From: Escherichia phage fp01
Sequence record: NC_048731.1
Reading direction: 5' to 3' (one strand)
DNA length: 64,000 nt
Part shown: positions 1 through 64,000 of the stretch, one piece after another
How the letters are laid out: every line of letters starts with the position of its first letter
Position numbering within the stretch: the first letter of the stretch is position 1
Translations under genes and position numbers: made by a program
The notes under the pieces: model-generated
The model's database searches: none
Seen by the model: only the letters and a program-made list of their open reading frames with translations
What the model was told of the DNA's origin: nothing

Positions 1-158
1 ATGCAGCACTGGGAAACTGGCTATAAGGATGGTGTTGAATCCTGTGCTACTATGCTAGAAGTTATTGCTAATACCTTAATGGAGAAAGGCAATAAAGAAT
101 TAGCTGAGCTATTAGACAGTATTGGGCAAAATTTCAGAGAACAGGTGAAAAATGCGTA
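1..158 (+). CDS. C-terminal fragment of an ORF truncated by the window edge (hypothetical protein)
   Basis: Open frame 1 runs from window start to TAG at 156-158, overlapping the next start; no recognisable motifs. Confidence 0.3.
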
Positions 159-988
159 GATTAATTATTATTAGCGGTGCGGGTTTGAGTGTTGAAAGTG
201 GTGTACGAGCTTTTCGTACTGATACTGCTAGTGGTAAAGCATTGTGGGATGATTATGATCTAGAAGAAGTATGTAATATTCATGCCTTTCGTGGTAACTT
301 CTATCATAAAACCCATATGTTTTACAACAAGCGTCGTGAAGAGCTAAAAACTGTTGAACCCAATCTTGCGCATTTGCGTATTGGTGAATGGTATAAACAA
401 TATCCAGGTCAGGTAGTAAACTTGACTACCAACGTTGATGACCTTATTGAGCGTGCTGGCGTTCCAAATAGTGACATTCTGCACATTCACGGATATTTAA
501 AAGAGGTTGTTGTAGCTGATAGCTACAATAGTAGCAATAAACGGATTATTGATGTAGGATACAATTCTATTGATCCAGATGATTATAAATGGGTTAAACC
601 TAATGTAATCTTCTTTGGGGAGCATGCTCCAGCGTATGCAGAAATGTACAATGTTTTTGATGGTATTACCAGTCAAGATATGATCATTGTGGTTGGTTGC
701 TCTAACCAAGTAATTAACTTCTACTGGGAATTATTTCCTGTTCTTAATTTGAATGCTGCCAAACTAATGGTAGTTAACTACTATGATAGTGCCCTCGCAG
801 CGGAACCGGGCTATCAAGGTATGACTCGTAGTGAGATGTACCAACTGGAAGAACGTGGTATCCCTTACTGGAGTAAAGGTGCGGTAGATGCTTTTAGTGA
901 CCCTGATTTTATTGCTCGTGTAGAAGCTCATTTAGAGGGTAGACCTTATGTGTCGAGAAGCAAGGGAAACAGATATGTCCATAGTTAA
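152..988 (+). CDS. SIR2-family (sirtuin-like) NAD-dependent protein, zinc-ribbon-less
   Basis: Sirtuin core motifs in order: GAGLSVESGVRAFR, TTNVDDLIERAG, HIHG, VIFFGE, IIVVGCS; no CxxC...CxxC zinc module between HG and FGE. Confidence 0.6.
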   Translation: MRRLIIISGAGLSVESGVRAFRTDTASGKALWDDYDLEEVCNIHAFRGNFYHKTHMFYNKRREELKTVEPNLAHLRIGEWYKQYPGQVVNLTTNVDDLIERAGVPNSDILHIHGYLKEVVVADSYNSSNKRIIDVGYNSIDPDDYKWVKPNVIFFGEHAPAYAEMYNVFDGITSQDMIIVVGCSNQVINFYWELFPVLNLNAAKLMVVNYYDSALAAEPGYQGMTRSEMYQLEERGIPYWSKGAVDAFSDPDFIARVEAHLEGRPYVSRSKGNRYVHS

Positions 989-1157
989 ACCTGTGTATAC
1001 ACATCCTGATGATATATTTGTATGGGCGGACGGTAGTTGGTGCTATCGCTGTGAGCTGTGGGAAATGGATTATAAATCCGATGACTATGGTGTTATATAT
1101 GTTGATACGGTTGAGTATGATACGTTCTTAGAAAGGAACAAAAATGGAAATAAGTAA
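975..1157 (+). CDS. hypothetical small protein
   Basis: Short ORF bridging SIR2 and HAD genes; start moved to internal ATG (MSIVKPVY) to reduce overlap; no motifs. Confidence 0.25.
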   Translation: MSIVKPVYTHPDDIFVWADGSWCYRCELWEMDYKSDDYGVIYVDTVEYDTFLERNKNGNK

Positions 1158-1650
1158 TACTCCAATTATTTTTCTAGACATTGATGGGGTGCTCAATTCG
1201 AGCATCTCCCACCATCATGCACCTGATAATGAAAAGATTTTCTTTGGAAGTGACTGGGTTTTCAAACCCCTTCTCAAGGCTTTTCAGGATTTTATTCGTC
1301 CTTCTCCGATAATGATTGTTGGAGTATCCTCATGGTTCTCTGTCAGGAATGAGATGGAGAACGTTCAGATTATGACCGGATTAGGTCTTATCGATCGTTT
1401 TCTTGGTACAACGGATTTTACTGGGGGTGGATTATCTAGAGGTAATTCTGTTCTTCGTTTCGTTGAAAAGCATAAGCTCAAACATTGGTGTGTGCTTGAT
1501 GATGCTGGTGCTATGATGTATCAGTATCCAACGGTTATAGTCAACGGTAGGACTGGGATAAATCTTCAAGATTTAAAAGCTGTTAGCTATATGCTAGAAT
1601 TTAGCCCAGATCTTGAAATGTGTAAATCCTTACAACAATTTAAGGTGTAA
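1144..1650 (+). CDS. HAD-superfamily phosphatase (nucleotidase-like)
   Basis: HAD motif I FLDIDGVLN near N-terminus, motif II-like IVGVSS, motif IV-like VLDDAG; 168 aa. Confidence 0.5.
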   Translation: MEISNTPIIFLDIDGVLNSSISHHHAPDNEKIFFGSDWVFKPLLKAFQDFIRPSPIMIVGVSSWFSVRNEMENVQIMTGLGLIDRFLGTTDFTGGGLSRGNSVLRFVEKHKLKHWCVLDDAGAMMYQYPTVIVNGRTGINLQDLKAVSYMLEFSPDLEMCKSLQQFKV

Positions 1651-1652
1651 AT

Positions 1653-2081
1653 ATGTTCAATAATGTATTCTCTAAAGAAGCTAACCCAATTTTGGTTAAC
1701 TTTTGGCGTACCCTCCCGGCTAGCCTGTATAATGAGGCTATTAACTCTTTGAAAATATGGTGTGAGAATAACGAAATCTCCTTTGCTTTTAAAGATGATA
1801 TTGATGAGGCCCCTTGTATTGGTTTAATTGTTCAGGTAGAGGAGGGTCTTGAAGAGATTGTCGGCTGGAAAGAGTTAGATGAAATGGGCTTAGTTTTTGC
1901 ATTAAACTATAAGCTGTTTATGCCTGCTAAGCATCGCCTCGTTGTTAACTATAAAACTAGTGAATCTCCTGGTTTTCAGGTTAATGAACGTTATGGTTGG
2001 TCTTACTCACCGGAAGAAGTAAATGAGGGGATTCAGAAACTTCGACGTTTCGGGTATATGATCCCAGGTTTAACTGCTTAA
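1653..2081 (+). CDS. hypothetical protein, paralog A of a tandem pair
   Basis: Shares DDxPCIG...W.EL..MGL..ALN..LF.P...GxxPGL pattern with the adjacent ORF. Confidence 0.5.
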   Translation: MFNNVFSKEANPILVNFWRTLPASLYNEAINSLKIWCENNEISFAFKDDIDEAPCIGLIVQVEEGLEEIVGWKELDEMGLVFALNYKLFMPAKHRLVVNYKTSESPGFQVNERYGWSYSPEEVNEGIQKLRRFGYMIPGLTA

Positions 2082-2090
2082 GGAGGCAAA

Positions 2091-2483
2091 ATGGAACAAG
2101 TATATTGGCGTCAGATTGACCCTAGTTTGGTAAAGCGTGCGGAAAAGCTGCTACAACGTTGGTTGGGAGTAAGACAAGCCTCCTTCACTTTTCCGGAGCA
2201 GCAAACGGATGATCCCTGCATTGGCGTTTTCCTGTCTGGGTATGCCGGGGAATGGGAGATGGACTGGAATGAATTGTCCGCTATGGGTTTAATTGTTGCC
2301 CTAAATTTCTCTTTGTTCCATCCACGTGGTTTTGCCATATGTCGTGTGCCGGATGATGGCTGTTCGCCACATCTTTTACAGGTGGAAGACGATATTTGGG
2401 AGTACACTCCAGGTATTCTCAAAGAAGCTAAAGAACAGTTAAACAGTGTTGGGATCTATGTTCCGGGATTAAATGATGAATAA
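2091..2483 (+). CDS. hypothetical protein, paralog B of a tandem pair
   Basis: RBS GGAGG upstream; same conserved pattern as 1653-2081. Confidence 0.5.
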   Translation: MEQVYWRQIDPSLVKRAEKLLQRWLGVRQASFTFPEQQTDDPCIGVFLSGYAGEWEMDWNELSAMGLIVALNFSLFHPRGFAICRVPDDGCSPHLLQVEDDIWEYTPGILKEAKEQLNSVGIYVPGLNDE

Positions 2484-2667
2484 AGAATATTGGGTATGTT
2501 ATGGTAAAATTAAAAAGTGGAATAAGGGTCAACTTTCAGCTAAGCAAGTAAAATTTATGGCAAGATATTTGACTGATCCCACTTTCGATATTAAAAAGTT
2601 AAGTAGCTCAAACCGCGCTATTATACTTAAATTTGCTAGTACTATTCGTGGTCTTTTTTATGATTAA
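2473..2667 (+). CDS. hypothetical small basic protein
   Basis: 64-aa ORF overlapping the previous stop, followed directly by a hairpin terminator. Confidence 0.3.
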   Translation: MMNKEYWVCYGKIKKWNKGQLSAKQVKFMARYLTDPTFDIKKLSSSNRAIILKFASTIRGLFYD

Positions 2668-2672
2668 TCCGT

Positions 2673-2702
2673 ATAACCGAGTCATTTTGACTCGGTTTTC
2701 TC
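2673..2702 (+). terminator. rho-independent terminator
   Basis: Stem ataaccgagtc / gactcggtt with loop attttga, then TTTTC. Confidence 0.6.
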
Positions 2703-2734
2703 TATGCTCAAAGACACTGATAGCACCTTTGGGA

Positions 2735-2780
2735 AAAATTTACTTGCATGATGCCCAAAATCTTGATATAATATTTATAT
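2735..2780 (+). promoter_or_regulatory. T5-type early promoter (sigma70)
   Basis: AAAAATTT UP-like tract, -35 TTGCAT (2744-2749), 17-nt spacer, -10 TATAAT (2767-2772). Confidence 0.6.
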
Positions 2781-3271
2781 TGAATTGAGAGACATTAGTA
2801 AAAATTGATTTTGCTAATTTTTCTTGTTTACAATCCGCGATACGGAACAGTTAGGCTGCCCCATTAAGGGTTGTTTTAACTGTTACGTGTTAGTTTTTAA
2901 ACAAATAGTTAATAGAATACTTAGCGATCTGCGTCCCATAGGAACCCTGGTAAGGCCTCGAAGCAACCTAGTATGAGGTGGTTGTGAAGTGAGATGGGAG
3001 GAGTGAAAAACTACCGAGACGTGATTCTGTAAGTTATATTGCATCTAGTATGAGCTAGTACATGAAGCATTAGGTGAGCAAATCTGGCTTAGCGGCCATC
3101 CTCAAGGATTTGTGCGGTATAATGAGGCAGCAGCGCAGCGTGAAAGTGGAAGTTGCCACCCCACTTCAGTATTTGCGATTAATTGTTGAGAAATTGACAG
3201 TAACAGTTGTTCTATTCTTTCTGAATAGTCCTAAAGAAAACTTATTTCATTTCCAACACAGGAGTATTGTT

Positions 3272-6061
3272 GTGTTCTCAATCCTACAAGGTCATGCAGG
3301 ATTTCATCGCGATTTAGCCACTGGCATTTGGCGAGAAGTTAAAGCAGAAGACTATCTTTTTGCTAAAAGATTTTCCTCAAAGCATCCTGAAGGTAAACCA
3401 GCTTCAATGCCCTTCAAGTTTGATGTAATTGATGAAATTGATCCTCAAACCCTAGTAGAAATGCTCCCCCTTATGAGACGTTTAACGTCTGACCCTCATA
3501 TCGTTGCGGTACGAGGACGATGTCTTGCACCCAAAAATAATGTGCGACGTAAGAAGGGCAACTTTAATGTATCTAACCCAAGTCATATAATTGCAATGGA
3601 CGTGGATGGTATTGTAGATACAGGTGGTTGTAACAAGTTTGATCTTGTTGGCATGGCTCGACATATTATTAGGATGTTAAATAGTATTAGTGAGGATATG
3701 TTTCCTCTTGATGCAGGGTTTATTGCTCATGCATCGTCTTCGGCTGGGCTAAAACCAGGTATCCGAATGCACTTAATACTAGAATCTAATGTTAAAGTAA
3801 CTCAGGGTCAAATCAAATTCTTATTTACATCTATCAACGAAAGTAGTAGACAAAAGTATGGCTTTGATATTGCCGACTTAGCTTATTACTCTTCCGTACA
3901 GCTCCATTATTTTGCAGATCCGTTGTTTACCGATGGTATAGTAGATCCGTTTAAAGCGGAGGGTGCTTCACGTCTGGTATTTGTTAAGGGTTCTAAAGTA
4001 AATTTACCCAATAATCTGGTTGACTATGAAACAACTAGAGGTGAGTTTAAAGAAGAGTTCTACTCTTTACTCGACCAAATTAAGGGTAAAAAAGCTGCCT
4101 CTGATAAAGTAGAAGAAACTATCAGCGAACTAGAAGAAGCTGAGGATGGAGTGTATCTACGTATTATTCCTAAACTCTATCACAGGGCTTTGGAGGATGG
4201 TGTTGATTTTGCATGGTTAGAAAAAGAAATCCGTCCAGCCTTATCAGAATATATTGCAACTAAAGATAATAGTCGTAATATTCAAGACTACTTTAATAAT
4301 GGTCGTAAACAGGCTCTAAAAGCGTTTGTTAATAATTCTAAACGTGATATACCGGATGTTTTAAAAGGTATTCCACTTAAAAAGCTAGAAACTAACTCTT
4401 TAGAGACTGATAACTTCTTGAAATTAAATACTGTACCACCAGAAGGTTATATGACTTTTGTAAAAGCAAGTTTAGGTACAGGTAAAACTACAGCGGTTGT
4501 GCGTTGGTTAGATTCAGGAGTTATTAAAGGTAATTTCTTAGCAATTACCAATACTCGAGCACTGGTATCTTCAAATGCTAAGAAATTTAGTGCAGGACAA
4601 TATGATAAGTCTGTAGATATGCTTAATTTTAAGCGTGGTGCTATTGACCGTATGTCCACAACTATTCACTCTTTGCATAAGTTCAAGAGTTTTATTGGTC
4701 AAATCGATGCAATCTTTATCGATGAATGTGATGCTGTAATGAATGACCTATTGTTCGCCCCTGTTGTTAAACAACGTCGTGAATGTATTCAGGTTCTTCG
4801 GGATATTCTTGCAACTGCAAAAATCATTATATTATCTGATGGTGATATTAGTGCAGAAACAATTGAAGCATATGGTTCTTTGATTGAGTTTGATAAACCG
4901 GTTGCATTTTATAATCATCACCGTAAAATGCTGTCAAAAGCTCATGCTTACGAGTTCCCTGACGAATCCAGTATTTGGGTTGCACTTCAGACTTCTCTAG
5001 AGATGGGTGAGAAATCTATTCTGGTATCTGACTGTGGGCCGGATGAACTGAATGAGAAGGGCATGGCGTTGCGTCGTAATACGGGTGCATTAGTTAAGGA
5101 AATCCACTCAAACTCTACGTCTGATGTAGATATTAGACGTATTCTGGATTACACAACTAATGAGCTAATTGACCAACAAATTGATTGCTTATTATGTAGT
5201 CCATCCGTAACGAGTGGTGTTGACTTTAACTATTTTGATAACGTATTCGTTATCACTAGAACTAGTAACCAAGCGCCAAACATGCGTTTCCAAGCAATCA
5301 GGCGCGACCGTGGTGCTCAGAACATTTATTATTTTATTGATAAATCTACGAGTGGATTCTCCGCAGGTTCTGAGCAATATAACATTGATGAAGGTTGGCT
5401 GGAGTTAGCACAGCAATTATACGCACGTCGAAGAGAGCTGGAATCTAGGAACTATACTAGTACTTTACGTTATTATTTGCTTGATCAAGGTGCAACTATT
5501 GATATTTTCAGTGAAAGCTGGGGAACTATCGAAGGTGCAGGAAAAGAGTATACGGAAGAGCGAATCAAAGCTATATTGTATTCAACTCCTGATTATTGTG
5601 CTCCACGTCATGCAGATGCGTATGAAGCTAAACTACTTCTTGTTCGCTATTATCATCTTGAATCTATTAAAGATGTAACAGTTGAGCATGTTGAACAATA
5701 TATCAAGGATAAACCGAATGATCGAGCAGCATTCTTCCATAAAATGCACGAGATGTTCTGGGAAGATATTAAGAAGTGTTCAAATGTCACTATCAAACCA
5801 TTCATAGAAGCTCTGAAAGGTAAGAAGAAAGATTTCTTCCTTAAAACAGGTCAGAGTGCTAACCCAAAATATGCCAGAATGTATCTTGGTATGATGGGTA
5901 TTGGTAAGGATATGAACACGGAGAATATTGTAGACTGGTACAGAACTTATTGTAAAATCGAGTGTATGCCAATCCCGTATAAGTTTATGACTGATGAGGA
6001 GAAACATATGCATGATGAAGCAATGGCAGAGCTAGGTGCTAGAAATGACAGTGAAGAATAA
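3272..6061 (+). CDS. large P-loop NTPase, possible replication-initiation or origin-binding helicase-like protein
   Basis: Walker A SLGTGKTT and Walker B IFIDECD; frame open from 3074 but probable start is in-frame GTG at 3272 behind RBS AGGAG; N-terminal extension looks non-coding. Confidence 0.5.
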   Translation: MFSILQGHAGFHRDLATGIWREVKAEDYLFAKRFSSKHPEGKPASMPFKFDVIDEIDPQTLVEMLPLMRRLTSDPHIVAVRGRCLAPKNNVRRKKGNFNVSNPSHIIAMDVDGIVDTGGCNKFDLVGMARHIIRMLNSISEDMFPLDAGFIAHASSSAGLKPGIRMHLILESNVKVTQGQIKFLFTSINESSRQKYGFDIADLAYYSSVQLHYFADPLFTDGIVDPFKAEGASRLVFVKGSKVNLPNNLVDYETTRGEFKEEFYSLLDQIKGKKAASDKVEETISELEEAEDGVYLRIIPKLYHRALEDGVDFAWLEKEIRPALSEYIATKDNSRNIQDYFNNGRKQALKAFVNNSKRDIPDVLKGIPLKKLETNSLETDNFLKLNTVPPEGYMTFVKASLGTGKTTAVVRWLDSGVIKGNFLAITNTRALVSSNAKKFSAGQYDKSVDMLNFKRGAIDRMSTTIHSLHKFKSFIGQIDAIFIDECDAVMNDLLFAPVVKQRRECIQVLRDILATAKIIILSDGDISAETIEAYGSLIEFDKPVAFYNHHRKMLSKAHAYEFPDESSIWVALQTSLEMGEKSILVSDCGPDELNEKGMALRRNTGALVKEIHSNSTSDVDIRRILDYTTNELIDQQIDCLLCSPSVTSGVDFNYFDNVFVITRTSNQAPNMRFQAIRRDRGAQNIYYFIDKSTSGFSAGSEQYNIDEGWLELAQQLYARRRELESRNYTSTLRYYLLDQGATIDIFSESWGTIEGAGKEYTEERIKAILYSTPDYCAPRHADAYEAKLLLVRYYHLESIKDVTVEHVEQYIKDKPNDRAAFFHKMHEMFWEDIKKCSNVTIKPFIEALKGKKKDFFLKTGQSANPKYARMYLGMMGIGKDMNTENIVDWYRTYCKIECMPIPYKFMTDEEKHMHDEAMAELGARNDSEE

Positions 6062-6279
6062 AAAATGGGAAACAAGGAAGTTCCCAGTAAAAGAACGTAA
6101 AGTTCCTGTTTACGACACTTCGGAAAAGCTATGTAGGGTGGTACCACATAGATTAGCTGGCATCCCTAACATATCCGAGTGGTTACTTAAACAACGGAAA
6201 ACAAACGTGTCTCTTCGCATCGGCTTTGAGTTAGATAAAGTCTATGCTGAACTTGCTTCTTTGCTCAAGGAATCGTAAA

Positions 6280-6325
6280 AATTTATTTGCATAGTGCAAA
6301 AAATTTCTGTATAATAGATTCATAA
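6280..6325 (+). promoter_or_regulatory. T5-type early promoter, PN25-like
   Basis: AAAATTTATTTGCATAGTGCAAAAAATTTCTGTATAATAGATTCATAAATTTGAGAGAGGAG: -35 TTGCAT, 17-nt spacer, -10 TATAAT, conserved downstream ATAAATTTGAGAGAGGAG leader, closely resembling the classical T5 PN25 promoter as I recall it. Confidence 0.7.
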
Positions 6326-6346
6326 ATTTGAGAGAGGAGTTTAAAT

Positions 6347-7051
6347 ATGGCTGGTTCTCGTAGAAAGAAACATATCCATGAAATCCCTGATGAAGTCTTT
6401 AAAAAGGTTATAGAGCATCTGGGGAACGGTGGTACTAAGAAAGCAGCATGTGAAATGCTCGGCGTATCATCTAATCCAACTATGGAAAGGATGATTGAAG
6501 AATGGCAAGACCGCCAGATTCAAGTTGCCGAAATGAAGAAAAAGAAACGTGGCACACTTATTGAAGGCATCGAGCTAGCTAACGTTATTGAGCAGTATTT
6601 GTCTGGTGATTCTTTTGAAGAGATTGCCGATCGTAATTATCGCTCTGTAGCAATGGTTAAATCTGTTCTGGAACGATATGGTGCTCTACTTCGTTTGAAC
6701 GATATTGTAGATCCATTGAATCCTCCGATTATTCCTGATGATGCTGTAGCAGAAGAATTTGCAGTTGGTGAGCTTGTTTGGGTTCCTGGATACCAGTGTA
6801 TCGGTGAAATCAAAAAAGCAATGGATAATCCTGTTGGTTGCTACCGTGTATGGCTTCTATCAGAAGGCAAACAACAGAACGTCCATTATATGAATTACGA
6901 GCTGGCCTCTGTTAAACATCTGGAAAAGCTAGGGGTTGACGTAAAGTCTCTGGGATATAAATGGACTCGTGAAGAAATTATTACGTTGATTAACGAAGCT
7001 GTTAAGGCTGCCCTGAAACTTGATAAAGAAAAAGGAAAACGCCGTGAGTAA
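6347..7051 (+). CDS. hypothetical early protein with HTH-like segments, possible regulator
   Basis: Starts 16 nt after the PN25-like leader RBS; HTH-like stretches GTKKAACEMLGVSSNPTMERMI and FEEIADRNYRSVAMVKSVLER. Confidence 0.5.
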   Translation: MAGSRRKKHIHEIPDEVFKKVIEHLGNGGTKKAACEMLGVSSNPTMERMIEEWQDRQIQVAEMKKKKRGTLIEGIELANVIEQYLSGDSFEEIADRNYRSVAMVKSVLERYGALLRLNDIVDPLNPPIIPDDAVAEEFAVGELVWVPGYQCIGEIKKAMDNPVGCYRVWLLSEGKQQNVHYMNYELASVKHLEKLGVDVKSLGYKWTREEIITLINEAVKAALKLDKEKGKRRE

Positions 7052-7295
7052 GCTAACTGATTTGCTTAAAGATGGGGAAGTAAAAACTCTGTACCGTAGA
7101 AGCTGGGATAATGATAATAATGGCTTAGTATTACTAACTCTAGATGCTGATTTGGATGTAGTTACCCAACATACCTGGGTAGCTGGTAACTATCCGTATA
7201 GCGAGGTTGTAGCATTAACAGTATGCGAAGCTATTGCGGACGATTGGGAGGTTTCCAGCATCGATGATATGCTCGCTGTTGGCCTAGTGGAGTAA
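7047..7295 (+). CDS. hypothetical protein
   Basis: ORF overlapping previous stop (GTGA); probable GTG start after purine-rich tract; acidic small protein. Confidence 0.4.
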   Translation, partial: SKLTDLLKDGEVKTLYRRSWDNDNNGLVLLTLDADLDVVTQHTWVAGNYPYSEVVALTVCEAIADDWEVSSIDDMLAVGLVE

Positions 7296-7304
7296 CTACT
7301 GAAA

Positions 7305-7345
7305 AATTTCAGTTGCTTAATCCTATAATTCTTGATATAATATTC
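7305..7345 (+). promoter_or_regulatory. T5-type early promoter
   Basis: -35 TTGCTT (7313-7318), 17-nt spacer, -10 TATAAT (7336-7341), AT-rich upstream. Confidence 0.55.
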
Positions 7346-7398
7346 TCATAGTTTGAAAGAACTATTCTGTTTAATTCTTAATTAAGGAAATATAAAAT

Positions 7399-7809
7399 AT
7401 GACTACTCCAACTCAGTGGACTGATGAACTGTTCGAAAAAATGTCTTCCGAATACGTTGCTCGTATGGAGCAATTCCCAGAGGATGAACGTCCGGGTGTT
7501 AGCATGGAAATTGTTAGCGAAATTGCCCAAGAAAATGGTGTAACTCCGAACGGTTTTCGTATGAAGCTGACTAAAGCAGGTTTGTATATCAAGAAAGCTG
7601 CTGGCTCTGCTTCTAAATCTAGCGCATCTACAGGAGAAAAAGCTTCTGGTGGTTCTCGTACTTCCAAAGCCCAAGCTCATGCCGACCTTCGTTCAGCATT
7701 CTCTGATGCTGGCCTAGCACCAGATTTTCTGGATGATGCAATTATCGACAAACTGACCGGTAAAGCGGCTGCTCATCTGGCAGAAGCAATCCGAGCTATC
7801 ACTAAGTAA
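7399..7809 (+). CDS. hypothetical protein, likely abundantly expressed
   Basis: Good RBS (AAGGAAAT), strong bias to CTG/CGT/GCT codons unlike neighbours; Ala/Ser/Lys-rich central linker. Confidence 0.55.
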   Translation: MTTPTQWTDELFEKMSSEYVARMEQFPEDERPGVSMEIVSEIAQENGVTPNGFRMKLTKAGLYIKKAAGSASKSSASTGEKASGGSRTSKAQAHADLRSAFSDAGLAPDFLDDAIIDKLTGKAAAHLAEAIRAITK

Positions 7810-7823
7810 TAAGGAGATTATAC

Positions 7824-8114
7824 ATGAACAAGCAAGAAATTATCTCCGCATGTGAAGCTCATAACGAGTTCTATCTTCATTACGAGAAATTACGCCAAAA
7901 AGGTACTACGTACCTTCAAGGTACTATGGATTTTTCTGATAAGTACCTTAGTAAACGATTTGCCCAGGAGCGTATTCGTCAACCAAAAGACGACGAGATT
8001 CTAGTATTTAGTCGTACTAATGATAGCTTCCGTTTTATTCCTGTAAATAAGGTGAAACGTATTACTTCATTGTCTAGTGAACTCGATAGAGCTACGCCAG
8101 TAGGCAAAAAATAA
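7824..8114 (+). CDS. hypothetical protein
   Basis: RBS AAGGAGA 7 nt upstream; 96 aa; followed by a terminator. Confidence 0.45.
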   Translation: MNKQEIISACEAHNEFYLHYEKLRQKGTTYLQGTMDFSDKYLSKRFAQERIRQPKDDEILVFSRTNDSFRFIPVNKVKRITSLSSELDRATPVGKK

Positions 8115-8120
8115 TAAAGA

Positions 8121-8150
8121 AAAGGAGAGCTTCGGCTCTCCTTTGTTGTA
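8121..8150 (+). terminator. rho-independent terminator
   Basis: aaaggagagc-ttcg-gctctccttt perfect stem followed by TTGTTGTAT. Confidence 0.6.
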
Positions 8151-8161
8151 TATGGGTTATA

Positions 8162-8827
8162 GTGAAAAAGTTAACAGCAAAGCAAATAAATAAAGAATTA
8201 GAGCCGCGAGGTTTTAGTATAGTAAGTGAGTGGATTAATATAAGGACACCCGCCATATTTAAGTGCTCAAAAGGTCACCAATGGAGGGCATACCTAAACA
8301 ACATAAGAAAAGGTAGTGGTTGTCCACACTGTAGTAATAAAGCTAAGCTTACTATAGAGCAAATAAATCAACAATTAGCCAATAGAGGTATAAAACTTGT
8401 ATCCACGTATATCAATGCCCATAGTCAAGCAGTATTCGAGTGCGAAGAAGGACATAGGTGGACTAGTAGCGTGGATAAGATTAAAAATGCAGGAAGATCT
8501 TGTCCTATCTGTATAGCTACAAGCTATTTGTATATATTTTATAGCCAGCAGCTTGGAACAAAAATAGGAACATCTAAAAGTCCAGAGAGAAGACTTTTAG
8601 AGATCAAAAAAGATTCTAATCTAGAGGACTTGAGTGCATATGGAGTATACTCTTGTGAGGGGTCAGCATATAATCTAGAAAATAAAGCACATAGATTCTT
8701 TAGTGCTACACAGATATTTACAGAATCAATATTTGACGGTTCTACTGAGTTTTTCAATATTCAACCAGAGGAGGCAGAGGAATATCTCCTAAGTCAGGGA
8801 GCAATAAAATGTCAGGAGATAATGTAA
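8162..8827 (+). CDS. putative homing-endonuclease-like protein (duplicated Cys4 zinc ribbons plus GIY-YIG/T5orf172-like segment)
   Basis: Two repeated modules C-x-x-GH-x-W...C-P-x-C; downstream YLYIFYSQ...TKIGTS resembles the GIY-YIG/T5orf172 nuclease core; AT-rich codon usage unlike flanking genes; GTG start. Confidence 0.4.
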   Translation: MKKLTAKQINKELEPRGFSIVSEWINIRTPAIFKCSKGHQWRAYLNNIRKGSGCPHCSNKAKLTIEQINQQLANRGIKLVSTYINAHSQAVFECEEGHRWTSSVDKIKNAGRSCPICIATSYLYIFYSQQLGTKIGTSKSPERRLLEIKKDSNLEDLSAYGVYSCEGSAYNLENKAHRFFSATQIFTESIFDGSTEFFNIQPEEAEEYLLSQGAIKCQEIM

Positions 8828-9120
8828 ATCAGGATTATGTTGGACATGTAGATGATCAGTCCATAGTTATCTGGGAAAGAGAAGATGGCCAACAGGTTAG
8901 GCTAACTGTATCTGAGTTTAGGGGGAATCTATACTTAGGAATTAGGTACTGGCTCCAAGATATAGAAGGTGAATGGTTTCCAACAAAAAGTGGATTCAGT
9001 ATGCCCTACACTCTAGAAACAACATCTCATTTATTTAAGGCATTTACTAAAATATTATCTAATAGTGAGGTTTTATTAGAAGTAGAAAAAGAAGCTAAAC
9101 GCCTGGCGGAAAAAGAATAA
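8809..9120 (+). CDS. hypothetical protein
   Basis: 103-aa ORF overlapping upstream gene end; AT-rich codon usage shared with 8162-8827. Confidence 0.35.
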   Translation: MSGDNVNQDYVGHVDDQSIVIWEREDGQQVRLTVSEFRGNLYLGIRYWLQDIEGEWFPTKSGFSMPYTLETTSHLFKAFTKILSNSEVLLEVEKEAKRLAEKE

Positions 9121-9124
9121 ATGT

Positions 9125-9160
9125 ATTTGCTTTCAACTCAGTTTTGTTATATAATATTTA
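9125..9160 (+). promoter_or_regulatory. T5-type early promoter
   Basis: -35 TTGCTT (9127-9132), 17-nt spacer, -10 TATAAT (9150-9155), then ATAAATTGATGAGAG leader. Confidence 0.6.
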
Positions 9161-9186
9161 TATAAATTGATGAGAGATACAAATAA

Positions 9187-10158
9187 ATGACTAATGTAAA
9201 AGACTTTATTAAACGTTGTCAAGAAGCATATTACCAGGGAATGTCTTTAATCTCTGACGAAGAATATGATCGTCTGATTAAAAGATTTCCGTTAGAAGAA
9301 GAGATCGGGCCTAAGGGTGATATTCCACATCTGTATCGTATGTATTCTTTACAGAAAGTTTATTATAATCGTGGAGATAAACCCCCATTTAACCCGTTAG
9401 GTCAGGTAGAAACTGATAAGTTAGATGGTTGTGCGATTTCTCTGTTATATATTAATGGCGAATTTGTTCAAGCACTAACTCGTGGCAATGGTATTCTAGG
9501 GAATGATGTCACAAGCAACGTAAGATTGCTGAACATCCCCAAAAAGATTTCCCAAAAAGTACCTACTCAAATCACTGGTGAAGTTCTAATTACAAAAGAA
9601 GTAGAAAATAAACGTAACTTTGCCTCTGGTGCTATTAACCTCAAAGATAGCGATGATTTCGTACAACGTATCGGAGAAGGTGGTTTAATCTTCGTTGCAT
9701 ATGGTATCCAGTGTTCTGCTGAATCTGTAGGTATTACAGAAACGTATTTAAAAGATATGCTTTGGCTAGAGAATGAGAACTTCTTAACAGTTGTTAATGT
9801 GCGTTCCTTCTTTAAATGGATTCCGACGGATGGTAAAGTTGTTCGTATTAATGACAACAACAAATTCTTCCGAGAAGGCTGGACTAATAAATTCCCTCGT
9901 GGAGCATTCGCTATTAAAGAGGATGAAGAAGGCGAGATTACAACTCTTACTAAAGTTGAATGGCAGGTAGGGGCTTCTGGTAAAGTAACTCCAGTTGGTT
10001 ATTTCGAACCGGTAATTATTGATGATGCTACAATTGTTAAGGCGACTCTTAATAACGTTGATTATATTAACTCTCTTGATCTAGAGATCGGTTGCCAGAT
10101 TCGAGTGATTCGTGCCGGTGGTGTAATCCCGTGCATAGTAGAGCGAGTATACGATTAA
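9187..10158 (+). CDS. ligA: NAD-dependent DNA ligase, N-terminal subunit (domain Ia, adenylation, OB fold)
   Basis: Domain Ia-like SDEEYDRLIKRF, adenylation lysine motif KLDGCA, TRGNG motif; ends before the Zn-finger region. Confidence 0.8.
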   Translation: MTNVKDFIKRCQEAYYQGMSLISDEEYDRLIKRFPLEEEIGPKGDIPHLYRMYSLQKVYYNRGDKPPFNPLGQVETDKLDGCAISLLYINGEFVQALTRGNGILGNDVTSNVRLLNIPKKISQKVPTQITGEVLITKEVENKRNFASGAINLKDSDDFVQRIGEGGLIFVAYGIQCSAESVGITETYLKDMLWLENENFLTVVNVRSFFKWIPTDGKVVRINDNNKFFREGWTNKFPRGAFAIKEDEEGEITTLTKVEWQVGASGKVTPVGYFEPVIIDDATIVKATLNNVDYINSLDLEIGCQIRVIRAGGVIPCIVERVYD

Positions 10159-10208
10159 TACATAACCCTTTGCTACCCATCCACCATATCGGAATTATAA
10201 AGTGGTTA

Positions 10209-10237
10209 TTGACATTTTCGCCGCTTAGGTATATACT
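10209..10237 (+). promoter_or_regulatory. near-consensus sigma70 promoter inside the ligase spacer
   Basis: TTGACA (10209-10214), 17-nt spacer, TATACT (10232-10237). Confidence 0.5.
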
Positions 10238-10299
10238 ATTATCATTCAGTTGAGGGATAGAAAGTTATGGCGAGGGTAAGCAAAGTTAGTTAAAATTGT

Positions 10300-10335
10300 A
10301 GTTGCTAAATGCTTAAATACTTGCTATAATATTTA
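10300..10335 (+). promoter_or_regulatory. T5-type early promoter
   Basis: -35 TTGCTA (10302-10307), 17-nt spacer, extended -10 TGCTATAAT (10322-10330), then ATAAATTGATAAGGAAG leader. Confidence 0.6.
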
Positions 10336-10357
10336 TATAAATTGATAAGGAAGAAAT

Positions 10358-11140
10358 TTGATGAAAATCGAAATTCCAACACAATGTCCCTCTTGTGGTT
10401 CTAAGCTAGATCTTGTCAACGGACAATTATTCTGTCGGAATAAGTCCAACTGTCCAGCGCAATCAAGTAAGTTAATTGAGAACTTCTGTACAAAAATGAA
10501 GTTAAAGGGCTTTGGCCCAAAAACTATTGAGAAGCTGGAGCTGACGAAGATTTCAGAACTATTTTACCTAACCGAAGAAGATTTGGTTAGAGCCGTGGGT
10601 AGCAAGGTTGCCGCTAAGTTAATTAGCGAATTAAATACTAAAGTTCGCGGAGACATTGACTTTGGTTCAGTTCTCGGTTCTTTAGGAATCCCTCTAATAG
10701 GAGAGGTTGCAGCAAAGAAATTATCCCAAAATTGCACTAGCTTCCACGATGTGAAGGCTGACGGCAAGGCTGGAGAAAATTATAAAGCCTGGCTAAATTC
10801 CCCACAAGGCAGGGATGTTATCGAACTACCGTGGAAATTTTCAACCGGTATTAAGGGCACTAAAGCTAATATCATCATTACAGATGAATTAGTTGCCCAG
10901 CCAAATGGAATCGCGGTATGTATTACCGGATCTTTGCAAGATTTTGCAAATAGAACGGATGCAACAAACTATTTAGAAGGTCTAGGATATACGGTTAAGA
11001 AATCCGTTACCAAAGACGTCAAATACCTGATCTGTGAGGATGAATCAAAACGTTCTTCCTCATCTTATAAGAAAGCCGAAACGAATGGGATAGAAATCCT
11101 GTCGATTAAAGAACTATTGGAGAAAAATAATAATGTCTAA
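10358..11140 (+). CDS. ligB: NAD-dependent DNA ligase, C-terminal subunit (Zn finger, HhH, BRCT)
   Basis: Starts with Cys4 Zn finger CPSCGSKL...CRNKSNCPAQ, then Gly-rich HhH-like segments and BRCT-like C-terminus. Confidence 0.8.
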   Translation: MMKIEIPTQCPSCGSKLDLVNGQLFCRNKSNCPAQSSKLIENFCTKMKLKGFGPKTIEKLELTKISELFYLTEEDLVRAVGSKVAAKLISELNTKVRGDIDFGSVLGSLGIPLIGEVAAKKLSQNCTSFHDVKADGKAGENYKAWLNSPQGRDVIELPWKFSTGIKGTKANIIITDELVAQPNGIAVCITGSLQDFANRTDATNYLEGLGYTVKKSVTKDVKYLICEDESKRSSSSYKKAETNGIEILSIKELLEKNNNV

Positions 11141-11900
11141 ACTGAACTGGAACGTAGAAGGTGTAACCGAGTCTCTGAAAGCAAAAGCCACTGCTCTGGG
11201 TGTTTCTGTAATCTCTCAAGAACAAGTAGCTGCTATCGCTGCTGAACTGGCTGCTGAAACTGGCAAAGATGTTACTGCCCGCTCTGTTGGCTCTAAACTG
11301 CGTAAAGAAGGTTTTGAAGTACAGAAAGCTAACGAAGTACAGAAATCCCCGTGGACTCCTGAGCAGGAAGCTGAACTGGTTGATTTCCTGAACGCTCATG
11401 CTGGTCAGTATACCTATGCTGAAATCGCTGCTGCTGTAGCTGGTGGCCAGTTCGGTGCTAAACAGGTACAGGGTAAGATTCTGAGCCTGGAAATGACCGC
11501 TTCTGTTAAGCCAACCGAAAAAGCTGCTGCTGTTCGTTCCTTCACTCCGGATGAAGAAACTGATTTTGTTAATCAGGTTGTTGCTGGTGCTACTATTGAA
11601 GCTATCGCTGCTCACTTCGGTCGTAATATCAAGCAGATCCGTGGTAAAGCTCTGAGCCTGCTTCGTGAAGGTCGTATCGCGGCTATGCCGGTACAGGAAA
11701 CTTCAAGTGCTAAAACTCGTGAAGATCTGTTAGAAGGTCTGGATCTGGTTAACATGACTGTTGCTGAGATCGCTGAGAAAACTGGTAAATCTGAGCGCGG
11801 TGTTAAATCTATGCTGTCTCGTCGTGGTCTGGTTGCTAAGGACTATGATGGTGCCGCTAAGCGTGCTAAACTGGATGCAAAAGCTGCGGCTGTTGAATAA
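11133..11900 (+). CDS. Ala-rich abundant protein, possibly a D5-like DNA-binding protein
   Basis: RBS GGAG; strongly E. coli-optimised codons; internal duplicated segments; size about 28 kDa. Confidence 0.4.
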   Translation: MSKLNWNVEGVTESLKAKATALGVSVISQEQVAAIAAELAAETGKDVTARSVGSKLRKEGFEVQKANEVQKSPWTPEQEAELVDFLNAHAGQYTYAEIAAAVAGGQFGAKQVQGKILSLEMTASVKPTEKAAAVRSFTPDEETDFVNQVVAGATIEAIAAHFGRNIKQIRGKALSLLREGRIAAMPVQETSSAKTREDLLEGLDLVNMTVAEIAEKTGKSERGVKSMLSRRGLVAKDYDGAAKRAKLDAKAAAVE

Positions 11901-11914
11901 TCTGGTAAATTAAA

Positions 11915-11950
11915 CCTAAGGGGAGGGGGCTATGCTCCTTCCCCTTTTTG
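11915..11950 (+). terminator. rho-independent terminator
   Basis: aagggga...tcccctt stem followed by TTTTTG. Confidence 0.55.
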
Positions 11951-11982
11951 CATTTAGAAGGCACGAAAGCGTGCAAAGGAGA

Positions 11983-13455
11983 ATGACCTTGTTTAACGTG
12001 CAAGCTGTAGTGTTGAAGATGCTTCTAGCTTCCGAACAGAAGCAAATAGCATTGGAAACATTCTCAAAACTGCATAAAGATCATTTTAATGACGCTTTCT
12101 CCTCAATTTACCAAGCCGTCCAGAATTATTATAAAAAATATAACACAATGCCGTCCATTGACGCACTTATGCTTGAAGCTAATAGGAACGCCCGCCTTTC
12201 TCAAGCTCTAGTCGTCTTAGCTAACACTCAAATTCCAGAAGTGAGCATGGAACAGGCACTTGAAGTCCTAGAAGCCGAGTATACGCAGGATTTATTCTTG
12301 AAGCTTCTAGAAACAGACGTGCTTCAAGATTTAACAATGCTGGATCAGGGAGAAATTCTCAACCGAGTTGCCTCCCTTCACTTAAAATTAGAAGAGAAAG
12401 TAACGAATACTGGAAAAGTATTCAACGCAGATAACATGCGTATTTTCCAGAGAGAAGAAGATACCAAACTGAACTTAATCGCTCTTGGTATTTGTAATGA
12501 GTTCGACGCTCAAATTGGTTTAGCTCGCACAGAAACGTTACTGCTTGGTGGTTGGCGTGGTACTGGTAAATCCATTATCTGTTCAAACATACAGGTTCAG
12601 CAATATTTGAATGGAGATATTGCTCCATACTTCTCAATTGAGATGAAAGAACATGAAGTATTTAGACGTAATCTAGCCATGTTAGCTGGTGTATCAGCAC
12701 TAGCAATGCGTAATAATACTCTAGAAGGTGCAGCTCTGTTGAGATTAGCCAGAACTAGAGCTAGAATGTTTAATGGTGGTGAAGAGCTTTTCGATAACTT
12801 CGTTAAACAGTATACAATGGCTAAGATGAGTGATTTCTACGATATGGAGAGTAAGCTAATAGAAGGGTATGAACTACATACTCCTATGATTATTGTTTAT
12901 GATCCTGAACTGTCCATTACAACAGTTGACGTAGAATTAAATAAGTTAGTTGCTAGATATGGTGATAAAGTTACAGTAGCTTTACTTGATTATATTAACC
13001 AAACCCGACTTCCAGACTCTAAAACCATTGATATGTATGACTGGAAAGAACAGATGGTTGTTAGCTCGTCTTTCAAATCTATCTGTCAGAAACATAACGT
13101 GGCTGGCGTAGCTCCTTACCAGATCGATCAAGATGGTAGAACACGTATGTCAAAGGGGATTCTTGATTCCGCAGACATGGCTGCTAATCTTAATGCTGCA
13201 AAAGCTGATAATGGTCAAGGTGCTATTATGTTTGACTTCGTTAAGACTCGTTCTTCTGATAGCGTGAAGTTTATGCCTAAAATGAACTGGGAAACCCTGC
13301 GGATGGATAACACTACCAATCTAGCAATGGAAGATATATCTCAAATGGAAGCTGAGTTCGTTATCCCTATTGAGAAGGATAAGCCGGCTCAACCTAAACG
13401 TGCTAAGAAAGACAAAACTGAAAATTCAACAGGTGAACAGGCCAGCGATATATGA
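11983..13455 (+). CDS. DnaB-like replicative helicase (RecA-fold ATPase)
   Basis: Walker A-like GGWRGTGKS and Walker B-like IIVYDPE; start moved to internal ATG at 11983 (RBS AAAGGAG) because the track start lies inside the upstream terminator. Confidence 0.6.
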   Translation: MTLFNVQAVVLKMLLASEQKQIALETFSKLHKDHFNDAFSSIYQAVQNYYKKYNTMPSIDALMLEANRNARLSQALVVLANTQIPEVSMEQALEVLEAEYTQDLFLKLLETDVLQDLTMLDQGEILNRVASLHLKLEEKVTNTGKVFNADNMRIFQREEDTKLNLIALGICNEFDAQIGLARTETLLLGGWRGTGKSIICSNIQVQQYLNGDIAPYFSIEMKEHEVFRRNLAMLAGVSALAMRNNTLEGAALLRLARTRARMFNGGEELFDNFVKQYTMAKMSDFYDMESKLIEGYELHTPMIIVYDPELSITTVDVELNKLVARYGDKVTVALLDYINQTRLPDSKTIDMYDWKEQMVVSSSFKSICQKHNVAGVAPYQIDQDGRTRMSKGILDSADMAANLNAAKADNGQGAIMFDFVKTRSSDSVKFMPKMNWETLRMDNTTNLAMEDISQMEAEFVIPIEKDKPAQPKRAKKDKTENSTGEQASDI

Positions 13456-14342
13456 GTAGAATAACAGAACTACTTGATCTGAAAGGCATTGAATATAAAG
13501 ACACAGGTGGGGACATCCTCATCTGTTGTCTCAATCCAGATCATGACGATAAACACCCAAGTTTGCGTATTGATCCTGAAACAGGTATTATGCACTGCTT
13601 GAGTTGTGGCTTCGGTAAAGGTATACCGAGCATTTACCATTATTTTAATGAGACTCAGTACCGACAGTCTCCAAGACTATCGCAGGTACGTAAAAAGATT
13701 TCAGAGATTAGGAATGGATCTACGAATCTTGCAATTCCTGAATCTGCTTACCTTTTCGAAGGTGATTTCCGAGGTATAAGTTCTAAGACCTTGAAGAAAT
13801 ATTTTGCTTTCCAACACCAAGCAGACTGGGAAGGCAGAATTGTATTCCCAATCACAGATGCTGTTGGACGCAATATCCTATTTTTGGGTCGTTCTATAAA
13901 CAGTTCTGCCCCTCCTAAATACTTAGTAAAACCAAAACAAGTTTCACCACCGATTTTCCCTGTACGATATAATACTCCAGTTCTTATTCTAGTTGAAGGT
14001 ATCTTTGATATGCTGAACCTAGAGGATAATGGTATAGACTATGCTTCTTGCTGCTTTGGCACACATCAGTTCACCTCAGATAACATTGCAGATAAGTTCA
14101 GTCCTTATATTATTGCTGGTGTTAAAGTTGTTGTTATCTTACTAGATAATGATGCTTCTGGTAATAAGGCTGCACAAGCATTGGCCAAATTAATTCGTAC
14201 AAAAACGCGTTTAACACCTGTAGTTGCTAACTTTCTTCTACCAGAAGGCAAAGATCCAGGTGACTTAAACAAAGATGAAATTGATATGTTAGCAAAACGT
14301 ATTGAAATTTTAGTTGCTGAATCGCTTAAAGATTTGGTATAA
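13452..14342 (+). CDS. DNA primase (CHC2 zinc finger plus TOPRIM-like)
   Basis: Zn-binding CCLNPDHDDKHPSLRID...HCLSCG typical of DnaG-type primase; ATGA overlap with helicase. Confidence 0.7.
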   Translation: MSRITELLDLKGIEYKDTGGDILICCLNPDHDDKHPSLRIDPETGIMHCLSCGFGKGIPSIYHYFNETQYRQSPRLSQVRKKISEIRNGSTNLAIPESAYLFEGDFRGISSKTLKKYFAFQHQADWEGRIVFPITDAVGRNILFLGRSINSSAPPKYLVKPKQVSPPIFPVRYNTPVLILVEGIFDMLNLEDNGIDYASCCFGTHQFTSDNIADKFSPYIIAGVKVVVILLDNDASGNKAAQALAKLIRTKTRLTPVVANFLLPEGKDPGDLNKDEIDMLAKRIEILVAESLKDLV

Positions 14343-14404
14343 TATATTGGTAAGTTAGAGAAGAAACACTGAAGTTATACTTACTTACCAAGAGGAGATT
14401 AAAT

Positions 14405-16972
14405 TTGAAAATCGCAGTAGTTGATAAAGCTCTAAATAACACTCGTTACGATAAACATTTCCAGCTATACGGCGAGGAAGTTGATGTATTCCATATGTGT
14501 AACGAGAAGTTATCTGGTCGTTTGCTTAAAAAGCACATTACTATTGGAACACCAGAAAACCCATTTGATCCGAATGATTATGATTTTGTTATACTAGTAG
14601 GTGCTGAACCTTTCCTGTATTTCGCAGGTAAGAAAGGCATTGGTGACTATACTGGTAAACGTGTAGAGTATAATGGATATGCTAACTGGATTGCGAGTAT
14701 CAGCCCAGCCCAGTTACACTTTAAGCCTGAAATGAAACCAGTTTTCGATGCAACAGTAGAAAATATCCACGATATTATCAATGGTCGTGAGAAGATTGCA
14801 AAAGCTGGTGATTACCGTCCTATTACTGACCCTGATGAGGCGGAAGAATATATCAAGATGGTGTATAATATGGTTATCGGACCTGTCGCATTCGACTCCG
14901 AAACCTCAGCACTATACTGTCGAGATGGTTATCTGCTAGGTGTTTCTATATCTCACCAAGAGTATCAGGGTGTATATATCGATTCTGATTGTCTCACAGA
15001 GGTTGCAGTATATTATCTCCAGAAAATTCTGGATAGTGAAAACCACACTATTGTTTTTCACAACTTGAAGTTTGATATGCACTTTTATAAGTACCATCTG
15101 GGACTTACTTTTGATAAAGCACATAAAGAACGCAGGCTCCATGATACTATGTTGCAGCATTATGTTCTAGATGAGCGTCGTGGTACTCATGGCTTGAAAT
15201 CTCTAGCAATGAAGTATACCGATATGGGTGACTATGACTTTGAACTAGATAAGTTCAAGGAGGATTACTGCAAAGCACATAAAATCAAGAAAGAAGATTT
15301 CACCTATGATTTAATTCCGTTTGATATTATGTGGCCTTACGCTGCGAAAGATACTGATGCCACCCTACGTTTGCACAACTTCTTCTTACCAAAAATTGAG
15401 AAGAATGAAAAACTTTGCAGCCTGTATTATGATGTCCTAATGCCTGGTTGTGTATTTCTCCAGCGTGTTGAGGATCGTGGTGTACCTATTTCTATTGATC
15501 GTTTAAAAGAAGCACAGTACCAGTTAACCCATAATCTGAATAAAGCTCGTGAGAAGCTGTATACTTATCCAGAAGTAGTTCAGCTAGAGAAAGATCAGAA
15601 TGAAGCGTTTAACCCAAACTCTGTTAAACAACTCCGTGTTCTTCTGTTTGACTATGTTGGCTTAACTCCAACAGGTAAATTGACGGATACTGGAGCAGAC
15701 TCTACAGATGCAGAAGCTCTGAACGAATTGTCTACGCAGCATCCAATTGCTAAGACTCTACTAGAGATTCGTAAGCTGACTAAGCTGATCTCTACTTACG
15801 TTGAGAAAATTCTTCTGAGTATTGATGCAGATGGTTGCATTCGTACTGGCTTCCACGAACACATGACTACTTCTGGTCGCCTGAGTTCTTCTGGTAAACT
15901 GAACCTGCAACAGTTACCTCGTGATGAATCTATTATCAAGGGCTGTGTAGTAGCTCCTCCCGGGTATCGTGTAATCGCATGGGACTTAACAACTGCGGAA
16001 GTTTATTATGCTGCTGTTCTATCTGGCGATAGAAATATGCAACAAGTATTTATCAACATGAGAAATGAACCAGATAAATACCCGGACTTCCACTCTAACA
16101 TCGCACACATGGTATTTAAGCTCCAATGCGAACCTCGTGATGTTAAAAAGTTATTCCCAGCTCTGCGTCAAGCAGCTAAAGCAATCACCTTTGGTATTCT
16201 ATATGGTTCTGGCCCAGCTAAAGTAGCTCATTCTGTTAACGAAGCTCTTCTGGAGCAGGCTGCTAAGACAGGCGAACCGTTTGTAGAATGTACGGTTGCA
16301 GATGCTAAAGAGTATATCGAAACTTACTTCGGTCAGTTCCCGCAGCTTAAGCGTTGGATTGATAAGTGCCACGATCAGATCAAGAATCATGGATTTATCT
16401 ATAGTCACTTTGGTCGTAAGCGTCGTCTGCACAATATCCACTCCGAAGACCGTGGTGTTCAGGGTGAGGAAATCCGTTCTGGATTTAACGCAATCATTCA
16501 GTCTGCTTCTTCTGATAGTCTCCTTTTAGGTGCTGTAGATGCAGATAATGAGATCATTTCTCTTGGCCTAGAACAAGAGATGAAGATTGTTATGCTGGTT
16601 CATGACTCCGTAGTTGCTATTGTTCGTGAGGATTTGATCGACCAATACAATGAAATCCTGATTCGTAATATTCAGAAAGACCGTGGTATCAGTATTCCTG
16701 GCTGTCCGATTGGTATTGATTCAGATTCTGAAGCTGGAGGTTCTCGTGACTACTCTTGTGGTAAGATGAAGAAGCAGCATCCATCAATCGCTTGTATTGA
16801 TGATGATGAATATACCCGCTATGTCAAAAGTGTGTTACTTGATGCAGATTTCGAGTATAAGAAACTAGCTGCAATGGATAAAGAGCATCCAGATCACAGC
16901 AAATACAAGGATGATAAGTTTATTGCTGTATGTAAAGATTTGGATAACGTGAGAAGGATTCTCGGTGCTTGA
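14405..16972 (+). CDS. DNA polymerase, family A (Pol I-like) with 3'-5' exonuclease domain
   Basis: Exo motif AFDSETSAL, Pol A motif A-like IAWDLTTAEV, motif B-like RQAAKAITFGILYGSG, motif C VHDS; 855 aa; TTG start behind RBS GAGGAG. Confidence 0.9.
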   Translation: MKIAVVDKALNNTRYDKHFQLYGEEVDVFHMCNEKLSGRLLKKHITIGTPENPFDPNDYDFVILVGAEPFLYFAGKKGIGDYTGKRVEYNGYANWIASISPAQLHFKPEMKPVFDATVENIHDIINGREKIAKAGDYRPITDPDEAEEYIKMVYNMVIGPVAFDSETSALYCRDGYLLGVSISHQEYQGVYIDSDCLTEVAVYYLQKILDSENHTIVFHNLKFDMHFYKYHLGLTFDKAHKERRLHDTMLQHYVLDERRGTHGLKSLAMKYTDMGDYDFELDKFKEDYCKAHKIKKEDFTYDLIPFDIMWPYAAKDTDATLRLHNFFLPKIEKNEKLCSLYYDVLMPGCVFLQRVEDRGVPISIDRLKEAQYQLTHNLNKAREKLYTYPEVVQLEKDQNEAFNPNSVKQLRVLLFDYVGLTPTGKLTDTGADSTDAEALNELSTQHPIAKTLLEIRKLTKLISTYVEKILLSIDADGCIRTGFHEHMTTSGRLSSSGKLNLQQLPRDESIIKGCVVAPPGYRVIAWDLTTAEVYYAAVLSGDRNMQQVFINMRNEPDKYPDFHSNIAHMVFKLQCEPRDVKKLFPALRQAAKAITFGILYGSGPAKVAHSVNEALLEQAAKTGEPFVECTVADAKEYIETYFGQFPQLKRWIDKCHDQIKNHGFIYSHFGRKRRLHNIHSEDRGVQGEEIRSGFNAIIQSASSDSLLLGAVDADNEIISLGLEQEMKIVMLVHDSVVAIVREDLIDQYNEILIRNIQKDRGISIPGCPIGIDSDSEAGGSRDYSCGKMKKQHPSIACIDDDEYTRYVKSVLLDADFEYKKLAAMDKEHPDHSKYKDDKFIAVCKDLDNVRRILGA

Positions 16973-17462
16973 TTTCAAATTGCCCGTATATGCTTTACGG
17001 GCGTTTGTATCAATTGAGCAAGAGGGTGATTATTCCGTAATTACAACAAGGTATAATAAATATGTGCTAGATAACAGGAAGTTGCCTGGCACGTTTTCTC
17101 AACGTAGGCTTATTCTATTTGAGAAACGGAAAGAATTACCCTACAAGCTCTACCCTATTAGAGGTAGAATATCAATGTTGTCTCAATTAGTTGGGTCAAA
17201 GCGTAGCCAATTTATAGATTCTGATGGAAATCTTATTAACTGGAAGAAAACTACATTCTATGATGTTGTCACCTCTAAAGTTTTGCATTCAGCTAGAATT
17301 TATAATGGAAAATACCAATGCTATGTAGCTAAAGTTCCATACCCATTTGTATTATCCTATGTTCCAGCTTATATAAGCTATATTCTGGTAAATAATAGCC
17401 CTGTTATTTACCAAGTCCATCAAGAGGAGCCTGAAATTCCTAGACTTAGAATAAAATTATGA
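16965..17462 (+). CDS. hypothetical protein
   Basis: ORF overlapping polymerase stop, GTG start, AT-rich codons; no motifs. Confidence 0.35.
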   Translation: MLDFKLPVYALRAFVSIEQEGDYSVITTRYNKYVLDNRKLPGTFSQRRLILFEKRKELPYKLYPIRGRISMLSQLVGSKRSQFIDSDGNLINWKKTTFYDVVTSKVLHSARIYNGKYQCYVAKVPYPFVLSYVPAYISYILVNNSPVIYQVHQEEPEIPRLRIKL

Positions 17463-18811
17463 AAGTTGTTATATCTAATAAAGCCTATTTCAAGCCCGAT
17501 GATGAACTTTGGGATTATTGTAGTAAGCAAACCACTTATCACATAGAGACAATGACTAGTAAATACCCTATTATGTATAAGAATAGTGGTGTTGTTGCCA
17601 AAGAGATTAAGTGGATTCCTATCACTCGTCTAGATTTATTAGATGCTAAAGGAGTAAAATACGAATTAGTCGATAAACGCACATTAGCTCCGGCAGATAT
17701 ACCAAAACCTAAGTTCAAGCTGCGTGAAGAAGATCAGCTTCCAATATACGAAGAATGCGATGATACCTGTATTATTAATGGTAAGCCTGGATTTGGTAAA
17801 ACTATCCTAGCCCTTGCACTTGCGTATAAATTTGGCCAAAAAACTCTGGTAATATGTACGAATACATCCATTCGTGAGATGTGGGCAGCAGAAGTTCGTA
17901 AATGGTTTGGGTTTGAACCGGGTATCATAGGTTCTGGGAAATACAATATTGATCCACCAATTGTAGTCAGTAATATTCAAACAGTGAATAAACATGCGAA
18001 TAATCTTTCTAAAGTATTCGGTACTGTTATAGTTGATGAAGTTCACCATTGTGTGGCTACAACTTTCACTAACTTCCTAGAAATATCATGTGCTCGCTAT
18101 AAGATTGGACTATCCGGTACATTAAAAAGAAAAGATGGTCTACAAGTTATGTTCAAAGATTTCTTTGGATATAAGATTTTTAGCCCACCGGTTAATAATA
18201 CTGTTGCACCTACAATCCATAGGTACTCTGTACCTGTTGAGTTATCAGGAAATCAGAATGTGCCATGGGCATTACGTGCTAATGATGTGTACAATCATCC
18301 TGAGTATCGAGAAACTATTATAAACCTAGCACATTTATATGTGAATATGGGGCATAAAGTACTCATTGTAAGCGATAGAACAGAGTTAATCCAAACAGTA
18401 CTAGAAGCTCTTGCACAGCGTGGTGTTACAACTTATGAAATTATAGGGGCAACCCACTTAGATGACCGATTAAAAATCCAGGAAGATATAGCAAAAGGTG
18501 GACCTTGTGTACTTGCAGCAGCTCAGAGTATCTTCTCTGAAGGTATTTCCCTTAATGAGCTATCTTGTTTAATAATGGGAAGTCTTATTAATAATGAATC
18601 TCTCATTGAACAGCTTGCAGGACGTGTTCAACGTATTGTCGATGGTAAACTCGACCCTATTGTTGTAGATCTAATCATGAAAGGTGGTACTGGGCTAAGA
18701 CAGGCTTCTGGACGTATGGCAGTATATCGTAACAACGGGTGGAAAACTATTACCACGACTCCGGAGAAAGCAGTTCAATTAGCTAAAATTGCATTTGGCA
18801 ACAGCTCATAA
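17459..18811 (+). CDS. SF2 (DExH-box) DNA helicase
   Basis: Walker A GKPGFGKT, DExH motif VIVDEVHH, helicase C-terminal motifs; ATGA overlap upstream. Confidence 0.7.
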   Translation: MKVVISNKAYFKPDDELWDYCSKQTTYHIETMTSKYPIMYKNSGVVAKEIKWIPITRLDLLDAKGVKYELVDKRTLAPADIPKPKFKLREEDQLPIYEECDDTCIINGKPGFGKTILALALAYKFGQKTLVICTNTSIREMWAAEVRKWFGFEPGIIGSGKYNIDPPIVVSNIQTVNKHANNLSKVFGTVIVDEVHHCVATTFTNFLEISCARYKIGLSGTLKRKDGLQVMFKDFFGYKIFSPPVNNTVAPTIHRYSVPVELSGNQNVPWALRANDVYNHPEYRETIINLAHLYVNMGHKVLIVSDRTELIQTVLEALAQRGVTTYEIIGATHLDDRLKIQEDIAKGGPCVLAAAQSIFSEGISLNELSCLIMGSLINNESLIEQLAGRVQRIVDGKLDPIVVDLIMKGGTGLRQASGRMAVYRNNGWKTITTTPEKAVQLAKIAFGNSS

Positions 18812-18825
18812 ATGATGTATAATAT
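18795..18825 (+). promoter_or_regulatory. T5-type early promoter (first of tandem pair)
   Basis: -35 TTGGCA, 17-nt spacer, -10 TATAAT (18818-18823), then ATAAATTTGAGAGAG leader. Confidence 0.5.
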
Positions 18826-18892
18826 ATACATAAATTTGAGAGAGAAAGTTTCGGATTGATAAGAAAGTCCGAAGCAGAAAAATAAAAATTTT

Positions 18893-18926
18893 AGTTGCTA
18901 AATTCTCTCGAAATCTAGTATAATAT
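18893..18926 (+). promoter_or_regulatory. T5-type early promoter (second of tandem pair)
   Basis: -35 TTGCTA (18895-18900), 18-nt spacer, -10 TATAAT (18919-18924), then ATAAATTCGAGGAG leader. Confidence 0.55.
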
Positions 18927-19031
18927 ATACATAAATTCGAGGAGAAAACAAAAATTAAATTCTTCGATTATGAAAAGCTATACTTACTAGCTAGAGGAAA
19001 TTCCGACCTAATTATTAAGCTATTCAAAAGA

Positions 19032-19316
19032 ATGCTTACAGAGCCTGATGCTCACCAACTATTGGTCGGTTCCTCATTCATTTTGAATGAATCAACTATT
19101 GTTGATAATCCAAATAAATTGTCTAATAGACAACTGGCAGAATATCTAGGAATTTTAAGTCTACGAAATTATGCCGAATACAAGTTTACAAACGATCCTA
19201 GTTTGGACATGCAATATGTTCCAGTATGGATACCACGTTTAGTAATCGACACTAACCCACTAATCGCAATTAACAAATCGAAATTAATCTTTAAAGAGGA
19301 AATAAAATATGGCTAA
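19032..19316 (+). CDS. hypothetical protein
   Basis: 94-aa ORF between tandem promoters and the next gene; weak RBS. Confidence 0.25.
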   Translation: MLTEPDAHQLLVGSSFILNESTIVDNPNKLSNRQLAEYLGILSLRNYAEYKFTNDPSLDMQYVPVWIPRLVIDTNPLIAINKSKLIFKEEIKYG

Positions 19317-20082
19317 GTCTTGGGGCGAAACTACTGGCGGTTCTAACGATAAAATCGAATTCCTGAAGTTCAACAACGGTATCACTCGTGTTCGTATCGT
19401 TTCTGGTGTTCTTCCACGTTATGTCTATTGGCTGACTAATAAAGAGGGTAACGTAGCTCCTTTTGAATGTCTCCGTTTTAACCGTGACAAAGAGAGCTTT
19501 GTTCGTGGTAAAGCTGATCCAGTTCATGAGATGGGCTTCTTCGAGAAAGAGCTGGATAAAGATGGTAATCGTGTTCCGCTGAAACCGAAGAAAAACTATA
19601 TCGCTTTTGTTATTGACCGTTCTGATAACAAACTGAAAGTAATGGAAGTCAAGGCTACTATTCTGAAAGGCATCCAGTCTATCATGAAGCAGCTGAGCCT
19701 GGCAACTCCGTTTGATATTGATATTTCTATCGAGAAAAAAGGTAAAGGTTTCGATACTGAGTATGATGTACAGCAGATTGCTGCTATGCAGTTCCAGATT
19801 AAGCTGCAAGATCCTAACAGTGCGGAATCTAAGCAATATGCTGCGGATGTCGATCTGATCGGTGAAGCTATGTGTGATGAAGATGGCGACATCATTAAGT
19901 TCGAAAAAGTTCCTTCTCTGGAACAAACCTATCCGGTTCCTACCTATGAAGAGCAGAAAGAAGCAATTCAAGCCTTCATGGAGGGTCGTGAGAATAAAGA
20001 TGATGATGCCAAATCTGGTAATAGCAATGCAGGCTCCCAGAAAGGTATTGACTCAGAAGCTGCAAGCGATCTGGACGACTAA
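19309..20082 (+). CDS. putative ssDNA-binding protein
   Basis: Highly expressed codon usage, RBS AAGAGGA, acidic C-terminal tail (SEAASDLDD) typical of phage SSBs; sits among replication and recombination genes. Confidence 0.4.
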   Translation: MAKSWGETTGGSNDKIEFLKFNNGITRVRIVSGVLPRYVYWLTNKEGNVAPFECLRFNRDKESFVRGKADPVHEMGFFEKELDKDGNRVPLKPKKNYIAFVIDRSDNKLKVMEVKATILKGIQSIMKQLSLATPFDIDISIEKKGKGFDTEYDVQQIAAMQFQIKLQDPNSAESKQYAADVDLIGEAMCDEDGDIIKFEKVPSLEQTYPVPTYEEQKEAIQAFMEGRENKDDDAKSGNSNAGSQKGIDSEAASDLDD

Positions 20083-20087
20083 TAAAT

Positions 20088-20112
20088 AGAGGGGCTTCGG
20101 CCCCTTTCTTTT
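20088..20112 (+). terminator. rho-independent terminator
   Basis: agaggggc-ttcg-gcccctt then TCTTTTT. Confidence 0.6.
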
Positions 20113-20118
20113 TAACCA

Positions 20119-21096
20119 ATGAGAATATTATTTAGTGCTGATCATCATATCAAACTAGGACAAGATAAAGTTCCAAAGGAATGGCAGAAGCGTCGCTTCC
20201 TGATGCTAGGAGAACGGTTAAATGATATATTCCATAATCATAACTGTGATCTTCATATTGCTGGTGGTGATATACTTGATGTTGCCGACCCGTCGTCAGA
20301 AGAAATAGAACTGCTTGAACAGTTCATGTCAAGACTTGACCATCCAGGCAAAATCTTTACTGGAAATCATGAAATGTTAACTAAAACCATTTCATGTCTA
20401 TATCATTATGCAGGAGTTATTAATAAAGTAACGAGCGGGAAGTGGGAAGTAATTACCAAACCATATCGTTCCCCTGAATTTGATATTGTTCCATATGACG
20501 AAATCCATAAATCTAAGTGGAAACCATCTGAATCAAAACTATGTTTCACGCATGTTCGTGGTGAAATCCCTCCACATGTAAAACCAGAAATTGATCTAAC
20601 TAAGTATAACTGTTATGATACTGTAATTGCTGGCGATTTACATTCTTATACTAATAGCCAGACTATCGGATCTACTAGACTTCTCTACCCAGGGTCTCCA
20701 TTAACTACATCGTTCCATAGAGAACGCACAAAAGGTACAAATGGTTGTTTTATCGTTGATACCGACACATTAAAAGTAGAATGGATTGAACTCGGTGATT
20801 TACCACAACTGATTCGTAAAACAATCGGAGCCGGTGAAGAGATGGAACCTAGTGATTATGATCGTGTAGTATATGAAGTTACTGGTGACGTTGTTCAATT
20901 AAAGTCAATCAAAGACTCTGATTTATTAGATAAGAAGATTAACCATCGAGTTACTAAAGACGCTAAGTTAAATCTTGTCGATCTTGATATGTTAGGTGAA
21001 CTTGAACTTTACTTCCGTGAAGTCGAGAAGCTATCTCAAGGCGACATTGATAGAATCTTGGCTAGAGCTGCGAAATATGTCAAAGATTACAATTAA
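20119..21096 (+). CDS. SbcD/Mre11-like metallophosphoesterase nuclease
   Basis: Calcineurin-like motifs: LFSADHH, GGDILD, GNHE, GDLH. Confidence 0.75.
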   Translation: MRILFSADHHIKLGQDKVPKEWQKRRFLMLGERLNDIFHNHNCDLHIAGGDILDVADPSSEEIELLEQFMSRLDHPGKIFTGNHEMLTKTISCLYHYAGVINKVTSGKWEVITKPYRSPEFDIVPYDEIHKSKWKPSESKLCFTHVRGEIPPHVKPEIDLTKYNCYDTVIAGDLHSYTNSQTIGSTRLLYPGSPLTTSFHRERTKGTNGCFIVDTDTLKVEWIELGDLPQLIRKTIGAGEEMEPSDYDRVVYEVTGDVVQLKSIKDSDLLDKKINHRVTKDAKLNLVDLDMLGELELYFREVEKLSQGDIDRILARAAKYVKDYN

Positions 21097-22915
21097 GACA
21101 CTAAAATTTAGTAACGTTATGTCTTACGGTAAGGACATCGTAATTCATTTCGATAAGAATCCAGTTACTCAACTAATTGGTGGCAATGGGCTAGGGAAAT
21201 CCACTATTGCTACTGTTATTGAAGAATTGTTTTATAACAAGAACTCACGGGGTATTAAGAAGGACGCCCTGTTCTCTTGGTCTACTCCGAAAAAAGAGTA
21301 TGATATGCACGCTTACTTCTCGAAAGATGAAGATGAGTATGAATTGCATAAAGTAGTTAAATCAACTGCTAAAGTAACTCTTATTAAGAATGGAGAAGAT
21401 ATTAGTGGCCACACGGCAACTCAAACATACAAGATGATTGAAGAGATTATGGGTGGTGACTTCCAAACATTCACCAAACTAATTTATCAATCAGTGGGTT
21501 CCAATCTAGACTTTCTAAAAGCAACAGATGCAACACGTAAGGCTTTTCTTGTCAACTTGTTCAATCAAGAACAGTATAAAGAAATGTCAGAAACTATTAA
21601 GGCTGACCGTAAAGAAATAGCAAATACCTTAAATAATTTGCAGGGCCAAATGGCTGTAATTACGAAGATCCTTAATGGAAAGAATAATCTGGGAACTTTG
21701 CAGGAACCTGTAGAAGTACCGGAGTTTGATGAAGAGCCATTAGCACAAGAACTTACTGAATCGAAAATTAAGGCGGCATTAGCCAAGTCTCAAGAGGCTA
21801 ATATTACTAAATTGCGTAATTTGGACAAAGCTGTACAAGTTGCCGAACAATCTTTCGAACCTTTCAAAAATTTGCCCGCGCCTACTGACCAAAACGAAGA
21901 GATCTCAAGTGTTACGCGTGACCTAACGATTGTGACCTCACGTGCGGGAGAAGTTAAGAAACGTTATCAGAAGTTCAAGCAAGAGGCTTCAAATACTGAA
22001 TGTCCTACTTGTGGTACTCATCTGGATACAACTGCTGCTCAAAAAGCAATGGATATGGCTAGAATAGAATATGACCCTCTGTTCAAAGAGAAGCAATCTC
22101 TTGAAGCTAAGCTAGAACAGTTGAAGAAAGAACAACTTGAGTACGTTGCGTATACTAGAGCAAAGGATGCTTTGGATAAAGCAGTGGCAGCTAGAGACGA
22201 GTTCAAAAATTCAATGAGTGACGCCTCTTTTGAAGAACTCAATGTGCAAAACCTACAGGTGCAAATCCGACAACTAGAACAGGAAATAGCTGATGGCCGT
22301 TCTAAGGTTGCAATTGCCAAAGAGCATAATGCAAATGTCGAATTAGCCAATGCAAAATATAAAGCGAAACTAGAACAGATTGAGAAAGCTGAGGCAGAAA
22401 TGTCTGAGATTACTTCCAAACTGGATGAAGTATCAGAAGCTGTTTCTGATCTAGATATTCTGATTGCTGCATTGAAAAATCTGGTAGGGTATAAACTAGA
22501 ACATAGCGTGAAAGTATTTGAAGAGCTTATCAATAAATACCTTTCCATTATGACTGGCGGTAAGTTCGCACTTGGATTTGAACTTGATGAAACAAAATTA
22601 CAAGTAGTAATCTTCAATGATGGAAACCGTACTAGTATGGAGAATTGCTCTACTGGTCAGCAAAGTCGAATCAACCTAGCAACTCTGTTAGCTATTCGAA
22701 TGCTACTAACATCTATTAGTAAAGTTAATATTAATCTTCTATTCCTTGATGAAGTAATTAGCTTTATTGATACGAAAGGACTTGACACCCTTGTTGAATT
22801 ATTAAATGAGGAAGAAAGTCTAAATTCTATCATTGTTTCTCATGGGCATACGCATCCATTGGCCCATAAGATTACTGTCAAAAAAGATGCAGAAGGATTT
22901 TCCTACTTAGAATAA
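21077..22915 (+). CDS. SbcC/Rad50-like ATPase with zinc hook
   Basis: Walker A GGNGLGKST, long coiled-coil, CPTCG hook motif, C-terminal LFLDE (Walker B/D-loop); start set to internal ATG at 21077. Confidence 0.75.
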   Translation: MSKITIKTLKFSNVMSYGKDIVIHFDKNPVTQLIGGNGLGKSTIATVIEELFYNKNSRGIKKDALFSWSTPKKEYDMHAYFSKDEDEYELHKVVKSTAKVTLIKNGEDISGHTATQTYKMIEEIMGGDFQTFTKLIYQSVGSNLDFLKATDATRKAFLVNLFNQEQYKEMSETIKADRKEIANTLNNLQGQMAVITKILNGKNNLGTLQEPVEVPEFDEEPLAQELTESKIKAALAKSQEANITKLRNLDKAVQVAEQSFEPFKNLPAPTDQNEEISSVTRDLTIVTSRAGEVKKRYQKFKQEASNTECPTCGTHLDTTAAQKAMDMARIEYDPLFKEKQSLEAKLEQLKKEQLEYVAYTRAKDALDKAVAARDEFKNSMSDASFEELNVQNLQVQIRQLEQEIADGRSKVAIAKEHNANVELANAKYKAKLEQIEKAEAEMSEITSKLDEVSEAVSDLDILIAALKNLVGYKLEHSVKVFEELINKYLSIMTGGKFALGFELDETKLQVVIFNDGNRTSMENCSTGQQSRINLATLLAIRMLLTSISKVNINLLFLDEVISFIDTKGLDTLVELLNEEESLNSIIVSHGHTHPLAHKITVKKDAEGFSYLE

Positions 22916-22918
22916 AAC

Positions 22919-23401
22919 ATGGCTGTAGATAGTAGAGAGAAAGGTAAACGTGGTGAATATCAGGTAAGAGATATTCTACGTGAGCGTACAGGTCTTGAGT
23001 GGGAACGTGTTCCTGGCTCTGGTGCTTTTGGCCAGAGCCACGGACTAAAAGGTGACATCTACCTTCCACCACAAAGCGGACACATTAGTAGATACTGCTT
23101 CGAAGTTAAGTGGTATAAAGATGATAATATATCAAGTAATTTATTTAATGTTGGTGAATCCACTCTAGAGAAGTGGTGGCAGCAGTGCTCACGTGAAGGT
23201 GAGCAAATGAACTCCAAACCTGCATTAATATTCAAAAAAGACAGAGGACAGTGGTTAATAGCTTTGGATAGCTCAGACCCGATGGTTGACAACTTAATGA
23301 GTCGTACCCATATGGTGTTAAATAAGAAAGACATGGAAATCGTAATTGGTTTATTTGAGCCGTGGCTACATCATGCATCTGTTGAGGACTTAATTAAATA
23401 A
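22919..23401 (+). CDS. putative Holliday-junction resolvase-like nuclease (PD-(D/E)xK, Hjc-like)
   Basis: N-terminal REKGKRGE...ERVPGSGAF...KGDIY resembles the Hjc/restriction-endonuclease-fold signature. Confidence 0.4.
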   Translation: MAVDSREKGKRGEYQVRDILRERTGLEWERVPGSGAFGQSHGLKGDIYLPPQSGHISRYCFEVKWYKDDNISSNLFNVGESTLEKWWQQCSREGEQMNSKPALIFKKDRGQWLIALDSSDPMVDNLMSRTHMVLNKKDMEIVIGLFEPWLHHASVEDLIK

Positions 23402-24276
23402 TGAGTAAATCCTGGGGAAAATTTATTGAAGAAGAGGAAGCTGAAATGGCTTCCCGTCGTAACCTAATGATTGTCGATGGAACTAACTTAGGCTTTCGCT
23501 TCAAGCATAACAATAGTAAAAAACCATTTGCCTCAAGTTATGTTTCCACTATTCAGTCTCTTGCAAAATCTTATTCTGCTAGAACTACAATAGTTTTAGG
23601 AGATAAGGGGAAGTCTGCATTCCGCTTAGAGCATTTACCTGAGTATAAGGGTAATCGAGATGAGAAATACTCTCAGCGTACGGAAGAGGAGAAAGCGTTA
23701 GATGAGCAGTTCTTCGAGTATTTGAAAGATGCTTTCGAATTATGTGAAACTACGTTCCCAACTTTCACTATTCGTGGTGTAGAAGCAGACGACATGGCAG
23801 CTTATATTGTTAAGCTCATCGGGCATCTATATGATCATATTTGGCTAATTTCTACCGATGGTGACTGGGATACTTTATTAACTGATAAAGTATCTCGCTT
23901 CTCTTTCACAACACGTCGTGAATATCATCTTCGTGATATGTATGAGCATCATAATGTTGACGATGTAGAGCAGTTTATCTCCCTGAAAGCAATTATGGGT
24001 GATTTAGGGGATAATATCCGAGGTGTTGAAGGTATTGGGGCAAAGCGTGGGTATAATATTATTCGTGAATTTGGTAACGTTCTGGATATTATTGATCAGC
24101 TTCCACTGCCTGGAAAACAGAAATATATACAGAATTTAAATGCTTCGGAAGAATTGCTTTATCGAAACCTAATTCTGGTTGATTTACCTACCTACTGTGT
24201 GGATGCTATTGCTGCTGTAGGTCAAGATGTATTAGATAAATTTACAAAAGATATTTTGGAGATTGCAGAACAATGA
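23401..24276 (+). CDS. flap endonuclease / 5'-3' exonuclease
   Basis: 291 aa; FEN N-terminal acidic cluster MIVDGTNLGFR and HhH-like region GDLGDNIRGVEGIG. Confidence 0.8.
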   Translation: MSKSWGKFIEEEEAEMASRRNLMIVDGTNLGFRFKHNNSKKPFASSYVSTIQSLAKSYSARTTIVLGDKGKSAFRLEHLPEYKGNRDEKYSQRTEEEKALDEQFFEYLKDAFELCETTFPTFTIRGVEADDMAAYIVKLIGHLYDHIWLISTDGDWDTLLTDKVSRFSFTTRREYHLRDMYEHHNVDDVEQFISLKAIMGDLGDNIRGVEGIGAKRGYNIIREFGNVLDIIDQLPLPGKQKYIQNLNASEELLYRNLILVDLPTYCVDAIAAVGQDVLDKFTKDILEIAEQ

Positions 24277-24719
24277 TTAAAATTAAATTAACTCATCCAG
24301 ATTGTATGCCTAAGATTGGTTCCGAAGATGCTGCAGGTATGGATCTGCGAGCATTCTTTGGTACTAACCCTGCTGCAGATTTACGTGCTATTGCACCAGG
24401 CAAATCCCTAATGATTGACACCGGTGTCGCGGTGGAAATTCCGCGAGGTTGGTTCGGTTTGGTAGTTCCTCGTAGCTCTTTAGGTAAGCGTCATTTGATG
24501 ATTGCAAATACCGCGGGAGTGATTGACTCAGACTATCGTGGAACTATTAAGATGAACCTGTTCAACTACGGTTCTGAAATTCAAACTCTGGAAAATTTTG
24601 AAAGACTTTGTCAGCTGGTAGTAGTACCACACTACTCAACTCATAATTTTGAAATTGTTGACGAACTAGGGGAGACTGATCGTGGAGAGGGTGGCTTTGG
24701 AAGTTCGGGAAGTAAATAA
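24273..24719 (+). CDS. dut: dUTP diphosphatase
   Basis: dUTPase motifs AAGMDLRA, PRSS, IANTAGVIDSDYRG, RGEGGFGSSG. Confidence 0.85.
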   Translation: MIKIKLTHPDCMPKIGSEDAAGMDLRAFFGTNPAADLRAIAPGKSLMIDTGVAVEIPRGWFGLVVPRSSLGKRHLMIANTAGVIDSDYRGTIKMNLFNYGSEIQTLENFERLCQLVVVPHYSTHNFEIVDELGETDRGEGGFGSSGSK

Positions 24720-24741
24720 TCTACATATCAAATAAATAATA

Positions 24742-24780
24742 AACCCCAGAGGGATATCCCTCTGGGGTTTTCTTTTATTG
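24742..24780. terminator. bidirectional terminator between convergent early and late blocks
   Basis: aaccccagaggg-atat-ccctctggggtt flanked by A-rich tract on one side and T-rich on the other. Confidence 0.6.
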
Positions 24781-26904
24781 AGGTACTATCTGTACCTTTA
24801 ATTGCTTGAGTTCTTCTTCTAAGTCTTCAATCCTTTTAATAAGATCTTGAACAACATGCATAGTATCAAGAAGCATTGGAGTTGTATCAAGTTCTTTTTG
24901 TTCCTGTTCTGCCCCATTGTTATCATAGAATTTTCTAGTTTTAACATAAAGCGGTTCTATAACTTCTGTTTCCTGAGCGATAACACCTCGTCTTATACGT
25001 TGAAGATTATCGTTATTATATATGAATGTCACAAAGTTTAGATTTTTGATGTTTTCTAAAGCTTTTTCAACAGTTGTATTTTCTATAGAATGTTTAAGGC
25101 GCCTATCTGAAGTTGCATTCTTTTGTAAAGTGTATGTTTCTTCTGATCCTGGTTGCCATTTGTGGAAAAAAATATCGGAATTTAATGGTTGAATACCGAC
25201 ACGAACTCCATAAGCGTTATTAGCATCGCCAGCAATATGCCATACGGATTGTGCAAAAGATGTTCCGTTGTGATGAATCATCCCCCAGTGACACGAAGTC
25301 TTATAACCACCTTGACTAGATTGGGCACCACTAAGAAGACTATTAAAAGCGTAATTTGCTCCAATAGCCTGGTCTTCCGCGCTAAATGTACCTTTAGTAA
25401 AACCTGTTTCACTCCAAGCCATCATAGTCCCATATCTTGCTCTATATCGATCGCTACTCAGCGTACCTGTGTCATCAAAGGCAAGGTCTTTTGTCACCCC
25501 TTTTGTCTTGTTGTATACAGACAGAATCGCATAATAAAGGCCATCCATGTATGCATCGCATCGCAATCCTGCATCCGCTTCAACAACGGTGCCGATTTTG
25601 TATTGGGCCTTTACCTGTCCTGACAATGCCTTTACGCCAGAGCCTGGGCGGACAGCATCAGCATTCATTACACTCCAAGACGTATTCGCGGCAACAAAGC
25701 CACCAGAGGCACGAATCACCCAAACGCCGACAAAGTTGCGCGGAACGATTTCTGCTGCTGAACGACCATAAACAGGACTGCAGCGAGAAGCGTCAAAGTT
25801 GGTTTGTATGTACCTTGAACCAGAGCCAACCGCAGCAGGAGCGTCCCCCGAAGTTATCGACTGAAAAGCACCGTTAGTTGCCACTTGGCTTGCTAAAGAA
25901 GCCAATGTCACCATTGTGTGCGGCGCTGCGTAAGTTATATTTGGAGCGCCTGATTCAGACACAACCCCGTTGGACGATGAATTCCCGCCGTCACCCCTGC
26001 CAAATAAGGCCTGTATGGAACCAGTTTGAACACCGTTCCTGTCAGGCACTCGAAACGTTGTTGTTCCGTTACCCAAAGAATATTTACCACGCTTTGATGC
26101 GTCAGCAAGCCATTCCGCATCTGAAATCGGCGTAAGCATTTGCGCATATGCCCAAAGCTCAGGCCAGTCAGCCCTGTTAAGAAGCTGCCCATCAGAAACC
26201 ACCTCATACGGTTGAATATACGCACGGCTATCTCGAAGATGGAAATCACCGACACCGTAGTTCATCACGCCATTCATTGTGGGTCCTACTGTGCCAGTAT
26301 TAATTTTGTTCTCCACCCAACGCTTAGTTACAGCATCATAATCATTAACGGGGTCTCCCGCAAGGGGGGTAGATCCAATAGGACGAACATTTAACCACGC
26401 AGCTGCGCGATCTGCTAAATCTGATAAATTATTTTCAGTCAATAGGCTTTCGTCTTTTGTTGGCACATTATAACTTTGTCTAAAAGCTTCTTTTGATACT
26501 ACTCCAGTACCCCCTTGTTCTATAGAAAGTGCAGTGGTTAAACCTGTTAAAGATTTAATAGTTGAGTTGGCACCATCCATGTCTATACTAGCAAATCTTG
26601 ACCATGCAGTCCATGAACTGTAAAAAGATCTACTATATATCTCATTACTATTATAAGGTAAGTAAATTTGAGTACAAGAAGTTGCTAAATTGCTTGCATT
26701 ATTTTTTAAAACTAGTAATGTACCTGCAGCCGCAACAGGATAGTTAAGAGAAGTAGGAGAGTTAGCATTTTCAGATTGCCAATACTTTCCATACACACTC
26801 CCATCAAGTGTATTTAAATTTGTTCCTGTAGTAATTAAACCATATACAGGTAAAGCGGCTACATCAGTAGCCTTTAAGTTAATTTTATCAATTCTAAGAG
26901 CCAT
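24775..26904 (-). CDS. tail fibre distal subunit (LtfB-like) with C-terminal intramolecular chaperone domain
   Basis: RBS AAGGAG; C-terminal SDRRLKHSIE...coiled-coil matches the self-cleaving S74-type chaperone domain of phage fibres; GC-rich internal segment. Confidence 0.7.
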   Translation of the reverse strand: MALRIDKINLKATDVAALPVYGLITTGTNLNTLDGSVYGKYWQSENANSPTSLNYPVAAAGTLLVLKNNASNLATSCTQIYLPYNSNEIYSRSFYSSWTAWSRFASIDMDGANSTIKSLTGLTTALSIEQGGTGVVSKEAFRQSYNVPTKDESLLTENNLSDLADRAAAWLNVRPIGSTPLAGDPVNDYDAVTKRWVENKINTGTVGPTMNGVMNYGVGDFHLRDSRAYIQPYEVVSDGQLLNRADWPELWAYAQMLTPISDAEWLADASKRGKYSLGNGTTTFRVPDRNGVQTGSIQALFGRGDGGNSSSNGVVSESGAPNITYAAPHTMVTLASLASQVATNGAFQSITSGDAPAAVGSGSRYIQTNFDASRCSPVYGRSAAEIVPRNFVGVWVIRASGGFVAANTSWSVMNADAVRPGSGVKALSGQVKAQYKIGTVVEADAGLRCDAYMDGLYYAILSVYNKTKGVTKDLAFDDTGTLSSDRYRARYGTMMAWSETGFTKGTFSAEDQAIGANYAFNSLLSGAQSSQGGYKTSCHWGMIHHNGTSFAQSVWHIAGDANNAYGVRVGIQPLNSDIFFHKWQPGSEETYTLQKNATSDRRLKHSIENTTVEKALENIKNLNFVTFIYNNDNLQRIRRGVIAQETEVIEPLYVKTRKFYDNNGAEQEQKELDTTPMLLDTMHVVQDLIKRIEDLEEELKQLKVQIVPQ

Positions 26905-26913
26905 TTTAACTCC

Positions 26914-27219
26914 TTATGCCCACATGCGAACAGGTGTTTCTGGGTTTACTATAAATTTATCTAGTATAGAGAGATCAAAATCATCAATATTCATAATACG
27001 CAGATTAACGTGATATCCTTCTTGCACTACATACTCAATATCTTCTATATTTTGATACTCTGTTAAGGGTTTTGCAGGCTGACTGATAATACCGATAAAA
27101 TCAATACTGACATTTTCACAATATAAACTACCTGTTTCTTCATCTAAACTAAAGCCAAATTTTATCAAATTAATTTTCATTTCATCAGCATTAGTAAATT
27201 TTAGATATAAATCTTTCAT
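26914..27219 (-). CDS. hypothetical protein between the two tail-fibre genes
   Basis: 101-aa acidic ORF with RBS AAGGA. Confidence 0.35.
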   Translation of the reverse strand: MKDLYLKFTNADEMKINLIKFGFSLDEETGSLYCENVSIDFIGIISQPAKPLTEYQNIEDIEYVVQEGYHVNLRIMNIDDFDLSILDKFIVNPETPVRMWA

Positions 27220-27265
27220 TATAGAATCCTTAATTTTATGGGAACATTATATAATATTCCTGTAC

Positions 27266-29169
27266 TTACCGTAAGCCATTAATTTGATCATTATTTAAAG
27301 CCCTATACCATACTCGGAAATTCTTAATATGATATACAAATTTAGAAGGGGTAGGAGATGGTGATGCACCTAACCTAGACGGAATACCTGTCAAACTCAC
27401 GGGAGTACTAGTAGATTTAGCAGTTTTACCATTAAAGAAATTACTAATCTCATTCCCTGTTATTTTTTGAGCATAGGTCATAGGAGGTAGACTTTCTATA
27501 TCTGGAATAGCTAAGGTTGGCCCTGTACTAGATCTATATGTTCTTATAGTGGCATTATCAGCGCTATCACAGCGGCAGATAATGTCATACTTAGAACCTC
27601 TTACTTGCATAACTTCTACATAACTAGTATAAGGTCGTACTTTACAATTAAATTCAAAAGATACTGTGCGCTCAAAGTAGTCCGCCAGGGTTCTATAGCC
27701 GGCATTATCTGGTATACACCACCATTCATCTGCTGTTCTAGTAGTGGTGGTATCAGTGCTATTACGGATGTAAGAAGTTGGAGCTATGCCTTCCTCAACC
27801 TGTATACCCCAAATGTAGAAACCAGAAACACCATCCCCCTGGTAGACAGTAGTATTGGTATTTTTAGCCATCTGGAGTCTAAATATAGTGCTTCGACTTT
27901 CAGTGGCTGCAAAAGAAACCCAAATTCTATATATACCTCCAGTTAATCTCTCATACCCCCCTCTAATATTACTAGCAGAACCACTTGTAGCAACAGTTTC
28001 ATTTTTAATATCAAAAAACATACCAACAGTTGTACCGGAAGCTACACGTAGATATACTAAACGGTTAGCGGTATCATCTTTAACATAAGCAGAATAGCAA
28101 TAAAAAGTATCAGCAGTCAAAGATATCCATTTATCGTTGCAGTAATGCTCGCCGTCATTGGTATTCTCGGTAAACTTAGTCATCAACATTTCGCCAGTCG
28201 GGCACGCCGAAGCATTAGGAGTTGTAATAACTAGACTACCTCCAGTAATTGCTTCTGAATTAGTATATAAATTAGTGCACTGAGACTCCATTAATAAACC
28301 TTGCTTTTCAAATCTAGGTTCATTAATATCTGCAAAACACATTTTACCACTTTTATCTATATAACTGGCGGTAGTTGAGCGAGTAAAATTTGCAGATTTT
28401 GTTGGCAATTCCAGAGTTACATCATTAATTGTTGCTAAATCGTAGGGGGCCATACCAGATAATAATCTCATATCATCAGTTAAAGGTACCCAAACATCCG
28501 GATAAGGGACAGGTTCATACATAATAATACTAGCAGCAGAAGCAGCGGCGGCAGCTTCAGAAGCTTTAGCATTAATTTCAGAAGCTTTAGCGTTAGTCTC
28601 TGAAGCTTTAGCATTAGTCTCAGAAGNNNNNNNNNNNNNNNNNNNNNNNNNNNNNNNNNNNNNNNNNTTTTACTTGCTAATGCATTAGTTTCGCTAGTAG
28701 CAGCATTAGTTTCCGAGGTTTTAGCTTTGGTTTCACTAGATTTTGCATTAGTTTCTGATGCTTTTGCATTAGTCTCGGATGTTTTAGCCTTAGTTTCACT
28801 AGCTTTCGCATTAGTCTCAGATACTTTAGCTGCTGCGGCTGATGCTGCAGATCTATCCGCTGATGCAGCAGATTGAGTAGCAGATGTAGCGGACTGAGTG
28901 GCAGAGGCTTCAGAAGCTCCAGCAGAAATAGCAGCTTCCTGTTCAGAATCCTTAGCATTAAGTTCTGAAGTCTTAGCAGCTATCTCAGAAGCTTTTGCAG
29001 CTGCAGCAGATTTAGCCGTAGCCTCAATAGAGGATACTAATTCACTTGCAGTAATAGAGCTAATAGAATTACCTAGAGTTACAGTATATCTAGGAAATTT
29101 ACTAGCAGTAGCTTTAGTATCATCAATATTTAATATCTGTTGTACAATAATCTTAGTAGTTACTGCCAT
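27266..29169 (-). CDS. L-shaped tail fibre proximal subunit (pb1 N-terminal/LtfA-like), interrupted by an assembly gap
   Basis: The 418-aa and 229-aa track ORFs are the same reading frame on either side of the N-run; SETNAKA-type repeats continue in frame; N-terminus matches the T5 fibre N-terminus as recalled. Confidence 0.6.
28540..28860 (-). repeat. in-frame tandem 21-nt coding repeats (heptapeptide A-K-A/T-S-E-T-N array)
   Basis: Repeated gcattagtctc(a/t)ga(a/t)gctttagc units on both sides of the gap. Confidence 0.8.
28627..28667. other. assembly gap (41 N)
   Basis: Run of n characters inside a tandem coding repeat. Confidence 0.95.
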
Positions 29170-29591
29170 TATTTAGTTACCCCATCACTGATAAATACTT
29201 TACCCTCCATTATGCGAAAGGAGCTAATTGCAGATCCTACAACATCTCTAGTCATGATTATATCATAGTATCCTGCTAATCGCTGACGGGGGTTATACTT
29301 ATCTCTATCTTTAGATGCTTTAGCTCCTAGATTTTCCACGGATTCTACTGGCAAACTTATAGCCACAGCCCCCTGGGCAGCATCAATAATATTAGTAGTA
29401 AAGGATGCTAGGGTTTCTGCGTTCTCTTCTAGACTACTTTTTATAACACCTCTTAGAGAATACCCCGTTAAATTAACAGGGGTATTTGTAGGTGGGTAAG
29501 TACTATCATCAACATCTAAGAACTGCATCATTAAACCATATGGTACTTTCTCATCTATTACTAAGTCTATAACTCTATTTTCAGTACTCAT
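29169..29591 (-). CDS. tail collar protein (p132-like)
   Basis: 140 aa, directly downstream of baseplate genes and upstream of the fibre gene. Confidence 0.45.
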
Positions 29592-29594
29592 TAT

Positions 29595-31667
29595 TTACCT
29601 TATATGGATGTACCCGTTTTGCAGGTCTATCTTCATTCTGTAATAGGCTTCCGGGTTGGAGGATAGTGCTGCTGCACGATCATATATAATATTTACACCG
29701 ATTTGGGATAGGAAAGCATTACCAGCAACTATTTTACTAGCAGTTACAGTACCATTAACTATCATATCACCGTGTAAGACCATAGCAGGGCTAACCCATG
29801 CCGAGCCATTCCATTGTCTAGTAAATGCTGTTTGCGGAGCATTACTATTAAACTCAGTTAATACATCGTATTTAACAGGCGGGGAACCAAAATTACTTTG
29901 GAAGAAGGAGTTAGCACGACTATCGTCCCATCCTCCTAATCCGGCCACTCCAAGAGAATACATGCCCGGACCTCTCTGGCCATCCGCACCAATAGTACCT
30001 TCAGTACCACTCCACTGAACAACATCCGCCCAACTAGTACCTTCCAATAATTTATTTGTAACAGGGTCTAGAGTACCAGTTGTAGCATAAATATTCTGAG
30101 TCATATCAGTACGGTTAGGTGGTGTTTTAGACCATCCAGGAGGCGGATAATCTTGCTCCAATGGTTTTGCTGGCAAACTTTTACCAAGTTTATAAACAAA
30201 TACTGTTTGTTTACCCTGCATCCCAGTACCAATATCTACGTCTCCATTAGGAGTACCAATAACAACTCCACTAGAAATACGAAGAGTATCGCCATCATAG
30301 CGTATCCACTGAGTAGCATTACCTATATCTAACTTTGGCTTAGCAGAAGTGTTATCCATTCCCATCCAGATACCAGATTTTGTATCTCCCCAAGTTTTAC
30401 CTTGAGTATAGATTGCCGGGTTATCTTGGCCAGTTAGATTAGTCATTACAAAGTTAGCAGCATTGATAGTTTTAGTTATAATACTACCATCAACGTTAAC
30501 TATCTTTTTAATAGGGTCGAAAGATATTGGTGCTTTTCCTTCTGCATCTAGGAGGCCTATATTAATAGCACCAGTAGCAGCATCGATTAAAAATGTTTGC
30601 TTCCACGTGGAGCCATCTTTGATCTTACCTTTAATATACGCATAGTTTACTTCTATACCAGTTTCATTAACAAAGCTATTATCAAGATGGGTGTCCTCAT
30701 TTAGTATAAAAGTCTGTACTGCAGAATCTGTAACATCTTGAGCATTTGGCCCCCACGCTATAGAGGAGACCTTAAATTTATGCTCAATTTTCCACGGAAA
30801 CGATATAATAGTTGCCGCTTGTGCAGCACCTACGTTAATTTTTTGGGCCTTAGTCCATCCAGTTCTTGCAAATTCTGTGGAATCTATATAAGAAACGACA
30901 AATTCCCGAACATTGGCTCCAGATCCCCTATTCCACTCCCACTGTACACGAAGGTCATATCTCTCTTTACCATCTGCAATTCTTGCAGCCTTGAAGGTAA
31001 TATTGCTAGGAGCAGTGGGCGGTACAAAGTTATACTCTACAGTAAGAACTTTAGAAAATTCAAAGTATCCAGAGGAGTCTACCGTTACACCATCAGGCAT
31101 AGTAACTTGCCCTGATATGCGTACTTTATAATCACCAATAGGGACACCACCAAATCTAATAGTGGGGGATAACGGACCTACATAATATTTTACCCACGTA
31201 CTATTTGAAGGTTGAGTACTTTTTAACTCAATAGTACAGTAGCTTGCTTCACCAGTTGTTTCTACGACAACTATCGGTGCACCTACCCCAACATCCACAG
31301 GTTCTGATTCAGATCTTGCTGCAACAATTGTTGGCTTCTCTTTTGTCCTAAAGTTAGTCTCATTAGAGAGATTGATACCAATCTTAGCCTCTAACAGTTC
31401 AGAATCAATAATAGAGTCGTAAAAAGCCCCTTGAATCTCATAAGAGGTTGAAGGGGTCAGATTATTAATCATTACGAAGAAAGTATCTATACCAGTATAA
31501 TCACGTCTATCTATACTTTCTCCTGTCTTTAACCAAAAAGATCTGCCAATAACGTCATAGTCAGTATATATAGAATGCTGGACATATGCCATTGTATATC
31601 CAGTCATTATACTATTTAAGACCATTTTGGCTGGTGCATTATTCGAAATCATTAAATGGATGCCCAC
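29595..31667 (-). CDS. baseplate / central fibre protein (pb4-like)
   Basis: 690 aa; position between baseplate hub and collar; Gly-rich beta-structure signature. Confidence 0.55.
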   Translation of the reverse strand: MGIHLMISNNAPAKMVLNSIMTGYTMAYVQHSIYTDYDVIGRSFWLKTGESIDRRDYTGIDTFFVMINNLTPSTSYEIQGAFYDSIIDSELLEAKIGINLSNETNFRTKEKPTIVAARSESEPVDVGVGAPIVVVETTGEASYCTIELKSTQPSNSTWVKYYVGPLSPTIRFGGVPIGDYKVRISGQVTMPDGVTVDSSGYFEFSKVLTVEYNFVPPTAPSNITFKAARIADGKERYDLRVQWEWNRGSGANVREFVVSYIDSTEFARTGWTKAQKINVGAAQAATIISFPWKIEHKFKVSSIAWGPNAQDVTDSAVQTFILNEDTHLDNSFVNETGIEVNYAYIKGKIKDGSTWKQTFLIDAATGAINIGLLDAEGKAPISFDPIKKIVNVDGSIITKTINAANFVMTNLTGQDNPAIYTQGKTWGDTKSGIWMGMDNTSAKPKLDIGNATQWIRYDGDTLRISSGVVIGTPNGDVDIGTGMQGKQTVFVYKLGKSLPAKPLEQDYPPPGWSKTPPNRTDMTQNIYATTGTLDPVTNKLLEGTSWADVVQWSGTEGTIGADGQRGPGMYSLGVAGLGGWDDSRANSFFQSNFGSPPVKYDVLTEFNSNAPQTAFTRQWNGSAWVSPAMVLHGDMIVNGTVTASKIVAGNAFLSQIGVNIIYDRAAALSSNPEAYYRMKIDLQNGYIHIR

Positions 31668-34501
31668 TCCACAGACTGTTCTCCATCATCTCCTTCCGCT
31701 CTAATACGAAAATATAGTTTTCTATTGATTCCTAGAGCATCACTATTATGAAGAGCAAAATCTGCCTTATTATACATTAATAAATAGTCATAAGTATACT
31801 GATTTTCAATACGTACACTTCTTAGCATTCTATTCTGGGAATCATAGATTTCCAGAGTATAGAATATACTTTCTATTATATCTTCTTCTGGTATCCTATC
31901 CCAAGCTAGTTTTACATCTGGGCCTACAAATTCAGTTACATCCCCAGAAGCCGTATTAGTTACCCTAAAATTAGATACTACGCTTAGGTTTTTAGCAGAG
32001 TTAAGTTCTATAGATAATGTTACTGGAGAACTTCTCCTACCATTTATATCCACAGCCCTTATTTCAAATATTGCTAAACCTGCAGGCTCTCCAATTATCT
32101 CTTGGATCATGCGTTCATTGGGATTTGTTTCTAGTTGCTGCACAATATAAGGCTCAGCATGACCGGAATGCACGATAGAGTAATAAACTACGTTATTAGT
32201 TAAACTTGGAAGCCAGGATAACTCACCATTTTTTCCTATGGAACCAACTAAACCACCAGGTGTAGGAGTATATTTAAAATCTCTAGGAGGAAGAACATTG
32301 TTACTAATATCTGGTATATCATTACCACTATTATCTACTTGATCAGAGTTGATAAATACATCTTCCCCATACTCCTGTAGAGTAACATTTATCTTTCCTT
32401 CCCTAGAGTTTTCGACTTCATCTACTAAAAAGTACTTCTTATCCCATCCGTAACGGTCGTATGTAAATGCAATAGCATCATTAGGCTCAATACCAATGAA
32501 TTGATATGGTAAAGAAAATGAGAGGGTTCTAGAATACCTAGATTTCTTAAGTTCTCTGTCTGCAAAACTTCTAGCAGTATAGTAGTTAGTTATATTTGCA
32601 AAAGATAATTGTAATTTTTTGTCTAAATTTTTATCTTGCTCTTTATATCTAGAGTTATAAAAGGTAATAGAGTTAGTTTTCCAGCTAAGAGCTGGGTCTA
32701 CGATAGATGCTTGAACTGAGTTGAATTTATTTCTACCAGTAGTATCTGATAGCTCTAAATCACCATAAGTATCCAGAAAATTAATTTCTAATGGAGTATT
32801 AGAATATTTTTCTACAGTAATCCTATATTGACCCGATAAGTTGTTAATAGCCCCACCGTAGGATTCTAGTAAACCTTGAACATTTTTAAATACTGATTCA
32901 GATGTATCTAGAATAGTATTCATTTGTACTATTTGTCTATTTTCTGCTAATGGATCAGTCCACCCAACATATCTCCAGTATGGCTGCCAGGATACTTGGT
33001 AGGATTCATCTATAATATCTAGGATAGCAGCTTCTTGTACCAATTGTTGGAGAGGGAACTGATCAATAGCAATGTTTGCACCATACCTATCTGAAGTTAA
33101 GTAGTCAAGTGTTTGCCAAATACCATTTAAACTAGTACTATTAGCAGTTACTCTACCATCAGAATGGTAGATTTTTATCTTCTTACCCTGAATCTCAGCA
33201 CTAACTTCTGGAATCTCAGTTCTATTTTCATTAATAGTAAAGCGTACTACCGCGTATGCAGTATCTAATAGTTTATATCTAGCATCCCAGTACTCAGGCC
33301 CATTACCGTTCATACTTTGGAGATAGAACCCACGCTCCTTCGCTATATTTACTAATACTTCAGAAGCCGTTTGATCAGCTTTTCCATGATAAGTCCAAAT
33401 CCTTATATCACCATTACCATCGTTATATTTATATTCCTGGCCATGCACAGAAGGACTACTAGAAGACATTCCTGATGCTATTCTCTGCATGGTGTCTCCT
33501 GCTACTTTTTTAACACCGAAACAGGTTCTAGCAGAGCTATCATTAGAGTCCATACAAATCATAGGGTTATCCCCGAAGGAAAAGTCAAGAAAACCGTCTA
33601 TCTCTCCTTCAGCAAAAGCATATACTACGTAAACTATATTAGGATTGTGTAATTCCGTATCCGCAAAAATAGGTATTCCCGGTATTTTCTGTACACCATA
33701 AACTACTGGTATATACTTAGCAGCAAGGTTAAAATCTATATCTACTTCTTTAGTAACAGTCTCATAATACTTTTTAAGACTATAACTTCTAGATAGTCCA
33801 AATAGCTTTTTCTTAGACTTTAGCTTGTATCTTTCTTCCTGTACCTGATACTTTGCTAGAATAGAGATACTTTTATTGGCGTGAAAGAAACCGTAGTCTT
33901 CTTGGTACTCAAGTCTTTTAGCCCCATTAGATGGAAGTAATTGTCCTGCTACAACTTCAAGCCCTCTATGAGAAGCATCATCAGTAAATCTACCATTAAC
34001 CCTATCAAAATCATAGAATTGGTTAGAACAATTCCAAGTAATTGTGGAGGTTCCAACTCCCGAAGTACTAATATTATCCTTAATACCTCCACCAGTAATT
34101 CTACCTCTAAAGTATAATAAAGGCCCATTTGTGTCTGGGTCTACAGGTAAAATAGAACCATCCTCTGTAATAATTGCTTGATGAATTGATACTAGTCTAT
34201 CTAAAAAGGACACACCATTCTGCACTAATTTCAGTACTTCATCCTGCGCTGTACCTGTAATAGTAAAAGATAGGCTGCCAATAGATAAATCTCTATTTTG
34301 TTTATGTGTGCTAATAGACTTAACTTTACCGGCCTGGTACAGAATACCGTTATATAGTACATCTCTAAAATAGTCAGTTAAGTAAATAAAAGCAGTACTA
34401 GTACCAGTAGAGCCGGGTAATTCTAGAGAAATTAGACTAGCAGTTTTTATTCTGCTATTATTTTTTAAGTAGTTTCTAGCACTATCTAATATTTTTTTCA
34501 T
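31652..34501 (-). CDS. baseplate hub protein (pb3-like)
   Basis: 949 aa immediately downstream of the distal tail protein gene. Confidence 0.6.
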   Translation of the reverse strand: MKKILDSARNYLKNNSRIKTASLISLELPGSTGTSTAFIYLTDYFRDVLYNGILYQAGKVKSISTHKQNRDLSIGSLSFTITGTAQDEVLKLVQNGVSFLDRLVSIHQAIITEDGSILPVDPDTNGPLLYFRGRITGGGIKDNISTSGVGTSTITWNCSNQFYDFDRVNGRFTDDASHRGLEVVAGQLLPSNGAKRLEYQEDYGFFHANKSISILAKYQVQEERYKLKSKKKLFGLSRSYSLKKYYETVTKEVDIDFNLAAKYIPVVYGVQKIPGIPIFADTELHNPNIVYVVYAFAEGEIDGFLDFSFGDNPMICMDSNDSSARTCFGVKKVAGDTMQRIASGMSSSSPSVHGQEYKYNDGNGDIRIWTYHGKADQTASEVLVNIAKERGFYLQSMNGNGPEYWDARYKLLDTAYAVVRFTINENRTEIPEVSAEIQGKKIKIYHSDGRVTANSTSLNGIWQTLDYLTSDRYGANIAIDQFPLQQLVQEAAILDIIDESYQVSWQPYWRYVGWTDPLAENRQIVQMNTILDTSESVFKNVQGLLESYGGAINNLSGQYRITVEKYSNTPLEINFLDTYGDLELSDTTGRNKFNSVQASIVDPALSWKTNSITFYNSRYKEQDKNLDKKLQLSFANITNYYTARSFADRELKKSRYSRTLSFSLPYQFIGIEPNDAIAFTYDRYGWDKKYFLVDEVENSREGKINVTLQEYGEDVFINSDQVDNSGNDIPDISNNVLPPRDFKYTPTPGGLVGSIGKNGELSWLPSLTNNVVYYSIVHSGHAEPYIVQQLETNPNERMIQEIIGEPAGLAIFEIRAVDINGRRSSPVTLSIELNSAKNLSVVSNFRVTNTASGDVTEFVGPDVKLAWDRIPEEDIIESIFYTLEIYDSQNRMLRSVRIENQYTYDYLLMYNKADFALHNSDALGINRKLYFRIRAEGDDGEQSVEWASI

Positions 34502-35112
34502 AGACTTTCCCGTAAATTTAATGAGATGTTGGAATATGTTCCGTTATTATTTAGTGTAGATCCAAAAGCATCACCATTCATGAGTTTTGTTCTAAATAGT
34601 ATTCCATTAAATACTGGCTTCTCCGCTCCAGTAGTAGTTATAAATAAATCAGGGTATAAGTTTATAGACCATGTATTACCTGATTTGTTAAATGATGTTA
34701 TTTTATATACTTTTGGGTGGTTAGACAGCTTAAATAGATCCCCCGGTTTTGGAGTACCTGTAAGAAGTCCTTTTGTATCCATAGTTACATTAGAACCCTT
34801 CTGTCCAGCAGGTATATTTACTAGACTAGTATTACCTCTAACTCTAAAAGCTTCGTATTGGGGTAATATAACATCTATGTAACCACCAGTCCTTTTGTAT
34901 TCTAGAATAAAAGCATCTAGAACACTATATTCATCTGGAAATAATTCTGGATAAGAAATATTTATACCCCAGTATTGAGCAGATACCTTAACTTCGTTAA
35001 CTTTACCATTTGGTAACTCATCACGAATTACTGGGTCATTATCAATCAGGTTAACACTTTCGAATCCTAAGCCTGAAAGTTCTGGATTCGTGTATGGGTC
35101 TGGTAATCTCAT
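34498..35112 (-). CDS. distal tail protein (pb9-like)
   Basis: 204 aa directly after the tape measure gene; preceded on the minus strand by TTGATA-17-TATAAT and RBS. Confidence 0.55.
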   Translation of the reverse strand: MRLPDPYTNPELSGLGFESVNLIDNDPVIRDELPNGKVNEVKVSAQYWGINISYPELFPDEYSVLDAFILEYKRTGGYIDVILPQYEAFRVRGNTSLVNIPAGQKGSNVTMDTKGLLTGTPKPGDLFKLSNHPKVYKITSFNKSGNTWSINLYPDLFITTTGAEKPVFNGILFRTKLMNGDAFGSTLNNNGTYSNISLNLRESL

Positions 35113-35192
35113 AGTTAATTTCTCCTCTTTAATAACAATATTATAATAGTATTAGAAAATTTTATCAAGAAATTTTTATTTTTCCATAAAGA

Positions 35193-35221
35193 AAAGGAGG
35201 ACTCAAAGTCCTCCTCCAGTT
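35193..35221 (-). terminator. intra-operon terminator after tape measure gene
   Basis: Minus strand ggaggactttgagtcctcc then TTTTCTTT. Confidence 0.5.
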
Positions 35222-38200
35222 TTAAGAATTTCCTAATGTTTTCAGACTAGCACCGTTCTCATTCAGAGCTAATTCTACTGCGTCTCTTAGAGCACTACTA
35301 TTACTAGAAGCAAACTCTCTAAAACTTGCAGCATCCATAGCACTAATATTCAGGATGATAGGTCTTCCTGAAGTTGAGTTAGATGAGGTTTTTAGCTCAT
35401 CATTAGGTGTAGCTTTCATAGGAACCATAGGGGTAACTACTTCTGTACCATGCTCACCCATTTGATAACTAACCCCAGGGTACATATTACCGCCTTCAGC
35501 ACGAGGAACGAAAGAGTTAGCACCACCTATACCTTTATCGCCTCTGATATAAGATAGTTCACCTGCATTAGCAGACATGGACACATCTATATTCTTCTGA
35601 CGTTCTCCTAAGGTTAGGTAACTAGTTGTATCCGCTCCAGAATCTGCAATAGAAGACATACCAGATGCAGAAGATGCTTGAGCAAGAGCTAAGGCACCTG
35701 CTAAACCTGCCGCCACCATCAAAGGAATAGAGAACGGGTACGGTACAGCTGTCGCCGCTTGCATTACAGCTACTGCAGTTTGGATGATGATCTGCTTCTT
35801 AGCTGCGTCTTGTTGAATCTTCAGTTTTTCAGCTTCCAACTTCTTCAACTTAGCTTTAGATGCTTCTGATTTACCATCACGTTTCTGCTCTGCTGCAATA
35901 GCCTGATCAATTGCACTAACCTGCTGACTAGTACTATACTGAATCACAGAAGATACAGCTTGCATACCTGCTGCGATCGTGGAAGTAGTATCTAGTGATT
36001 TCATTGAGAACTGAATCATAGCATTAGTTAAATTACCCATGCTTTGAGCCACAGCAGTTGCTTCTGAGTTTAGCTCAGATAACTTAGAGATTGCCTGATC
36101 ATAAGAGGCCATCCTATTTCCCATATCAGCAAAATCTTTGTCTTTTCCAGATAGTCCAGTTGTAGGAGTATACACAGCACCTAAAGAAGACCCAACAGAA
36201 GCTTGCATTTGAGCATTACGTTGTGCTGTTAAAGCCGCTATCTGAGCCCTTGTCTTGGCTATTTCAGCATTCCAACGCATCTGCTCATTAGCGTTACCTT
36301 TAGTAAGTTCCTTCATCTGAGTATAAAAGTCTAACTGCATTTCCATTTTTTGCATTTCCCCTGCCAGAGGGAACATTGAAGTTAGAGTATTTTCAAAGGC
36401 TTCCTGCCTTTTACTGGTCATTTCAGCTTGCTGATCTTGGCGGAATTTCCAGATTTCACGTTCAATTTGGGCTTGAGCACGTCTTGATTGTTCAGCTTCT
36501 TTGTGTTTATCTGCTTGCTTAGAGTACCACTCATACTTTTCTTTTTCAATGGTCAATTCAAGATTTAACTGTGCTAGACGATACTGAGTATCTGTCATAG
36601 TACGGTTATTTAAGAGAGCTATCTCACGATCTACACCCAGGATTTTATCTGTGTAATCCTTGACCTTCTTCTGAGCTTCCATACCCTGATTGGTAAGTTT
36701 AAGTTTCTCCAGCTGAATTTTTTCAATTTCTTTCTCAACAGCTTTATTTCCCTGGTTTGTTTGAAGAACACGGCGTAAAGCAGCTTCTTGCTCTTCTAAC
36801 TGTTGCAGCTCTAAACGTCTACCAGCTTCCTGAGCTTTTTCTTTATCCTTAGTTTGGTTATATACATCAGCTATCTTCTGTTGAACTGCTAACTGGTTCT
36901 TAGTCTCATTACCAGTTAGTTTAACGTACTCAGATAAGGCCTGAGACGCAGTTTTCATTTCAGACAGAGTATTGTAACCTAGGTTAAGATTTTTAACGTA
37001 TTCATCAGCACTCTTACCAGTACCTAGAGATAGAGATTCTATGTTTTTTATAGCATCTGCTAAAGTAGCACTAGTTTTAGCAGCAGTATCTGTATTCTGA
37101 GCAACGTTCTGTATATCATTAGCTAAGTCACTAGCAGTTTTCTTAGTCTGATTGTACGCTTTCTGCTGCTCAGTTAATCCTTTTAATACAGTAGAGTTAA
37201 AATCGTATACAGCATCAGGATCAGTAGTGTCTCTTTGTAGATTAATTTGCTTCTGAAACTCTGGACTAGCCTTTGCAGCAGCAGCCCCAGCAGCTTGATA
37301 CGCTGATTTCCAAGCATTTAGGTTCTCTGTAGAATCCTCTACTTCCTTACCAAGTCTAGTTACTTGTAGACCCATAGCTGCAGTTTCTGCTACAAATTGC
37401 TTATTGGCCTCCGAAGCACCTGCTGCTGCAAGACCAACAGGAATACCTTCACCAACTTGACGTATAGCTAGTTTTGTATAGAAATCTGCTTGTTCCATTC
37501 GTTTATCGAACTCAGATTTTAGCTTATTACGCTTATCAAGAGATTCCTTATACATATCTAGAGCTTTATTATAGCCTTCTTCAGAGGCAGCTAAACTTAA
37601 AGCAACAGCACCAACATTGGTAGGGTCTATCTGTCTATTAGTTTTTTCTTGGGCCCTAGCTGCTTCAGCAGATATAGAAGCCTGAGATGTATAAAATACT
37701 GTGTTGATAGCATCAATTACTGGCCCTAAATATTTAGCAGCAGCTTGTTGTATTTTTCTTAGTGCAGCATCTGCATTAGCAGCAAATTGCTCCCACGGAG
37801 TTGCACGTAGTACTTCATCTAGGTAGCCAAATCGCTTAGTAGATTCAGCAATTACCGCGTTAGCGTATGCTTGTTGTTTCTGGAAGGTAGTAAGACTATT
37901 AACATTATATGTTATACCTGTGTTTGCAGCATTTAACTGTTTAACATAATCAGCGTATGCGTCATTAAGACGGATAGTGACACCAAGTTCATCCAGAAGT
38001 TCGATTTCTTGTTTAGATACGCCCTTAATTACACGGTTAAGTGCATCAGTCATATCAACGCCAAGAACAGCAGCCGCACGACGAGCTACTAAACCAAATT
38101 TATTAAGTTGTTCGGCATCAAATCCATAAGCGGATGCTGAAGACGCCTGTCTCATTGCTTCCTCAAAAGAAATAGCATATCCAGCAGCTTCTTGTAGCGA

Positions 38201-38905
38201 TCTAGCAAGGGTCTGAACAGGAGTACCTGTCTGAGTACCTACTATAACACCAAATTTTTCTAGACGATTTAGCTGATCACCTAGTTTAAGTTGTTCAAAT
38301 GCTGATTGCAAAACGAAGATGTTGGAAGCAAGAGCTGCGTACATAATAGGTAGACTACCACCGATCTTAGCCATTGCCGCAAAATCACGAGTTGCACCAC
38401 GTGCTGAACCAGAAGTATTACCAATAGCTCTAGAAGCTCTACCAGCGGCACCAGCAGTATCATTAAAACCCCTAGCTGTGCCACCTAATGCTCTATTAGT
38501 ATCATATAATCTATCCTGGACTTTTTCTGTTGCAGCTGCAACATCATTACCCATTGTTTTAACAGATCTAGAAACTCCATCGAATCCAATTTCTAGTTTA
38601 TCTGTTACTTCAATGAGCTGGATAGCCAGGTAATCTAGCTTATCACCAATACCGTCAATGGATTTAGTGATACCAGCCATACCCCTACTAGCTTGCATTT
38701 TAGTAAGACTTTTCGCTGCTCTGTCTGCTGCCCTCTCAATGGAATAAAGAGTTTTGGGCATTTTACCTAACTGCTCATTTGTCAGTTCGGAAGCAGCAGC
38801 AGCGTTTTCTAACGCATCAGATACGTTTTCAATAGACTTTGCAGTACGAGTTGCCCCCTTCTGTTTAACGTCTATTAATAATTCTCGTATTAGCTTATCA
38901 GTCAT
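35222..38905 (-). CDS. tail tape measure protein (pb2-like)
   Basis: 1227 aa; long Ala/Gln/Glu-rich coiled-coil, hydrophobic segment, C-terminal region. Confidence 0.85.
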   Translation of the reverse strand: MTDKLIRELLIDVKQKGATRTAKSIENVSDALENAAAASELTNEQLGKMPKTLYSIERAADRAAKSLTKMQASRGMAGITKSIDGIGDKLDYLAIQLIEVTDKLEIGFDGVSRSVKTMGNDVAAATEKVQDRLYDTNRALGGTARGFNDTAGAAGRASRAIGNTSGSARGATRDFAAMAKIGGSLPIMYAALASNIFVLQSAFEQLKLGDQLNRLEKFGVIVGTQTGTPVQTLARSLQEAAGYAISFEEAMRQASSASAYGFDAEQLNKFGLVARRAAAVLGVDMTDALNRVIKGVSKQEIELLDELGVTIRLNDAYADYVKQLNAANTGITYNVNSLTTFQKQQAYANAVIAESTKRFGYLDEVLRATPWEQFAANADAALRKIQQAAAKYLGPVIDAINTVFYTSQASISAEAARAQEKTNRQIDPTNVGAVALSLAASEEGYNKALDMYKESLDKRNKLKSEFDKRMEQADFYTKLAIRQVGEGIPVGLAAAGASEANKQFVAETAAMGLQVTRLGKEVEDSTENLNAWKSAYQAAGAAAAKASPEFQKQINLQRDTTDPDAVYDFNSTVLKGLTEQQKAYNQTKKTASDLANDIQNVAQNTDTAAKTSATLADAIKNIESLSLGTGKSADEYVKNLNLGYNTLSEMKTASQALSEYVKLTGNETKNQLAVQQKIADVYNQTKDKEKAQEAGRRLELQQLEEQEAALRRVLQTNQGNKAVEKEIEKIQLEKLKLTNQGMEAQKKVKDYTDKILGVDREIALLNNRTMTDTQYRLAQLNLELTIEKEKYEWYSKQADKHKEAEQSRRAQAQIEREIWKFRQDQQAEMTSKRQEAFENTLTSMFPLAGEMQKMEMQLDFYTQMKELTKGNANEQMRWNAEIAKTRAQIAALTAQRNAQMQASVGSSLGAVYTPTTGLSGKDKDFADMGNRMASYDQAISKLSELNSEATAVAQSMGNLTNAMIQFSMKSLDTTSTIAAGMQAVSSVIQYSTSQQVSAIDQAIAAEQKRDGKSEASKAKLKKLEAEKLKIQQDAAKKQIIIQTAVAVMQAATAVPYPFSIPLMVAAGLAGALALAQASSASGMSSIADSGADTTSYLTLGERQKNIDVSMSANAGELSYIRGDKGIGGANSFVPRAEGGNMYPGVSYQMGEHGTEVVTPMVPMKATPNDELKTSSNSTSGRPIILNISAMDAASFREFASSNSSALRDAVELALNENGASLKTLGNS

Positions 38906-38925
38906 GTTTTATTTTTCCCAATAAA

Positions 38926-38956
38926 AAAGGCTCTGGGCAAATCACCCAGAGCCAAG
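38926..38956 (-). terminator. terminator within a conserved module upstream of the tape measure gene
   Basis: Minus strand ggctctgggtgatttgcccagagcc then TTTTTTATTGGGAAAAATAAAAC-ATG. Confidence 0.6.
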
Positions 38957-38988
38957 CCTCATCGTGGAACGCCCATTGGAGGAAACTT

Positions 38989-39357
38989 TTATCGTGCACG
39001 AGATTTAGCATGTGGTTTAACGTTAGGAATCCTTCCGTTTTGCGGTTTATGCTTCTCAGCACGTTTACGTGCAGCGTCTACAGCTTTAGCATCAAATATA
39101 TTGATAATGTGTAGAACAAATTCTTTTTCTATAGGATCAGTAATCCCATAAATATCAAATAAAACACCTAATGCAGCCTTATCCTTACCTATAAAAATAG
39201 GAAAGTCACCCGGTATGAAACAATCAATTAGACTGTTATAAATATTCATACTAATAGATACAATAGGTGGAAAATCTTCGAGTTCAACGGGCATAGCCTT
39301 TGGATCAGGTTCTATACCCATTGACTCGCAAAGTATTAAATATTGTTGTTTAGTCAT
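38989..39357 (-). CDS. putative tail assembly chaperone
   Basis: 122-aa ORF immediately upstream of the tape measure gene. Confidence 0.35.
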   Translation of the reverse strand: MTKQQYLILCESMGIEPDPKAMPVELEDFPPIVSISMNIYNSLIDCFIPGDFPIFIGKDKAALGVLFDIYGITDPIEKEFVLHIINIFDAKAVDAARKRAEKHKPQNGRIPNVKPHAKSRAR

Positions 39358-39418
39358 TTTAGATGCTGAGCTTTTAATACATTTGTCTGCAAAATCAGCA
39401 ACAGCATCTAGGAGTTCT

Positions 39419-39823
39419 TTACGCTTTTGGGCTACGAAAAGTGTCTAAGTGGAACACTGTCTGGTTGATCCAAGAATCAAACGCAGCAGAGTTCTGCATG
39501 AGCATTACAGCATTATCGCGGCTAAAAGGAACCTCAGTAGCAGGATCAGCATCTGTTTCAATCAGCATCAGTTTTTCAACGTCACCAACAGTTAAGCCAG
39601 TCCAACCTTTAATAGCTGCGTCAACAAAGGCTTCAATGAACTTATCATCATCCTGCACCTGAATCAAAGTACCGTTAACCCATTCATCGCGTTTAGCAGA
39701 AGAAATAACACGTTTAGAGGTAGCACGAGACATATAGTTAAGTTCTAGTTTAAAGTTCGGCATACCTGGGTAGGAAAGAGTAATAGTACGAGTATCAAGA
39801 GTAATATCTTTTAAATTAATCAT
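39419..39823 (-). CDS. putative tail assembly chaperone
   Basis: 134-aa ORF between tail tube and tape measure genes. Confidence 0.35.
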   Translation of the reverse strand: MINLKDITLDTRTITLSYPGMPNFKLELNYMSRATSKRVISSAKRDEWVNGTLIQVQDDDKFIEAFVDAAIKGWTGLTVGDVEKLMLIETDADPATEVPFSRDNAVMLMQNSAAFDSWINQTVFHLDTFRSPKA

Positions 39824-40719
39824 TTTTTAATTTCTCCAAAGAAATCTATTCTCACTGGGTCTGAAGAAGCAGTAGGTATAATATCCCACTCAACTCTATA
39901 CACATCTGAGAACTCTAGGCGTTTTGTAATACGTGCTGAAGGAAAATCTATAGAAATATTATTATTTCTTATCGTTAAAGGTACATCTGTCTCCGGTTCT
40001 ATATTATAAACCATATCTCCTGCAAAACGTTTTAAGTAGTATAGAGAAATGGTTGCCGAAGCATTCATTTCAGTTACATAGGCTCTTTTATTATTATAAA
40101 TTTTATTTATATCAAAAACACTCTTATCCTCTCTCCAGGAGCACTGCTGTTGGAAAGATAAAGAGGCAGAAATAAGACCGGGTAAGATGCTGCCATTAGT
40201 AGAAGCCATTACTGGGCTGTAAGACATTACTTCACCCTGTATAATAGAAGCTGCTTCTCTATATGTAGATACTTCTGAGAATTTCCCAGACTCAATACCA
40301 ACATTAAGAATTGGTATGTTCTTATCTAAAGAAAAATCTACTGTAGATACATAACAGTTTTCAAAATATACACAGTTATTATCTTTGTTTACTATATAGA
40401 TATTGAACATAATAGGTTCAATATTACTACTATATAGCGGGAGTAAGAAAGTATTACCTTTTCTATCAAAACCTAACCATTCAAAGAAGTTAGCCTCAGT
40501 AAGAGTATTACTGAAATTTACTGCTAAAGAGATAGAAGAGGGGGTTTGAGCATTTATAATAGAGTCTGCATAGTTAGTTCTACGATGAACAGTCCTACGA
40601 AGAGTCTTGAATTCCTCGTAGGAAGTCTGTATATCATAGTTTGATAGGGCATCAAAATGAAATGCCCTACCATCATACTCAACTATAACTTTTGACTCTC
40701 TCATTAGAGAGTAGTACAT
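39820..40719 (-). CDS. hypothetical tail-associated protein
   Basis: 299-aa ORF, AT-rich codons, downstream of tail tube gene. Confidence 0.35.
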   Translation of the reverse strand: MYYSLMRESKVIVEYDGRAFHFDALSNYDIQTSYEEFKTLRRTVHRRTNYADSIINAQTPSSISLAVNFSNTLTEANFFEWLGFDRKGNTFLLPLYSSNIEPIMFNIYIVNKDNNCVYFENCYVSTVDFSLDKNIPILNVGIESGKFSEVSTYREAASIIQGEVMSYSPVMASTNGSILPGLISASLSFQQQCSWREDKSVFDINKIYNNKRAYVTEMNASATISLYYLKRFAGDMVYNIEPETDVPLTIRNNNISIDFPSARITKRLEFSDVYRVEWDIIPTASSDPVRIDFFGEIKK

Positions 40720-40723
40720 TTAA

Positions 40724-42133
40724 TTAGCCACCAGAACTAGTAACTGTAATGCTCTTAGTACCTTCTACACCAGAACCATCTTTAGCAACAGCTTTAACAG
40801 TAACCTCTCCAGTCTTAGTAGTATCCGCAGTTAATAGACCAGATTCTGGATCAATTGTAGCTGCATCACCACTAGAAATAGACCAAGTTACAGCACTATT
40901 AGTAGCGTCAGGCGGAGTTACTTCAACAGACATCTGTAAAGTATTGCTATTCTCCACTGAAGTGACATTACCAGCAGATTTAACTGTGATTGATTCAACT
41001 AGTTTTGGTGGAGTTTTAGCGCCATCTCCTGTAGCAATCAGATTAGCCACAGTGGTTTTAGTATACTTGTTAGAGAAACCAAGATAACCCTCATCACCCG
41101 TATCCAAATCTGTAGGGATAGCTTTAAACTCTACTGAAGTACCAAGTACATCATCAGTCTCAATAGTAGGAATGTTAACATGCGCCTGTTTAGCAACTAA
41201 CACAGCTGCCGGACGTTCATCATCGTATTCACCACCAAGGATAAGTGCAATCTCAAACTTGTTAACTACCTTAAGAGTTTTAATTAGATCTTTATATAGC
41301 TCCATAGATCCTAGAGCTTTATCGTTAAGGTAAGCTGTCAGAGAACCAGTTAGTTCAAATGCGCCAGTAAATGAACCGATCGGAATATTTACACGGGACA
41401 TAATATTCGGGGTTAGATACGTGATGTTATTATTAATGGTGAAAGTACCACCAGTAATAGGGATATCATATGCCTTATCAGAATCCATATCCTTAATTTT
41501 CAGGATAGTCAATTTGTTCTTGATATAAGAACTCTGAATAGTCATATAAGTTTCATCATCAATACCTACCTCATCTGGATCAAATGGTTGCGCATCCAGA
41601 GGAATAAGCTGATTACCATTACCAGACCAAGTTACACGACCAATATCCTCAATATCAACGTTAACTTCTGCCTGGTTGATCTGGCAAGAGTCGATGTAAC
41701 TCCATGCTTTGTCAGTCAGGATGTAGATATGCAGCATTGCCAGTTCGTGGTACGCGTTATCTTTAAAGTTAACCATAAAATTGGTTTCGTTATTATGTGC
41801 TCCTGTATCACCTTCTAGGTTAAGAGCTTTACCACTAGAAAGAGCATGCCATAACATATAGTCAGGGACAATCTGTTTGTTAGTAGTTTTATCTTTATAT
41901 GGCAGGATATAAGTAGAGAAACTCCACTCAGCCGCGTTTAAAGAGTCGTTAAAACGTTTAGAACCACGAGTTGGACGCGGACCAGCTTCATTAACAGTAA
42001 TATCTGTTGAGTTACTGTCCTGACCCCAAGAAATATCATCCTGAACTAGAATCTCTTGCGTGTTGGTCTTATCATGACCAGTCTTAACCGTAGACACGAA
42101 GATTCGAGTATTACGTAATAGTTGTAAAGACAT
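40724..42133 (-). CDS. major tail tube protein (pb6-like) with C-terminal Ig-like domain
   Basis: 469 aa; highly expressed codon usage; C-terminal Big_2-like Ig segment. Confidence 0.7.
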   Translation of the reverse strand: MSLQLLRNTRIFVSTVKTGHDKTNTQEILVQDDISWGQDSNSTDITVNEAGPRPTRGSKRFNDSLNAAEWSFSTYILPYKDKTTNKQIVPDYMLWHALSSGKALNLEGDTGAHNNETNFMVNFKDNAYHELAMLHIYILTDKAWSYIDSCQINQAEVNVDIEDIGRVTWSGNGNQLIPLDAQPFDPDEVGIDDETYMTIQSSYIKNKLTILKIKDMDSDKAYDIPITGGTFTINNNITYLTPNIMSRVNIPIGSFTGAFELTGSLTAYLNDKALGSMELYKDLIKTLKVVNKFEIALILGGEYDDERPAAVLVAKQAHVNIPTIETDDVLGTSVEFKAIPTDLDTGDEGYLGFSNKYTKTTVANLIATGDGAKTPPKLVESITVKSAGNVTSVENSNTLQMSVEVTPPDATNSAVTWSISSGDAATIDPESGLLTADTTKTGEVTVKAVAKDGSGVEGTKSITVTSSGG

Positions 42134-42159
42134 TTAATTATTTTCTCCTAATCTGTAAC

Positions 42160-42645
42160 TTATCTGCGAAGTGACCTACGTGGAGGCTGATACCTCACTG
42201 TTACATTTATTTCTGCTAAACCATATGGGGCCAGTAGACCCTCATCTGTACTAACTGATGTAATGATCATATCAGTTGCCTCACATGGGAAGGTCGATCC
42301 ATTAGGTTTACTAACAGTATATTCTAAATTTCCACCTGTGTCAATAACGGTTTTTATATCCGCTACGAGTTTTTCAAGTTGCTCTTGAATGTCTGTTTTC
42401 TCTTTATCGTACACCAGGATTGGAAGTTCTAAAAACATCCACTGTTGGCCTGAAGGAAGATACTGCCCAGTTTCAGTTCCGATATGAACTGCCACATAAG
42501 GAAACTCTCGTATTTCCTCAAATTTATAAGTTTGACGAGAAACGTTTCCATATAGGTTATTAAAATATTCGTCAGGTTGAGAACCGTCCAACTGTTTAGA
42601 TATACGGTCAACCAGAGCTTGTGCAATACTTGTTCTATGATCCAT
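42160..42645 (-). CDS. tail terminator protein (p142-like)
   Basis: 161 aa directly upstream of tail tube gene. Confidence 0.45.
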   Translation of the reverse strand: MDHRTSIAQALVDRISKQLDGSQPDEYFNNLYGNVSRQTYKFEEIREFPYVAVHIGTETGQYLPSGQQWMFLELPILVYDKEKTDIQEQLEKLVADIKTVIDTGGNLEYTVSKPNGSTFPCEATDMIITSVSTDEGLLAPYGLAEINVTVRYQPPRRSLRR

Positions 42646-42648
42646 TTA

Positions 42649-43416
42649 TTAGGTTCCTTGATTAACCTTGATTTTATATCTAGAGTGAATCAGGTCTCTT
42701 GCAGCTTTTGCTATAGCCTCACCAATAAGTTTTTGGGGGTTTCTAGCACCAGGATAAGGTCGTAGAGATAGTCCCCTATAGGTAGATACTGCAGGGTTGA
42801 ATACAGAATATGGACGAGTCATATAATTATACGTTACGTTTAATTCAGGAGAACCTTTACTAGTTTCAGAATCACGGAGCATAACATCTTTAATTTTTAA
42901 AGAGTTTGCAAACCTGCCAGTTCTAAATTTTAATGGAGCTCCTGTCTTTTTCATATCCTTTATTAAGTACTCTTTAGCAACTATCTCTAGTATAACCTTC
43001 ATATTGCTATTAGACACGAAACGTCCGGAAGCACCTGTTATTGCACCTGAGTATCCATCCTCTACGTCTCTAGGATCCCCAAAGTTTACCTGCACTCTGC
43101 CTGTAGAACGTTTTTTACCTACAGCGGATTTTTTGCCAGCAGTTGCCTGTATAAGATTTTCTAGAGCACCTAAATCCCCAGAAAGATCTAAACTAGAGGA
43201 TACCGCTTTTAGTATAGAGGCTGTTCTAACATCAAGAAGATCTTGTGATACGGGTTTTGAAAACTTAAAAGATACTTGAGCAACAGTACCATCTCTGGTA
43301 GGATCTTTTAACCCTGTTTCAACAGAGTATACAACAGTATTCTTATTATTTTCAGATCGTCCTGCAGTATCTAGCTGCTCTTTAATAATCTGTTTAGCTA
43401 GATCGGAAAGAGACAT
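42649..43416 (-). CDS. hypothetical head-tail joining or tail completion protein
   Basis: 255-aa ORF between connector and terminator genes. Confidence 0.4.
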   Translation of the reverse strand: MSLSDLAKQIIKEQLDTAGRSENNKNTVVYSVETGLKDPTRDGTVAQVSFKFSKPVSQDLLDVRTASILKAVSSSLDLSGDLGALENLIQATAGKKSAVGKKRSTGRVQVNFGDPRDVEDGYSGAITGASGRFVSNSNMKVILEIVAKEYLIKDMKKTGAPLKFRTGRFANSLKIKDVMLRDSETSKGSPELNVTYNYMTRPYSVFNPAVSTYRGLSLRPYPGARNPQKLIGEAIAKAARDLIHSRYKIKVNQGT

Positions 43417-43928
43417 TATACTCTCCTATACACTTCAATAATAGTACGAATATGCTCTGGAATACCAGACTTAGTGCTATTGAAGGTTACTGTTTCACCA
43501 CCAATTGTTTTAGCTTGGCGGTAATCTTGTTTGTGCCAATGATCTACTAGCATACATGCTGCAAGTTTGAGATCTTCAGGTATTGGATTGAATCCACCTT
43601 GTGTATATGCTACATCCATATAACCTTCTGGAGGATTAAATTTGAGAAGGATAATACCGTCAGAGTATAGCTTATACTGCTCTGGGTCAATCTCATTATC
43701 ATTAATCGTCACTTTAGTTACGGAAGTAGCAGATGGTGAACTCAGAAAATATTTCCTACGTGTAGGTTTTGTATTGATTAACTGGTCTACCGCATCAGCA
43801 TCATCCATGCCTAGAAGGCTTGTAATCAGCGCATTGGCAGCAGTAATCATCATTTCTACACCAGACTCTAATTCAGGTCGTTTTAAACTACCGTATAATC
43901 TATAATCTTCGGCTGTGATGATTTGCAT
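43416..43928 (-). CDS. putative head completion / head-tail adaptor protein
   Basis: 170-aa ORF immediately after capsid gene; start preceded by the conserved GGGAAAAATAAA motif. Confidence 0.4.
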   Translation of the reverse strand: MQIITAEDYRLYGSLKRPELESGVEMMITAANALITSLLGMDDADAVDQLINTKPTRRKYFLSSPSATSVTKVTINDNEIDPEQYKLYSDGIILLKFNPPEGYMDVAYTQGGFNPIPEDLKLAACMLVDHWHKQDYRQAKTIGGETVTFNSTKSGIPEHIRTIIEVYRRV

Positions 43929-43940
43929 TTATTTTTCCCA

Positions 43941-43972
43941 ATAAAAAAGGAGAGCCGAAGCTCTCCTTATCG
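43941..43972 (-). terminator. terminator within a conserved module after the capsid gene
   Basis: Minus strand ggagagcttcggctctcc then TTTTTTATTGGGAAAAATAAATG. Confidence 0.6.
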
Positions 43973-43987
43973 GCTGAAAAGCCTGTA

Positions 43988-45364
43988 TTAAGACGCAGCG
44001 TAAGCACCAGATACAACGCCATTACTAAAGTAACGTTGCAGGTTAACACGCTGAGTAACGTAGTACGCATCACGCTGTTTACCAGCTTGGCGCTCACGTT
44101 CAACAGTAACAGCGCGCTGACGCGGCATTACGAAGTTATCTTTATAAACAATAACTGCGAACTCTTTATCTACTGCTTTAGCTGGGAAGTACTCAGAAAC
44201 TACAACCGGCAGACCATAAATACGACCAACCTGACCTTGCAGTTTAACAGCATCGTTACCAACCTGGGCAACATCCTGCCATTCTTCATCTTCTAGCAGG
44301 TCGTAGTAAGCATCCATAGATACGATCAGTACCAGTTTGCTCAGTTTCAGACCATGACGGCCAAGTTTACGACGCAGTTTAGAAATAGTTTTAGCAGTTA
44401 CCAGAACAGTACCATCAGCTTTAGCTTCAGTAGTAACTTTAGCACCATCGTCTTCAGCCAGTTTCAACAGACCTTTCGGTTTACCAGTACCATCACCAGT
44501 CATAAACGCTTCTTCGATAGAAACAGCATGTGCTTCAATCAGACGCTTACGCAGCAGAGGCAGCAGAGAGAAGATTGCATCTTCTTCAGTTTCATCAGTG
44601 ATGAAGGATTTAGCAGCCAGTTTGTAGGTTTTAAAACTAATTTCAGTTAAAGTACCCTTAACTTCTTCACCAACAGTAGCATCAGTACCATATGAACCAG
44701 CATCTACCCAAGTAGCTTTTCCAGCTTCAGGCTCAACCAGCATAGTAAGAATTTTGCTGGACATTGGCAGTTCATCGAACAGTGCACCAACTACTAACTC
44801 TTTCTGCAGGTCACGAAGAATACGGGTAGAGAAAATAGTTTCATAGTTTTCACTGGAAACCTGTACAGAGGAAGAGGTATTAACAGCTTTAACGTGGGCC
44901 TTACCATGTTCAGTTTCAAATACGTCCTTCTCCATCATATAGGACAGAAGAACTAGTTTTTCAACTTCATCTTCAAAAGCTTCCTGAGTACCGTACAGTG
45001 CTTTAGCTACACTATCACCAACGAAGGAACGACCTTCACGAGCTGCTAGCAGAGATTTAATTTCATCCTGAAGACCAACAATAGTTTCCTGCTGTTTTTC
45101 TACAGTCTGTGCAAACAGTTCTGCGCTCTTCTTGGATTTTTCATCCAGGGACTTAACCAGCTCCAGAGCTTGTTCCAGTTTCTGACGATCTTCGCCAACT
45201 GCTTTAGAAACCAGGTCATTCATACGAGCCAGTTCTTTTTCTTCCTGCTCTTTACGCATACGTTCAGCTTCGGCAGCTTTCTGAGCAGCGGTCAGACCTT
45301 CCAGAGATTTAGCCAGATCACCCAGACCAAGTTCTTCTTTCAGCTTATTAATATCAATAGTCAT
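43988..45364 (-). CDS. major capsid protein (HK97 fold) with N-terminal scaffolding delta domain
   Basis: 458 aa; N-terminal coiled-coil about 150 aa then capsid core; optimised codons; RBS GGAG. Confidence 0.85.
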   Translation of the reverse strand: MTIDINKLKEELGLGDLAKSLEGLTAAQKAAEAERMRKEQEEKELARMNDLVSKAVGEDRQKLEQALELVKSLDEKSKKSAELFAQTVEKQQETIVGLQDEIKSLLAAREGRSFVGDSVAKALYGTQEAFEDEVEKLVLLSYMMEKDVFETEHGKAHVKAVNTSSSVQVSSENYETIFSTRILRDLQKELVVGALFDELPMSSKILTMLVEPEAGKATWVDAGSYGTDATVGEEVKGTLTEISFKTYKLAAKSFITDETEEDAIFSLLPLLRKRLIEAHAVSIEEAFMTGDGTGKPKGLLKLAEDDGAKVTTEAKADGTVLVTAKTISKLRRKLGRHGLKLSKLVLIVSMDAYYDLLEDEEWQDVAQVGNDAVKLQGQVGRIYGLPVVVSEYFPAKAVDKEFAVIVYKDNFVMPRQRAVTVERERQAGKQRDAYYVTQRVNLQRYFSNGVVSGAYAAS

Positions 45365-45381
45365 TTTTAAATAATTCTCCG

Positions 45382-46014
45382 TTATTCTTTAACGTAGCCT
45401 AAAGCTATCGCAAGTTTTTCTAGTTCAGAAAGATTACGTTCTTGAGCTGGGACAGCTTTAGAACTTATTGCAGTAAAAGATTTGCGCCATTCAGTATAAT
45501 CATGACCATTCATACTCTTAGCGAGATTGAATGTTGAGTCTTGATTACAAGGTACAGAAACTACCGAAACTTCGTATAGTTCTAAATCTTTAATAATAAA
45601 TATATCAGTAGCTTCATCCCACTCTGCATCTAGGCAGCGGAATCCGATACTAAAAGTTTTCAGTACACCGTTTTTAATTAGTGAAAAGATAGCCGGATCA
45701 GAACTTTCATAGATCTCGCATTCGATTTCGAGACCCATTTCAGTAGGATTAAGATCAATACACTTGCCGATTGGACGACGATGGTCGTGTCCGAAAAGAA
45801 TAATCGGGTTTTTCATGTAGTTAGCAAGTGCATTAGATGTTTTCCATGCCGAAGCAGGAATCACATCACCAGCACGATCTTTACTAATTGTATTAGCAAA
45901 TCCACGGATTTTTACAACACCCTCTTTGGATTCGCTATCAATAGATTTAATATAAGCATCTAAATGAACCGGTGCTGATTTTAACTTATTATAGTCAATC
46001 GCAGCGTTTGTCAT
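45382..46014 (-). CDS. prohead maturation protease
   Basis: 210 aa between portal/decoration and capsid genes; HK97-type protease-like. Confidence 0.7.
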   Translation of the reverse strand: MTNAAIDYNKLKSAPVHLDAYIKSIDSESKEGVVKIRGFANTISKDRAGDVIPASAWKTSNALANYMKNPIILFGHDHRRPIGKCIDLNPTEMGLEIECEIYESSDPAIFSLIKNGVLKTFSIGFRCLDAEWDEATDIFIIKDLELYEVSVVSVPCNQDSTFNLAKSMNGHDYTEWRKSFTAISSKAVPAQERNLSELEKLAIALGYVKE

Positions 46015-46017
46015 TTA

Positions 46018-46500
46018 TTAGCCTCCAACACCGGGATTAACAGTAGCCACACACTCGTTAGAAGTAATAGAAACGGATTTACTATCCGTTACCACAACTT
46101 TATAAGTGCCAGCATCTTCCGCAGCAGCTGTAGCTTTGTTAAAGTTAGGACCAGTAGCACCACTTAGCGGGGAACCATCTTTAGTCCAAGCATAAGTATA
46201 AGGTGCTGTACCTCCAGTAACTGTTACACCAAGATTAATTGCTGCACCAGTTTCAACTGTTAGAGTTTTAGCTAAATTTTTAGTGAAGGCTAGAGCAGGT
46301 ACTGCTGGACCAGCCTTACCATAAGCCTCTACAAATTTCTTCCATACTTTGCGGTTAGTATGCGCAGATGAAAGTCCTAGTTCTCTACGCAGAAAAGCAT
46401 AGCTAGGAACATATTTATGCGCAGCAACCGTAGCAAAGAAGATATGAGATTCTGGTAGTTTTTCACCAAAAATGGTCTTTAGACCACTATAATCAATCAT
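46018..46500 (-). CDS. capsid decoration protein with Ig-like domain (pb10-like)
   Basis: 160 aa; C-terminal Ig-like beta segment. Confidence 0.5.
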   Translation of the reverse strand: MIDYSGLKTIFGEKLPESHIFFATVAAHKYVPSYAFLRRELGLSSAHTNRKVWKKFVEAYGKAGPAVPALAFTKNLAKTLTVETGAAINLGVTVTGGTAPYTYAWTKDGSPLSGATGPNFNKATAAAEDAGTYKVVVTDSKSVSITSNECVATVNPGVGG

Positions 46501-47714
46501 TCTTTATCTCCCTCGGTGGAACCTTGAGGTCTACCACCTTCTTGACCGGATACGCCTGTTGCAGAACCAGCGACGTTAGCAGGAATACGAATCTTATTCA
46601 TCTGCTCATCATCTAAAGGCTCAAGGTTCAGCTCTAAACGAGCTTCGTTACCAGTTATAATACCATTATTAACCAATGAGGTTAAATGTTTAGCCTCAGA
46701 TTCTTTATCTGGTGTTAATGCAGCTACTTCCTTAGTATTAGGAGTAATCTTATAACCAAAAAAGAAAGTAAGAGAACTAGTCAGCTTGTTCAGCATAGGG
46801 ATGATAGTCATATAATAGAACAGTTCGATATTTGGTCGAATGTTCGCATTATTACCACCATCAAGTAGCACTTGCGGAACACCAAAGGCTAGACAGATAG
46901 ATTTATTAAATCCTTCAATGTCTTCCTTAAAGTCTAGATCTTTAAAAGAGGATATTTGGGAGTACGGTTTAGCTTTCATACCACCATCTAGAATCAGGAC
47001 AGAGGACTGACCAGTACTAGGATTATAATCTAGTTGCAATTCTTCTTGTTTACGCTCACGCAATTTCTTGTTCAGGATTTCATCCGTCTCAAGAATAAGA
47101 CCAATCACGGTTCCGTTATCGAGGAATTTCTCTTTAAAGTTAAGCATCTTAGAACGCTTCTCAAGAGAATCAATAACAGTAGCAACACGAGATTGTCCAG
47201 AAATTTGAGAATTTGTGCCGCACACGTAACTGTTATCCTTTATAAAGATAATCTCATCTACGCGATAGTCTATCTGATTATTAAATATAAATTTTTTGAT
47301 AAACTTATTGGCATCTGCCTCTACTTGCATTAGTGCAGCAGGGACATGGTAAAGTGCTGTGCCATCCCAATAGATGTATGCACAACCTTCAAAGAGTAGG
47401 TCAGTGACTACAAGTCTACGGAATGTGCTTATATCCATGAATGGATTAGGTCGTACATTTAAGAGAGTGTCTAGAGTCTTTGTCTTGATGCCATTGGCAT
47501 ATGTGACAATATTATATTTATCTCCGACAGTATAAGAACACTCCGCCGCACTATCTATAACCATATTAGCAGTTCTATTGAGAATCTCAATTTTACTGTA
47601 GGCTTGTCCAGTGGTAAAAGGCTTACGGTTAGTGCGATGACTAACTGGTTCCATGTCTCTTATAATACGTTGACCCGGATTTAGCTTTTCAGTAATCCAG
47701 CTTTTAAAACCCAT
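46497..47714 (-). CDS. portal protein
   Basis: 405 aa immediately downstream of terminase region and upstream of protease. Confidence 0.75.
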   Translation of the reverse strand: MGFKSWITEKLNPGQRIIRDMEPVSHRTNRKPFTTGQAYSKIEILNRTANMVIDSAAECSYTVGDKYNIVTYANGIKTKTLDTLLNVRPNPFMDISTFRRLVVTDLLFEGCAYIYWDGTALYHVPAALMQVEADANKFIKKFIFNNQIDYRVDEIIFIKDNSYVCGTNSQISGQSRVATVIDSLEKRSKMLNFKEKFLDNGTVIGLILETDEILNKKLRERKQEELQLDYNPSTGQSSVLILDGGMKAKPYSQISSFKDLDFKEDIEGFNKSICLAFGVPQVLLDGGNNANIRPNIELFYYMTIIPMLNKLTSSLTFFFGYKITPNTKEVAALTPDKESEAKHLTSLVNNGIITGNEARLELNLEPLDDEQMNKIRIPANVAGSATGVSGQEGGRPQGSTEGDKE

Positions 47715-48151
47715 TATAAGAACCTTGCGAATCCTGATTTTGTTTCAGTCTTGACTTGTGTCTTTTCTTGAGGATTCTGTAATTTGTCTTTCTGCTTTTG
47801 AACCCACACTTTTTGCTTATTAGCAGAAAATAAGGGAGGTTCTTTTGTGTAAACCTTATGTAATAATTGGTGATGGTGTACACAAAGGGTAACAGTGTCT
47901 TCTACTAGCTCATGCCTGTATCGATCATAGAATGCCGTCCTATTTGAAAGGACTGTTTCTTCGTCAGTGAAATCCAGTTGGAGTTCTTTAGCAAATTTTT
48001 TAACTAGTAGAGACACCGTATGGTAATGATGAAGCTCTAATTCTTCAGCACAACCGCAGATAGCACATTGAGAGTCTTTTTTATATTGACTTTTTATTCC
48101 GTCTCTCATAAGGGATATAGCATCGCGTTTATATTTTACATTGCTTGCCAT
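47714..48151 (-). CDS. HNH endonuclease
   Basis: CAICGC...HHYH...CVHHH..LH zinc-finger HNH motif; start set at internal ATG with RBS GAGGAG. Confidence 0.65.
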   Translation of the reverse strand: MASNVKYKRDAISLMRDGIKSQYKKDSQCAICGCAEELELHHYHTVSLLVKKFAKELQLDFTDEETVLSNRTAFYDRYRHELVEDTVTLCVHHHQLLHKVYTKEPPLFSANKQKVWVQKQKDKLQNPQEKTQVKTETKSGFARFL

Positions 48152-48265
48152 AGTGTTCTCCTCAACTGTATGAATATAGTATACATAATCGTATCGAATT
48201 TGTAAAGGGGATTTTAAAATGCAGGAATGGGATACCAACTGAGTAGTATCCCATCCTATACTTAT

Positions 48266-49582
48266 TTATTTACCACGGGAAATAGAGTAAATTCCATAGC
48301 GCAGAGCATCACAAAGGTGAGAGTTAGCATCATGACGTGGTTTTTCACGTGATAATTTCTCTTCGCCTTCTTGGAAATCCCACTTGTAGTTCTGCAATGC
48401 ATGGATTAATGAAGAGCATGAAGCGTCTACAATAATCTTACCCTGTTGGAATAGTGCTTGTAAACATGCTAATCCATCTAGGACAGATTTTTTAGCTGGA
48501 GCTGATGCAATTTCATGTTCGTAAGCTAAGTCCTGGCGGAACTGAGCTGCCGCGGAATCAACGAAGATACGATCTACGTTATAACGATCTATACAGTGCT
48601 GAATATACGCAGCATGCTGAGCTGTAGTTTTCTCTGCCTGCTGGTACTCTTCTAATACATAGTAAGTATCTGTATCATAATGATACTTGATAGTAAGAAC
48701 TGCTGTAGGATCACGATAACCAACGTCAATGCCAAGCAATGTTTCGAATGCTTCATCATCTTTAAAGAAGTGACGCATACCTTTAAGGTCTTTAACATGA
48801 TCGATAGCATTAAAGGTATCAAAGATCTGACCTTCGAATACAGAGAAGTCAGCCTCATATTCCTGACGGAAGTAGTTTTTACTAACAGTACGACGTGCTT
48901 CTTCGATGTCATTCAGGTCAGCACGTGGATTATCACGATATGTACCATGAATAGACACCCAGTTAGGTAATGTATCATCAAATCCATAGGCATAAAACTC
49001 TTTAAACCAGTTACCACCACGAGGAGTAGAGATAAATAGAGCCTTAGAATTAGGTTTATCTAGAGTAGGGCGCAGCTGAACCCTAAAGGCATCACCACCC
49101 ACATCGGAAATTGCCGCCTCGTCAAAGATGATAAAATCATATGAACGTCCAACTGCGGAGTCCGCCTGAGCCGCAGAAGCTAGTTTAAATAGAGAACCAT
49201 TAGCTAACTCAATCTCTTTATCTTTAGCATTCTCACGTTCAGTTTGCAACCCATACTTCTTAATAAGACCACGAATCTGAGACCATCCGATATTGGCCAG
49301 TGAGTAGTTAGGGGCAACTACTAGCACCTTCACATTAGGTTCCAGCAATTTTAGGAACCCAAGTGTATATGCTATAAAGGATTTGCCTACACGACGTGAC
49401 ACACACGCCGTTACAAAACGATGTCTAGGGTCCTCTAAAGCATTAATAATTGCTATTTGAGGACCATTAGGTGTAATACCTTCTTGCGCTAGTATTCCTG
49501 AAACCGGTAGACGAAAGAAACGTTTGTCTATTCCGAAATCAATAACATCTACTGTATTAACGTAGGGTCTTGATACTTCCAT
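48266..49582 (-). CDS. terminase large subunit
   Basis: Walker A VSRRVGKS, Walker B DFIIFDEAA, C-terminal nuclease-like region; 438 aa. Confidence 0.85.
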   Translation of the reverse strand: MEVSRPYVNTVDVIDFGIDKRFFRLPVSGILAQEGITPNGPQIAIINALEDPRHRFVTACVSRRVGKSFIAYTLGFLKLLEPNVKVLVVAPNYSLANIGWSQIRGLIKKYGLQTERENAKDKEIELANGSLFKLASAAQADSAVGRSYDFIIFDEAAISDVGGDAFRVQLRPTLDKPNSKALFISTPRGGNWFKEFYAYGFDDTLPNWVSIHGTYRDNPRADLNDIEEARRTVSKNYFRQEYEADFSVFEGQIFDTFNAIDHVKDLKGMRHFFKDDEAFETLLGIDVGYRDPTAVLTIKYHYDTDTYYVLEEYQQAEKTTAQHAAYIQHCIDRYNVDRIFVDSAAAQFRQDLAYEHEIASAPAKKSVLDGLACLQALFQQGKIIVDASCSSLIHALQNYKWDFQEGEEKLSREKPRHDANSHLCDALRYGIYSISRGK

Positions 49583-50064
49583 TACTTCTTACCTCCAGTA
49601 GCTAGGGAAGTAATTAAGTCCATGTAGTTTTGATCCCCAGCTCCAGCAATAATATTATTCTGGATGTTGGTCTGATTGGCTGGAGTACGGGCTGCTGCCT
49701 TCACTTTCTCCAGTTCTACCATCATTTTCATTTCTTCCATCTTCATCTTGTGTGCCTTCCAGAGAATATCCATAATATCCTGGTCAGAACCCATGCCGGT
49801 TTCTTCTAGCTCCTCTAGTTTACGCTTGATAACTTCATCCAGAACACCAAATAAACGATCTCTGTTACGGAAACCACTCTCCATAAAAATATCATTTAAG
49901 TAGTTCTTAACTTCACTACGATTCATAATATCTCGAAAAGCAATTTCGGACATCCCAAGACTACGTGCGGCAGAAGGCACATCGCTGCCGCACTGTAAAT
50001 AAGCTTCAATCACATCCATCCCTTCAGGGGACATAAGATCTGGTACTAATACATCATTTGCCAT
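49582..50064 (-). CDS. putative terminase small subunit
   Basis: 160 aa, N-terminal HTH-like [17 protein letters not shown], coiled-coil C-terminus; immediately upstream of large subunit. Confidence 0.45.
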
Positions 50065-50074
50065 ATTTCCTCCT

Positions 50075-51832
50075 TTAGGTAAGGCGTTGAACTGTTACTC
50101 TTAATCTAGGTAGGAAAACCGCACTACCTAAACTTACGTGCATAACTACCCCTAACTCTACATTTCCATTTCCTAGATTTTTAACTGTATATGTGAAACT
50201 ATTTCTACTTAGTGCATTATTAGGTGTGTATCTAAATGCAGATGTAGTATGAAATGGTACTAAGTAACCTACAGGTAATGTTAAAATCTGGTGGAATATT
50301 GCATCTCCATTACTATAGCTATAAGCCCTTCTTCCCTGCACCTGAAATACACCGTTATTCCATGTATTAGCCGGAACACCAGCACAATTAAGATTACCAG
50401 ATATAACTTCAGTAGTAAGAATAACGGTAGCATTACCTCCTGGAATTCCTAGTCCAATAGTAGATAGAGCCACGTATCTGTCTCCAGTTCCGGGGTAGTA
50501 AGGGGTAATATCATCCCCCATGTAAGAACTACCAACATTTCCACTAAAAAGTCTCAGAGGAACTGAAGAAGGCCCCCAAACAACACCATGTTCATTACCA
50601 ATAGTATTATTACTTGAGTTTACGTACCATTGCTTACCCGCTCCGAATTTGTAAATACTAATTTGAGACTTAGCCCCTCCATAGTCTACGGGAGACCATA
50701 AACTTCCATTACTAGAGCCTACAAGTTCGCACCTTGCAGTGGTATCTCCAAAGGCTCCAGTGTACGCTGCGTTATTTCCGACGTATTCCATATCTGGCCT
50801 ATAGCCTAAGTTACCAAAAGCATTCTGGTTAATAAACTTATATCCAGTATTCGGTAAACTAACCCCTTTTATAGTAAAATTAGAGGGGGAGATAAGAATA
50901 TCTGAACCAGTAAAAGGATTACCAGAGATACCCATATTACCATTAGAATACCTCAGATTAAGTACATACCAAATAACCTTAGTAGGAGTTATGTTATACC
51001 AATCCTGTAATATTGTAGCATTACCAGATTGATTAGCTAAATTAGTTGTAGAACCCCTACAAACAAATCTGTTACCTCCATCGTGGTACATAGTATTTAC
51101 GCTACCAGGAAGACCTTGTCTTACCCCGCCATACCCACGTATGTTAGAGCTACAAACATAGAACCAATCGTGTCCTCTGTGTGCTGATCCTAAAGGAGAC
51201 ATCCATCCCGGATCCCAGTAATATGGATTATTACCATCTATAGGTACTGTACTACTATTAGTAGGAAAACCCAGCTGTGCAAAAGCTTCTGCAACAGTAA
51301 TACCTACTGGAGCTCCTGCACCTGGCCTAACTATACCATGATAAGTACTATGTAGGGTGGTCCCACCAGTACCATTTCTAGAGATAGATTCTTCATGCCC
51401 TATAGATGGGTTATAGTTATATGTGCCAGATGCCAGGCTATTACCAAATGCAAATCCACTAGTTTGGGAAACGCTAGCAAAAGATCTAAAAGGATCTGCT
51501 TGAGTGGCAACTATAGTTTGACCTACTTTACTCTGAGTACCATTAAGAAAAGCCCTATGAGTACCATTAATCTCAATAGCAGTTAGTATAACTCTACCTG
51601 GGTCATTGGATTTAATATTTATTATGTCAGAGGGCATCTGACATACAAAAAACCCATTTCCAGCATTTCCTAACCCGGCCTCATAAGTACCATCAACTAG
51701 GACAAATGGCATATCACTATGAAAAATACTATTGGCATTTGGACTATAGTGACGATTAATGTCACCCCCAGATTCAGTATTTAAAGATAGTACGGTCTTA
51801 CCATCGCTATATTTTCCAGCGAAAAAACCCAT
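50075..51832 (-). CDS. putative receptor-binding tail protein (pb5-like)
   Basis: 585-aa Gly/Asn/Ser/Tyr-rich beta-type protein next to a divergent lipoprotein gene, the arrangement of T5 oad/llp. Confidence 0.5.
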
Positions 51833-51857
51833 ATAATCTCCTATTATAAAAATGTAT

Positions 51858-51890
51858 TTGCTTTCATCCCTCTATTTTGCTATAATAGAT
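51858..51890 (+). promoter_or_regulatory. T5-type early promoter for the lipoprotein gene
   Basis: -35 TTGCTT (51858-51863), 17-nt spacer, -10 TATAAT (51881-51886), then AGATTCATAAATTAGAAATGGAGAG leader. Confidence 0.6.
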
Positions 51891-51917
51891 TCATAAATTA
51901 GAAATGGAGAGATAAAT

Positions 51918-52184
51918 ATGAAAAAGTTTGTGATTGCACTAGTTGCCGCAGTTATGTTATCTGGTTGTGCACCTGCTCCCAAACCATTTTGTACTGGATT
52001 TGTAAAATCTTTTGGTGGTGCGGGAGAAGAACATTACGGTCTCAAGATTCAAAAAGTTCGTATTAAGGGAGATCGCTTCCCAGTAGTACAGCTCCGTACT
52101 AAGTTTGGGTGGTGGGATCTCAGTCAGTTTGACCTTAAATATGGTGATTGTAAATTTAAACTAGAGCAATCTAACTACCTGTAA
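51918..52184 (+). CDS. llp: superinfection-exclusion lipoprotein (Llp-like)
   Basis: Signal peptide with lipobox LSGC; small size; divergent from the receptor-binding gene; own early promoter. Confidence 0.6.
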   Translation: MKKFVIALVAAVMLSGCAPAPKPFCTGFVKSFGGAGEEHYGLKIQKVRIKGDRFPVVQLRTKFGWWDLSQFDLKYGDCKFKLEQSNYL

Positions 52185-52359
52185 TTAGTATAAAGCAAAA
52201 AGACATCCAAGTAAACTAAATTTTTTATTTTTTGGATGGTATATTGGCAGAAACCACTATGCAAGAAAAGTAGAAGTCCTTCTAGGAAGTCACGAGTATG
52301 GTTGGTTATGCACAAACTATAAAATATTCCAAATACAACATTTACGGGGCACGAAAGTT

Positions 52360-52488
52360 ATGTCAAATAAAAGAAAGAGCAGACGCGGAGAAGTGTATGA
52401 TAGCTGGATAAATAGTTTTGGGTTCGGAACTATCTTATTCTTTATTTTCGTAGGTTTTTGGTTAGCAGCTATGGCGGGGTGGATTTAA
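52360..52488 (+). CDS. small membrane peptide (42 aa)
   Basis: C-terminal hydrophobic helix ILFFIFVGFWLAAMAGWI; stop overlaps next start (TAATG). Confidence 0.35.
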   Translation: MSNKRKSRRGEVYDSWINSFGFGTILFFIFVGFWLAAMAGWI

Positions 52489-52592
52489 TGGGAGTAGTAA
52501 TTATTGTTTTACTAATTATTGTAATTCTAGGGCAATGTGTCTTGGATAACCACTTAGCTCGTATTGAACGTAAGCTGCGGGAATATAAATAA
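52488..52592 (+). CDS. small membrane peptide (34 aa)
   Basis: N-terminal hydrophobic helix GVVIIVLLIIVILG; TAATG overlaps on both sides. Confidence 0.35.
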   Translation: MGVVIIVLLIIVILGQCVLDNHLARIERKLREYK

Positions 52593-52837
52593 TGTTTAGT
52601 ATTATAATTGCTTTTATTATCGGGATACTCGCGGGAGTTTTCGGGACGACTGCGGCAATCAACAAGCATCGTAAATATATTGCGGGAGTGACGCGGGAGA
52701 TTGCGGAAAGGGAGCGGAAGTTTGACGAGAAACGTGCGGAGTTTGAGCGAGAGTGGTCGGATGGATCTCGGGCGTCGCGGAAGAGATTCCGTGAGTTCAG
52801 GCCAGAACACAGGTTTGATGACCCTTCTATGCGCTAA
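52592..52837 (+). CDS. small membrane protein with charged Arg/Glu-rich tail (81 aa)
   Basis: N-terminal TM helix FSIIIAFIIGILAGVFG then highly charged tail. Confidence 0.4.
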   Translation: MFSIIIAFIIGILAGVFGTTAAINKHRKYIAGVTREIAERERKFDEKRAEFEREWSDGSRASRKRFREFRPEHRFDDPSMR

Positions 52838-52947
52838 TTTGACTTTTGCCAAATTTCATAAGATTACACATGGAGGTGTGCCCAGTGGGTTGGGGGAGAA
52901 TACTTAGTCTGCTAACCGCCACCCCCGTTACTATTACCTTGCTAACT

Positions 52948-52986
52948 GTTTCATCCTGTAACCATTTTAATTACAGGATGAAACTA
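52948..52986. promoter_or_regulatory. perfect hairpin downstream of dmp-like gene
   Basis: gtttcatcctgtaa-ccatttta-ttacaggatgaaac, 14-bp perfect stem; no clear U-tract. Confidence 0.4.
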
Positions 52987-53001
52987 TGTCAACTTTAATT
53001 A

Positions 53002-53736
53002 TTACGCAACTTTTAATTTCTCAATATATTGTTGCGGGCTGCAACTATATTCTGCGCGTTCTTCCTCGGTCATACTTTCCCAACATAATTTCAAACGATC
53101 GGCTAGGAACTGATAATCATTATCATCCTCGAGGGATTCATCAATAAAGGTTCCGCCTATCAATGCCACGCCGATTGATAGAATATCATTAACGGCTTGC
53201 GCATCTAGCGTTTTAAATCCATATGACGCAGCCGCTGATAATACACCTTTATGATCATCAATCATTGTAAAATCAGCGTTCGGATATAGCTGTTTAAATA
53301 ATTCAAAGTAATAACTTTTGTATACTGCGTCCTTGCTGTGGTATATCTCGCTAACCTTATCAGCCTCAAAATATTTATGCAGTGTATCGCGGGAAAATAC
53401 ACGGATATTACTATCACCACGCCCGCGCAATCCTTGTTTGCGCAAATAATAATAATCCGACTTGCTCATCAGCCGAGCGGTGCAAATAATGTTTAAAGTA
53501 TTTGAGTCATTCATACATTGGCGCATATATTCCACCAAAGGTAATAAGGTGTCTTGCATTATTAAATCATGTTTACACGCTTCATTTTTATACTTATTTA
53601 AATTTAAATTCCCGTCGCTATCAAAGCAAGGCGCTACACGATGGAAAGAATTAATGATAGTGCCGTCCAGATCCCAAATCATGACGCGGGAAATATGCGG
53701 GAAATTACGGGAAATATTCATAATAGCTTTATTCAT
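53002..53736 (-). CDS. dmp: HAD-family phosphatase, 5'-deoxynucleotidase (Dmp)-like
   Basis: HAD motif I IWDLDGTIINS, motif II-like ICTARL, motif IV-like MIDDHKG; 244 aa; location in pre-early region next to A1-like gene. Confidence 0.5.
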   Translation of the reverse strand: MNKAIMNISRNFPHISRVMIWDLDGTIINSFHRVAPCFDSDGNLNLNKYKNEACKHDLIMQDTLLPLVEYMRQCMNDSNTLNIICTARLMSKSDYYYLRKQGLRGRGDSNIRVFSRDTLHKYFEADKVSEIYHSKDAVYKSYYFELFKQLYPNADFTMIDDHKGVLSAAASYGFKTLDAQAVNDILSIGVALIGGTFIDESLEDDNDYQFLADRLKLCWESMTEEERAEYSCSPQQYIEKLKVA

Positions 53737-53815
53737 TTGTTACGTTCTCCATTAAAGGGATGTAGTTTATCCAGCACTGCCCGCTATTTATAAGCGGGCA
53801 ATAATAAATCAACTA

Positions 53816-54223
53816 TCAAAGACCATAAGCCAAAGCATCGGCGATAAAACTAATATCTTCGCCGGATATATGGGAACGAATACCCGCGCAGATATACACC
53901 TTTGCGCTTGATAGCTGATCATCAAAGCAAGCCGGACAAGGCGCGACAACTGCAAACGCAAGGCCAGCTTTCACGGCGTCAATGATAATCGTTTCTTGTT
54001 TCACCGTATCAACATAAACGCCTGCGGCCTTGATGTAACTACTTGCGCGGCCTTGCGTATAGGCGAAAGTCGTGATCTGTAGCGCCTCATTAAATTCGAT
54101 TAAATCATCAACAACGTGACCGGCCTCAACGTGATACCGCTCACCATTAGAATAAACCAGAACGATTGAGGATTGAGCGCGATCGAATGGAATATTTTGC
54201 TTTTTCATATTTATAAACTCCAA
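53816..54223 (-). CDS. hypothetical pre-early protein (A2-position)
   Basis: 135-aa ORF between A1-like and dmp-like genes; contains HVE...PCPAC. Confidence 0.4.
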   Translation of the reverse strand: MEFINMKKQNIPFDRAQSSIVLVYSNGERYHVEAGHVVDDLIEFNEALQITTFAYTQGRASSYIKAAGVYVDTVKQETIIIDAVKAGLAFAVVAPCPACFDDQLSSAKVYICAGIRSHISGEDISFIADALAYGL

Positions 54224-54274
54224 TTAATTTAATAAGGGGCATAAGCTGGAAGTATTTCCAGCTTATAAATTTAA

Positions 54275-55954
54275 TTATGCGAAAAATTTGCCGTTTTTAA
54301 AGTCAATCAAAGTGCGTTGCCCGTTGGCGTATGTAATTAAATGCGTTTGCGTCCAGCTTGACGCGCCAACGTTGTAACCCATATCCAGACTACCAGCTAC
54401 GCCAGCGGTATAAACGCCGCCATAAATGCTAGCGGTGTGAGTGTGTCCGGTGTTTAACTTGCCCAATTTCTTAAACTGCTTAGGATTGCCACGGCTGCCG
54501 TTTATGCCGTTATGACCGTGTACACCACACTCAATGCCTGCAATTTTGAATGATTGATCAGTCGTTAGGAAAATCGCGTTAAACTCGCAACCTGCGACGC
54601 TACGCAGCGCATAATCTAGCACGTTGAAAGTATCGTCATGATTACCGATTGCCGCGTAAATTGCAGCATTAAGGCGGTGATATAGTTCCGCATTGGCTGG
54701 GTCGTCTTTAATGTTAGCATTACGATCATCAAGCCAACGAGATAGCGCCAAATCGTGATTCGATTCAACAATGATCGTTTGACTAAAATCACGCTCCATC
54801 GATTCCAGCACGCGCCCGGTATCGATAAGATCATCAATAACCTTATCCCGTCCGGCTGCATACTGTTTCGCTAGAAATACACCGGAAGCGCGGTTATGAT
54901 GATTGCGCGATGTAAAATCATGCACGTCATGGATAAACTGATATTTAGGCTTGAGAATATCAAGCAAACTATTGTCGCCAGCCCATGACGCTGCGGCGCA
55001 CTCCTCATCTAATTTTTCGGCGTGAATGTCACCATACTGTAAGCCTAAAACATGCCCCGATGTTTCATAGCATCCGGCGGGAGTAGCGCAAACATTCAGA
55101 TCATAAAACACCCCGCTTTCATCCATTGTTTCAAGCTGGCGAACAAAAAATTCACCGTCCTCATCGAACTCGACAATCAGCGCACCAAAGTTATGAAGTG
55201 CTTCCGCTTTCTGTCCTGCTTTCTGCTGAATGTAGTTTTTGAGTGTTGCCGTTCCGGTTGAATACATGCGGCGCACCACTTCACCTTTTAAAGCTGGGAC
55301 GCTTTCGGCGGTGATTTTAGCGTGACCAATTGCCAGACCCTCGATATTTAAAGCCGTTGCAGTTTCTGCAAATCCAGAAAGCGGATAATCTGCGGTTGGC
55401 AAAACATTAATTTCAGCCATGAAAGCAAAACGGCGGTTATTTAAAAACACGTTTTTGCTGCAAATATACTTATCAAAAGCGGAATCATATTTGATTCCGT
55501 CAGCACCTTCCCCATTTTGGAATCCGTTTTTATTATAAATATACTTAGAAACAAGCAAATCAGCGCCGATAAATTTGGCATATTGTTCAAGCGAGGACAA
55601 AAAGTTTTTATGCGGGAAAGTATTATTCTGAATCGATGTAATAATAAAGCGTTTGCCTTGTTTTACTTCCCACTGTTCCACGGTACTAGAAACAATTCCA
55701 GCCGCTTCGGGGCGCTCATCGTTTTTAATGGCTTTTACCGCTTTCGCCGCTTTCGGTTTAGCTGGTTTATTTGCTTCCAGCCAGTCGCAGATAGCGGTTG
55801 AATGTTTTGCAGTATCGTAAACCGCTTTTGATATATCGTCGCAGACCTCCAATTTAGTAGCGCGCAGACGTTTACCATAGAAATTAAAGTCAGCGGCTAG
55901 TTTCAGGATAGCGGTTTGTTTTTCTGCGGAAAAAATCATAGTAATAAACTCCAT
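54275..55954 (-). CDS. A1: A1-like pre-early protein with metallophosphoesterase-type nuclease motifs
   Basis: 559 aa; calcineurin-like motifs GDIHAE and GHTH; GC-rich composition; position matches T5 A1. Confidence 0.55.
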   Translation of the reverse strand: MEFITMIFSAEKQTAILKLAADFNFYGKRLRATKLEVCDDISKAVYDTAKHSTAICDWLEANKPAKPKAAKAVKAIKNDERPEAAGIVSSTVEQWEVKQGKRFIITSIQNNTFPHKNFLSSLEQYAKFIGADLLVSKYIYNKNGFQNGEGADGIKYDSAFDKYICSKNVFLNNRRFAFMAEINVLPTADYPLSGFAETATALNIEGLAIGHAKITAESVPALKGEVVRRMYSTGTATLKNYIQQKAGQKAEALHNFGALIVEFDEDGEFFVRQLETMDESGVFYDLNVCATPAGCYETSGHVLGLQYGDIHAEKLDEECAAASWAGDNSLLDILKPKYQFIHDVHDFTSRNHHNRASGVFLAKQYAAGRDKVIDDLIDTGRVLESMERDFSQTIIVESNHDLALSRWLDDRNANIKDDPANAELYHRLNAAIYAAIGNHDDTFNVLDYALRSVAGCEFNAIFLTTDQSFKIAGIECGVHGHNGINGSRGNPKQFKKLGKLNTGHTHTASIYGGVYTAGVAGSLDMGYNVGASSWTQTHLITYANGQRTLIDFKNGKFFA

Positions 55955-56033
55955 TAAAGGGATAAAAAACGTTTGTTATTGGCAATATTGCCAGATATAA
56001 CGCCTTGAATAATAGGCGTTATAATTTGCAACA

Positions 56034-56231
56034 TTAATTTAAAGGCATAAGGCTAGAACTAACACCACAAACAACGGCGGCAATAAAACAAATCAGACCT
56101 AAACGCTTCGCTAACTTAGATTTGCGTTTAAAATAATACGAATCTAAGTCATTTTGAAAATATGCGAACAATAACGAGGCCGCCATAATAAATAGTCCTA
56201 GAATCAGCGATTCAGTAGGGTAAAAGATCAT
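56034..56231 (-). CDS. small membrane protein
   Basis: Two hydrophobic helices; start set to internal ATG with RBS TGGAG. Confidence 0.35.
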   Translation of the reverse strand: MIFYPTESLILGLFIMAASLLFAYFQNDLDSYYFKRKSKLAKRLGLICFIAAVVCGVSSSLMPLN

Positions 56232-56288
56232 TTTAATAACTCCAGTTAAAGGGAAATTATAGTGGGGAATAATCCCCACTAGTTAAAT

Positions 56289-56696
56289 TTATTCACCTGC
56301 GGCCTGTTTTACTTCATCGGCAACGCCTAACAACTGCGCCACGGCGTCCAGCGTTTCCAGTTTCGCGCTTTCAAGGCTTGCCAGATCATCGGCGTCTTTG
56401 ATAATGCCGGAATCAATAGCGTGTTTTGCAATTACTCGCACATAATGAGCCTTGCGGATTGAACTGCCGCCGCCAACTTTGCGCGGCTTATCGCTTTTTT
56501 GATAGGCTTTCGCGCTGGTCAATTTTGAGCGAACGGATACGGGAGAAGTCGCGCCCACTGCCTTTGCAATCTCTTTCAGGCCGTCGCTATTTGCAAATTC
56601 TAAACCGTTTTCGTTGATTAACTGCTGATACAGGGTAACAGCTTTTTGGGTGTTGTCTTCATTCCAAGTGAATTTTGCGGTTTTTGCGTTAGTCAT
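56289..56696 (-). CDS. hypothetical pre-early protein
   Basis: 135-aa ORF, E. coli-like codons, RBS GGAG. Confidence 0.45.
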   Translation of the reverse strand: MTNAKTAKFTWNEDNTQKAVTLYQQLINENGLEFANSDGLKEIAKAVGATSPVSVRSKLTSAKAYQKSDKPRKVGGGSSIRKAHYVRVIAKHAIDSGIIKDADDLASLESAKLETLDAVAQLLGVADEVKQAAGE

Positions 56697-56794
56697 GGTA
56701 AAAACTCCAATTAATTTAATTTAAGGGATTAGATTAACTAATGTTAATCGTTATAACCCTCCTTATTCTAGGAGGGTATAAAGTTAACACTAAT

Positions 56795-57046
56795 TTATAA
56801 TACAGCTTCCCATTTTTCGTTGCGTTGAACAACCTTTACAACATCGCCTGATTTAACGCGAACGTTATAAACGGTTTTGCCGTTGTTACTGCGTTCTGTT
56901 TCAGCGTATACCGCGTCGATTGTATCGAACGGCATAAGCGCCGCGCCTTTAATACGTTCGGCCTTTCCGGTTAATTCATCCGTTTTAGTAACGAAAGGAA
57001 TAAAAACGGATTGACCAATTTTAGGCGTGGTAATAACGTTTTGCAT
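56795..57046 (-). CDS. hypothetical pre-early protein
   Basis: 83-aa ORF with RBS GGAG. Confidence 0.4.
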   Translation of the reverse strand: MQNVITTPKIGQSVFIPFVTKTDELTGKAERIKGAALMPFDTIDAVYAETERSNNGKTVYNVRVKSGDVVKVVQRNEKWEAVL

Positions 57047-57246
57047 AATATAGACTCCAGTTTATTCAGTGGATTGTTCCGCATTACCTGCTAGAAAATA
57101 ACAGGTAATAAGAAAAAATCCGCTCGCCATTATAAAATCAAATTAAAGAACTCCACGCGGGCCGCTATATCCCAGTTAGGGGGCGAGACACATTATGGTA
57201 AGTGCCGACCGTCAAATTGTATCAAGTTATCGCTCTTTTCGAACTG

Positions 57247-57271
57247 GGTATATCTTAAAAGCCCATCGGCT
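57247..57271. repeat. left arm of a 25-bp inverted repeat flanking a two-gene cassette
   Basis: GGGTATATCTTAAAAGCCCATCGGC; reverse complement with one mismatch at 57670-57694. Confidence 0.8.
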
Positions 57272-57277
57272 AGGTTG

Positions 57278-57478
57278 TCAAACTATTTTTTGCAGTTTTT
57301 TATGATTTTCCTTCAGGTCAATCATAATATTACGCCAGATCATTTCTAAACCTTGCTGGCGCCCTTTCTTGTACTGCGTGAAGCGGTATTTTACCGATCT
57401 TTGCGCTACTGTCAATAATTTTTTAGTTTCGCTATCCAGTGCCTTGCTAGGTTTACCAGTGATCAATAGAGTTTGCAT
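57278..57478 (-). CDS. hypothetical small basic protein
   Basis: 66 aa, Lys/Arg-rich; start overlaps upstream stop (TAATG). Confidence 0.35.
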   Translation of the reverse strand: MQTLLITGKPSKALDSETKKLLTVAQRSVKYRFTQYKKGRQQGLEMIWRNIMIDLKENHKKLQKIV

Positions 57479-57636
57479 TATTTGAGATCCTCCAAAGCGT
57501 ATAAACCTTTGCCATCATTGCAGATTATTACTGCTTCTGAATAGGTGGCATGATATTCGTTTGCCGCTTTTACCCATTGCTCGATCTTTTCGATCGTGTC
57601 GTGGGTAGCTGGATGATCGTTATATATTGTTTGCAT
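57478..57636 (-). CDS. hypothetical small acidic protein
   Basis: 52-aa ORF found by hand (below the track length cut-off); RBS AAGGA 9 nt upstream; translationally coupled to the next gene. Confidence 0.3.
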   Translation of the reverse strand: MQTIYNDHPATHDTIEKIEQWVKAANEYHATYSEAVIICNDGKGLYALEDLK

Positions 57637-57669
57637 ATCGTCGATTCCTTATAATGAATAAGTTTACCG

Positions 57670-57694
57670 CCGATAGGCTTTTAAGATATACCCA
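57670..57694. repeat. right arm of the 25-bp inverted repeat
   Basis: GCCGATAGGCTTTTAAGATATACCC; embedded in a local palindrome agtttaccgccg...cggcggtaaact. Confidence 0.8.
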
Positions 57695-58148
57695 ATTTTT
57701 AAAGAGCGCGGCGGTAAACTCCCCGCCGTGTAGTTCGTCATTGCCGCCCTACGAGATAAATAATAACAAACAACGAAAAAGGCGCAACCTTATATTTGTA
57801 AAGAAATGTAAAGACAAAATCCACCGGACACCGTGCGGCGATCTGGGCGCGACGGCCTAAAATTAAAAGAAACGGGCGCGCGAATACCACAAAACACAGC
57901 AGATAAGCAAGTAATTTTTTCATTTATATTTGCTTTGCCCTACTTGACAAAATCTAAAAAGCTCGTGGCGACGATAAACGACGTGGCCCCTTATGATTGG
58001 ATGGCTAAAAACTTTACTGCGTTCTGGGGCGTTTCAGGCCGCTTATTTTCGACTTAACAAATCATTAACAAACGCAAAATTGAAAAATAGTTGGAAAAGG
58101 TCTTGACTTTTAAAAATCAAGACCAAATGACTTAATTTATTAAATTAA

Positions 58149-58667
58149 TTAATTGACAATTCCAAATTCAGCTTTTTTAGTTTCAAGCCATAATAATAAC
58201 TCTTGTAAATCATAACCTGACTTACTAACACGCTTGTTAGTAATAGGATTCTTAATTTGAGCAGTCAAATAGTCACGCCCGTAACTATCACGGGGGCGAA
58301 CTTTATTAACGTAAATGTTTTTAGGGATACCATTAGCACGCTTACAGTTTTCATACTCACTAGGAGTACGATTATAATTATTCTGCGAACTATCAACCGC
58401 GCGAAGATTCCAGATGTTATTATTACGAGTGTTACGATCGATATGATCAATCATTAGCTCGCTATCTATACCGCCATTCATTATACAAAAGATAATTCTA
58501 TGTACTTTTAACTGTCCCATGCCTAATAGTTCAACTTGCCAATAATTACCATTTAAACCACCTGCGACGGCGTGATCTTCCCGCCAACGTAAAAATGATA
58601 ACGCTGTTTCATCATAATAAAAGTAACTATTAAAAAGATCATAATCTATATCTTTATATTTACCCAT
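58149..58667 (-). CDS. HNH homing endonuclease
   Basis: HNH signature MIDHIDRNTRNNNIWNLRAV (H-x-D...N...N); AT-rich codons unlike the GC-richer neighbours. Confidence 0.65.
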   Translation of the reverse strand: MGKYKDIDYDLFNSYFYYDETALSFLRWREDHAVAGGLNGNYWQVELLGMGQLKVHRIIFCIMNGGIDSELMIDHIDRNTRNNNIWNLRAVDSSQNNYNRTPSEYENCKRANGIPKNIYVNKVRPRDSYGRDYLTAQIKNPITNKRVSKSGYDLQELLLWLETKKAEFGIVN

Positions 58668-58931
58668 TGTTATAGTTTCCTTATGTTATTAATTTAATCT
58701 CTATTATATTATATCAAAACAATTAGCAGACTAGCTAATGAGTTTTTCAGGTTTAATTAGCAGACTCATAATCACTCTAAAAACCTATTAGCCAACTAAC
58801 TATATTTTATTATATAATAACTGTATAAATTAGTTAGTGAGAACCACTATCATTTAAGTTACCCACAGCCTTATACATTTTGTAAAATAATTTGACACAA
58901 TAGGCGGCGATATGAGGGCTTTTACACAGAC

Positions 58932-58940
58932 TTATCCACA
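58932..58940 (+). promoter_or_regulatory. consensus DnaA box
   Basis: TTATCCACA exact match to the DnaA box consensus. Confidence 0.5.
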
Positions 58941-58950
58941 GGTTATTCCA

Positions 58951-58966
58951 CTGTATAAATATACAG
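58951..58966. promoter_or_regulatory. LexA (SOS) box-like palindrome
   Basis: CTGTATAAATATACAG fits CTGT-(AT-rich 8)-ACAG. Confidence 0.4.
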
Positions 58967-59232
58967 GGTAAAAAGGTAGTGTTAACAACTGCAATCAATT
59001 TTAAGCGGCCTAAAACGCTTTCTAACGAGCTAAACGCTGCGGGGTAGTATTAAAGTAAAGCCTTCACCCGTCGGCCTGGTGGCTTCGCCGTGTCTTGCTC
59101 TTTACTACACCGCTGCGCGGTTAGCATAAAACTAGGTGTTAGGCAAGGAAAATAAAAAAGTAAAATAATCTTTGCCTATGCTAGAAAATTACCCTTATCA
59201 TTCACTCACCGATTAACGAGGGAGGCCAACAA

Positions 59233-60219
59233 ATGCGGCTATATAAACCAGATAACGCAACCGTCTTAAAAGGTGCGCTGCGTAACCTGCTGGACGGTAG
59301 CAGAACAACCAGCATTAAACATTTTGTTTTCAATATTGAAACTATTCATCAAAACTTTTTTGATGATTATGATGCTTACAATATGAATAGTTTTCTACCG
59401 TTATATAAGCAAGGGGCAACGCTTGTTTTATATAATCAGGATTATCAATTACTTACTAGTAGGGGGCCGGATACTGATTTCATAGTCGTAAAAGGCAACA
59501 CAGTAAAAGCCTATGATACTGGGGCGGGCTTAGAAGTTTTTTCAATAGAAAACTATGAAGCCAATGATAATGATCTTTATGACGTAGAAAATTTTCTTGA
59601 TTCATTTTGGCGTTATTTATCAGTTGGCTGGAATCGGTCGGATTCTGATGGGTATCGTTTTGCGGCTATAATGGCCTTTGATGATAACGGTAATTTTTTG
59701 CTACCGTCGGAGTTATATAATCGGGTATATGAAGGCGATATTGTTGACGCCGGATTTTCTTTCGAAAGGGAAGAAAGTATTGACAGTATAGAAAAACATG
59801 CTGTAAATTCTAACACTAAAAGCGTTCACACTCAAACTACTGAAAACAAAGGAAAAAATGCCATGACCAAGATCGCTAACATCGTTGCCGCCAATAAGTC
59901 TGCCGTTGTAAACGCTGCAAAACTGGAAGCGGGTAAAATTGCACTGACTCAAATTACGAAAGTAGCGGCTAAAAAAGCACCGTTCATGATCAAAGGCTAT
60001 ATTGATACGCCGATTGGTCGTGTAGTGATCGCTAACCTGCTGAGTGTAGCGGTTGACCAGTACGCCCCGAGTAACCAGAAAGCGAAAGCGGTAGCAGGGG
60101 CGGCTATGGAAGCGGCGATGTTGGAAATGGTGCAAAGTTTTAACATCGCTGAGATGATTGATGAAATGGTAAAAGGTATCGATATTTCTACTTTCACCAC
60201 TAACACCGAAAGCGAGTAA
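59233..60219 (+). CDS. hypothetical pre-early protein (328 aa), two-part composition
   Basis: RBS GAGGGAGG; C-terminal third Ala-rich with E. coli-like codons. Confidence 0.45.
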   Translation: MRLYKPDNATVLKGALRNLLDGSRTTSIKHFVFNIETIHQNFFDDYDAYNMNSFLPLYKQGATLVLYNQDYQLLTSRGPDTDFIVVKGNTVKAYDTGAGLEVFSIENYEANDNDLYDVENFLDSFWRYLSVGWNRSDSDGYRFAAIMAFDDNGNFLLPSELYNRVYEGDIVDAGFSFEREESIDSIEKHAVNSNTKSVHTQTTENKGKNAMTKIANIVAANKSAVVNAAKLEAGKIALTQITKVAAKKAPFMIKGYIDTPIGRVVIANLLSVAVDQYAPSNQKAKAVAGAAMEAAMLEMVQSFNIAEMIDEMVKGIDISTFTTNTESE

Positions 60220-60283
60220 TAATAACTAGCGGGGTAACAATCCCCGCTTTACTATTCCCTTGTTAATTAATAGGAGGCTAATT

Positions 60284-60601
60284 ATGCAGCTTAACAAAAA
60301 AATGCTAGAACAATTGCGGGGTAGAATCCAGCGCGATGACTACCCTCACATTAATTATTCTTCGGAAGTAGTAGACACTGCCGATTCATGGAAAAAAGCA
60401 GGTTACCCCTATGTATGGCAACATGCAGAAAGCGCAAACGGATTCCATGCCTTTCGTGATTTAGGTCATGGAAAACTTTGCGTTTTTAAAGGTGAGTTAT
60501 TAATAGGAGTATCAGAATCGGAAGTAATCACGGATGAGGTTGTATTCTTAGACAATGACCAATATGAAACAGGCAATCAGTTTTATTTTCCCGCTAATTA
60601 A
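60284..60601 (+). CDS. hypothetical protein
   Basis: Start at ATG 60284 behind TTAATTAATAGGAGGCTAATT; the track start at 60260 lacks an RBS. Confidence 0.4.
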   Translation: MQLNKKMLEQLRGRIQRDDYPHINYSSEVVDTADSWKKAGYPYVWQHAESANGFHAFRDLGHGKLCVFKGELLIGVSESEVITDEVVFLDNDQYETGNQFYFPAN

Positions 60602-60615
60602 TAGGAGGCTAATTA

Positions 60616-61110
60616 ATGGCTGAAGAAAAATATGGCTTCTCACTGGGAGAAGTGAGCACGGCAAAACATGATATGATCATTTTAGTCGATTGTCATACTG
60701 GCTATTGCGGGGAAGGGAATACCGAGGAATATTTTGTTCCTGCTGGTACGGATCTAGACGCTTTCGCTCAGGAAATGGCTATTGATAATGCTTCTCGTTT
60801 TGGTAGCGATGGCTATGAAGACGAGGAAACTGGCGAATGGTATGAAAATGAAAACGTATATGCGAGCCTTTATCATTATCAATTAAGTAAATCCGGCACA
60901 TATGTAAACGGCGGCGATCCTATTAATTCCGTCATGAAATTAATTATTAAACACGGTGGCGTCGAGATAATTGATAACAAAGCGGTAATATATGCAAACC
61001 GATTAAAACAGCTTGTTTATATCCCTGATAGTACCCGATGGGATGAATACGCCGTTTTGCATGACGAATTGAAACGATGTTTCAATGTTGAAGCCTTACA
61101 AGTAGTCTAA
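60616..61110 (+). CDS. hypothetical acidic protein
   Basis: Preceded by the same TTAATTAATAGGAGGCTAATTA element; 164 aa. Confidence 0.45.
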   Translation: MAEEKYGFSLGEVSTAKHDMIILVDCHTGYCGEGNTEEYFVPAGTDLDAFAQEMAIDNASRFGSDGYEDEETGEWYENENVYASLYHYQLSKSGTYVNGGDPINSVMKLIIKHGGVEIIDNKAVIYANRLKQLVYIPDSTRWDEYAVLHDELKRCFNVEALQVV

Positions 61111-61123
61111 TGTAAAGTTTTGT

Positions 61124-61152
61124 AAAGGTCGCCTTTTATGGTGGCCTTTTTT
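61124..61152 (+). terminator. putative terminator followed by an extended -10 element
   Basis: aaaggtcgcc-ttttat-ggtggccttt (G-U wobble stem) then TTTTTTGCTATAATG. Confidence 0.4.
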
Positions 61153-61216
61153 GCTATAATGCCTTTACACCGTTTGAGGACGGTTGAAAATTTTCCCAAA
61201 AATTTGGAGGCTTAAA

Positions 61217-61447
61217 ATGGTTGCTTATTCTTCTTCTGACGCTCTTTTCACTGGGAAAGGCTGGGTATCTAATCGCTGGATTATTCAAGAAATGGTGCAA
61301 GAATACGGCATTGCTAAAACTTACACTACCATTCAGGCGCTTTATGATAATGATCAAATCGATCAGCAAACGGCGGGCTTTTTGCTGGATACCCTGAAAG
61401 CGGAACACTGTACCAAAAAACAAGCGGCAAAAATTGTTTTAATGTAA
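61217..61447 (+). CDS. hypothetical protein
   Basis: ATG at 61217 with RBS TGGAGG; 76 aa. Confidence 0.35.
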   Translation: MVAYSSSDALFTGKGWVSNRWIIQEMVQEYGIAKTYTTIQALYDNDQIDQQTAGFLLDTLKAEHCTKKQAAKIVLM

Positions 61448-61496
61448 TTAATAACGGGGCGTTACTTTCGCCCCACTAACTAGGGGAGTAGTACAA

Positions 61497-61679
61497 ATGG
61501 TTATTTTTCGAGCTGTTCTAGCAGGTATCTTGGGCGCTATTTTGACCCTTTTCGCCACCGCGTATGGTATTCAGGATTCCTATTGCGGTTTGGTAAATAC
61601 AAAACCAATGGTTACTATTGGCGCTGGCATTGCTGTATTTTCTTATCTGCTAGGCTGCATGACTAGTAAAGGAGAATAA
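61497..61679 (+). CDS. small membrane protein
   Basis: 60 aa with two hydrophobic helices; RBS GGGGAG. Confidence 0.35.
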   Translation: MVIFRAVLAGILGAILTLFATAYGIQDSYCGLVNTKPMVTIGAGIAVFSYLLGCMTSKGE

Positions 61680-61681
61680 AA

Positions 61682-61894
61682 ATGATCCGCAACGTTTCTC
61701 TTGCACGTTCGAAAGGCTTTAAGCTGGTGGATGCTAACACGTTCGAGCGTCTTGATTGTAAAATCGAATATGTAGCACGTAACAAAAATGCCTTTCGTGT
61801 TACCGAGAAAAAATTTGACAAGCGCGGCAACGTGATCGCTGAAACGGTTAAACACTTTGCCACCTTTTACGCTGCGTTTCGTGGGGTGTTATAA
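61682..61894 (+). CDS. hypothetical small basic protein
   Basis: 70 aa; starts 3 nt after previous stop. Confidence 0.35.
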   Translation: MIRNVSLARSKGFKLVDANTFERLDCKIEYVARNKNAFRVTEKKFDKRGNVIAETVKHFATFYAAFRGVL

Positions 61895-61895
61895 A

Positions 61896-62240
61896 ATGGT
61901 TATTTATGAAGGCAATCGTTTTGTTGCTAATTGCCGCCCGGCATTGTTAGCAAACTATTTAAATCAGCTTTCGCCAGCTTATAAGGGCGTTATTAATATT
62001 TATGAGGGCAAGGCACATTATAAAATTAATGCGGTCGTTGCCCGTGAACTAGCATTTCAATTTTTGACCTTTGCATCTTGTGACGTTCAAGTTATGGGTG
62101 AAGCATTAATTGCGGAAAATGAAGAGGATTTTATTAATATTTTCCGCAAGGTATGCACCGAGCGCCTGATAATGAAAGGCGCGTATATTCAATCCACTGC
62201 GGATAGTATTGAAACAGCGTTTCGAAAGGTGGCACAATGA
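61896..62240 (+). CDS. hypothetical protein
   Basis: ATG at 61896 directly after upstream stop; 114 aa. Confidence 0.35.
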   Translation: MVIYEGNRFVANCRPALLANYLNQLSPAYKGVINIYEGKAHYKINAVVARELAFQFLTFASCDVQVMGEALIAENEEDFINIFRKVCTERLIMKGAYIQSTADSIETAFRKVAQ

Positions 62241-62395
62241 AAAAGTTTTTAATAGCTGGCATGTTTCCTTTGTTGCCTTATGTAATTTGCTGGGCTTTAT
62301 ATGCTCATGGTGCTAGTGTTCCCGGTGTGGCTGCATTTGGTGTATCAGCGGGCTTTCTAGCCGGACTACTAGCAAGCGTATATTTACGCAAGTAA
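62237..62395 (+). CDS. small membrane peptide (52 aa)
   Basis: Hydrophobic throughout; ATGA overlap with upstream gene; found by hand. Confidence 0.3.
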   Translation: MKKFLIAGMFPLLPYVICWALYAHGASVPGVAAFGVSAGFLAGLLASVYLRK

Positions 62396-62414
62396 TTAAC
62401 AACGGAGCGTTATT

Positions 62415-62609
62415 ATGAGCAATAAAATTATTGTAACCAAAACCAGCACAACGGTTGATGTTTTTTACGTGCCCGATACGCCGGAAAACCGACAAGCGGT
62501 CGAGCGTGGGGAATATGATAAAGTGATTTATGATCACGATGGTTATTATCAGTATTTGGTGGATTCATATGGGGAGGAGGAAAAGATCACGCACCGACTA
62601 CCGGACTAA
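62415..62609 (+). CDS. hypothetical small acidic protein
   Basis: 64 aa; RBS ACGGAG. Confidence 0.35.
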   Translation: MSNKIIVTKTSTTVDVFYVPDTPENRQAVERGEYDKVIYDHDGYYQYLVDSYGEEEKITHRLPD

Positions 62610-62650
62610 TAATCACGGGGCGCAACTATCAGGAAGTGCCCCCAATTCTC

Positions 62651-62671
62651 AAATGAGAATGATTCTCATTT
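62651..62671. repeat. perfect 21-bp palindrome
   Basis: AAATGAGAATGATTCTCATTT; related copies at about 63160 and 63220. Confidence 0.7.
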
Positions 62672-62893
62672 GACCGCGCCCGCGATGGTTAGCCTGCTAA
62701 TGGTTAGGGTGTTACGTGTCGCCTTGTGTGATCGTTAGCGAGCTAACTAATTTTCAAGCCTCCTCCAATTTTGCCCTTGTTTTAGTATCCCCACCAAAAT
62801 TAAACGCGTTAGAATGCGTTTGAGGGCGTTTTAGCGGTATATTAGAATTATTCACTGCGTAGGAATACTGTATATTTATCCAGTAGGATAAGC

Positions 62894-62978
62894 TGTGGAT
62901 AAGTCTGTTGATAACGCTTCAAAACGGCTAGGATTTTGTCAAGTCAAATCGTGCTGTTGATAAGTCTGGGGATAACTT
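62894..62978. promoter_or_regulatory. cluster of DnaA-box-like sites
   Basis: TGTGGATAA (62894-62902, exact reverse-complement consensus), TGTTGATAA at 62906 and 62955, GGGGATAAC at 62967. Confidence 0.55.
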
Positions 62979-63007
62979 AAATAATAGTGTTTCTCACTTC
63001 CGTTCTT

Positions 63008-63250
63008 AAATGCGAATCATTATCATTTGCATTCCACTTCCTGAATAAGAATCATTCCACTATCTAAACGATAATCATTCCACTTCCTGAATAATAATCA
63101 TTCCACTATCTAAATAAGAATCATTCCACTATCTAAACGATAATCATTCCACTTTTTAAATGAGATTGATTCTCATTCCACTTTCTAAATGCGAATTATT
63201 ATCATTCGCATTCCGCTTTTTAAATGAGAATGATTCTTATTATCATTCGT
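63008..63250. repeat. about 9 tandem copies of a roughly 23-bp direct repeat (iteron-like)
   Basis: Repeating (A)ATCATTCCACT(A/T)TCTAAA(C/T)(G/A) units. Confidence 0.8.
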
Positions 63251-63255
63251 ATTTA

Positions 63256-63282
63256 GCGCAGAGCAATTGCTCTGCGCTTTTG
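63256..63282 (+). terminator. perfect 22-bp palindrome with T-tract
   Basis: GCGCAGAGCAATTGCTCTGCGC then TTTTG. Confidence 0.55.
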
Positions 63283-63520
63283 TGCAAAACCGACATTGCT
63301 CCACGGGTGTTACGTGCGGGCGTATGTGCAAATCCGACAGGATTTTTGGTAGTGTGCAAATCCGACCCGAAAAATTTTTATAGTGTGCGAATCCGACAAT
63401 GAATTTTTCCAAAAACTCCAGCAATCCGATGCTGCGCATCAATCCTGTGGAATTAACTAGAATATGTGCAAATCCGACATGAGTTTATTTGTGCGAATCC
63501 GACAAGATTTTTGTGACTTC
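63282..63520. repeat. six direct 13-bp repeats GTGCRAAWCCGAC
   Basis: Copies near 63282, 63328, 63353, 63384, 63466, 63490, each followed by an A/T-rich tract. Confidence 0.8.
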
Positions 63521-63529
63521 GATTGGAGG

Positions 63530-63700
63530 GTGTGTGATTGTGTGGGTTTGGGGAGAAGTTGAGAGAGCGAGGGAAAATTAGGGGAGAAGCTAGAGAGGCG
63601 CATGTTTGGTGCGGGGGCACCCGATTTGCGGGGATTTTGGGGAAGAGTTGAGAAGATTTGGGTTAATTTGAGATTAGTGGAGATAAAGTAAAATTTTATT
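63530..63700. repeat. purine-rich G-tract region with three GGGGARRAGYTRGAGA copies
   Basis: ggggagaagttgagaga, ggggagaagctagagag, ggggaagagttgagaag; strong G/A strand skew. Confidence 0.6.
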
Positions 63701-63834
63701 AGCTAAATGGGGCAAAATAGCTTGACAAGTGAAAATTCTTGTGGCTCTAAAAACTCAGGCAATCATGGGCCTTCGGCCCGAAATAATGCTGCCATTTTCA
63801 AGAGATTATGTGTCCATGAAAACTTAGGCAATTG

Positions 63835-63985
63835 TGCAAATCCGACCATAAATTTCTAGAAACACAATGTGCAAATCCGACAGTAAAATCCAGAAATGTG
63901 TTTTCAAAAAATGTTGTCTAGAAATAACCGCCCTCCCCATAACCGCCCTGTATTAAACCGCCTAGTATATGTTCCTAGAAACTTA
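63835..63985. repeat. two further GTGCAAATCCGAC copies followed by four AACCGCC motifs
   Basis: GTGCAAATCCGAC at about 63837 and 63870; AACCGCC at about 63927, 63943, 63957, 63981. Confidence 0.7.
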
Positions 63986-64000
63986 GGAGAACCGCCCACT

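Follow-up and report, generated by a model that had tools for sequence, protein, structure and literature searches.

The presence of a sirtuin gene in Escherichia phage fp01 (NC_048731.1), next to a phosphatase gene and two related small ORFs, raises the question of what a phage uses such a combination for. We studied the locus within a stretch of 64,000 nucleotides (64 kb; hereafter the window), in which an earlier note had described, at positions 152-2483, a SIR2-family protein without a zinc ribbon, a HAD phosphatase and a tandem pair of paralogous proteins, and had read them as a possible module for handling NAD or ADP-ribose. The described features were all found at these positions. Positions 152-2483 correspond to the early accessory operon of a T5-like phage (Tequintavirus), T5.102-T5.107, whose genes have been annotated in T5 since publication of its genome. 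Tequintavirus genomes including T5 matched the operon at 92-96% DNA identity with the gene order unchanged; against T5 itself, the DNA was 92% identical over SIR2 and over T5.104-T5.107, with order and strand alike. In the T5 annotation, T5.102-T5.107 runs from promoter to terminator as a single unit.

The genes of the operon are packed or overlapping, and all of them lie on the + strand. An upstream 52-aa ORF (1..159; phrog_5827), which is within the transcription unit of SIR2 in T5-like phages, overlaps the start of SIR2 with its stop by 8 nt. The sirtuin gene, homolog of T5.102, occupies 152..988 (278 aa) and is followed by an acidic 60-aa ORF with a G.WCYR motif (975..1157; phrog_5116), which is 97% identical to T5.104 and overlaps each neighbour by 14 nt. 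The HAD_SAK_2 phosphatase gene (T5.105 homolog; 1144..1650, 168 aa) lies 156 bp downstream of SIR2, and two acidic proteins of the DUF7415 family are encoded behind it, paralog a (T5.106 homolog; 1653..2081, 142 aa) and paralog b (T5.107 homolog; 2091..2483, 130 aa). A basic 64-aa ORF (2473..2667; phrog_29527) and a terminator-like hairpin with a T-run (2675..2697, + strand) complete the unit; the hairpin was the sole one found in positions 1-3300, and the T5 annotation places a terminator at the corresponding position. When compared with T5, the fp01 window lacks T5.103 (a paralog of T5.104), carries the 64-aa ORF before the terminator as an insertion, which it is relative to SHSML-45 as well, and encodes a sirtuin with a slightly longer C-terminal tail. 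The 60-aa ORF, the 64-aa ORF and the hairpin had been absent from the earlier note. In a knock-down screen of T5 genes on laboratory E. coli, T5.102-T5.106 were called 'Not Fit', with no fitness cost, and T5.107 alone differed, with a marginal 'Fit' call (p=0.02). The operon except T5.107 is therefore dispensable for T5 under laboratory conditions, and these calls, together with natural deletions at the operon in DT57C and SHSML-45, are consistent with an accessory, conditional role.

The SIR2 ORF matched the Pfam SIR2 family (PF02146; E=8e-25, 88 bits against a gathering cut-off of 24), and the motifs previously claimed for it were found as GAGLSVESG, NVDDL, HIHG, FFGE and VVGCS. The Rossmann NAD-binding motif GAGxS..SG..FR was invariant across the family alignment, and G9-A10-G11, S16, G17, F21, R22, Y58, R61, N94, D96, H113 and E157 were invariant in 20 relatives. 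The protein has two cysteines in total (C41 and C183) and, as had been noted, none between HIHG and KPNV, the stretch in which E. coli CobB aligns with C...CxCC. No cysteine was found between H113 and K149 in the sirtuin or in 24 relatives, which leaves the structural zinc site without its two cysteine pairs; the absence was common to 20 family members and to distant members from rV5-, Mydo-, KVP40-like and jumbo phages. Members at 37-38% identity still keep most of the invariant sirtuin residues; H113 and N94 are retained in distant members, and R61 is replaced by Leu in one jumbo-phage member. Zinc-free phage sirtuins have been known since 2016, when Skliros et al. described Sir2/CobB proteins without the zinc site in Vibrio phages phiSt2, phiGrn1 and KVP40 and listed T5 as a homolog. 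The fp01 sirtuin belongs to the same clade, being 38% identical to the protein of the KVP40-like (Schizotequatrovirus) Vibrio phage PG216; their proposal was deacetylation of acetyl-CoA synthetase, and they reported neither a HAD nor a DUF7415 gene beside the sirtuin.

We then considered whether the sirtuin is an ordinary CobB-like NAD+-dependent lysine deacylase, perhaps with a preference for succinyl or other acidic acyl groups, which in early infection would reset the acylation of proteins of the host or the phage, while the HAD and DUF7415 genes would be neighbours belonging to no common pathway. The best matches in sequence searches were E. coli CobB (4e-18, ~25% identity), Sir2Af1/Af2 and SIRT5, and deacylase models were the sole NCBIfam matches. 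The predicted model (pLDDT 86.7) had a TM-score of 0.83 to CobB, normalised to CobB length; among solved structures, CobB was the top match, followed by other deacylases including Sir2Tm, Sir2Af1 and SIRT5, and the strands of the small domain were predicted with confidence despite the lack of cysteines. In class III sirtuins a Tyr/Arg pair, Y92/R95 in CobB, binds acidic acyl groups. The phage FYNKRR aligned with CobB FYNARR, and Y58, R61, C41 and V95 correspond to the CobB acyl-pocket residues Y92, R95, A76 and I131, positions that we read from the names of engineered CobB variants among the fold matches. In common with CobB and human SIRT5, the phage protein has a Rossmann domain and a small domain, the catalytic His, the Asn/Asp and the Tyr/Arg residues. 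Zinc in sirtuins is structural rather than catalytic, and a proposal of this kind has already been published for the Vibrio phage sirtuins. However, the fp01 protein is not a housekeeping CobB with an intact zinc site: besides its low identity, its missing cysteines, its phage origin and its different gene context, it scored far below the cut-offs of the CobB equivalog models (NF040867, NF001753 and related; 91 vs 320 bits and 101 vs 243 bits), and a CobB ortholog was ruled out. Moreover, in other phage groups this clade shows a recurring operon-level link to genes for RNA ligase, cREC and kinase, described below, for which plain deacylation offers no obvious explanation. We consider the deacylase explanation possible, but less likely than not. 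What can be said firmly is that the sirtuin belongs to a phage-specific, zinc-free branch of CobB/SIRT5-like sirtuins; it retains all that is needed for NAD+ chemistry and, judged from its sequence and model, looks catalytically competent.

The same data bear on the suggestion in the earlier note that absence of the zinc ribbon is typical of NADases or ADP-ribosyltransferases and not of deacetylases, and on the reading drawn from it of an enzyme serving host takeover or countering NAD-depleting or ADP-ribose-signalling immunity. The SIR2 NADases of defence systems (ThsA, DSR1/2, SIR2-HerA and pAgo-associated proteins) belong to the SIR2 superfamily and have no zinc ribbon. The phage protein shares this absence, yet its small domain and its deacylase motifs are retained; it matched none of the PADLOC defence-SIR2 models at E<=0.1, and SIR2 domains of the ThsA, DSR, SIR2-HerA or pAgo type were absent from its top 50 fold matches among solved structures. 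A defence-type SIR2 NADase was thereby ruled out. In ADP-ribosylating SirTMs the catalytic His is lost and a Macro-domain gene is adjacent, whereas here the His is invariant and no Macro domain was found among the operon ORFs. Since the deacylase-like sequence and fold, the His, the Tyr/Arg pair and the small domain are all kept, loss of the zinc site does not point to an NADase. In addition, the phage uses an NAD-dependent DNA ligase and so needs NAD+ itself, which makes a free-running NADase unlikely.

The HAD ORF matched PF18143 (HAD_SAK_2; E=7e-20, 72 bits against a cut-off of 27.5), in agreement with the earlier phosphatase call, and all four HAD motifs are conserved: FLDIDGVLN with D12/D14, SS62-63, R99 and DD119-120 were invariant in 14 homologs. 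Pfam based the HAD_SAK_2 family on 'Swiss army knife' proteins of RNA repair, and the HAD_SAK name reportedly originates with Burroughs and Aravind in 2016. Neither single-sequence nor profile searches identified a relative among solved structures, T4 polynucleotide kinase-phosphatase included.

To ask what the two enzymes could do together, we compared their neighbourhoods in other phages. The sirtuin is 58-65% identical to the rV5-/Mydo-type proteins of FV3 and Ro1. In Raoultella phage Ro1 the gene order is Rnl1 RNA ligase, cREC, AAA_33 kinase, SIR2 and DNA ligase, and in the rV5-like phage FV3 the Rnl1, cREC and SIR2 genes are tightly packed on a single strand. In contig L006 and in KEY, a distant T5-like phage, the HAD and SIR2 genes are again adjacent, with their order reversed. 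In Aeromonas phage AsFcp_2, a HAD homolog lies 650 bp upstream of rnlA. Based on these results, the explanation that we tentatively place first, at somewhat less than even confidence, is that the operon serves to heal RNA ends with the use of NAD+. Iyer, Burroughs, Anantharaman and Aravind (2022; Viruses 14:1977) had already made this prediction when they described the T5-like sirtuin-HAD neighbourhood, for which they proposed KptA/Tpt1-like, NAD-dependent RNA repair. Both the sirtuin-HAD pairing and its predicted function have thus been in print since 2022. The type 3 neighbourhood of their RNA-repair sirtuin clade, represented by Escherichia phage SP15, has a sirtuin of the same clade and the same sirtuin/SAK-type-HAD pairing as fp01, with no material difference; SP15 carries close homologs of the fp01 HAD and DUF7415 proteins, and the DUF7415 pair and the small ORFs are unmentioned in that paper.

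KptA/Tpt1 is the proposed functional analogue of the phage sirtuin, although its fold is unrelated (ART superfamily) and its RNA 2'-phosphotransferase activity is demonstrated while that of the sirtuin is predicted. KptA/Tpt1 enzymes and sirtuins both transfer a group to NAD+ as the acceptor, in two steps that pass through a C1''-linked intermediate and involve the ribose 2''-OH. We infer the substrate and each catalytic step of the scheme as follows. A host ribonuclease cut in tRNA or mRNA would leave an RNA 2'-phosphate as the substrate of the sirtuin; this phosphate would attack C1'' of NAD+ with release of nicotinamide, as in KptA/Tpt1. The conserved His would then activate the ribose 2''-OH, which would take the phosphate and leave a clean 2'-OH and an ADP-ribose cyclic phosphate. 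The HAD phosphatase would follow by stripping a terminal phosphate off the RNA end or, alternatively, off the ADP-ribose-phosphate by-product, in which case ADP-ribose would result. Lysine deacylation proceeds through the same two chemical steps as the proposed sirtuin reaction, and under the scheme one would therefore expect the His and the anion-binding Tyr/Arg pair to be retained. The DUF7415 proteins and the small ORFs stand outside it.

The healing scheme is favoured by the Rnl1, cREC and kinase context of the same sirtuin clade in Ro1 and FV3, by the SAK family and SIR2 adjacency of the HAD gene, and by the placement of HAD homologs near rnlA and next to the Adps-Namat genes described below. 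Against it, the sirtuin, like the rest of its family, has an acidic pI (4.8-5.8), which is unusual among RNA-binding enzymes, and lysine deacylation explains each conserved residue equally well. Nor is the pair obligate: the HAD was found in 471 phage records and SIR2 in 985, and distant HAD_SAK_2 homologs on 45 viral contigs had no sirtuin within 10 kb and mixed neighbours, so that a general HAD_SAK_2-sirtuin linkage across viral contigs was not found outside T5-like phages. No homolog of RNA ligase, polynucleotide kinase or cREC was identified within the 64-kb window, and the pathway in T5-like phages would therefore depend on host enzymes. Our literature search found no experimental paper on removal of an RNA 2'-phosphate by a sirtuin with NAD+.

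Besides SIR2, the HAD family has a second kind of neighbour. Its closest homologs outside T5-like phages (39-43% identity) lie directly upstream of Adps- and Namat-like (NARP1-like) genes; in Serratia phage ChuuTotoro the stop of the HAD homolog overlaps the Adps start, and in contig L008 one 99-aa ORF separates the HAD homolog from the Adps-like gene. Osterman et al. (2026 preprint) described Adpp, a Macro-domain ADP-ribose-1''-phosphate phosphatase attached to NARP1. The HAD homologs in ChuuTotoro and L008 are placed comparably to Adpp, with a HAD instead of a Macro fold and a predicted role; no HAD is mentioned in the main text of that preprint. That a few Vequintavirinae have the HAD homolog immediately before Adps-Namat suggests that the HAD may act as an ADP-ribose-phosphate phosphatase. 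In a broader variant of the healing scheme, it would convert the by-product, or what RES-type phosphorolysis of NAD+ yields, back to ADP-ribose, from which NAD+ would be rebuilt. That the operon holds the first sirtuin acting on nucleic acid (RNA 2'-phosphates, with NAD+), a second, non-Macro ADP-ribose-phosphate phosphatase in HAD_SAK_2 and accessory factors in DUF7415 is, taken as a whole, an unlikely proposal.

The attachment of a HAD homolog to NAD-rebuilding genes in a few phages, the capability of sirtuins for ADP-ribosylation and the presence of NAD-rebuilding NARP3 genes in some T5-like phages, from which NAD supply seems to matter to this group, all lend something to the NADase or ADP-ribosyltransferase explanation. 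However, no homolog of the NARP1 genes Adps and Namat was found within the 64-kb window at E<=0.01, and the knock-down was without cost on laboratory E. coli, hosts carrying such defences being outside that screen. Together with the evidence from the sirtuin itself, these results make an NADase or ADP-ribosyltransferase directed at immunity or host takeover quite improbable. The general idea of an NAD or ADP-ribose module fared better, as the sirtuin-HAD part is published as a predicted NAD-using system, while the tie to DUF7415 consists of adjacency. The observations of the earlier note are accordingly confirmed and its interpretation is partly supported.

The two small ORFs are paralogous, as had been proposed: BLASTP aligned them at 32% identity over 124 aa (E=6e-20). 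Both matched DUF7415 (PF24187; 5e-36 and 1e-31, 123 and 109 bits, cut-off 27) and phrog_2502, and the PCIG and MGL..ALN..F.P cores were invariant in the family alignment. A confident structure model of paralog a had no fold match among solved structures. A search for distant relatives in 1.84 billion proteins gave just 52 cluster representatives, among which no informative fusions were seen. The C-terminal half of paralog b resembles small phrog_3954 ORFs of T4-like phages. An internal duplication within DUF7415, an idea from two Pfam stretches, was unsupported (hhalign probability 13%), and the names 'Exonuclease' and 'tail tube' on DUF7415 genes found no support in Pfam, NCBIfam or the fold search.

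The link between DUF7415 and the sirtuin is adjacency inside T5-like phages only, and KEY and L006 retain the HAD-SIR2 pair but lack the DUF7415 genes. Outside T5-like phages, DUF7415-like ORFs adjoin nrdD/nrdG or rnlA: T4-like Klebsiella phages have such ORFs, of 77 aa, flanked by nrdD and nrdG, and in an Aeromonas phage such an ORF begins on the final base of rnlA. The T5 operon is located just downstream of nrdD, and an Aeromonas phage has a HAD homolog flanked by td and nrdA.1. These positions, and the separate behaviour of T5.107 in the knock-down, would fit an operon that is synteny only, in which each gene has its own role: the HAD as a nucleotide or metabolite phosphatase of a nucleotide-metabolism region, the sirtuin with a target of its own, and DUF7415 linked to anaerobic ribonucleotide reductase or acting as small host-interaction proteins. 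On the other hand, HAD and SIR2 remain neighbours in distant T5-like phages despite rearrangement, the genes are closely packed or overlapping on one strand, and the ORF that begins on the final base of rnlA leads back to RNA repair, so that we regard synteny alone as rather unlikely.

Among 50,697 records of sequenced phage genomes, 985 (~2%) contain this well-conserved sirtuin. If it is an RNA 2'-phosphotransferase, a heavily studied family gains a new substrate class and phages a counter-measure against RNA-cutting defences; if it is a deacylase, phages would be shown to edit host protein acylation. Experiments should be easy to set up, since T5 is amenable to genetics and most of the operon is dispensable under laboratory conditions. 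In the papers searched, we found neither the lack of a solved-structure match for the DUF7415 fold nor the HAD homolog upstream of NARP1-like genes.

Finally, the HAD gene is frequently mislabelled 'Sir2' in databases, giving 'Sir2 x2' records. That it is a second Sir2 gene was ruled out: phrog_18062 spans just the C-terminal half of HAD and also weakly covers SIR2 residues 169-216. In DT57C, a gene annotated sir2 fuses SIR2 residues 169-233 exactly to HAD residues 128-168, and this fused gene is probably the origin of the 'Sir2' label on HAD.

The first 6.2 kb of the window matched 529 phage records in a sequence search, the top matches being full length at 95-97% identity, and the matching records examined belonged to Tequintavirus, Demerecviridae (T5-like phages). 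The region was 92% identical to that of T5 with an identical gene order; judged by this comparison, the genes under study are T5.102 (Sir2), T5.104, T5.105, T5.106 and T5.107. Six plus-strand ORFs were packed between 152 and 2667, overlapping or at most 9 nt apart: the SIR2 ORF (152-988, PF02146), a 60-aa ORF of the T5.104 type (975-1157), an ORF with a HAD_SAK_2 profile match (1144-1650), two paralogs with DUF7415 profile matches (a, 1653-2081; b, 2091-2483) and a 64-aa basic ORF (2473-2667; pI 10, phrog_29527). They were followed by a terminator-like hairpin at 2675-2697, the sole one within 1-3300. In the T5 annotation, the operon genes are bounded on one side by a promoter that lies downstream of nrdD and on the other by a terminator placed upstream of the gene for replication-origin binding.

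Several smaller features were observed at these boundaries. The 64-aa basic ORF corresponds to a ~190-nt insertion (2482-2672) just before the terminator, relative to T5 and Shigella phage SHSML-45. The small paralogs T5.103 and T5.104 have a G.WCYR motif in common, and the window phage carries the T5.104 type only and no T5.103 (window 964-975; compared sequence L068, 5244-5602), which explains the indel of ~150-170 nt that many database matches show. In the distant contig L006, SIR2 is likewise followed by a similar ORF of 61 aa. Downstream, the mechanical ORF call at 3074-6061 gave 995 aa from a GTG, against 928-955 aa for the annotated replication-origin-binding gene of relatives, and the true start of this gene is probably further downstream than 3074. 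The intergenic region runs from ~2700 to that true start; a promoter is annotated at the corresponding place in T5. T5-like sequences at 90-98% identity to this region were also found under odd names: one as Listeria phage LM 4-14-1, several as 'Campylobacter phage', and some as partial proteins with an Enterococcus faecalis label. These entries look mislabelled or contaminated.

The product of 152-988 is a SIR2-family protein (PF02146, E=8e-25), as the earlier note had read it. Its two cysteines, C41 and C183, both fall outside the stretch aligned to the zinc-binding C...CxCC of E. coli CobB, which bears out the missing zinc ribbon. The small-domain cysteine pair was present in 0 of 24 aligned family members, and a 2016 paper had described Vibrio phage sirtuins as zinc-free, with T5 among the homologs given. 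By sequence, the closest solved proteins were E. coli CobB (4e-18), archaeal Sir2Af1/Af2, SIRT5 and Sir2Tm. NCBIfam matches were to deacylase models only, all far under the curated cut-offs; for CobB the score was 91 vs 320 bits and the zinc cysteines were absent, so that a housekeeping CobB ortholog is rejected. A structure model built from 20 homologs (mean pLDDT 86.7) had CobB as its top fold match (TM 0.83 normalised to CobB), followed by Sir2Af1, Sir2Tm and SIRT5. In place of the zinc ribbon, strands were predicted at residues 114-122 and 130-134 with pLDDT 80-94, suggesting that the small domain seems to be retained without metal. The GAG..S..SG..FR NAD loop, N94, D96, H113, F154, F155, E157, Y58, R61 and R62 were invariant in 20 relatives, and Y58/R61 are the exact alignment partners of CobB Y92/R95. 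These CobB residues bind acidic acyl groups. The acyl-pocket positions altered in engineered CobB variants, A76/I131, align with C41/V95.

From the missing zinc, the earlier note had proposed an NADase or ADP-ribosyltransferase. This does not follow, because zinc in sirtuins is structural, not catalytic, and the catalytic His is missing from ADP-ribosylating SirTM sirtuins, as reviewed elsewhere, whereas the window sirtuin is CobB-like and keeps the invariant catalytic H113. Defence-type SIR2 proteins were absent from the top 50 fold matches of the model, and PADLOC defence models gave no match to the sirtuin at E<=0.1. Moreover, a split NAD-dependent DNA ligase is encoded 6.7 kb downstream (adenylation-plus-OB gene, 9187-10158; HhH-plus-BRCT gene, 10358-11140), and some T5-like phages carry the NAD-rebuilding NARP3 pair, indicating that NAD supply matters to T5-like phages and that an unregulated NADase is unlikely. 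We consider an NADase or anti-defence role very improbable. The first ligase gene is preceded, at a distance of ~360 nt, by a T5orf172/MUG113-type endonuclease-like ORF (8162-8827).

Sirtuin matches were found in 985 of 50,697 phage records, with relatives at 50-77% identity in T5-like, Mydovirus, rV5-like and ~150-kb enterobacterial phages, and at 35-40% in KVP40-like Vibrio phages and jumbo phages. The gene order in Raoultella phage Ro1 is Rnl1 RNA ligase, cREC, AAA_33 kinase, SIR2 and ATP-dependent DNA ligase; in rV5-like phage FV3, Rnl1, a 116-aa protein and SIR2 are packed closely in that order; Erwinia phage KEY and L006 (distant T5-like) have HAD, a small ORF and SIR2 but no DUF7415. 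These arrangements are types 2 and 3 in the neighbourhood scheme of Iyer et al. 2022. For sirtuin plus SAK-HAD, their type example was SP15, a T5-like phage, and they predicted KptA-like removal of RNA 2'-phosphates by the clade's sirtuins; no experimental follow-up was found in the literature searched. For the clade as a whole, gene context favours RNA repair, and NAD-dependent RNA-end healing is the best available explanation of the sirtuin module, held tentatively and with somewhat less than even confidence. However, no RNA ligase, kinase or cREC homologs were found in the 64-kb window, the sirtuin family is acidic, and HAD neighbours are mixed in more distant viral contigs, all of which count against RNA repair. 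Plain protein deacylation by the sirtuin is possible, if rather doubtful. From established mechanisms, deacylation and the Tpt1/KptA reaction would have two steps in common: C1'' of NAD+ would be attacked by a substrate oxygen, and the attached group would then be attacked by the ribose 2''-OH. With these steps shared, both readings would accommodate the conserved His as well as the anion-binding Tyr/Arg pair, and these residues do not discriminate between them. That the genes have unrelated functions and merely share an operon is unlikely.

The phosphatase placed after SIR2 in the earlier note was confirmed: the product of 1144-1650 belongs to HAD_SAK_2 (E=7e-20), with motifs I-IV invariant in 14 homologs. 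It occurs in 471 phage records, almost all T5-like, and no relatives were detectable among solved structures. The gene is frequently mislabelled 'Sir2 (NAD-dependent deacetylase)', as a second Sir2. This label traces to phrog_18062, which spans the C-terminal half of the HAD; a deletion in phage DT57C, joining SIR2 169-233 to HAD 128-168, is probably a further source. The nearest non-T5-like relatives (39-43% identity) were in Serratia phage ChuuTotoro and metagenomic contigs. In ChuuTotoro a PRPP-synthetase-like gene, whose start overlaps the HAD stop, is followed by a Nampt-like gene; in contig L008 a 99-aa ORF separates the HAD from the PRPP-synthetase-like gene. Based on domain content and 37% identity to the ICP1 gene, the two downstream genes are assigned to the NARP1 pair, Adps and Namat. 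The HAD homolog is placed directly upstream of them in ChuuTotoro and in a metagenomic contig (compared sequences L007, 6001-9217; L071, 21889-25105, minus strand; L008, 6001-9519), an arrangement found in three phage records only. A 2026 preprint showed that ADP-ribose-1''-phosphate is turned into ADP-ribose by a NARP1-attached Macro-domain phosphatase; no HAD is mentioned in its main text. By analogy, the HAD substrate may be an ADP-ribose phosphate, not RNA ends.

In a CRISPRi-ART screen of T5, T5.102, T5.103, T5.104, T5.105 and T5.106 were called 'Not Fit' (PMC11879866, supplementary file 16), and T5.107, the homolog of 2091-2483, was the operon's only 'Fit' call (p=0.02; PMC11879866). These calls need care and their sensitivity is uncertain, because T5.108, the replication-origin-binding gene, was also 'Not Fit' (PMC11879866). 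Natural isolates DT57C and SHSML-45 have lost part of the operon; SHSML-45 (L022, 10001 onward) is without SIR2, the 60-aa ORF and HAD residues 1-63, its homology to the window starting at 1333. Together, the 'Not Fit' calls and natural losses indicate that the module is accessory and probably conditional. The literature already covers the system, both as annotated genes and as a computational prediction; the interest that remains is biochemical, and the model phage is tractable. Two side observations, the DUF7415 fold with no match among solved structures and the HAD beside NARP1-like genes, were not found in the papers searched.

Pairwise alignment of the ORFs at 1653-2081 and 2091-2483 upheld the proposed tandem paralogy (32% identity, E=6e-20). 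Both proteins are acidic and carry DUF7415, a small family with 52 representatives in 1.84 billion clusters. An internal duplication was looked for within these proteins and none was seen. Their C-terminal half resembles 77-aa ORFs in two other contexts (compared sequences L069, 4980-5213, and L070, 8296-8529). Such an ORF separates nrdD from nrdG in T4-like Klebsiella phages, e.g. Mineola; in Aeromonas phage AsFcp_2 one begins at the final base of rnlA, with a HAD homolog ~1.8 kb upstream of it.

What the first reader, a model, noticed from the sequence alone, without database searches (positions are those of the whole stretch)
8162..9120. AT-rich two-gene insert with a homing-endonuclease-like ORF between early genes
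The 221-aa ORF has duplicated C-x-x-GH-x-W...C-P-x-C modules and a GIY-YIG/T5orf172-like nuclease segment. It and the following 103-aa ORF use AT-rich codons distinct from the flanking genes, and the pair is bounded by a terminator on one side and an early promoter on the other. This looks like a selfish insertion that may be absent in relatives.
Basis: partly seen in the sequence, partly recalled or inferred. Interest (0 to 1): 0.35.

Follow-up and report, generated by a model that had tools for sequence, protein, structure and literature searches.

The report
Homing endonuclease gene beside phage SSB
In this T5-like phage, a mobile nuclease gene of a known type (T5orf172, a GIY-YIG branch) sits directly upstream of the phage's PC4-like single-strand-DNA-binding gene and always travels with its own divergent copy of that gene; this is a neat but ordinary example of a selfish homing-endonuclease cassette.

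Summary
The window comes from a T5-like phage (Tequintavirus). Both ORFs exist as described. ORF 8162-8827 (221 aa) has two tandem treble-clef zinc modules (DUF4379/CapR) and a C-terminal T5orf172/MUG113 domain (GIY-YIG clan). At this locus it occurs in only about 2% of roughly 440 related phage records. T5, DT57C and Gostya9 lack it.

ORF 8809-9120 is not an accessory gene. It is the phage's PC4-like ssDNA-binding protein (T5.115, PDB 4bg7), which all relatives carry. It comes in two sharply separate allele classes. The window's class is at least 95% identical in 12 records and 60-80% identical in 508, with nothing between. In every one of 21 distinct loci examined besides the window, the window-class allele has an intact T5orf172 gene directly upstream.

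The exchanged unit is therefore [endonuclease gene + divergent PC4 allele], ending exactly at the PC4 stop codon.

The terminator (8121-8144) and the T5-type promoter (9127-9155) are real. They are backbone features that are also present in endonuclease-less T5. Composition and codon use are not distinct.

The best reading is a free-standing homing endonuclease with a co-converted allele of its neighbour that is probably resistant to cleavage. Cleavage has not been tested. The class is already described, so interest is low to moderate.

The parts
7824..8114 (+). T5.114 homologue (96 aa, unknown function), the upstream flanking backbone gene. Its last ~70 nt (8045-8114) belong to the cassette-specific divergent tract when compared with Gostya9 and DT57C.
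   Evidence: phrog_3696. The gene is syntenic in T5, DT57C and Gostya9. Endonuclease-less phages match only up to about 8044. Identity falls from 91-92% to 67% at 8000-8100 and to 50% against T5 at 8050-8099.
8121..8144 (+). Intrinsic-terminator-like hairpin (AAAGGAGAGC-TTCG-GCTCTCCTTT, then GTTGT) between T5.114 and the endonuclease gene. T5 has a hairpin of different sequence at the same position.
   Evidence: Scan hit. Folding gives -16.9 kcal/mol, z -3.5. The T5 hairpin folds to -17.1 kcal/mol. T5 has an annotated terminator at the same place.
8162..8827 (+). Free-standing T5orf172-type putative homing endonuclease gene. It has a GTG start, no clear Shine-Dalgarno sequence, encodes 221 aa, and its stop overlaps the PC4 start by 19 nt.
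   Evidence: phrog_681 'endonuclease', E 3.4e-48. The frame is intact in all 21 distinct related loci read. dN/dS is 0.14. Only 12 phage records carry it at this locus.
8165..8332 (+). Zinc module 1 (residues 2-57). It is a DUF4379/CapR-type treble-clef finger with ligands C35, H39, C54 and C57, and is the presumed DNA-binding module.
   Evidence: Pfam DUF4379, best stretch 30-60. C35, C54 and C57 are invariant and H39 is conserved in 90% or more of rows in alignment A3. The internal repeat has E 6e-18.
8342..8512 (+). Zinc module 2 (residues 61-117), with ligands C94, H98, C114 and C117.
   Evidence: Pfam CapR 69-117 and a second DUF4379 stretch. All four ligands are invariant in A3.
8525..8785 (+). 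T5orf172/MUG113 domain (residues 122-208) of the GIY-YIG superfamily. Conserved residues are Y124, K134-I135-G136, R144 and E173.
   Evidence: Pfam hits above cut-off. The residues are invariant in A3 and A4. The AF2 domain model (pLDDT 83.7, pTM 0.78) has the order beta-beta-alpha-beta-alpha. The top PDB neighbours are the GIY-YIG proteins Slx1 and UPF0213, but with E 0.3-1.
8755..9120 (+). Low-diversity block shared by all endonuclease-carrying phages. It comprises the last ~25 codons of the endonuclease gene, the PC4 ribosome-binding site (GGGAG at 8797-8801), and the whole window-class PC4 allele.
   Evidence: pi is 0.003-0.012 here against 0.05-0.13 in the endonuclease body. The block is 96-100% identical even in L011, whose endonuclease is only 47% identical in protein. 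Invariant runs are listed.
8809..9120 (+). PC4-like ssDNA-binding protein gene (T5.115 orthologue, 103 aa), present as the endonuclease-linked allele class.
   Evidence: Pfam PC4. phrog_4053. PDB 4bg7, E 3.6e-46. The allele dichotomy is 12 records at 95% or more against 508 at 60-80%.
9127..9155 (+). T5-type early promoter (TTGCTT, 17 nt, TATAAT) upstream of ligA. It is a backbone feature just outside the cassette.
   Evidence: Sequence read. From 9120 onward the sequence is identical to T5. T5 annotates a promoter there. The strict consensus scan did not report it.

Best explanation
ORF 8162-8827 is a free-standing homing endonuclease gene of the T5orf172 branch of the GIY-YIG superfamily. 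Two tandem zinc-finger modules would bind a specific DNA site, and the C-terminal T5orf172 domain would cut nearby.

The gene sits directly upstream of the phage's PC4-like ssDNA-binding protein gene (T5.115 orthologue), in the early replication-gene region. It is inherited as one cassette with a divergent allele of that gene.

Proposed mechanism, which is inferred:
1. In a mixed infection with a T5-like phage that lacks the cassette, the enzyme cuts the T5-type allele in or near the T5.114-T5.115 region.
2. The break is repaired using the cassette-carrying genome as template.
3. The two PC4 alleles differ at about 30% of nucleotides, so crossovers can resolve only in the homologous flanks. 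These are the PC4 stop codon on the right, and the 3' end of T5.114 or the PC4 start codon on the left.
4. The endonuclease gene and its PC4 allele are therefore copied together. The linked allele is presumably not cut.

Shown here: domain content, conserved catalytic-type residues, sporadic distribution, strict linkage, exact borders, and purifying selection.

Inferred here: nuclease activity, the target, the resistance of the linked allele, and homing itself.
For: Domains and residues.
- Pfam DUF4379 x2, CapR, MUG113 and T5orf172 all match above cut-off. phrog_681 'endonuclease' matches at E 3.4e-48.
- Six of the eight zinc ligands and Y124, K134-I-G136, R144 and E173 are invariant across homologues down to 32% identity; G38 and H39 are conserved in 90% or more.
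- The T5orf172 protein Odn of phage ICP1 is an experimentally shown nuclease that needs the equivalent glutamate (PMC8263062).
- T5orf172 genes with repeated CapR/DUF723/DUF4379-type fingers are described as homing endonuclease genes enriched in T5-like phages and located at boundaries of genetic exchange (PMC10448857).

Fold.
- The AF2 C-terminal domain has a beta-beta-alpha-beta-alpha order. Its best PDB neighbours are Slx1 (probability 0.89-0.92) and the UPF0213 GIY-YIG proteins.
- 185 viral structure matches have E below 1e-3. The top match is annotated 'Hef-like homing endonuclease'.

Sporadic presence.
- 12 phage records carry the gene, out of about 444 that share the locus. T5, DT57C and Gostya9 lack it.
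- Carriers include members of both Tequintavirus and Epseptimavirus.
- HMD-P3, the window's closest relative over 12-36 kb, lacks the window-type left junction.

Linkage.
- The window-class PC4 allele is at least 95% identical in 12 records and 60-80% in 508, with nothing between.
- All 10 contigs shown for the exact PC4 protein carry an intact T5orf172 frame whose stop overlaps the PC4 start.

Borders.
- The right border is exactly the PC4 stop codon.
- The left border is about 8045 against Gostya9 and DT57C. In L011 and L019 it is exactly the T5.115 start codon.

Selection.
- dN/dS is 0.14, and all 21 distinct related copies are intact.
Against: - There is no cleavage or homing data for this protein or any close homologue. 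The target site is unknown.
- The PDB fold matches are not significant by E-value (0.27-1.0). The full-length model found no PDB neighbour at all.
- T5orf172 and CapR-type proteins can be domesticated. CapR is a repressor and Odn is an anti-satellite nuclease.
- Every copy is intact and under purifying selection. That would also fit a function useful to the phage.
- No window-class PC4 allele without the endonuclease gene was found, and no T5-class allele with it. Insertion and allele replacement therefore cannot be ordered in time.
- The PC4 block is about ten times less diverse than the endonuclease body. Simple joint homing of both genes does not predict that.
Confidence: 0.72

Rival explanations
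1. The protein is a domesticated T5orf172 protein. It is kept because it helps the phage, not because it homes. For example, it could be a DNA-binding regulator of the PC4/ligase early operon (as CapR or I-TevI repress transcription), or a nuclease weapon against competing phages or satellites (as Odn is).
For: - All 21 distinct related copies are intact, and dN/dS is 0.14.
- The stop codon overlaps the PC4 start. A weak hairpin (8783-8822, -8.8 kcal/mol, z -1.8) encloses the PC4 ribosome-binding site and start codon, which would allow translational coupling.
- There are precedents for domestication of this family (PMC8096241 and PMC8263062).
Against: - About 98% of relatives do without the gene at this locus.
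- Paralogues about 40% identical are scattered at other loci in T5-like genomes, as expected for mobile genes (603 places in 426 records).
- The sharp cassette borders and the distribution that disagrees with overall genome relatedness point to horizontal spread.
- The hairpin is not statistically significant, and the region is invariant, so there is no covariation to test.
Confidence: 0.13
2. This is an inactive relic in a recombination hot spot. The gene is a passenger in a mosaic region that is exchanged by ordinary homologous recombination between T5-like phages, and no nuclease drives the exchange.
For: - The region is a mosaic in general. T5.114 has at least three allele classes.
- 7100-7300 is another mosaic boundary.
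- A variable slot lies between PC4 and ligA.
- L021 carries a recombinant endonuclease gene.
Against: - Catalytic-type residues and zinc ligands are invariant or nearly so, and dN/dS is 0.14, so the gene is not decaying.
- No frameshifted or truncated copy was found among the 21 distinct related copies.
- Two endonuclease lineages only 47% identical occupy the same site next to the same PC4 allele. That is hard to obtain by passive recombination.
Confidence: 0.1
3. This is the first reader's version: a foreign, AT-rich two-gene insertion of accessory genes, bounded by a terminator and a promoter.
For: - The two genes are strictly linked.
- The terminator and the promoter do exist.
Against: - The second gene is the orthologue of the core gene T5.115.
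- Composition and codon use are not distinct.
- The terminator and promoter are in the same places in endonuclease-less T5.
- The cassette borders lie elsewhere.
Confidence: 0.05

Closest known systems
T5orf172 homing endonuclease genes of ICP1, T5-like and other phages (Barth, Dunham & Seed 2023, PMC10448857)
   Same: - The architecture is the same: repeated CapR/DUF723/DUF4379-type zinc-finger modules followed by a C-terminal T5orf172/MUG113 domain.
- The gene is free-standing, lies next to a replication gene, and sits at a boundary of genetic exchange.
- The paper states explicitly that the family is enriched in T5-like phages.
   Different: - That paper does not describe this locus (T5.114/T5.115).
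- It also does not describe the strict pairing with a divergent PC4-like SSB allele.
- No T5-like member has been tested biochemically, as far as the papers read here show.
Phage T4 Seg endonucleases and 'intronless homing' (SegF with gene 56/69; SegG next to gene 32). Recalled from the literature (Belle et al. 2002; Liu et al. 2003), not checked here.
   Same: - These are free-standing GIY-YIG-superfamily genes between conserved genes.
- They cut the endonuclease-less relative near the insertion site.
- Flanking markers are co-converted, so the neighbouring allele is excluded. SegG is likewise adjacent to the phage SSB gene.
   Different: - Seg proteins carry the canonical GIY-YIG domain (PF01541) with different DNA-binding modules, not T5orf172 with tandem treble-clef fingers.
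- The T4/T2 alleles are far less divergent than the two PC4 classes here.
- Seg activity has been shown experimentally. Activity here has not.
Odn (ICP1 gp88) and PLE CapR
   Same: - Odn has a T5orf172 domain with the conserved Arg and Glu, and is a proven nuclease (PMC8263062).
- CapR has the same kind of zinc-finger DNA-binding module.
   Different: - Odn uses a RepA_N domain for targeting and acts against a satellite.
- CapR is a repressor that lacks homing function.
- Neither is linked to an allele of a neighbouring gene.
Hef of T-even phage U5 (Sandegren et al. 2005)
   Same: - The best viral structure match is annotated 'Hef-like homing endonuclease'.
- Hef-like genes are listed as a separate class of free-standing endonucleases in T4-related phages (PMC3296691).
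   Different: The relationship rests on other authors' annotation. This is a lead, not a test.

Membership tests
T5orf172 / MUG113 domain (Pfam GIY-YIG clan) | Profile match above the curated cut-off | tested here: met
   MUG113 scores 38.6 bits against a cut-off of 22.3. T5orf172 scores 27.8 bits against a cut-off of 20. Both cover residues 122-208.
T5orf172 / MUG113 domain (Pfam GIY-YIG clan) | Conserved catalytic-type residues: Tyr in strand 1, the K-I-G motif in strand 2, Arg in helix 1 and Glu in helix 2 | tested here: met
   Y124, K134-I135-G136, R144 and E173 are invariant in 11 sequences down to 32% identity. The equivalent Glu is required in Odn (PMC8263062).
T5orf172 / MUG113 domain (Pfam GIY-YIG clan) | GIY-YIG fold (three-stranded sheet with flanking helices) | tested here: inconclusive
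   The domain model (pLDDT 83.7) has the order beta-beta-alpha-beta-alpha. The top PDB hits are Slx1 and UPF0213 (probability up to 0.92, 2.9 A over 75 columns), but E is 0.27-1.0. The full-length model gave nothing.
T5orf172 / MUG113 domain (Pfam GIY-YIG clan) | Endonuclease activity | not testable with these tools
   This needs purified protein and DNA substrates.
DUF4379 / CapR treble-clef zinc-finger DNA-binding module | Profile match and a conserved C...H...C-x2-C ligand set, in tandem copies | tested here: met
   DUF4379 E 4.5e-12 with two stretches. CapR E 1.4e-9. C35, C54, C57, C94, H98, C114 and C117 are invariant, and H39 is conserved in 90% or more of rows. The repeat has E 6e-18.
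Free-standing homing endonuclease gene | Presence or absence at a fixed intergenic site among close relatives, not following genome relatedness | tested here: met
   12 of about 444 records carry it. T5, DT57C and Gostya9 lack it. Carriers fall in two genera. The nearest relative, HMD-P3, lacks the window-type left junction.
Free-standing homing endonuclease gene | Flanking tract co-inherited with the gene (co-conversion, allele linkage) | tested here: met
   The PC4 allele class is linked in 21 of 21 distinct loci examined besides the window, with sharp borders.
Free-standing homing endonuclease gene | Site-specific cleavage of the allele that lacks the gene | not testable with these tools
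Free-standing homing endonuclease gene | Biased (super-Mendelian) inheritance in mixed infection | not testable with these tools
   This needs phage crosses.
PC4-like ssDNA-binding protein of T5 (T5.115), for ORF 8809-9120 | Sequence match to the solved T5 protein and to the Pfam PC4 domain, at the syntenic position | tested here: met
   PDB 4bg7, E 3.6e-46, over residues 4-102. Pfam PC4, E 3.7e-9. Synteny is shown.

The most novel reading that the evidence does not exclude
The window-class PC4 allele may be a portable 'immune' allele on which endonucleases turn over. Two T5orf172 lineages only 47% identical in protein (221 aa and 229 aa) sit in front of the same, almost invariant PC4 block (98-100% nt identity). 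The break lies about 25 codons before the endonuclease stop.

If both enzymes cut the common T5-type SSB gene and the shared allele resists both, the cassette would act as a gene drive that replaces a core replication gene. The locus would then be a natural system for studying endonuclease-target co-evolution and endonuclease replacement.
Probability: 0.3. Interest if true: 0.45.

Novelty: new member of a known kind. Interest (0 to 1): 0.27.

Why it matters
The finding adds a well-delimited example to the known picture of homing endonuclease genes as drivers of mosaicism in lytic phages. Here a T5orf172 gene carries with it a whole divergent allele of the phage's ssDNA-binding protein.

The cassette is small (about 1.1 kb). 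Its borders are exact, and natural 'empty' partners such as T5 and DT57C are laboratory phages. A direct test of T5orf172 homing, which has not been done for T5-like phages, would therefore be easy.

For annotation, the practical points are these:
- ORF 8162-8827 should be called a T5orf172-type putative homing endonuclease.
- ORF 8809-9120 should be called the PC4-like SSB, not cargo.

Tried and rejected
- Composition. The idea that the pair is compositionally foreign was rejected. GC, GC3 and synonymous-codon likelihood lie at the 13th-55th percentiles of the window's own genes.
- Borders. The idea that the terminator and promoter mark the insertion borders was rejected. Both are annotated in endonuclease-less T5, and the borders lie elsewhere.
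- Paralogue in the window. None was found by tblastn.
- Solved structures. PDB sequence search for ORF221 gave only chance hits. Foldseek with the full-length model against PDB gave nothing meaningful. The domain-only model gave GIY-YIG proteins on top, but not significantly.
- NCBIfam. No family matched either protein.
- More cassette copies in public collections. IMG/VR returned only SP01 and NR01. The JGI metagenome scan returned nothing. The exact-protein look-up was productive instead.
- Apparent truncated endonuclease genes. The 190-aa and 118-aa gene calls are only different start choices. All the frames are full length.
- Hef. The Hef paper (PMC1275590) is not held, so the 'Hef-like' label could not be checked.
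- Promoter inside the endonuclease 3' end. A promoter-like site at 8733-8761 matches 9 of 12 positions. The scan found no more sites than shuffled sequence gives (9 found, 10.9 expected), so it was not used.
Full report
**What the window is.** The region matches T5-like phages (Demerecviridae, Tequintavirus) at up to 95.5% identity. The best matches are ESCO30 and NR01, and 444 phage records share the locus. The gene order is that of T5: D1 helicase, T5.110, D2, T5.112, D3, T5.114, T5.115, ligA, ligB, D5. Over 12-36 kb the closest genomes are HMD-P3 and IME178, at about 95.6%. No record in the collection is identical to the window.

**Check of the observation.**
- Both ORFs exist: 8162-8827 (GTG start, 221 aa) and 8809-9120 (103 aa). 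They overlap by 19 nt.
- The duplicated C-x2-G-H-x-W ... C-P-x-C modules are real. Residues 2-57 and 61-117 are 43% identical (E 6e-18).
- Pfam finds DUF4379 ('probable treble-clef zinc finger') twice and the CapR homology domain.
- The C-terminal half matches MUG113 and T5orf172 above their curated cut-offs. PHROGs places the protein in phrog_681 'endonuclease' (E 3.4e-48).
- A stable hairpin followed by a T-rich run lies at 8121-8144.
- A T5-type promoter, TTGCTT-17-TATAAT, lies at 9127-9155. The strict consensus scan missed it because its -35 hexamer matches TTGACA at only 3 of 6 positions.
- The composition claim is not confirmed. GC of the finding is 0.361 against 0.390 +/- 0.027, the 12.6th percentile. 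GC3 and synonymous-codon likelihood of the two ORFs lie between the 20th and 55th percentiles of the window's 60 long ORFs.

**What the two genes are.**

*ORF221.*
- In an alignment with homologues down to 32% identity, six of the eight zinc ligands and Y124, K134-I135-G136, R144 and E173 are invariant; G38 and H39 are conserved in 90% or more. These are the positions that define the GIY-YIG-like core of T5orf172.
- The equivalent glutamate is needed for the nuclease activity of the T5orf172 protein Odn of phage ICP1 (PMC8263062).
- An AlphaFold model of the whole protein has mean pLDDT 84.5. The C-terminal domain alone (pLDDT 83.7, pTM 0.78) has the order beta-beta-alpha-beta-alpha.
- The best PDB neighbours of the domain model are the GIY-YIG nuclease Slx1 (probability about 0.9, 2.9 A over 75 columns) and two UPF0213 GIY-YIG proteins. 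The E-values are 0.27-1.0, so I count the fold test as consistent but inconclusive.
- Against predicted viral structures there are 185 matches with E below 1e-3. The first is annotated 'Hef-like homing endonuclease' in a T5-like phage.

*ORF103.*
- This is the PC4-like protein of T5, whose structure is solved (4bg7, E 3.6e-46).
- It is described as a PC4 homologue implicated in recombination-dependent replication (Steigemann et al. 2013, cited in PMC7549692).
- It is a core gene of all T5-like phages, not cargo.

**Distribution.**
- At the DNA level the endonuclease gene is found in 12 records. These are six complete genomes (ESCO30, NR01, smaug, SP01, SelmaRatti, HZ_ZJUN2; four of them are also held as RefSeq copies) and two fragments. 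It is always between T5.114 and T5.115.
- T5, DT57C and Gostya9 have T5.114, a terminator and then T5.115, with about 50 nt between the genes.
- Carriers belong to two genera. HMD-P3, the window's nearest relative elsewhere in the genome, lacks the window-type left junction. The distribution therefore does not follow genome relatedness.
- Paralogues 25-42% identical in protein are common: 603 places in 426 records. In T5-like phages they sit at other loci. None is in this window.

**The linkage, which is the main result.**
- Against endonuclease-less phages the window is 92-99% identical on both sides. Identity drops to 62-82% from about 8045 to 9120. That stretch covers the last ~70 nt of T5.114 and the whole PC4 gene.
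- A search with 8828-9186 gave 12 records at 95% or more and 508 at 60-80%, with none between. The 12 are the endonuclease carriers, plus one fragment that is cut off just upstream of PC4.
- The exact PC4 protein of the window is listed in 125 blocks of the large assembly collection. In all 10 places shown, a T5orf172 gene lies directly upstream with its stop overlapping the PC4 start.
- The shorter gene calls in that table are start-codon choices. All the frames are full length.

**Borders of the cassette.**
- The right border is exact. From the PC4 stop codon onward (AAATGTATTTGC...) the window and T5 are identical.
- The left border is about 8045 relative to Gostya9 and DT57C.
- In two metagenomic phages (L011, L019) the left flank is T5-type right up to the position of the T5.115 start codon. 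There a different T5orf172 gene begins (229 aa, 47% identical to ORF221), followed by the same window-class PC4 allele at 96-100% identity.
- The unit that differs between genomes is therefore [endonuclease gene + window-class PC4] against [T5-class PC4].
- The two PC4 classes are about 70% identical in DNA and 74-78% in protein. This by itself explains why crossovers between the endonuclease gene and PC4 are not seen.

**Selection and diversity.**
- All 21 distinct related copies of the endonuclease gene read here are intact. Pairwise dN/dS is 0.11-0.25 and pooled dN/dS is 0.14.
- The HEG of L021 is a recombinant of two alleles.
- Among 13 carriers of the 221-aa type, nucleotide diversity is 0.05-0.13 in the endonuclease body. 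It falls to 0.003-0.012 from about 8760 to 9160.
- dS is 0.3-1.4 for the endonuclease gene and 0.03-0.08 for PC4. The backbone genes D3 and ligA show 0.04-0.35.
- I cannot explain this contrast with confidence. Possible explanations are turnover of endonucleases on a constant allele, or recombination among carriers with a sweep of the PC4 block (note 3).

**Mechanism proposed.**
- The anatomy matches a free-standing homing endonuclease with co-conversion of a flanking allele ('intronless homing'). This is established for T4 SegF and SegG; I recall that from the literature and did not check it here.
- The zinc modules would bind DNA, the T5orf172 domain would cut, and repair from the carrier genome would copy the cassette. 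Its divergent PC4 allele presumably lacks the target.
- Two features fit a target in the T5-class PC4 gene rather than in T5.114. The replaced tract is asymmetric, with about 70 nt on the left and the whole PC4 gene on the right. The L011/L019 cassettes also keep a T5-type left flank. This placement of the target is an inference.
- The GTG start, the lack of a clear Shine-Dalgarno sequence, and the position just downstream of a terminator suggest low expression, which is usual for such genes. This too is an inference.

**Comparison with what is known.**
- T5orf172 genes with repeated CapR/DUF723/DUF4379-type fingers have been described as homing endonuclease genes. They are reported as enriched in T5-like phages, lying near essential genes, and marking boundaries of genetic exchange (Barth et al. 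2023, PMC10448857).
- RefSeq already labels the NR01 and SP01 homologues 'endonuclease'.
- The finding is thus a new, well-delimited member of a known kind.
- What I did not find described in the papers read is the strict pairing with a distinct allele of the PC4-like SSB gene, and the presence of two divergent endonuclease lineages on that same allele.

Noticed in passing
window 10159-10357 (gap between ligA 9187-10158 and ligB 10358-11140); L024 2495-3193; L021 4615-5256: The NAD-dependent DNA ligase is split into two genes, as in T5. The 199-nt gap holds two strong promoter-like sites (10209-10237 and 10302-10330). In other T5-like phages the same gap holds an endonuclease gene. Klebsiella phage vB_Kpn24-P3 has a T5orf172-family gene there (35% identical to ORF221). 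Contig L021 has a canonical GIY-YIG gene there (PF01541, E 1.7e-5). The ligase split may therefore be a scar or landing site of homing endonuclease genes.
   Followed up: partly
window 9121-9186; compare L003 2761-2955, L004 3387-3575, L006 3025-3297, L007 3025-3498: The spacer between PC4 and ligA is only 66 nt in the window. In relatives it holds one or two small ORFs of unknown function (62-90 aa; no Pfam match for the 90-aa one). This is a second variable slot next to the cassette.
   Followed up: partly
window 7100-7300 (3' half of ORF 7020-7295, the T5.112 homologue): This is another mosaic boundary. The stretch is only 47-71% identical to ESCO30 and NR01, which are otherwise the best matches. 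It is 88-93% identical to Gostya9, DT57C and T5.
   Followed up: no
window 6036-6061 (end of the D1 helicase gene, start of the T5.110 homologue): The window has no HNH endonuclease gene after the D1 helicase. T5 (hegI, T5.109), ESCO30, and several contigs (L011, L014, L017, L019, L020, L023) have one at or near that position. This is a second presence/absence endonuclease site about 2 kb upstream.
   Followed up: no
window 7824-8114; L005 12622-12918: The T5.114 gene has at least three allele classes: window type 96 aa, Gostya9/DT57C type 95 aa, and T5/L011 type 98 aa. They are 68-82% identical in DNA, with dN close to 0 and dS 0.4-1.2 even among endonuclease carriers.
   Followed up: partly
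window 8783-8822: A small hairpin (AUAUCUCC ... GGAGAUAA, -8.8 kcal/mol) would enclose the PC4 ribosome-binding site and start codon inside the end of the endonuclease ORF. That could couple PC4 translation to the upstream gene. It is not significant (z -1.8), and the region is invariant, so there is no covariation to test.
   Followed up: partly
L005 about 13270-13300 (T5, end of T5.115) against window 9100-9125: The T5-class allele ends in a hairpin that overlaps its stop codon (GCCAAGAATGCCTAGTTCTTGGCTTTTT). One T5 record annotates it as a terminator. The window-class allele has no such hairpin, so transcription from the cassette may run on into the ligA promoter region.
   Followed up: no
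window 3074-6061: The mechanical ORF call for the D1 helicase (995 aa from a GTG) is about 66 codons longer than the 928-929 aa annotated in T5 and relatives. The true start is probably further downstream.
   Followed up: no

Follow-up and report, generated by a model that had tools for sequence, protein, structure and literature searches.

The NAD+-dependent DNA ligase of bacteriophage T5 is split between two genes, an arrangement that PMC1684257 and PMC3632103 trace to the T5 genome paper of Wang et al. in 2005. The split ligase has been in the literature since that year and is annotated as subunit A and subunit B in hundreds of genomes. In the T5 record AY692264 the genes are named T5p114 (ligA) and T5p115 (ligB), and each half of the enzyme has a PHROG family of its own, phrog_3359 for ligA and phrog_3498 for ligB. 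An orthologous two-chain enzyme from the Providencia phages PSTCR5 and vB_PreS_PR1 is represented by the PDB entries 9HU3 and 9I5I. Single-chain LigA, for which we used the E. coli structure 2OWO, the Thermus structures 1DGS and 1V9P and the jumbo-phage family phrog_3869, has the same domain order, namely domain Ia, nucleotidyltransferase (NTase), OB fold, zinc finger, HhH and BRCT. LigN truncated to domain Ia, the NTase domain and the OB fold, a construct designed to mimic the T5 split, self-adenylates, and the C-terminal region of archaeal LigN (zinc finger, HhH and BRCT) is required for at least one step after adenylation (PMC1684257). Our search of the literature returned no biochemical data for the fp01 or T5 ligase. 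The Aeh1 nrdA-a/mobE/nrdA-b and T4 gene 39/mobA/gene 60 arrangements, known as 'genes in pieces', likewise produce an essential DNA-metabolism enzyme from two adjacent genes whose products reassemble (PMC2988022, PMC3045599).

We analyzed a stretch of 64,000 nucleotides from Escherichia phage fp01 (NC_048731.1), referred to here as the window. Its DNA is 92-98% identical to that of more than 400 T5-like phages (Tequintavirus and relatives), and the source is a Tequintavirus, that is, a T5-like phage. A first-pass annotation of this DNA, made from the sequence alone, had described a NAD+-dependent DNA ligase encoded as two separate genes; it was correct, although it overlooked that the split ligase was long known and already named. 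We conclude that the locus is very probably ligA/ligB, encoding the two-polypeptide NAD+-dependent DNA ligase of a T5-like phage with no covalent link between its parts, and we found no sequence evidence contradicting this reading.

The locus has the same genes, junction and neighbors as T5 ligA/ligB (AAU05253/AAU05254). The gap between the genes is 99.6% identical to that of T5, both promoters included, the concatenated proteins are 96.5% identical, and the differences are strain-level substitutions only. The gene order, PC4-like, ligA, ligB, D5, helicase and primase, is the same in the window, T5, BF23 and DT57C. Upstream of the PC4-like gene, the window holds an extra gene for a T5orf172-type endonuclease-like protein (8162-8827), which is absent from T5, BF23 and DT57C.

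The ligA and ligB genes and the position of the break

The coding features of the locus and the gap that separates them are as follows.

9187-10158, plus strand: ligA, 323 aa, with domain Ia, a nucleotidyltransferase domain containing K78-L-D-G81, and an OB fold (Pfam, PDB and PHROG)
10159-10360, plus strand: ligA-ligB gap, 202 bp, 32% GC, non-coding, with 5-6 stop codons per frame
10347-10353, plus strand: ligB ribosome-binding site AAGGAAG, 7 nt before the ATG and kept in Klebsiella phages
10361-11140, plus strand: ligB, 259 aa from the ATG, with a Cys4 zinc finger, an HhH region and a BRCT domain (residues 183-254)

The first ORF had been said to carry domain Ia, the KxDG adenylation site and the OB fold, and all three were recovered by Pfam, in the translation or by alignment to 1V9P. 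The adenylation domain matched PF01653 (6.5e-24; 85 bits against a cut-off of 27) and aligned to the LigA adenylation domains in the PDB, with the KxDG motif of the translation falling at K78-L-D-G81. The OB fold matched PF03120 over residues 252-321 (3.8e-22), and ligA 214-320 aligned to the OB region of E. coli LigA (284-390). Residues 15-30 (YYQGMSLISDEEYDRL) aligned to residues 13-52 of Thermus LigA 1V9P (ISDEEYDRL versus ISDAEYDRL); the aligned segment is short, with a weak E-value of its own, and the domain Ia call rests on the NAD+-specific motif (E. coli Y22, D32, Y35 and D36). The NTase domain is shorter than that of single-chain LigA (321 residues cover 373 profile positions). The protein matched phrog_3359 over its full length (positions 1-325 of 325, 1.4e-176), and its C-terminus, GGVIPCIVERVYD followed by the stop codon, lies immediately past the final OB strand.

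The second ORF was described as opening with a Cys4 zinc finger and carrying the HhH and BRCT regions, which Pfam and the alignment to E. coli LigA bear out. In the protein, which begins MKIEIPTQCPSCGS, eight residues precede the zinc finger, and Cys9, Cys12, Cys25 and Cys31 align to Cys408, Cys411, Cys426 and Cys432 of E. coli LigA within a longer alignment of ligB residues 3-122 to E. coli 402-529. The BRCT domain matched PF00533 (9e-8; 32.7 bits against a cut-off of 21.3). The HhH match was sub-threshold in Pfam (24.5 versus 27 bits) and no match to a ligase zinc-finger family was listed by Pfam at E ≤ 0.01, so that the zinc finger and HhH assignments rest on alignment to solved LigA structures. 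The protein also matched phrog_3498 over its full length (1-255 of 256, 7.9e-137). An alternative start at TTG 10358 would give a protein of 260 aa. We consider ATG 10361 the likelier start, given that AAGGAAG precedes it by 7 nt and that Klebsiella relatives lack a start codon where the window has the TTG. The D5-like gene begins at 11133, so that its start overlaps the end of ligB.

Against the single-chain phage LigA profile phrog_3869 (656 positions), ligA covers positions 9-381 and ligB positions 388-654. In E. coli LigA numbering, ligA ends at about residue 393 and ligB starts at about residue 400, with ligB residue 3 corresponding to 402. The two genes and single-chain LigA have the KxDG motif and the four zinc-binding cysteines in common, whereas the chain is broken in the window at about E. 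coli residues 393/400, and identity to the jumbo-phage LigA proteins is only about 25%. About six inter-domain linker positions of single-chain LigA have no counterpart in either protein, and no domain is truncated. By these alignments the OB fold lies on one side of the break and the zinc finger on the other, and all domains are present. It had been proposed that alignment to single-chain LigA would place the junction between domains with no residues lost; the inter-domain junction stood, but the expectation of zero missing residues did not, as the six or so linker positions are absent.

Promoters ahead of ligA and ligB

Three promoters were placed at the locus, one ahead of ligA and two within the gap.

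9115-9182, plus strand: ligA promoter and leader, TTGCTT (9127-9132), 17 nt, TATAAT (9150-9155), the same as a 'putative promoter' in T5 AY692264
10209-10237, plus strand: distal promoter, TTGACA-17-TATACT, 11 of 12 consensus matches, the same as T5 'P-K 28b', whose span maps to 10189-10263
10302-10330, plus strand: proximal promoter, TTGCTA-17-TGcTATAAT, with a TGn extended -10, the same as T5 'P-K 28a', whose span maps to 10282-10356

The first-pass annotation had placed a near-consensus TTGACA-17-TATACT promoter and a T5-type early promoter in the spacer, and these two correspond to P-K 28b and P-K 28a of T5, the coordinates of which were transferred from the T5 record by ungapped alignment. 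A literature search for the source of these names found none. We take the names P-K28a/b to stem from functional promoter cloning in the Bujard laboratory (Gentz and Bujard 1985).

A consensus scan of positions 7000-13500 ranked the distal promoter first (11/12) and put the proximal promoter among six sites tied next at 10/12. The scanned DNA is AT-rich and yielded 18 promoter-like sites against 17.5 expected, so consensus matches alone are not above chance. We nevertheless credit the two gap promoters because they keep a fixed distance to the ligB ATG in relatives and are annotated in T5. In a comparison of 12 Demerecviridae phages from at least seven genera (Tequintavirus, Sugarlandvirus, a Serratia phage, Priunavirus, Novosibvirus, Thalassavirus and another Vibrio group), the ligB ATG follows the distal promoter at 148-155 nt and the proximal promoter, where that one scores, at 54-59 nt, and the two promoters are spaced 93-96 nt apart across the family. 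In the window they stand at -152 and -59 from the ligB ATG, the same positions as in T5. The Providencia phages PSTCR5 and PR1 have the same tandem promoters before ligB, although their ligase genes have diverged to 59-61% DNA identity to the window.

The proximal promoter also resembles the promoter of ligA. A 22-nt block, TATAATATTTATATAAATTGAT, occurs at 9150-9171 and again at 10325-10346, giving two exact copies in the 64-kb window where 0.02 would be expected, and it covers the -10 element and leader common to the ligA promoter and the proximal ligB promoter. An ATATT discriminator, reported for all known T5 early promoters (PMC7472727), is present at the proximal promoter at 10328-10332.

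We compared the 155 nt before ligB with the ligA/ligB coding DNA for identity to the window. The values were 77% versus 67% in Klebsiella phage P5010, 72% versus 61-65% in Serratia phage Kamaji, 66% versus 58-59% in Vibrio phage Athena, and 58% versus 59-61% in Providencia phage PR1. Because this stretch is conserved at least as well as coding DNA in three of the four genera compared, we conclude from the alignments that the 155 nt upstream of ligB are under purifying selection and are not decaying.

No terminator-like site was detected in the ligA-ligB gap of the window, whereas PR1 has an annotated terminator after ligA. The transcript predicted from the distal promoter folds well in the window (z = -4.25), but the fold is weak in other genera (z from -2.05 to +0.03), and RNAalifold run on the gap across seven genera gave zero consensus pairs and thus no conserved RNA structure. 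The predicted inverted repeat differs by genus, with its 3′ arm overlapping the proximal -35 region or the adjoining promoter spacer.

Insertions after ligA and the origin of the split

The depth of the split was assessed among relatives. All tblastn matches at 47% identity or higher were in two or more pieces, among them those in Demerecviridae of Klebsiella, Proteus, Providencia, Serratia and Vibrio, and the next-best matches, at about 27% identity or less, were to jumbo and other phages in which LigA is a single piece. The best 120 LigA homologues from a search of 5.8 billion proteins, which reached down to 46% identity, are 310-337 aa long, with the exception of one 240-aa partial sequence, and carry the adenylation and OB domains only. 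Neither these 120 homologues nor the tblastn matches at 47% identity or higher included a fused close relative, and ligB is carried by about 930 phage records.

The first-pass annotation had suggested that the spacer could be the scar of a lost intron or homing endonuclease and that it should be compared with relatives carrying an insert at the site. That comparison was productive, as a GIY-YIG homing endonuclease was found at the site in two phages. In Klebsiella phage AmPh_EK80 the interval from the ligA stop to the distal promoter contains a gene for a GIY-YIG protein of 219 aa (Pfam 1.4e-5), and Serratia phage Kamaji carries a 58%-identical homologue in the same slot, the sole other one in the phage collection. 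The start of the endonuclease gene and the stop of ligA overlap by 8 nt in each of the two phages, and a start/upstream-stop overlap of this kind has been described for free-standing T4 endonucleases (PMC2988022). P5010, the sister of AmPh_EK80, has no GIY-YIG gene in the ligA-ligB slot. The ligA genes of these sisters show 26 differences; 12 are crowded into the final 30 nt, where they change a single amino acid. Such a distribution is consistent with a homing target that has been recoded, or with a co-conversion tract. The Vibrio relatives have other genes in the same slot. Taken across these genomes, the slot between ligA and the promoter cassette reads as a recurrent insertion site.

The scar itself is unsupported in the window, where the gap is conserved and holds no remnant: tblastn with the GIY-YIG proteins of EK80 and Kamaji against the gap and the whole window returned noise only. 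Apparent gap inserts in close relatives, seen as two-piece DNA matches, were traced to a small additional ORF located ahead of ligA and outside the gap.

The occupied slots bear on how the split arose. A homing endonuclease or mobile cassette could have entered the OB-Zn linker in an ancestor of the Demerecviridae, with the gap left over after its loss. This origin is compatible with the ligA/ligB reading, and we regard it as possible but on the whole unlikely. It would account for the GIY-YIG gene beside the recoded ligA 3′ end in EK80 and Kamaji as well as for the other cargo in the Vibrio relatives, and it has precedents in Aeh1 nrdA, split by mobE (PMC2988022), and the T4 topoisomerase, split by mobA (PMC3045599). 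In addition, downstream of the distal promoter come a Shine-Dalgarno sequence of its own and a mini-ORF of 8 codons (10267-10293), perhaps the stump of a vanished gene. As a gene in its own right this mini-ORF was dropped, its peptide not being conserved in other genera. Against such an origin, the gap of the window lacks any endonuclease remnant, and the endonuclease is present in only two phage records as compared to about 930 with ligB, which suggests that it came late, to a gene already divided. In three of the four genera compared, conservation is higher in the 155 nt ahead of ligB than in the coding DNA, so this stretch is under selection. There are no novel 'tails' at the break, unlike in Aeh1 NrdA, and no fused close relative was found that would fix the direction of the event.

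Two relatives, EK80 and Kamaji, share with the Aeh1 and T4 'genes in pieces' a homing endonuclease lodged in the gap, the start of which runs into the stop of the gene before it. The window differs from those systems in that its gap has no endonuclease and its proteins have no insertion-derived tails. Its break also lies in an inter-domain linker and not in the active site, and the T5-type split, unlike theirs, is fixed across a whole phage family.

Two separate chains and their proposed assembly

We also considered whether the two products might be rejoined into one chain through a group I intron, translational bypass or a split intein, which we judge to be very improbable. T-even and T5-like phages do harbor introns, inteins and one bypass element (gene 60), and 'fractured genes' with split inteins are documented (PMC2677866). 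However, an Rfam scan of 8800-11400 at E ≤ 1 returned no intron or other RNA family apart from a chance miRNA match outside the gap, and two promoters plus a ribosome-binding site take up the gap itself. LigA stops at the OB fold and LigB opens 8 residues before its first Cys, and because ligA and ligB fill the phrog_3869 profile on either side of the break there is no room for intein halves. The PDB chains of the Providencia enzyme likewise end and start where the ORFs do. Chain A of 9HU3/9I5I, 'DNA ligase (NAD(+))' (339 aa), corresponds to ligA 4-323 and aligns through the last residue of ligA (E = 3e-104), and chain B, 'DNA ligase subunit B' (248 aa), corresponds to ligB 1-255 with its Met1 aligned to ligB Met1 (E = 3.5e-80). 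The 244 aligned residues shown of chain B are 100% identical to ligB of the Providencia phages PSTCR5 and vB_PreS_PR1.

The two-gene reading, with the split between the OB fold and the zinc finger, is upheld by the gap itself, since ligB lies in a different reading frame from ligA and stop codons occur in every frame between them. The spacer is 199 bp long if ligB starts at the TTG and 202 bp if it starts at the ATG, and its plus strand contains no ORF of at least 30 aa except a 53-aa frame-shifted ORF that overlaps the end of ligA. When the gap was searched together with the 40 nt of coding sequence flanking it at either end, 428 phage records covered at least 80% of the query and 427 records matched at 95% identity or higher. 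Two adjacent ORFs on the same strand in different frames would also be left by a frameshift introduced in sequencing or assembly, or by the decay of a one-gene ligase into a pseudogene, but we reject this explanation as having next to no chance of being right, because the 202 bp are non-coding with 5-6 stops in each frame, the intact gap and identical layout recur in 428 independently sequenced phages from at least seven genera, both halves are well conserved as proteins with full-length PHROG matches and stand-alone LigA homologues, and the solved structure of the orthologue holds both chains. Neither a frameshift nor splicing, the two outcomes that the first-pass annotation had set against its own reading, was found, given the 428 independent records on the one hand and the lack of an Rfam intron and the two PDB chains on the other.

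For the ligA/ligB enzyme as two separate chains, we propose the following working. LigA, with domain Ia, the nucleotidyltransferase domain and the OB fold, would react with NAD+ at Lys78 to form the enzyme-AMP and would carry out the nick chemistry. LigB, with the zinc finger, HhH and BRCT regions, would supply the DNA-clamping surface, as does the C-terminal half of single-chain LigA. The two polypeptides would assemble without a covalent link into a NAD+-dependent ligase. Transcription of ligA would start from the early promoter at about 9127-9155, and since no terminator is detectable after ligA, ligB would probably also be reached by read-through from this promoter. In addition, ligB would be transcribed from the two tandem sigma-70 promoters in the gap and translated from its own ribosome-binding site, if this phage uses these promoters as we infer.

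The window thus represents one more strain of the split T5 ligase, and existing knowledge of the enzyme is unchanged. We speculate, with a low expectation that the whole proposal will hold, that the gap is a family-wide regulatory cassette, in which the paired promoters, the genus-specific inverted repeats and the proximal -10 block copied from ligA might jointly set the LigA:LigB ratio, and that the slot upstream of it is a live homing site for a GIY-YIG enzyme recognizing the ligA 3′ end, with this traffic recording the way in which the gene was first divided. The conserved promoter cassette, the recurrent insertion slot and the shared 22-nt block offer a testable route to the origin of the split and to the balance of subunit amounts.

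Genes inserted between ligA and ligB in relatives

The slot between ligA and ligB is occupied by a GIY-YIG homing endonuclease gene in two relatives, whose ligA-ligB loci are L005 and L011:

L005 1556-2215: GIY-YIG homing endonuclease gene of Klebsiella phage AmPh_EK80
L011 1998-2714: GIY-YIG homing endonuclease gene of Serratia phage Kamaji

These two genes, from phages of two genera, are homologous and lie between ligA and the ligB promoters, each with an 8-nt overlap with the ligA stop. The last 30 nt of ligA in AmPh_EK80 are heavily recoded relative to its endonuclease-free sister P5010, with a single amino-acid change. In Kamaji the ORF is annotated from 2100, which appears to place its start too far in the 3' direction, since an ATG at 1998 is where the GIY-YIG motif begins.

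Vibrio Demerecviridae carry one to three additional small genes in each ligA-ligB slot, one of which is annotated as DprA-like with faint Pfam support (E about 0.008):

L006 1569-2461: extra small genes in the slot
L007 1569-2787: extra small genes in the slot
L008 1557-2017: extra small genes in the slot

In the window itself, an endonuclease-like gene lies 360 bp from ligA on its upstream side:

8162-8827, + strand: 221-aa endonuclease-like protein, with domain matches and matches to a PHROG "endonuclease" family

The protein contains a pair of treble-clef zinc-finger/CapR repeats together with a T5orf172/MUG113 domain, which is related to GIY-YIG. The gene was found in phage SelmaRatti and is missing at the corresponding position in T5, BF23 and DT57C. 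It probably represents a mobile gene with an endonuclease-like product.

Ligase entries in the databases

In Proteus phage VTCCBPA139 (L009 601-1654), ligA is entered as a 209-aa "hypothetical protein" and its tblastn match falls into three pieces, which probably reflects a frameshift or sequencing error in the record and not a further split of the gene. The short records OR847187.1 and OR848168.1, both named "Listeria phage LM ...", together with short records labelled as Campylobacter phages, share 97-99.6% identity with the ligase region of the window; these T5-like ligase records are probably mislabelled or contaminant. An Enterococcus faecalis entry holds a 240-aa fragment with 100% identity to the corresponding part of ligA.

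Terminator-like hairpins, a predicted transcript hairpin and a mini-ORF

A scan for terminator-like hairpins returned strong candidates on either side of the module and none between ligA and ligB:

8121-8144, both strands: terminator-like hairpin with a symmetric 10-bp stem, 3' of the ORF at 7824-8114
11918-11946: terminator-like hairpin with a 13-bp GC-rich stem and a T-run, 3' of the D5-like gene

The predicted transcript from the distal gap promoter (10244-10345) would form a long hairpin, with a folding energy of -28.9 kcal/mol and a z-score of -4.25. At the equivalent position in other genera (loci L010, L011, L012, L009, L006 and L008) a different inverted repeat is predicted, the 3' arm of which covers either the -35 region of the proximal promoter or the part of the promoter spacer directly beyond it. 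Fold z-scores were weak outside the window's genus, and RNAalifold gave no consensus structure for the gap transcript across genera. The distal and proximal promoters are 93-96 nt apart wherever both score. The predicted hairpin or inverted repeat may serve as an operator or as a processing site, or may be due to chance.

The same predicted transcript contains a short reading frame:

10252-10293, + strand: Shine-Dalgarno-like GAGGGA and 8-codon mini-ORF downstream of the distal promoter

The mini-ORF runs from the ATG at 10267 to the TAA at 10293 and encodes MARVSKVS. A Shine-Dalgarno sequence with a very short ORF of 2-9 codons occurs at the equivalent place in most other genera, where the encoded peptides are unrelated; in Vibrio phage Athena a start codon is lacking at this position. 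The mini-ORF could be what is left of a lost gene or a start-stop leader, or could have arisen by chance.

A sequence block common to the ligA and ligB promoters

The 22-nt block TATAATATTTATATAAATTGAT, which covers the -10 element and the initial transcribed region, occurs before ligA (9150-9171) and before ligB (10325-10346). These are its only two copies in the 64-kb window, against a chance expectation of 0.02. A looser early-promoter pattern (TATAATN6ATAAATT, one mismatch allowed) has eight matches. From these counts we conclude that ligA and ligB carry the window's most similar promoter-leader pair. This likeness possibly serves balanced expression of the two ligase subunits or arose through gene conversion.

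Follow-up and report, generated by a model that had tools for sequence, protein, structure and literature searches.

A conserved small gene beside a lectin-like fibre tip in the lateral tail-fibre locus of Escherichia phage fp01

The 64,000-nucleotide stretch of Escherichia phage fp01 analysed here (NC_048731.1, the whole of which we call the window) contains a locus that, by its gene content and order (ltfC, an ltfA-like gene, a small ORF and an ltfB-like gene), is a lateral (L-shaped) tail-fibre operon of Tequintavirus with the layout of phages AKFV33 and IME178. The locus encodes two separate fibres, and the small ORF between them belongs to a phage protein family whose genes, wherever we have compared them, follow a fibre with a tip resembling the RcGTA head-spike fibre Rcc01080. 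We put at about even odds (a probability of roughly 0.5) the reading that the small protein is an accessory of the LtfA tip, acting as a chaperone and perhaps as a docking cap too. The three-gene layout itself was already known and the locus is an ordinary one of its kind; the small-ORF family is a modest new lead.

Layout of the locus

Every ORF of the fibre locus lies on the minus strand. The features discussed below are as follows.

29169..29591, minus strand: LtfC-like collar protein of 140 aa, anchoring the lateral fibres (PF23926 LtfC, 50.4 bits)
27266..29169, minus strand: LtfA-like first fibre gene, coding for an N-terminal anchor, repeats rich in Ala, Ser and Thr, and a lectin-like module at the distal end
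28668..29169, minus strand: N-terminal 167 aa of LtfA, with the tail-attachment region and the first SETNAKA repeats
28627..28667, no strand: 41 N inside 21-nt tandem repeats
27266..28522, minus strand: distal module of LtfA (418 aa in the ORF list), with an Rcc01080/GhsB-like "GTA_spike_fiber" domain and a LamG/ConA-like C-terminal end
26914..27219, minus strand: small acidic ORF of 101 aa, from the uncharacterised phage family phrog_18574 / phrog_1361
24775..26904, minus strand: LtfB-like second fibre of 709 aa (phrog_6921)
26842..26904, minus strand: first ~21 codons of LtfB (MALRIDKINLKATDVAAL...), a conserved N-terminal peptide and proposed docking element
24958..25110, minus strand: residues 599-649 of LtfB, the core of its Peptidase_S74 intramolecular chaperone (PF13884, 46.8 bits)
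24741..24770, no strand: hairpin of 13 bp (8 GC) resembling a bidirectional intrinsic terminator, between the convergent ltfB and dUTPase genes

The LtfC-like gene, which matches phrog_34807 ("collar tail protein for L-shaped tail fibre attachment") and occupies the position of ltfC in DT57C, shares 1 nt of its stop with the start of ltfA. Each of the next three ORFs has an RBS of its own, AAGGA for the small ORF and, for ltfB, AAGGAG 5 nt before the ATG, where it overlaps the small ORF's stop codon. The minus strand has no terminator-like sites between ltfA, the small ORF and ltfB, and the operon is ended by the hairpin at 24741..24770, at a place equivalent to that of an annotated bidirectional terminator in T5. 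The initial annotation had placed the 709-aa fibre, the 101-aa ORF and the end of the upstream fibre at 27266 correctly, and its statements that the 709-aa gene has its own RBS and that the 101-aa product is acidic (pI 4.26, 18 D+E against 8 K+R) are borne out as well.

The layout is not unusual. Many T5-like phages in GenBank have two fibre genes and a small ORF, the three-gene layout of the window recurs in IME178, HMD-P3, AKFV33, Bas32 (IrisVonRoten) and AZ21, and the two-protein fibre of AKFV33 (ltpA/ltpB) was published in 2012, the product of AKFV33 ORF137 having been detected in virions by MS. In AKFV33, IME178, HMD-P3 and Bas32 the order is ltfC, an LtfA-like gene whose product has the NF048003 tip but lacks S74, the small ORF, an S74 fibre and a convergent dUTPase gene; the ltfA of the window differs from those of this group in its smaller number of resolved repeats and its N run. 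AKFV33 and Bas32 represent the other subtype, in which the small ORF has 88-92 aa and the second fibre begins with M.T.T.IP.DITKLK.

Two fibres rather than a divided one

The lateral fibre of T5 (Ltf, or pb1) is, as the initial annotation stated, a single chain of 1396 aa, and it has in common with the window an N-terminal region of ~165 residues, SETNAKA-type repeats and an LtfC partner. The earlier proposal that a fibre of this type has been split in two is nevertheless not upheld. Homology to T5 Ltf is limited to the N-terminal ~165 residues of LtfA (residues 1-165 against T5 Ltf 1-204, 51% identity, E 3e-33; phrog_24369, residues 2-165 of 1396), and beyond this region the T5 chain is non-homologous to the fibres of the window, LtfB giving nothing significant against T5 Ltf (best E 0.67). 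The distal module of LtfA matches NF048003 (112 bits, residues 77-264) and the Rcc01080 structure PDB 6TB9 (6TB9_F3, E 9.8e-19 over residues 43-265), with Laminin_G_3 at 21.4 bits, below its cut-off; a domain search found no Peptidase_S74 in it. LtfA is thus a complete fibre with a distal lectin-like module of its own, and the locus consequently encodes two fibres and not two halves of one.

The homologue of this module, the RcGTA head-spike fibre GhsB (Rcc01080), sits on the capsid, whereas LtfA is on the tail; this homologue has 325 aa, with nothing corresponding to the final ~150 residues of the LtfA module. Its disruption impairs RcGTA adsorption (PMC5026251), and the title of Westbye 2016 states that the head spikes are required for capsule binding. 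Surface polysaccharide is the probable ligand of the LtfA tip.

LtfB, the second fibre, is independent of the first: it has a receptor-binding region and a self-cleaving S74 chaperone of its own. The initial annotation had rightly assigned the chaperone domain to this protein: Peptidase_S74 scores 46.8 bits against a cut-off of 22, and the TSDRRLK motif aligns locally with TSDARLK of T5 Ltf, the S74 principle being common to both phages, although in the window it resides on LtfB. Over about 575-680 residues LtfB is 43-48% identical to the fibres of DT57C (43% to DT57C LtfB across LtfB residues 111-703, 48% to the distal part of DT57C LtfA), and it matches PDB 8HQZ chain d with an E of 8e-149; its distal part diverges from that of IME178 beyond about residue 256. 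The two-component fibres that the initial annotation mentioned for some relatives do exist in DT57C and DT571/2, whose branched fibres are encoded, as in the window, by two adjacent genes after ltfC, and in which LtfB is attached via LtfA to give two receptor specificities (Golomidova 2016, PMC4728585; Ayala 2023, PMC10713586). DT57C LtfA shares with the window's LtfA an N-terminus conserved with T5. Unlike the window, DT57C has S74 on both fibres, no gene in the 38 nt that separate them and an LtfA without the NF048003 tip; the N-terminus of its LtfB (MSRPLMPKSGAMAPY...) is unrelated to that of the window, so that the attachment is probably made differently.

A sequencing error at 27266, with one continuous T5-like fibre behind it, is the sort of explanation that the imperfect assembly nearby (the N run in ltfA) might invite. 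It is effectively refuted by the independent genomes of IME178 and HMD-P3, in which the same stop (TAA, 27268-27266), the small ORF (98-99% identical to that of the window) and a separate ltfB are all present. Homologous fibres, that of a P2-like prophage among them, also match the LtfA C-terminus over its full length and terminate where it does, and the separate RBS of each of the three ORFs and the lack of relationship between LtfB and distal T5 Ltf argue in the same direction.

The small protein and its upstream neighbour

The 101-aa product is without a Pfam, PDB or fold match, and we found no mention of it in the literature. Clustering at 50% leaves 170 representatives of its family, and clustering at 90% gives 1215 clusters; almost all have 80-110 aa, and none of the best 150 is fused to a fibre. 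AF2 predicts a compact alpha/beta core (pLDDT 87.6), followed by a C-terminal tail, P..TP.R.WA, that is modelled with low confidence and is nevertheless conserved, with P96, R98 and W100 invariant, a pattern typical of a partner-binding peptide. Core and tail stay conserved across coliphages, a Synechococcus myophage and environmental metagenome phages; the central loops are variable, and some members carry insertions of 50-70 residues in them.

We compared about 95 loci, from sipho-, myo- and podophage contexts, and in every one the small ORF follows a fibre with an Rcc01080-like tip, often with overlapping stop and start codons (ATGA). NF048003 was found in the gene directly upstream in 12 of 13 HMM-tested contexts, which include a P2-like prophage, a lambdoid phage, a Drexlerviridae phage, SU10-like podophages and environmental phages; the thirteenth gave a weak match (27 bits). 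All 78 upstream ORFs recovered from 80 IMG/VR loci (two yielded none) match the LtfA tip of the window, in counts that do not represent independent events since most of these loci belong to one clade. The tip is unmatched by DT57C LtfA, phiR2-01 g125, T5 Ltf and the window's LtfB. The small ORF is also kept where no second fibre comes next (in mEp460, at loci L007, L008 and L100 and at ten Mu GpP-type loci), from which synteny identifies the upstream fibre, and not the downstream one, as its partner. In mEp460 the small ORF is followed by a gene for a small membrane protein.

The position after a fibre that has no chaperone of its own is a familiar one. In the window, LtfA without S74 is followed by the 101-aa ORF; in DT57C, LtfA carries S74 and no small gene is next to it; and in phiR2-01, g125 without S74 is followed by g124, a Caudo_TAP gene in exactly this slot between two lateral fibre genes. 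Small Caudo_TAP genes (of the lambda Tfa, Mu U, P2 G and T4 gp38 type) likewise follow chaperone-less fibres. The likeness is one of position: the small ORF is unmatched by PF02413 (hhalign probability 0.2%), its predicted fold matches none of the solved chaperones, and, unlike Caudo_TAP, it is most conserved in its C-terminal tail.

Downstream of the small ORF, 66 of 77 ORFs at the IMG/VR loci begin, like the window's LtfB, with M[AV]xRxD, and the motif is common to the downstream fibres of prophage-like loci and of the P2-like prophage; the second start motif, that of AKFV33 and Bas32, goes with the 88-92-aa subfamily of small ORFs. Between the window and AZ21, a diverged block from about 28493 to about 26842, flanked on both sides by about 100% identity, takes in the LtfA tip, the small ORF (42% identity) and LtfB codons 1-21. 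These three elements appear to have been exchanged together in this mosaic relative, AZ21 being one pair only and its 3' breakpoint one that could merely mark resumed homology.

Possible roles of the small protein

LtfA is held to the tail by its T5-like N-terminus and LtfC. We propose that the small protein serves the Rcc01080-like tip as a dedicated accessory, binding through its conserved C-terminal tail and helping the tip of a fibre without an intramolecular chaperone to fold or trimerise, a role analogous to that of Caudo_TAP in phiR2-01 and of the S74 domain in DT57C LtfA. It may remain on the tip in the virion, where the first ~20 residues of LtfB could dock to form a compound fibre with two receptors. 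The suggestion in the initial annotation that the small ORF is an assembly factor or adaptor is plausible, and these two roles are not to be separated by sequence alone. As Rcc01080 adjoins capsule genes and no small partner gene beside it is reported in the literature consulted on RcGTA (PMC5026251), it probably functions without one, and its fold may not need one.

A purely structural adaptor, without a folding role, that stays at the LtfA tip and holds the LtfB N-terminal peptide is a tentative alternative, to which we give rather less credence. The gp35 protein of T4 is a comparable knee-cap or connector. The co-occurrence of downstream N-terminal peptides with small-ORF subfamilies, the en bloc swap in AZ21, the very short second fibres of some triads (95-332 aa) that have no other anchor domain and the label "tail fiber protein" given to the Bas32 homologue by BASEL would all suit such a connector. 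The persistence of the small ORF where no fibre follows would not, DT57C and phiR2-01 attach LtfB without it, and it is not in the four identified gel bands of AKFV33 virions, a method that would miss a protein of ~11 kDa. The conservation of core and tail over so wide a range of phages is unexpected of a receptor-contacting surface and makes it quite improbable that the small protein is instead an adhesin at the end of LtfA, on the model of T2/T6 gp38, even though it is encoded right after the fibre gene, tolerates large insertions in its variable loops and has diverged from AZ21 between identical flanks; LtfA itself, moreover, has the lectin-like domain homologous to a capsule-binding spike fibre. 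Least credible among these readings of the protein is a moron or regulatory gene with no relation to fibres. Fibre loci are known recombination hot spots where unrelated genes gather, the membrane protein gene of mEp460 being a case in point, and the ORF has no recognisable domain, but morons do not keep so strict a synteny, beside one tip module, across three morphotypes and in virulent as well as temperate phages.

Continuity of ltfA

The initial annotation overlooked that the upstream fibre gene is broken by the N run at 28627-28667, which separates two blocks of 21-nt SETNAKA-type repeats (28682-28830 and 28557-28626) whose reading frames are one base apart. As listed, ltfA (29169-27266) has 1904 nt, no multiple of 3, and with its 41 N it is consequently divided into pieces of 229 and 418 aa in different frames. 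The sequence of the window cannot by itself show whether the gene is intact; it probably is, the 41 N probably being a gap in the assembly or a mask. That ltfA is truly frameshifted or truncated within the repeats, making a short N-terminal stub and leaving the LtfA tip, the small ORF and LtfB poorly used or unused, we consider unlikely, and this separate question is compatible with any explanation of the small protein. The two halves would be out of frame if exactly 41 bases replaced the N run, and laboratory-passaged T5-like phages do lose or rearrange lateral fibre genes on rough hosts (the DT530 deletion). Runs of N, however, normally stand for repeat sequence of uncertain length, the frames are open again right after the run, and the distal 418-aa frame is open throughout and ~95% identical to that of IME178. 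HMD-P3 illustrates how easily the repeat region is misassembled, and the IME178 orthologue is an intact gene of 729 aa with 286 nt more repeats than the window's.

Lateral fibre operon of phage fp01

The lateral fibre locus of Escherichia phage fp01 has an arrangement, known from AKFV33 and IME178, in which two fibre genes flank a small acidic ORF, and the main new result is the synteny of that ORF, wherever we have looked at its family, with one particular kind of fibre tip. The features of the locus are listed below in window coordinates.

Features of the lateral fibre operon
29591-29169, minus strand: LtfC-like collar gene, 140 aa, PF23926
29169-27266, minus strand: ltfA, repeat-rich first fibre gene, with a TAA stop at 27268-27266
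27219-26914, minus strand: small ORF, 101 aa
26904-24775, minus strand: ltfB, second fibre gene, 709 aa, with Peptidase_S74 (S74) at residues 599-649
24741-24770: bidirectional terminator-like hairpin, 13 bp, between the fibre operon and the convergent dUTPase gene

No terminator-like sites were seen between ltfA, the small ORF and ltfB on their strand, and a promoter scan gave no signal above shuffled controls. The start of ltfB is preceded by AAGGAG, which shares bases with the stop codon of the small ORF. Both the 709-aa gene with its own ribosome-binding site and chaperone domain and the acidic 101-aa ORF between the fibre genes are thus present as the initial annotation described them; the small protein has a pI of 4.26 (D+E = 18 versus K+R = 8). 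The window's LtfC is one intact 140-aa ORF (29169-29591). In the T5 reference record the corresponding region is two short ORFs, T5.135 and T5.136, a split that Ayala et al. 2023 ascribe to a frameshift error in the sequence of T5.

Two complete fibres rather than a divided T5 Ltf

The N-terminal ~165 residues of LtfA are 51% identical to residues 1-204 of T5 Ltf (E 3e-33), and the LtfC gene lies directly upstream, so that the first fibre carries the T5-type N-terminal anchor. Its last ~420 residues match the NCBIfam family NF048003, "GTA_spike_fiber" (112 bits; cut-off 36), the distal lectin-like tip matches the solved RcGTA head-spike fibre Rcc01080 (6TB9; E 9.8e-19), and there is a weak LamG-like region at the end. 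By analogy with what the RcGTA literature describes, this tip probably binds surface polysaccharide. No S74 domain was found in LtfA, which stops at 27266, and in a phmmer search the tip did not match T5 Ltf. A homologous fibre from a P2-like prophage gives an end-to-end alignment with the C-terminus, and a stop matching that at 27266 is present in the related T5-like phages IME178 and HMD-P3; the stop is therefore real, two fibres are encoded, and LtfA is a whole fibre by itself. The idea that this stop is a sequencing error within one continuous ORF, which the initial annotation had named as a possible refutation, is ruled out by the same stop in these relatives, by the prophage fibre alignment and by the lack of resemblance between LtfB and T5 Ltf.

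The best BLASTP match of the 709-aa LtfB to T5 Ltf had an E of 0.67, with nothing significant. LtfB shares 43% identity with its namesake in phage DT57C and 48% with the distal half of that phage's LtfA, and it matches PDB 8HQZ chain d with an E of 8e-149. The 43% identity to DT57C LtfB extends over residues 111-703 (shaft and tip); the N-terminal ~110 residues are unrelated. The S74 domain near the C-terminus (PF13884, 46.8 bits) and the sequence TSDRRLK, which lines up with the S-D cleavage motif TSDARLK of T5, mark it as a putative intramolecular chaperone. The alignment to single-chain and two-chain fibres that the initial annotation called for thus gives two fibres and not a T5 ltf cut in two, with LtfB matching DT57C: the separate fibre genes of the split-fibre reading stand, but they are not halves of the T5 gene, homology to which is confined to the first ~165 residues of LtfA.

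The observation in the initial annotation is only partly confirmed, because it overlooked a gap in the upstream fibre gene. A run of 41 N at 28627-28667, the sole N run within the 64-kb window, falls exactly in the tandem repeats of ltfA, with a block of 21-nt repeats (SETNAKA-like heptads) on each side. The interval 29169-27266 is 1904 nt long, so that the frames on either side of the run are one base apart and the ORF listing gives pieces of 229 and 418 aa. In IME178, the closest relative with an intact gene, ltfA encodes 729 aa and contains 286 nt more of repeats. At the equivalent spot in HMD-P3 (PQ462667.1, at about 2150-2260 of the extracted locus), ltfA contains an Illumina adapter and NN; the insert, …GAAGAGCGTCGTGTAGGGAAAGAGTGT…GTGTAGATCTCGGTGGTCGCCGTATCATT…, is presumably the TruSeq dual-index adapter. 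Lying inside the fibre repeats, it has caused that gene to be annotated as two overlapping CDS, and it is an assembly artefact at a spot matching the window's N run. We read the N run as masked or unresolved repeats and not as a real frameshift, although the window alone cannot prove this; whether ltfA is truly frameshifted in the fp01 isolate is a separate question, to which the answer is very probably no.

Lateral fibre layouts among T5-like phages

At least four lateral fibre layouts occur among the T5-like phages. T5 itself has a single chain encoded by a 1396-aa ltf with S74, in agreement with the roughly 1400-aa fibre given in the initial annotation, and the two-component fibres it ascribed to some relatives are exemplified by LtfA/LtfB of DT57C and ltpA/ltpB of AKFV33. 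DT57C has S74 on both LtfA and LtfB, which are separated by a 38-nt gap without a gene between them; in phiR2-01 an LtfA-like fibre without S74 is followed by a Caudo_TAP gene and then by an LtfB with S74. In the window, an LtfA-like fibre with an Rcc01080-like tip is followed by the small ORF and then by an LtfB with S74. This type shares with T5 the N-terminal anchor and LtfC but differs in having two chains, the first without S74, and a non-homologous distal region. It resembles DT57C in its two fibre genes after ltfC, the first with a T5-like anchor, and departs from it in that LtfA lacks S74 and a 101-aa ORF occupies the gap. The LtfB N-terminus of DT57C and phiR2-01 (MSR.LMP.SGAMAPY) is common to both and differs from that of the window, and neither phage has such a small ORF.

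The window type is also found in AKFV33, IME178, HMD-P3, AZ21, Bas32 and many more phages. AKFV33 orf137 scores 52.9 bits to NF048003, the window small ORF is 98-99% identical to its IME178 and HMD-P3 counterparts, and, as in the AKFV33/IME178-type cassette, a second fibre with S74 is followed by a convergent dUTPase gene; the window as a whole is ~94-96% identical to known Tequintavirus genomes. The AKFV33 paper (2012) reported a fibre made of two proteins, ltpA/ltpB, and detected ORF137 in virions, whose proteins were identified from 4 gel bands, and did not discuss ORF136; Michniewski 2019 noted in mar004NP2 "two genes upstream of ltfB"; and the BASEL account considered that lateral fibres possibly consist of one, two or more proteins. 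Given these accounts the fibre architecture is already known. The locus itself is nothing new, two-protein lateral fibres having been described since 2012-2016 and near-identical cassettes being present in GenBank, and it joins the known AKFV33/IME178-type layout. What may be of use is the comparison centred on the small gene, which is labelled "hypothetical" almost everywhere.

The small ORF family and its constant neighbour

The small ORF matches phrog_18574 and phrog_1361 (E 2.8e-16 and 1e-13), both PHROGs of unknown function, and gave no significant match in Pfam, NCBIfam or PDB sequence searches; nor did any of 62 family members match Pfam. An exhaustive profile search recovered 170 representatives at 50% clustering, and a search of 90% clusters recovered 1215 proteins, nearly all of 80-110 aa and labelled hypothetical. 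Longer members contain loop insertions and are not fusions, and no Rosetta-stone fusion of the small domain to a fibre was found among the best 150 of the 170 representatives. Conserved in the family are G[YW]HVN.R and, at the extreme C-terminus, P..TP.RVWA. An AF2 model from a 6-sequence input was poor (pLDDT 60); that from a 108-sequence alignment (pLDDT 87.6) has a confident alpha/beta core and a low-confidence C-terminal tail, and comparison with solved structures and with predicted viral structures of known function found nothing similar. Kinship with Caudo_TAP, which the small ORF resembles in its position directly after a fibre gene, was rejected (PF02413 unmatched; hhalign probability 0.2% against phiR2-01 g124). 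An intact homologue is present in Aeromonas phage AhP_Mru1 (PV190393.1, Demerecviridae; comparison locus L103), even though the deposited sequence seems to carry numerous frameshift errors, its fibre region being broken up into a multitude of tiny annotated CDS (30-100 aa).

In every context examined, the gene just upstream of the small ORF encodes a fibre with an Rcc01080-like C-terminal module, often with an ATGA overlap. Twelve of 13 upstream proteins scored above the NF048003 cut-off and the 13th was weak; the set was drawn from the window, AKFV33, a Superficieibacter P2-like prophage, lambdoid mEp460, Drexlerviridae phage PeterMerian, SU10-like podophage contigs and other environmental phages. 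The window tip also matched, by phmmer, all 78 upstream ORFs recovered from 80 IMG/VR loci, which are largely one clade (two loci were without a recovered ORF), and it did not match T5 Ltf, DT57C LtfA, phiR2-01 g125 or the window's LtfB. A scan of genome contigs gave 3 loci and contributed little. Downstream, the fibres vary (an S74 fibre, a Phage_tail_C_2 fibre, or a Gp53-like_C fibre with Caudo_TAP), and the next gene may be instead a Mu GpP-like baseplate gene, a small membrane protein, a lysis gene or a gene on the opposite strand. Because the downstream genes vary, the constant partner of the small ORF is the upstream tip. Across phages of enterobacteria, Aeromonas, cyanobacteria and environmental samples, the small ORF is among the genes most consistently found beside a common class of lectin-like fibre tip. 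A search of the RcGTA literature found no report of a small partner of GhsB (Rcc01080).

A three-part exchange cassette

Fibres that follow the small ORF begin with a short conserved peptide, irrespective of the distal domain they carry. The form M[AV]xRxD...L is found in the window LtfB (MALRIDKINLKATDVAAL), in 66 of 77 IMG/VR downstream ORFs and in the P2-like prophage; M.T.T.IP.DITKLK goes with a subfamily of 88-92-aa small ORFs (AKFV33, Bas32, PeterMerian); and ..PNQVP.NADLG..AF.D occurs in environmental phages and Synechococcus phage S-WAM2. Judged from sequence, these peptides point to docking of one fibre on another. Between the window and AZ21 identity is ~100% to 28494, falls to 35-77% across the LtfA tip and the small ORF and as far as codon ~20 of ltfB, and returns to ~100% from 26841. 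The exchanged unit thus comprises the tip, the small ORF and the LtfB N-terminal peptide.

Possible role of the small protein

We propose, with a probability of roughly 0.5 for the mechanism as a whole, that the small protein serves the Rcc01080-like tip of LtfA as an accessory partner, acting as a chaperone and possibly as a docking cap. By analogy with the S74 or Caudo_TAP that takes this slot elsewhere, it would most likely be an intermolecular assembly chaperone, with its conserved C-terminal tail as the contact for binding. It may then stay on the tip and there be the docking site for the N-terminal peptide of LtfB, so that two receptor-binding regions would be combined in one compound fibre. 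What the comparisons show is the gene anatomy, the homologies, the synteny and the mosaic boundaries, while chaperone activity, retention in the virion, the docking contact and polysaccharide binding are inferred. The main rival, that the small protein is purely a structural adaptor, seems to us possible but distinctly less probable; the peptides on the following fibres would be in keeping with it, and against it can be set the loci in which the small ORF keeps its tip and is followed by a baseplate or lysis gene. Readings of it as an adhesin or an unrelated gene, or of the locus as an artefact, are less likely still.

More tentatively, and with the odds against it, the small ORF might represent a widespread undescribed class (at least 1215 clusters at 90% identity) that caps Rcc01080/LamG-type tips and offers a second fibre a universal socket for its short N-terminal peptide, with sipho-, myo- and podophages stacking or branching interchangeable fibres through such a tip-cap-peptide cassette. 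Should the small protein prove to be a chaperone or docking cap, it would have to travel with receptor-binding modules that are swapped in therapeutic phages or pyocin-like particles, and the transferable unit would run from the start of the tip to about codon 21 of the next fibre. As leads, the small-ORF family and its three-part exchange cassette are modest and testable.

Short genes downstream of the small ORF

In three comparison loci, L093 (mEp460; 4792-5079), L008 (6334-6513) and L100 (5164-5385), a short hydrophobic protein, and not a second fibre, comes after the small ORF; to the eye these proteins look membrane-associated, and they may be holin-like or exclusion proteins. Proteins of 95-176 aa follow it in the environmental and cyanophage loci L098 (5325-5612), L099 (5328-5615) and L104 (S-WAM2; 4336-4866), and have the fibre-type start ..PNQVP.NADLG..AF.D at far below ordinary fibre length. 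In PeterMerian (Bas05; L092, 4792-5487) the next gene encodes 231 aa and is annotated "putative lateral tail fiber chaperone". Its product starts with the docking-type peptide of AKFV33 orf135 (MATVTVIPSDITKLK), and we read it not as a chaperone but as a probable, very short second fibre, consisting of the peptide, an apparent coiled coil and a chaperone-like C-terminus.
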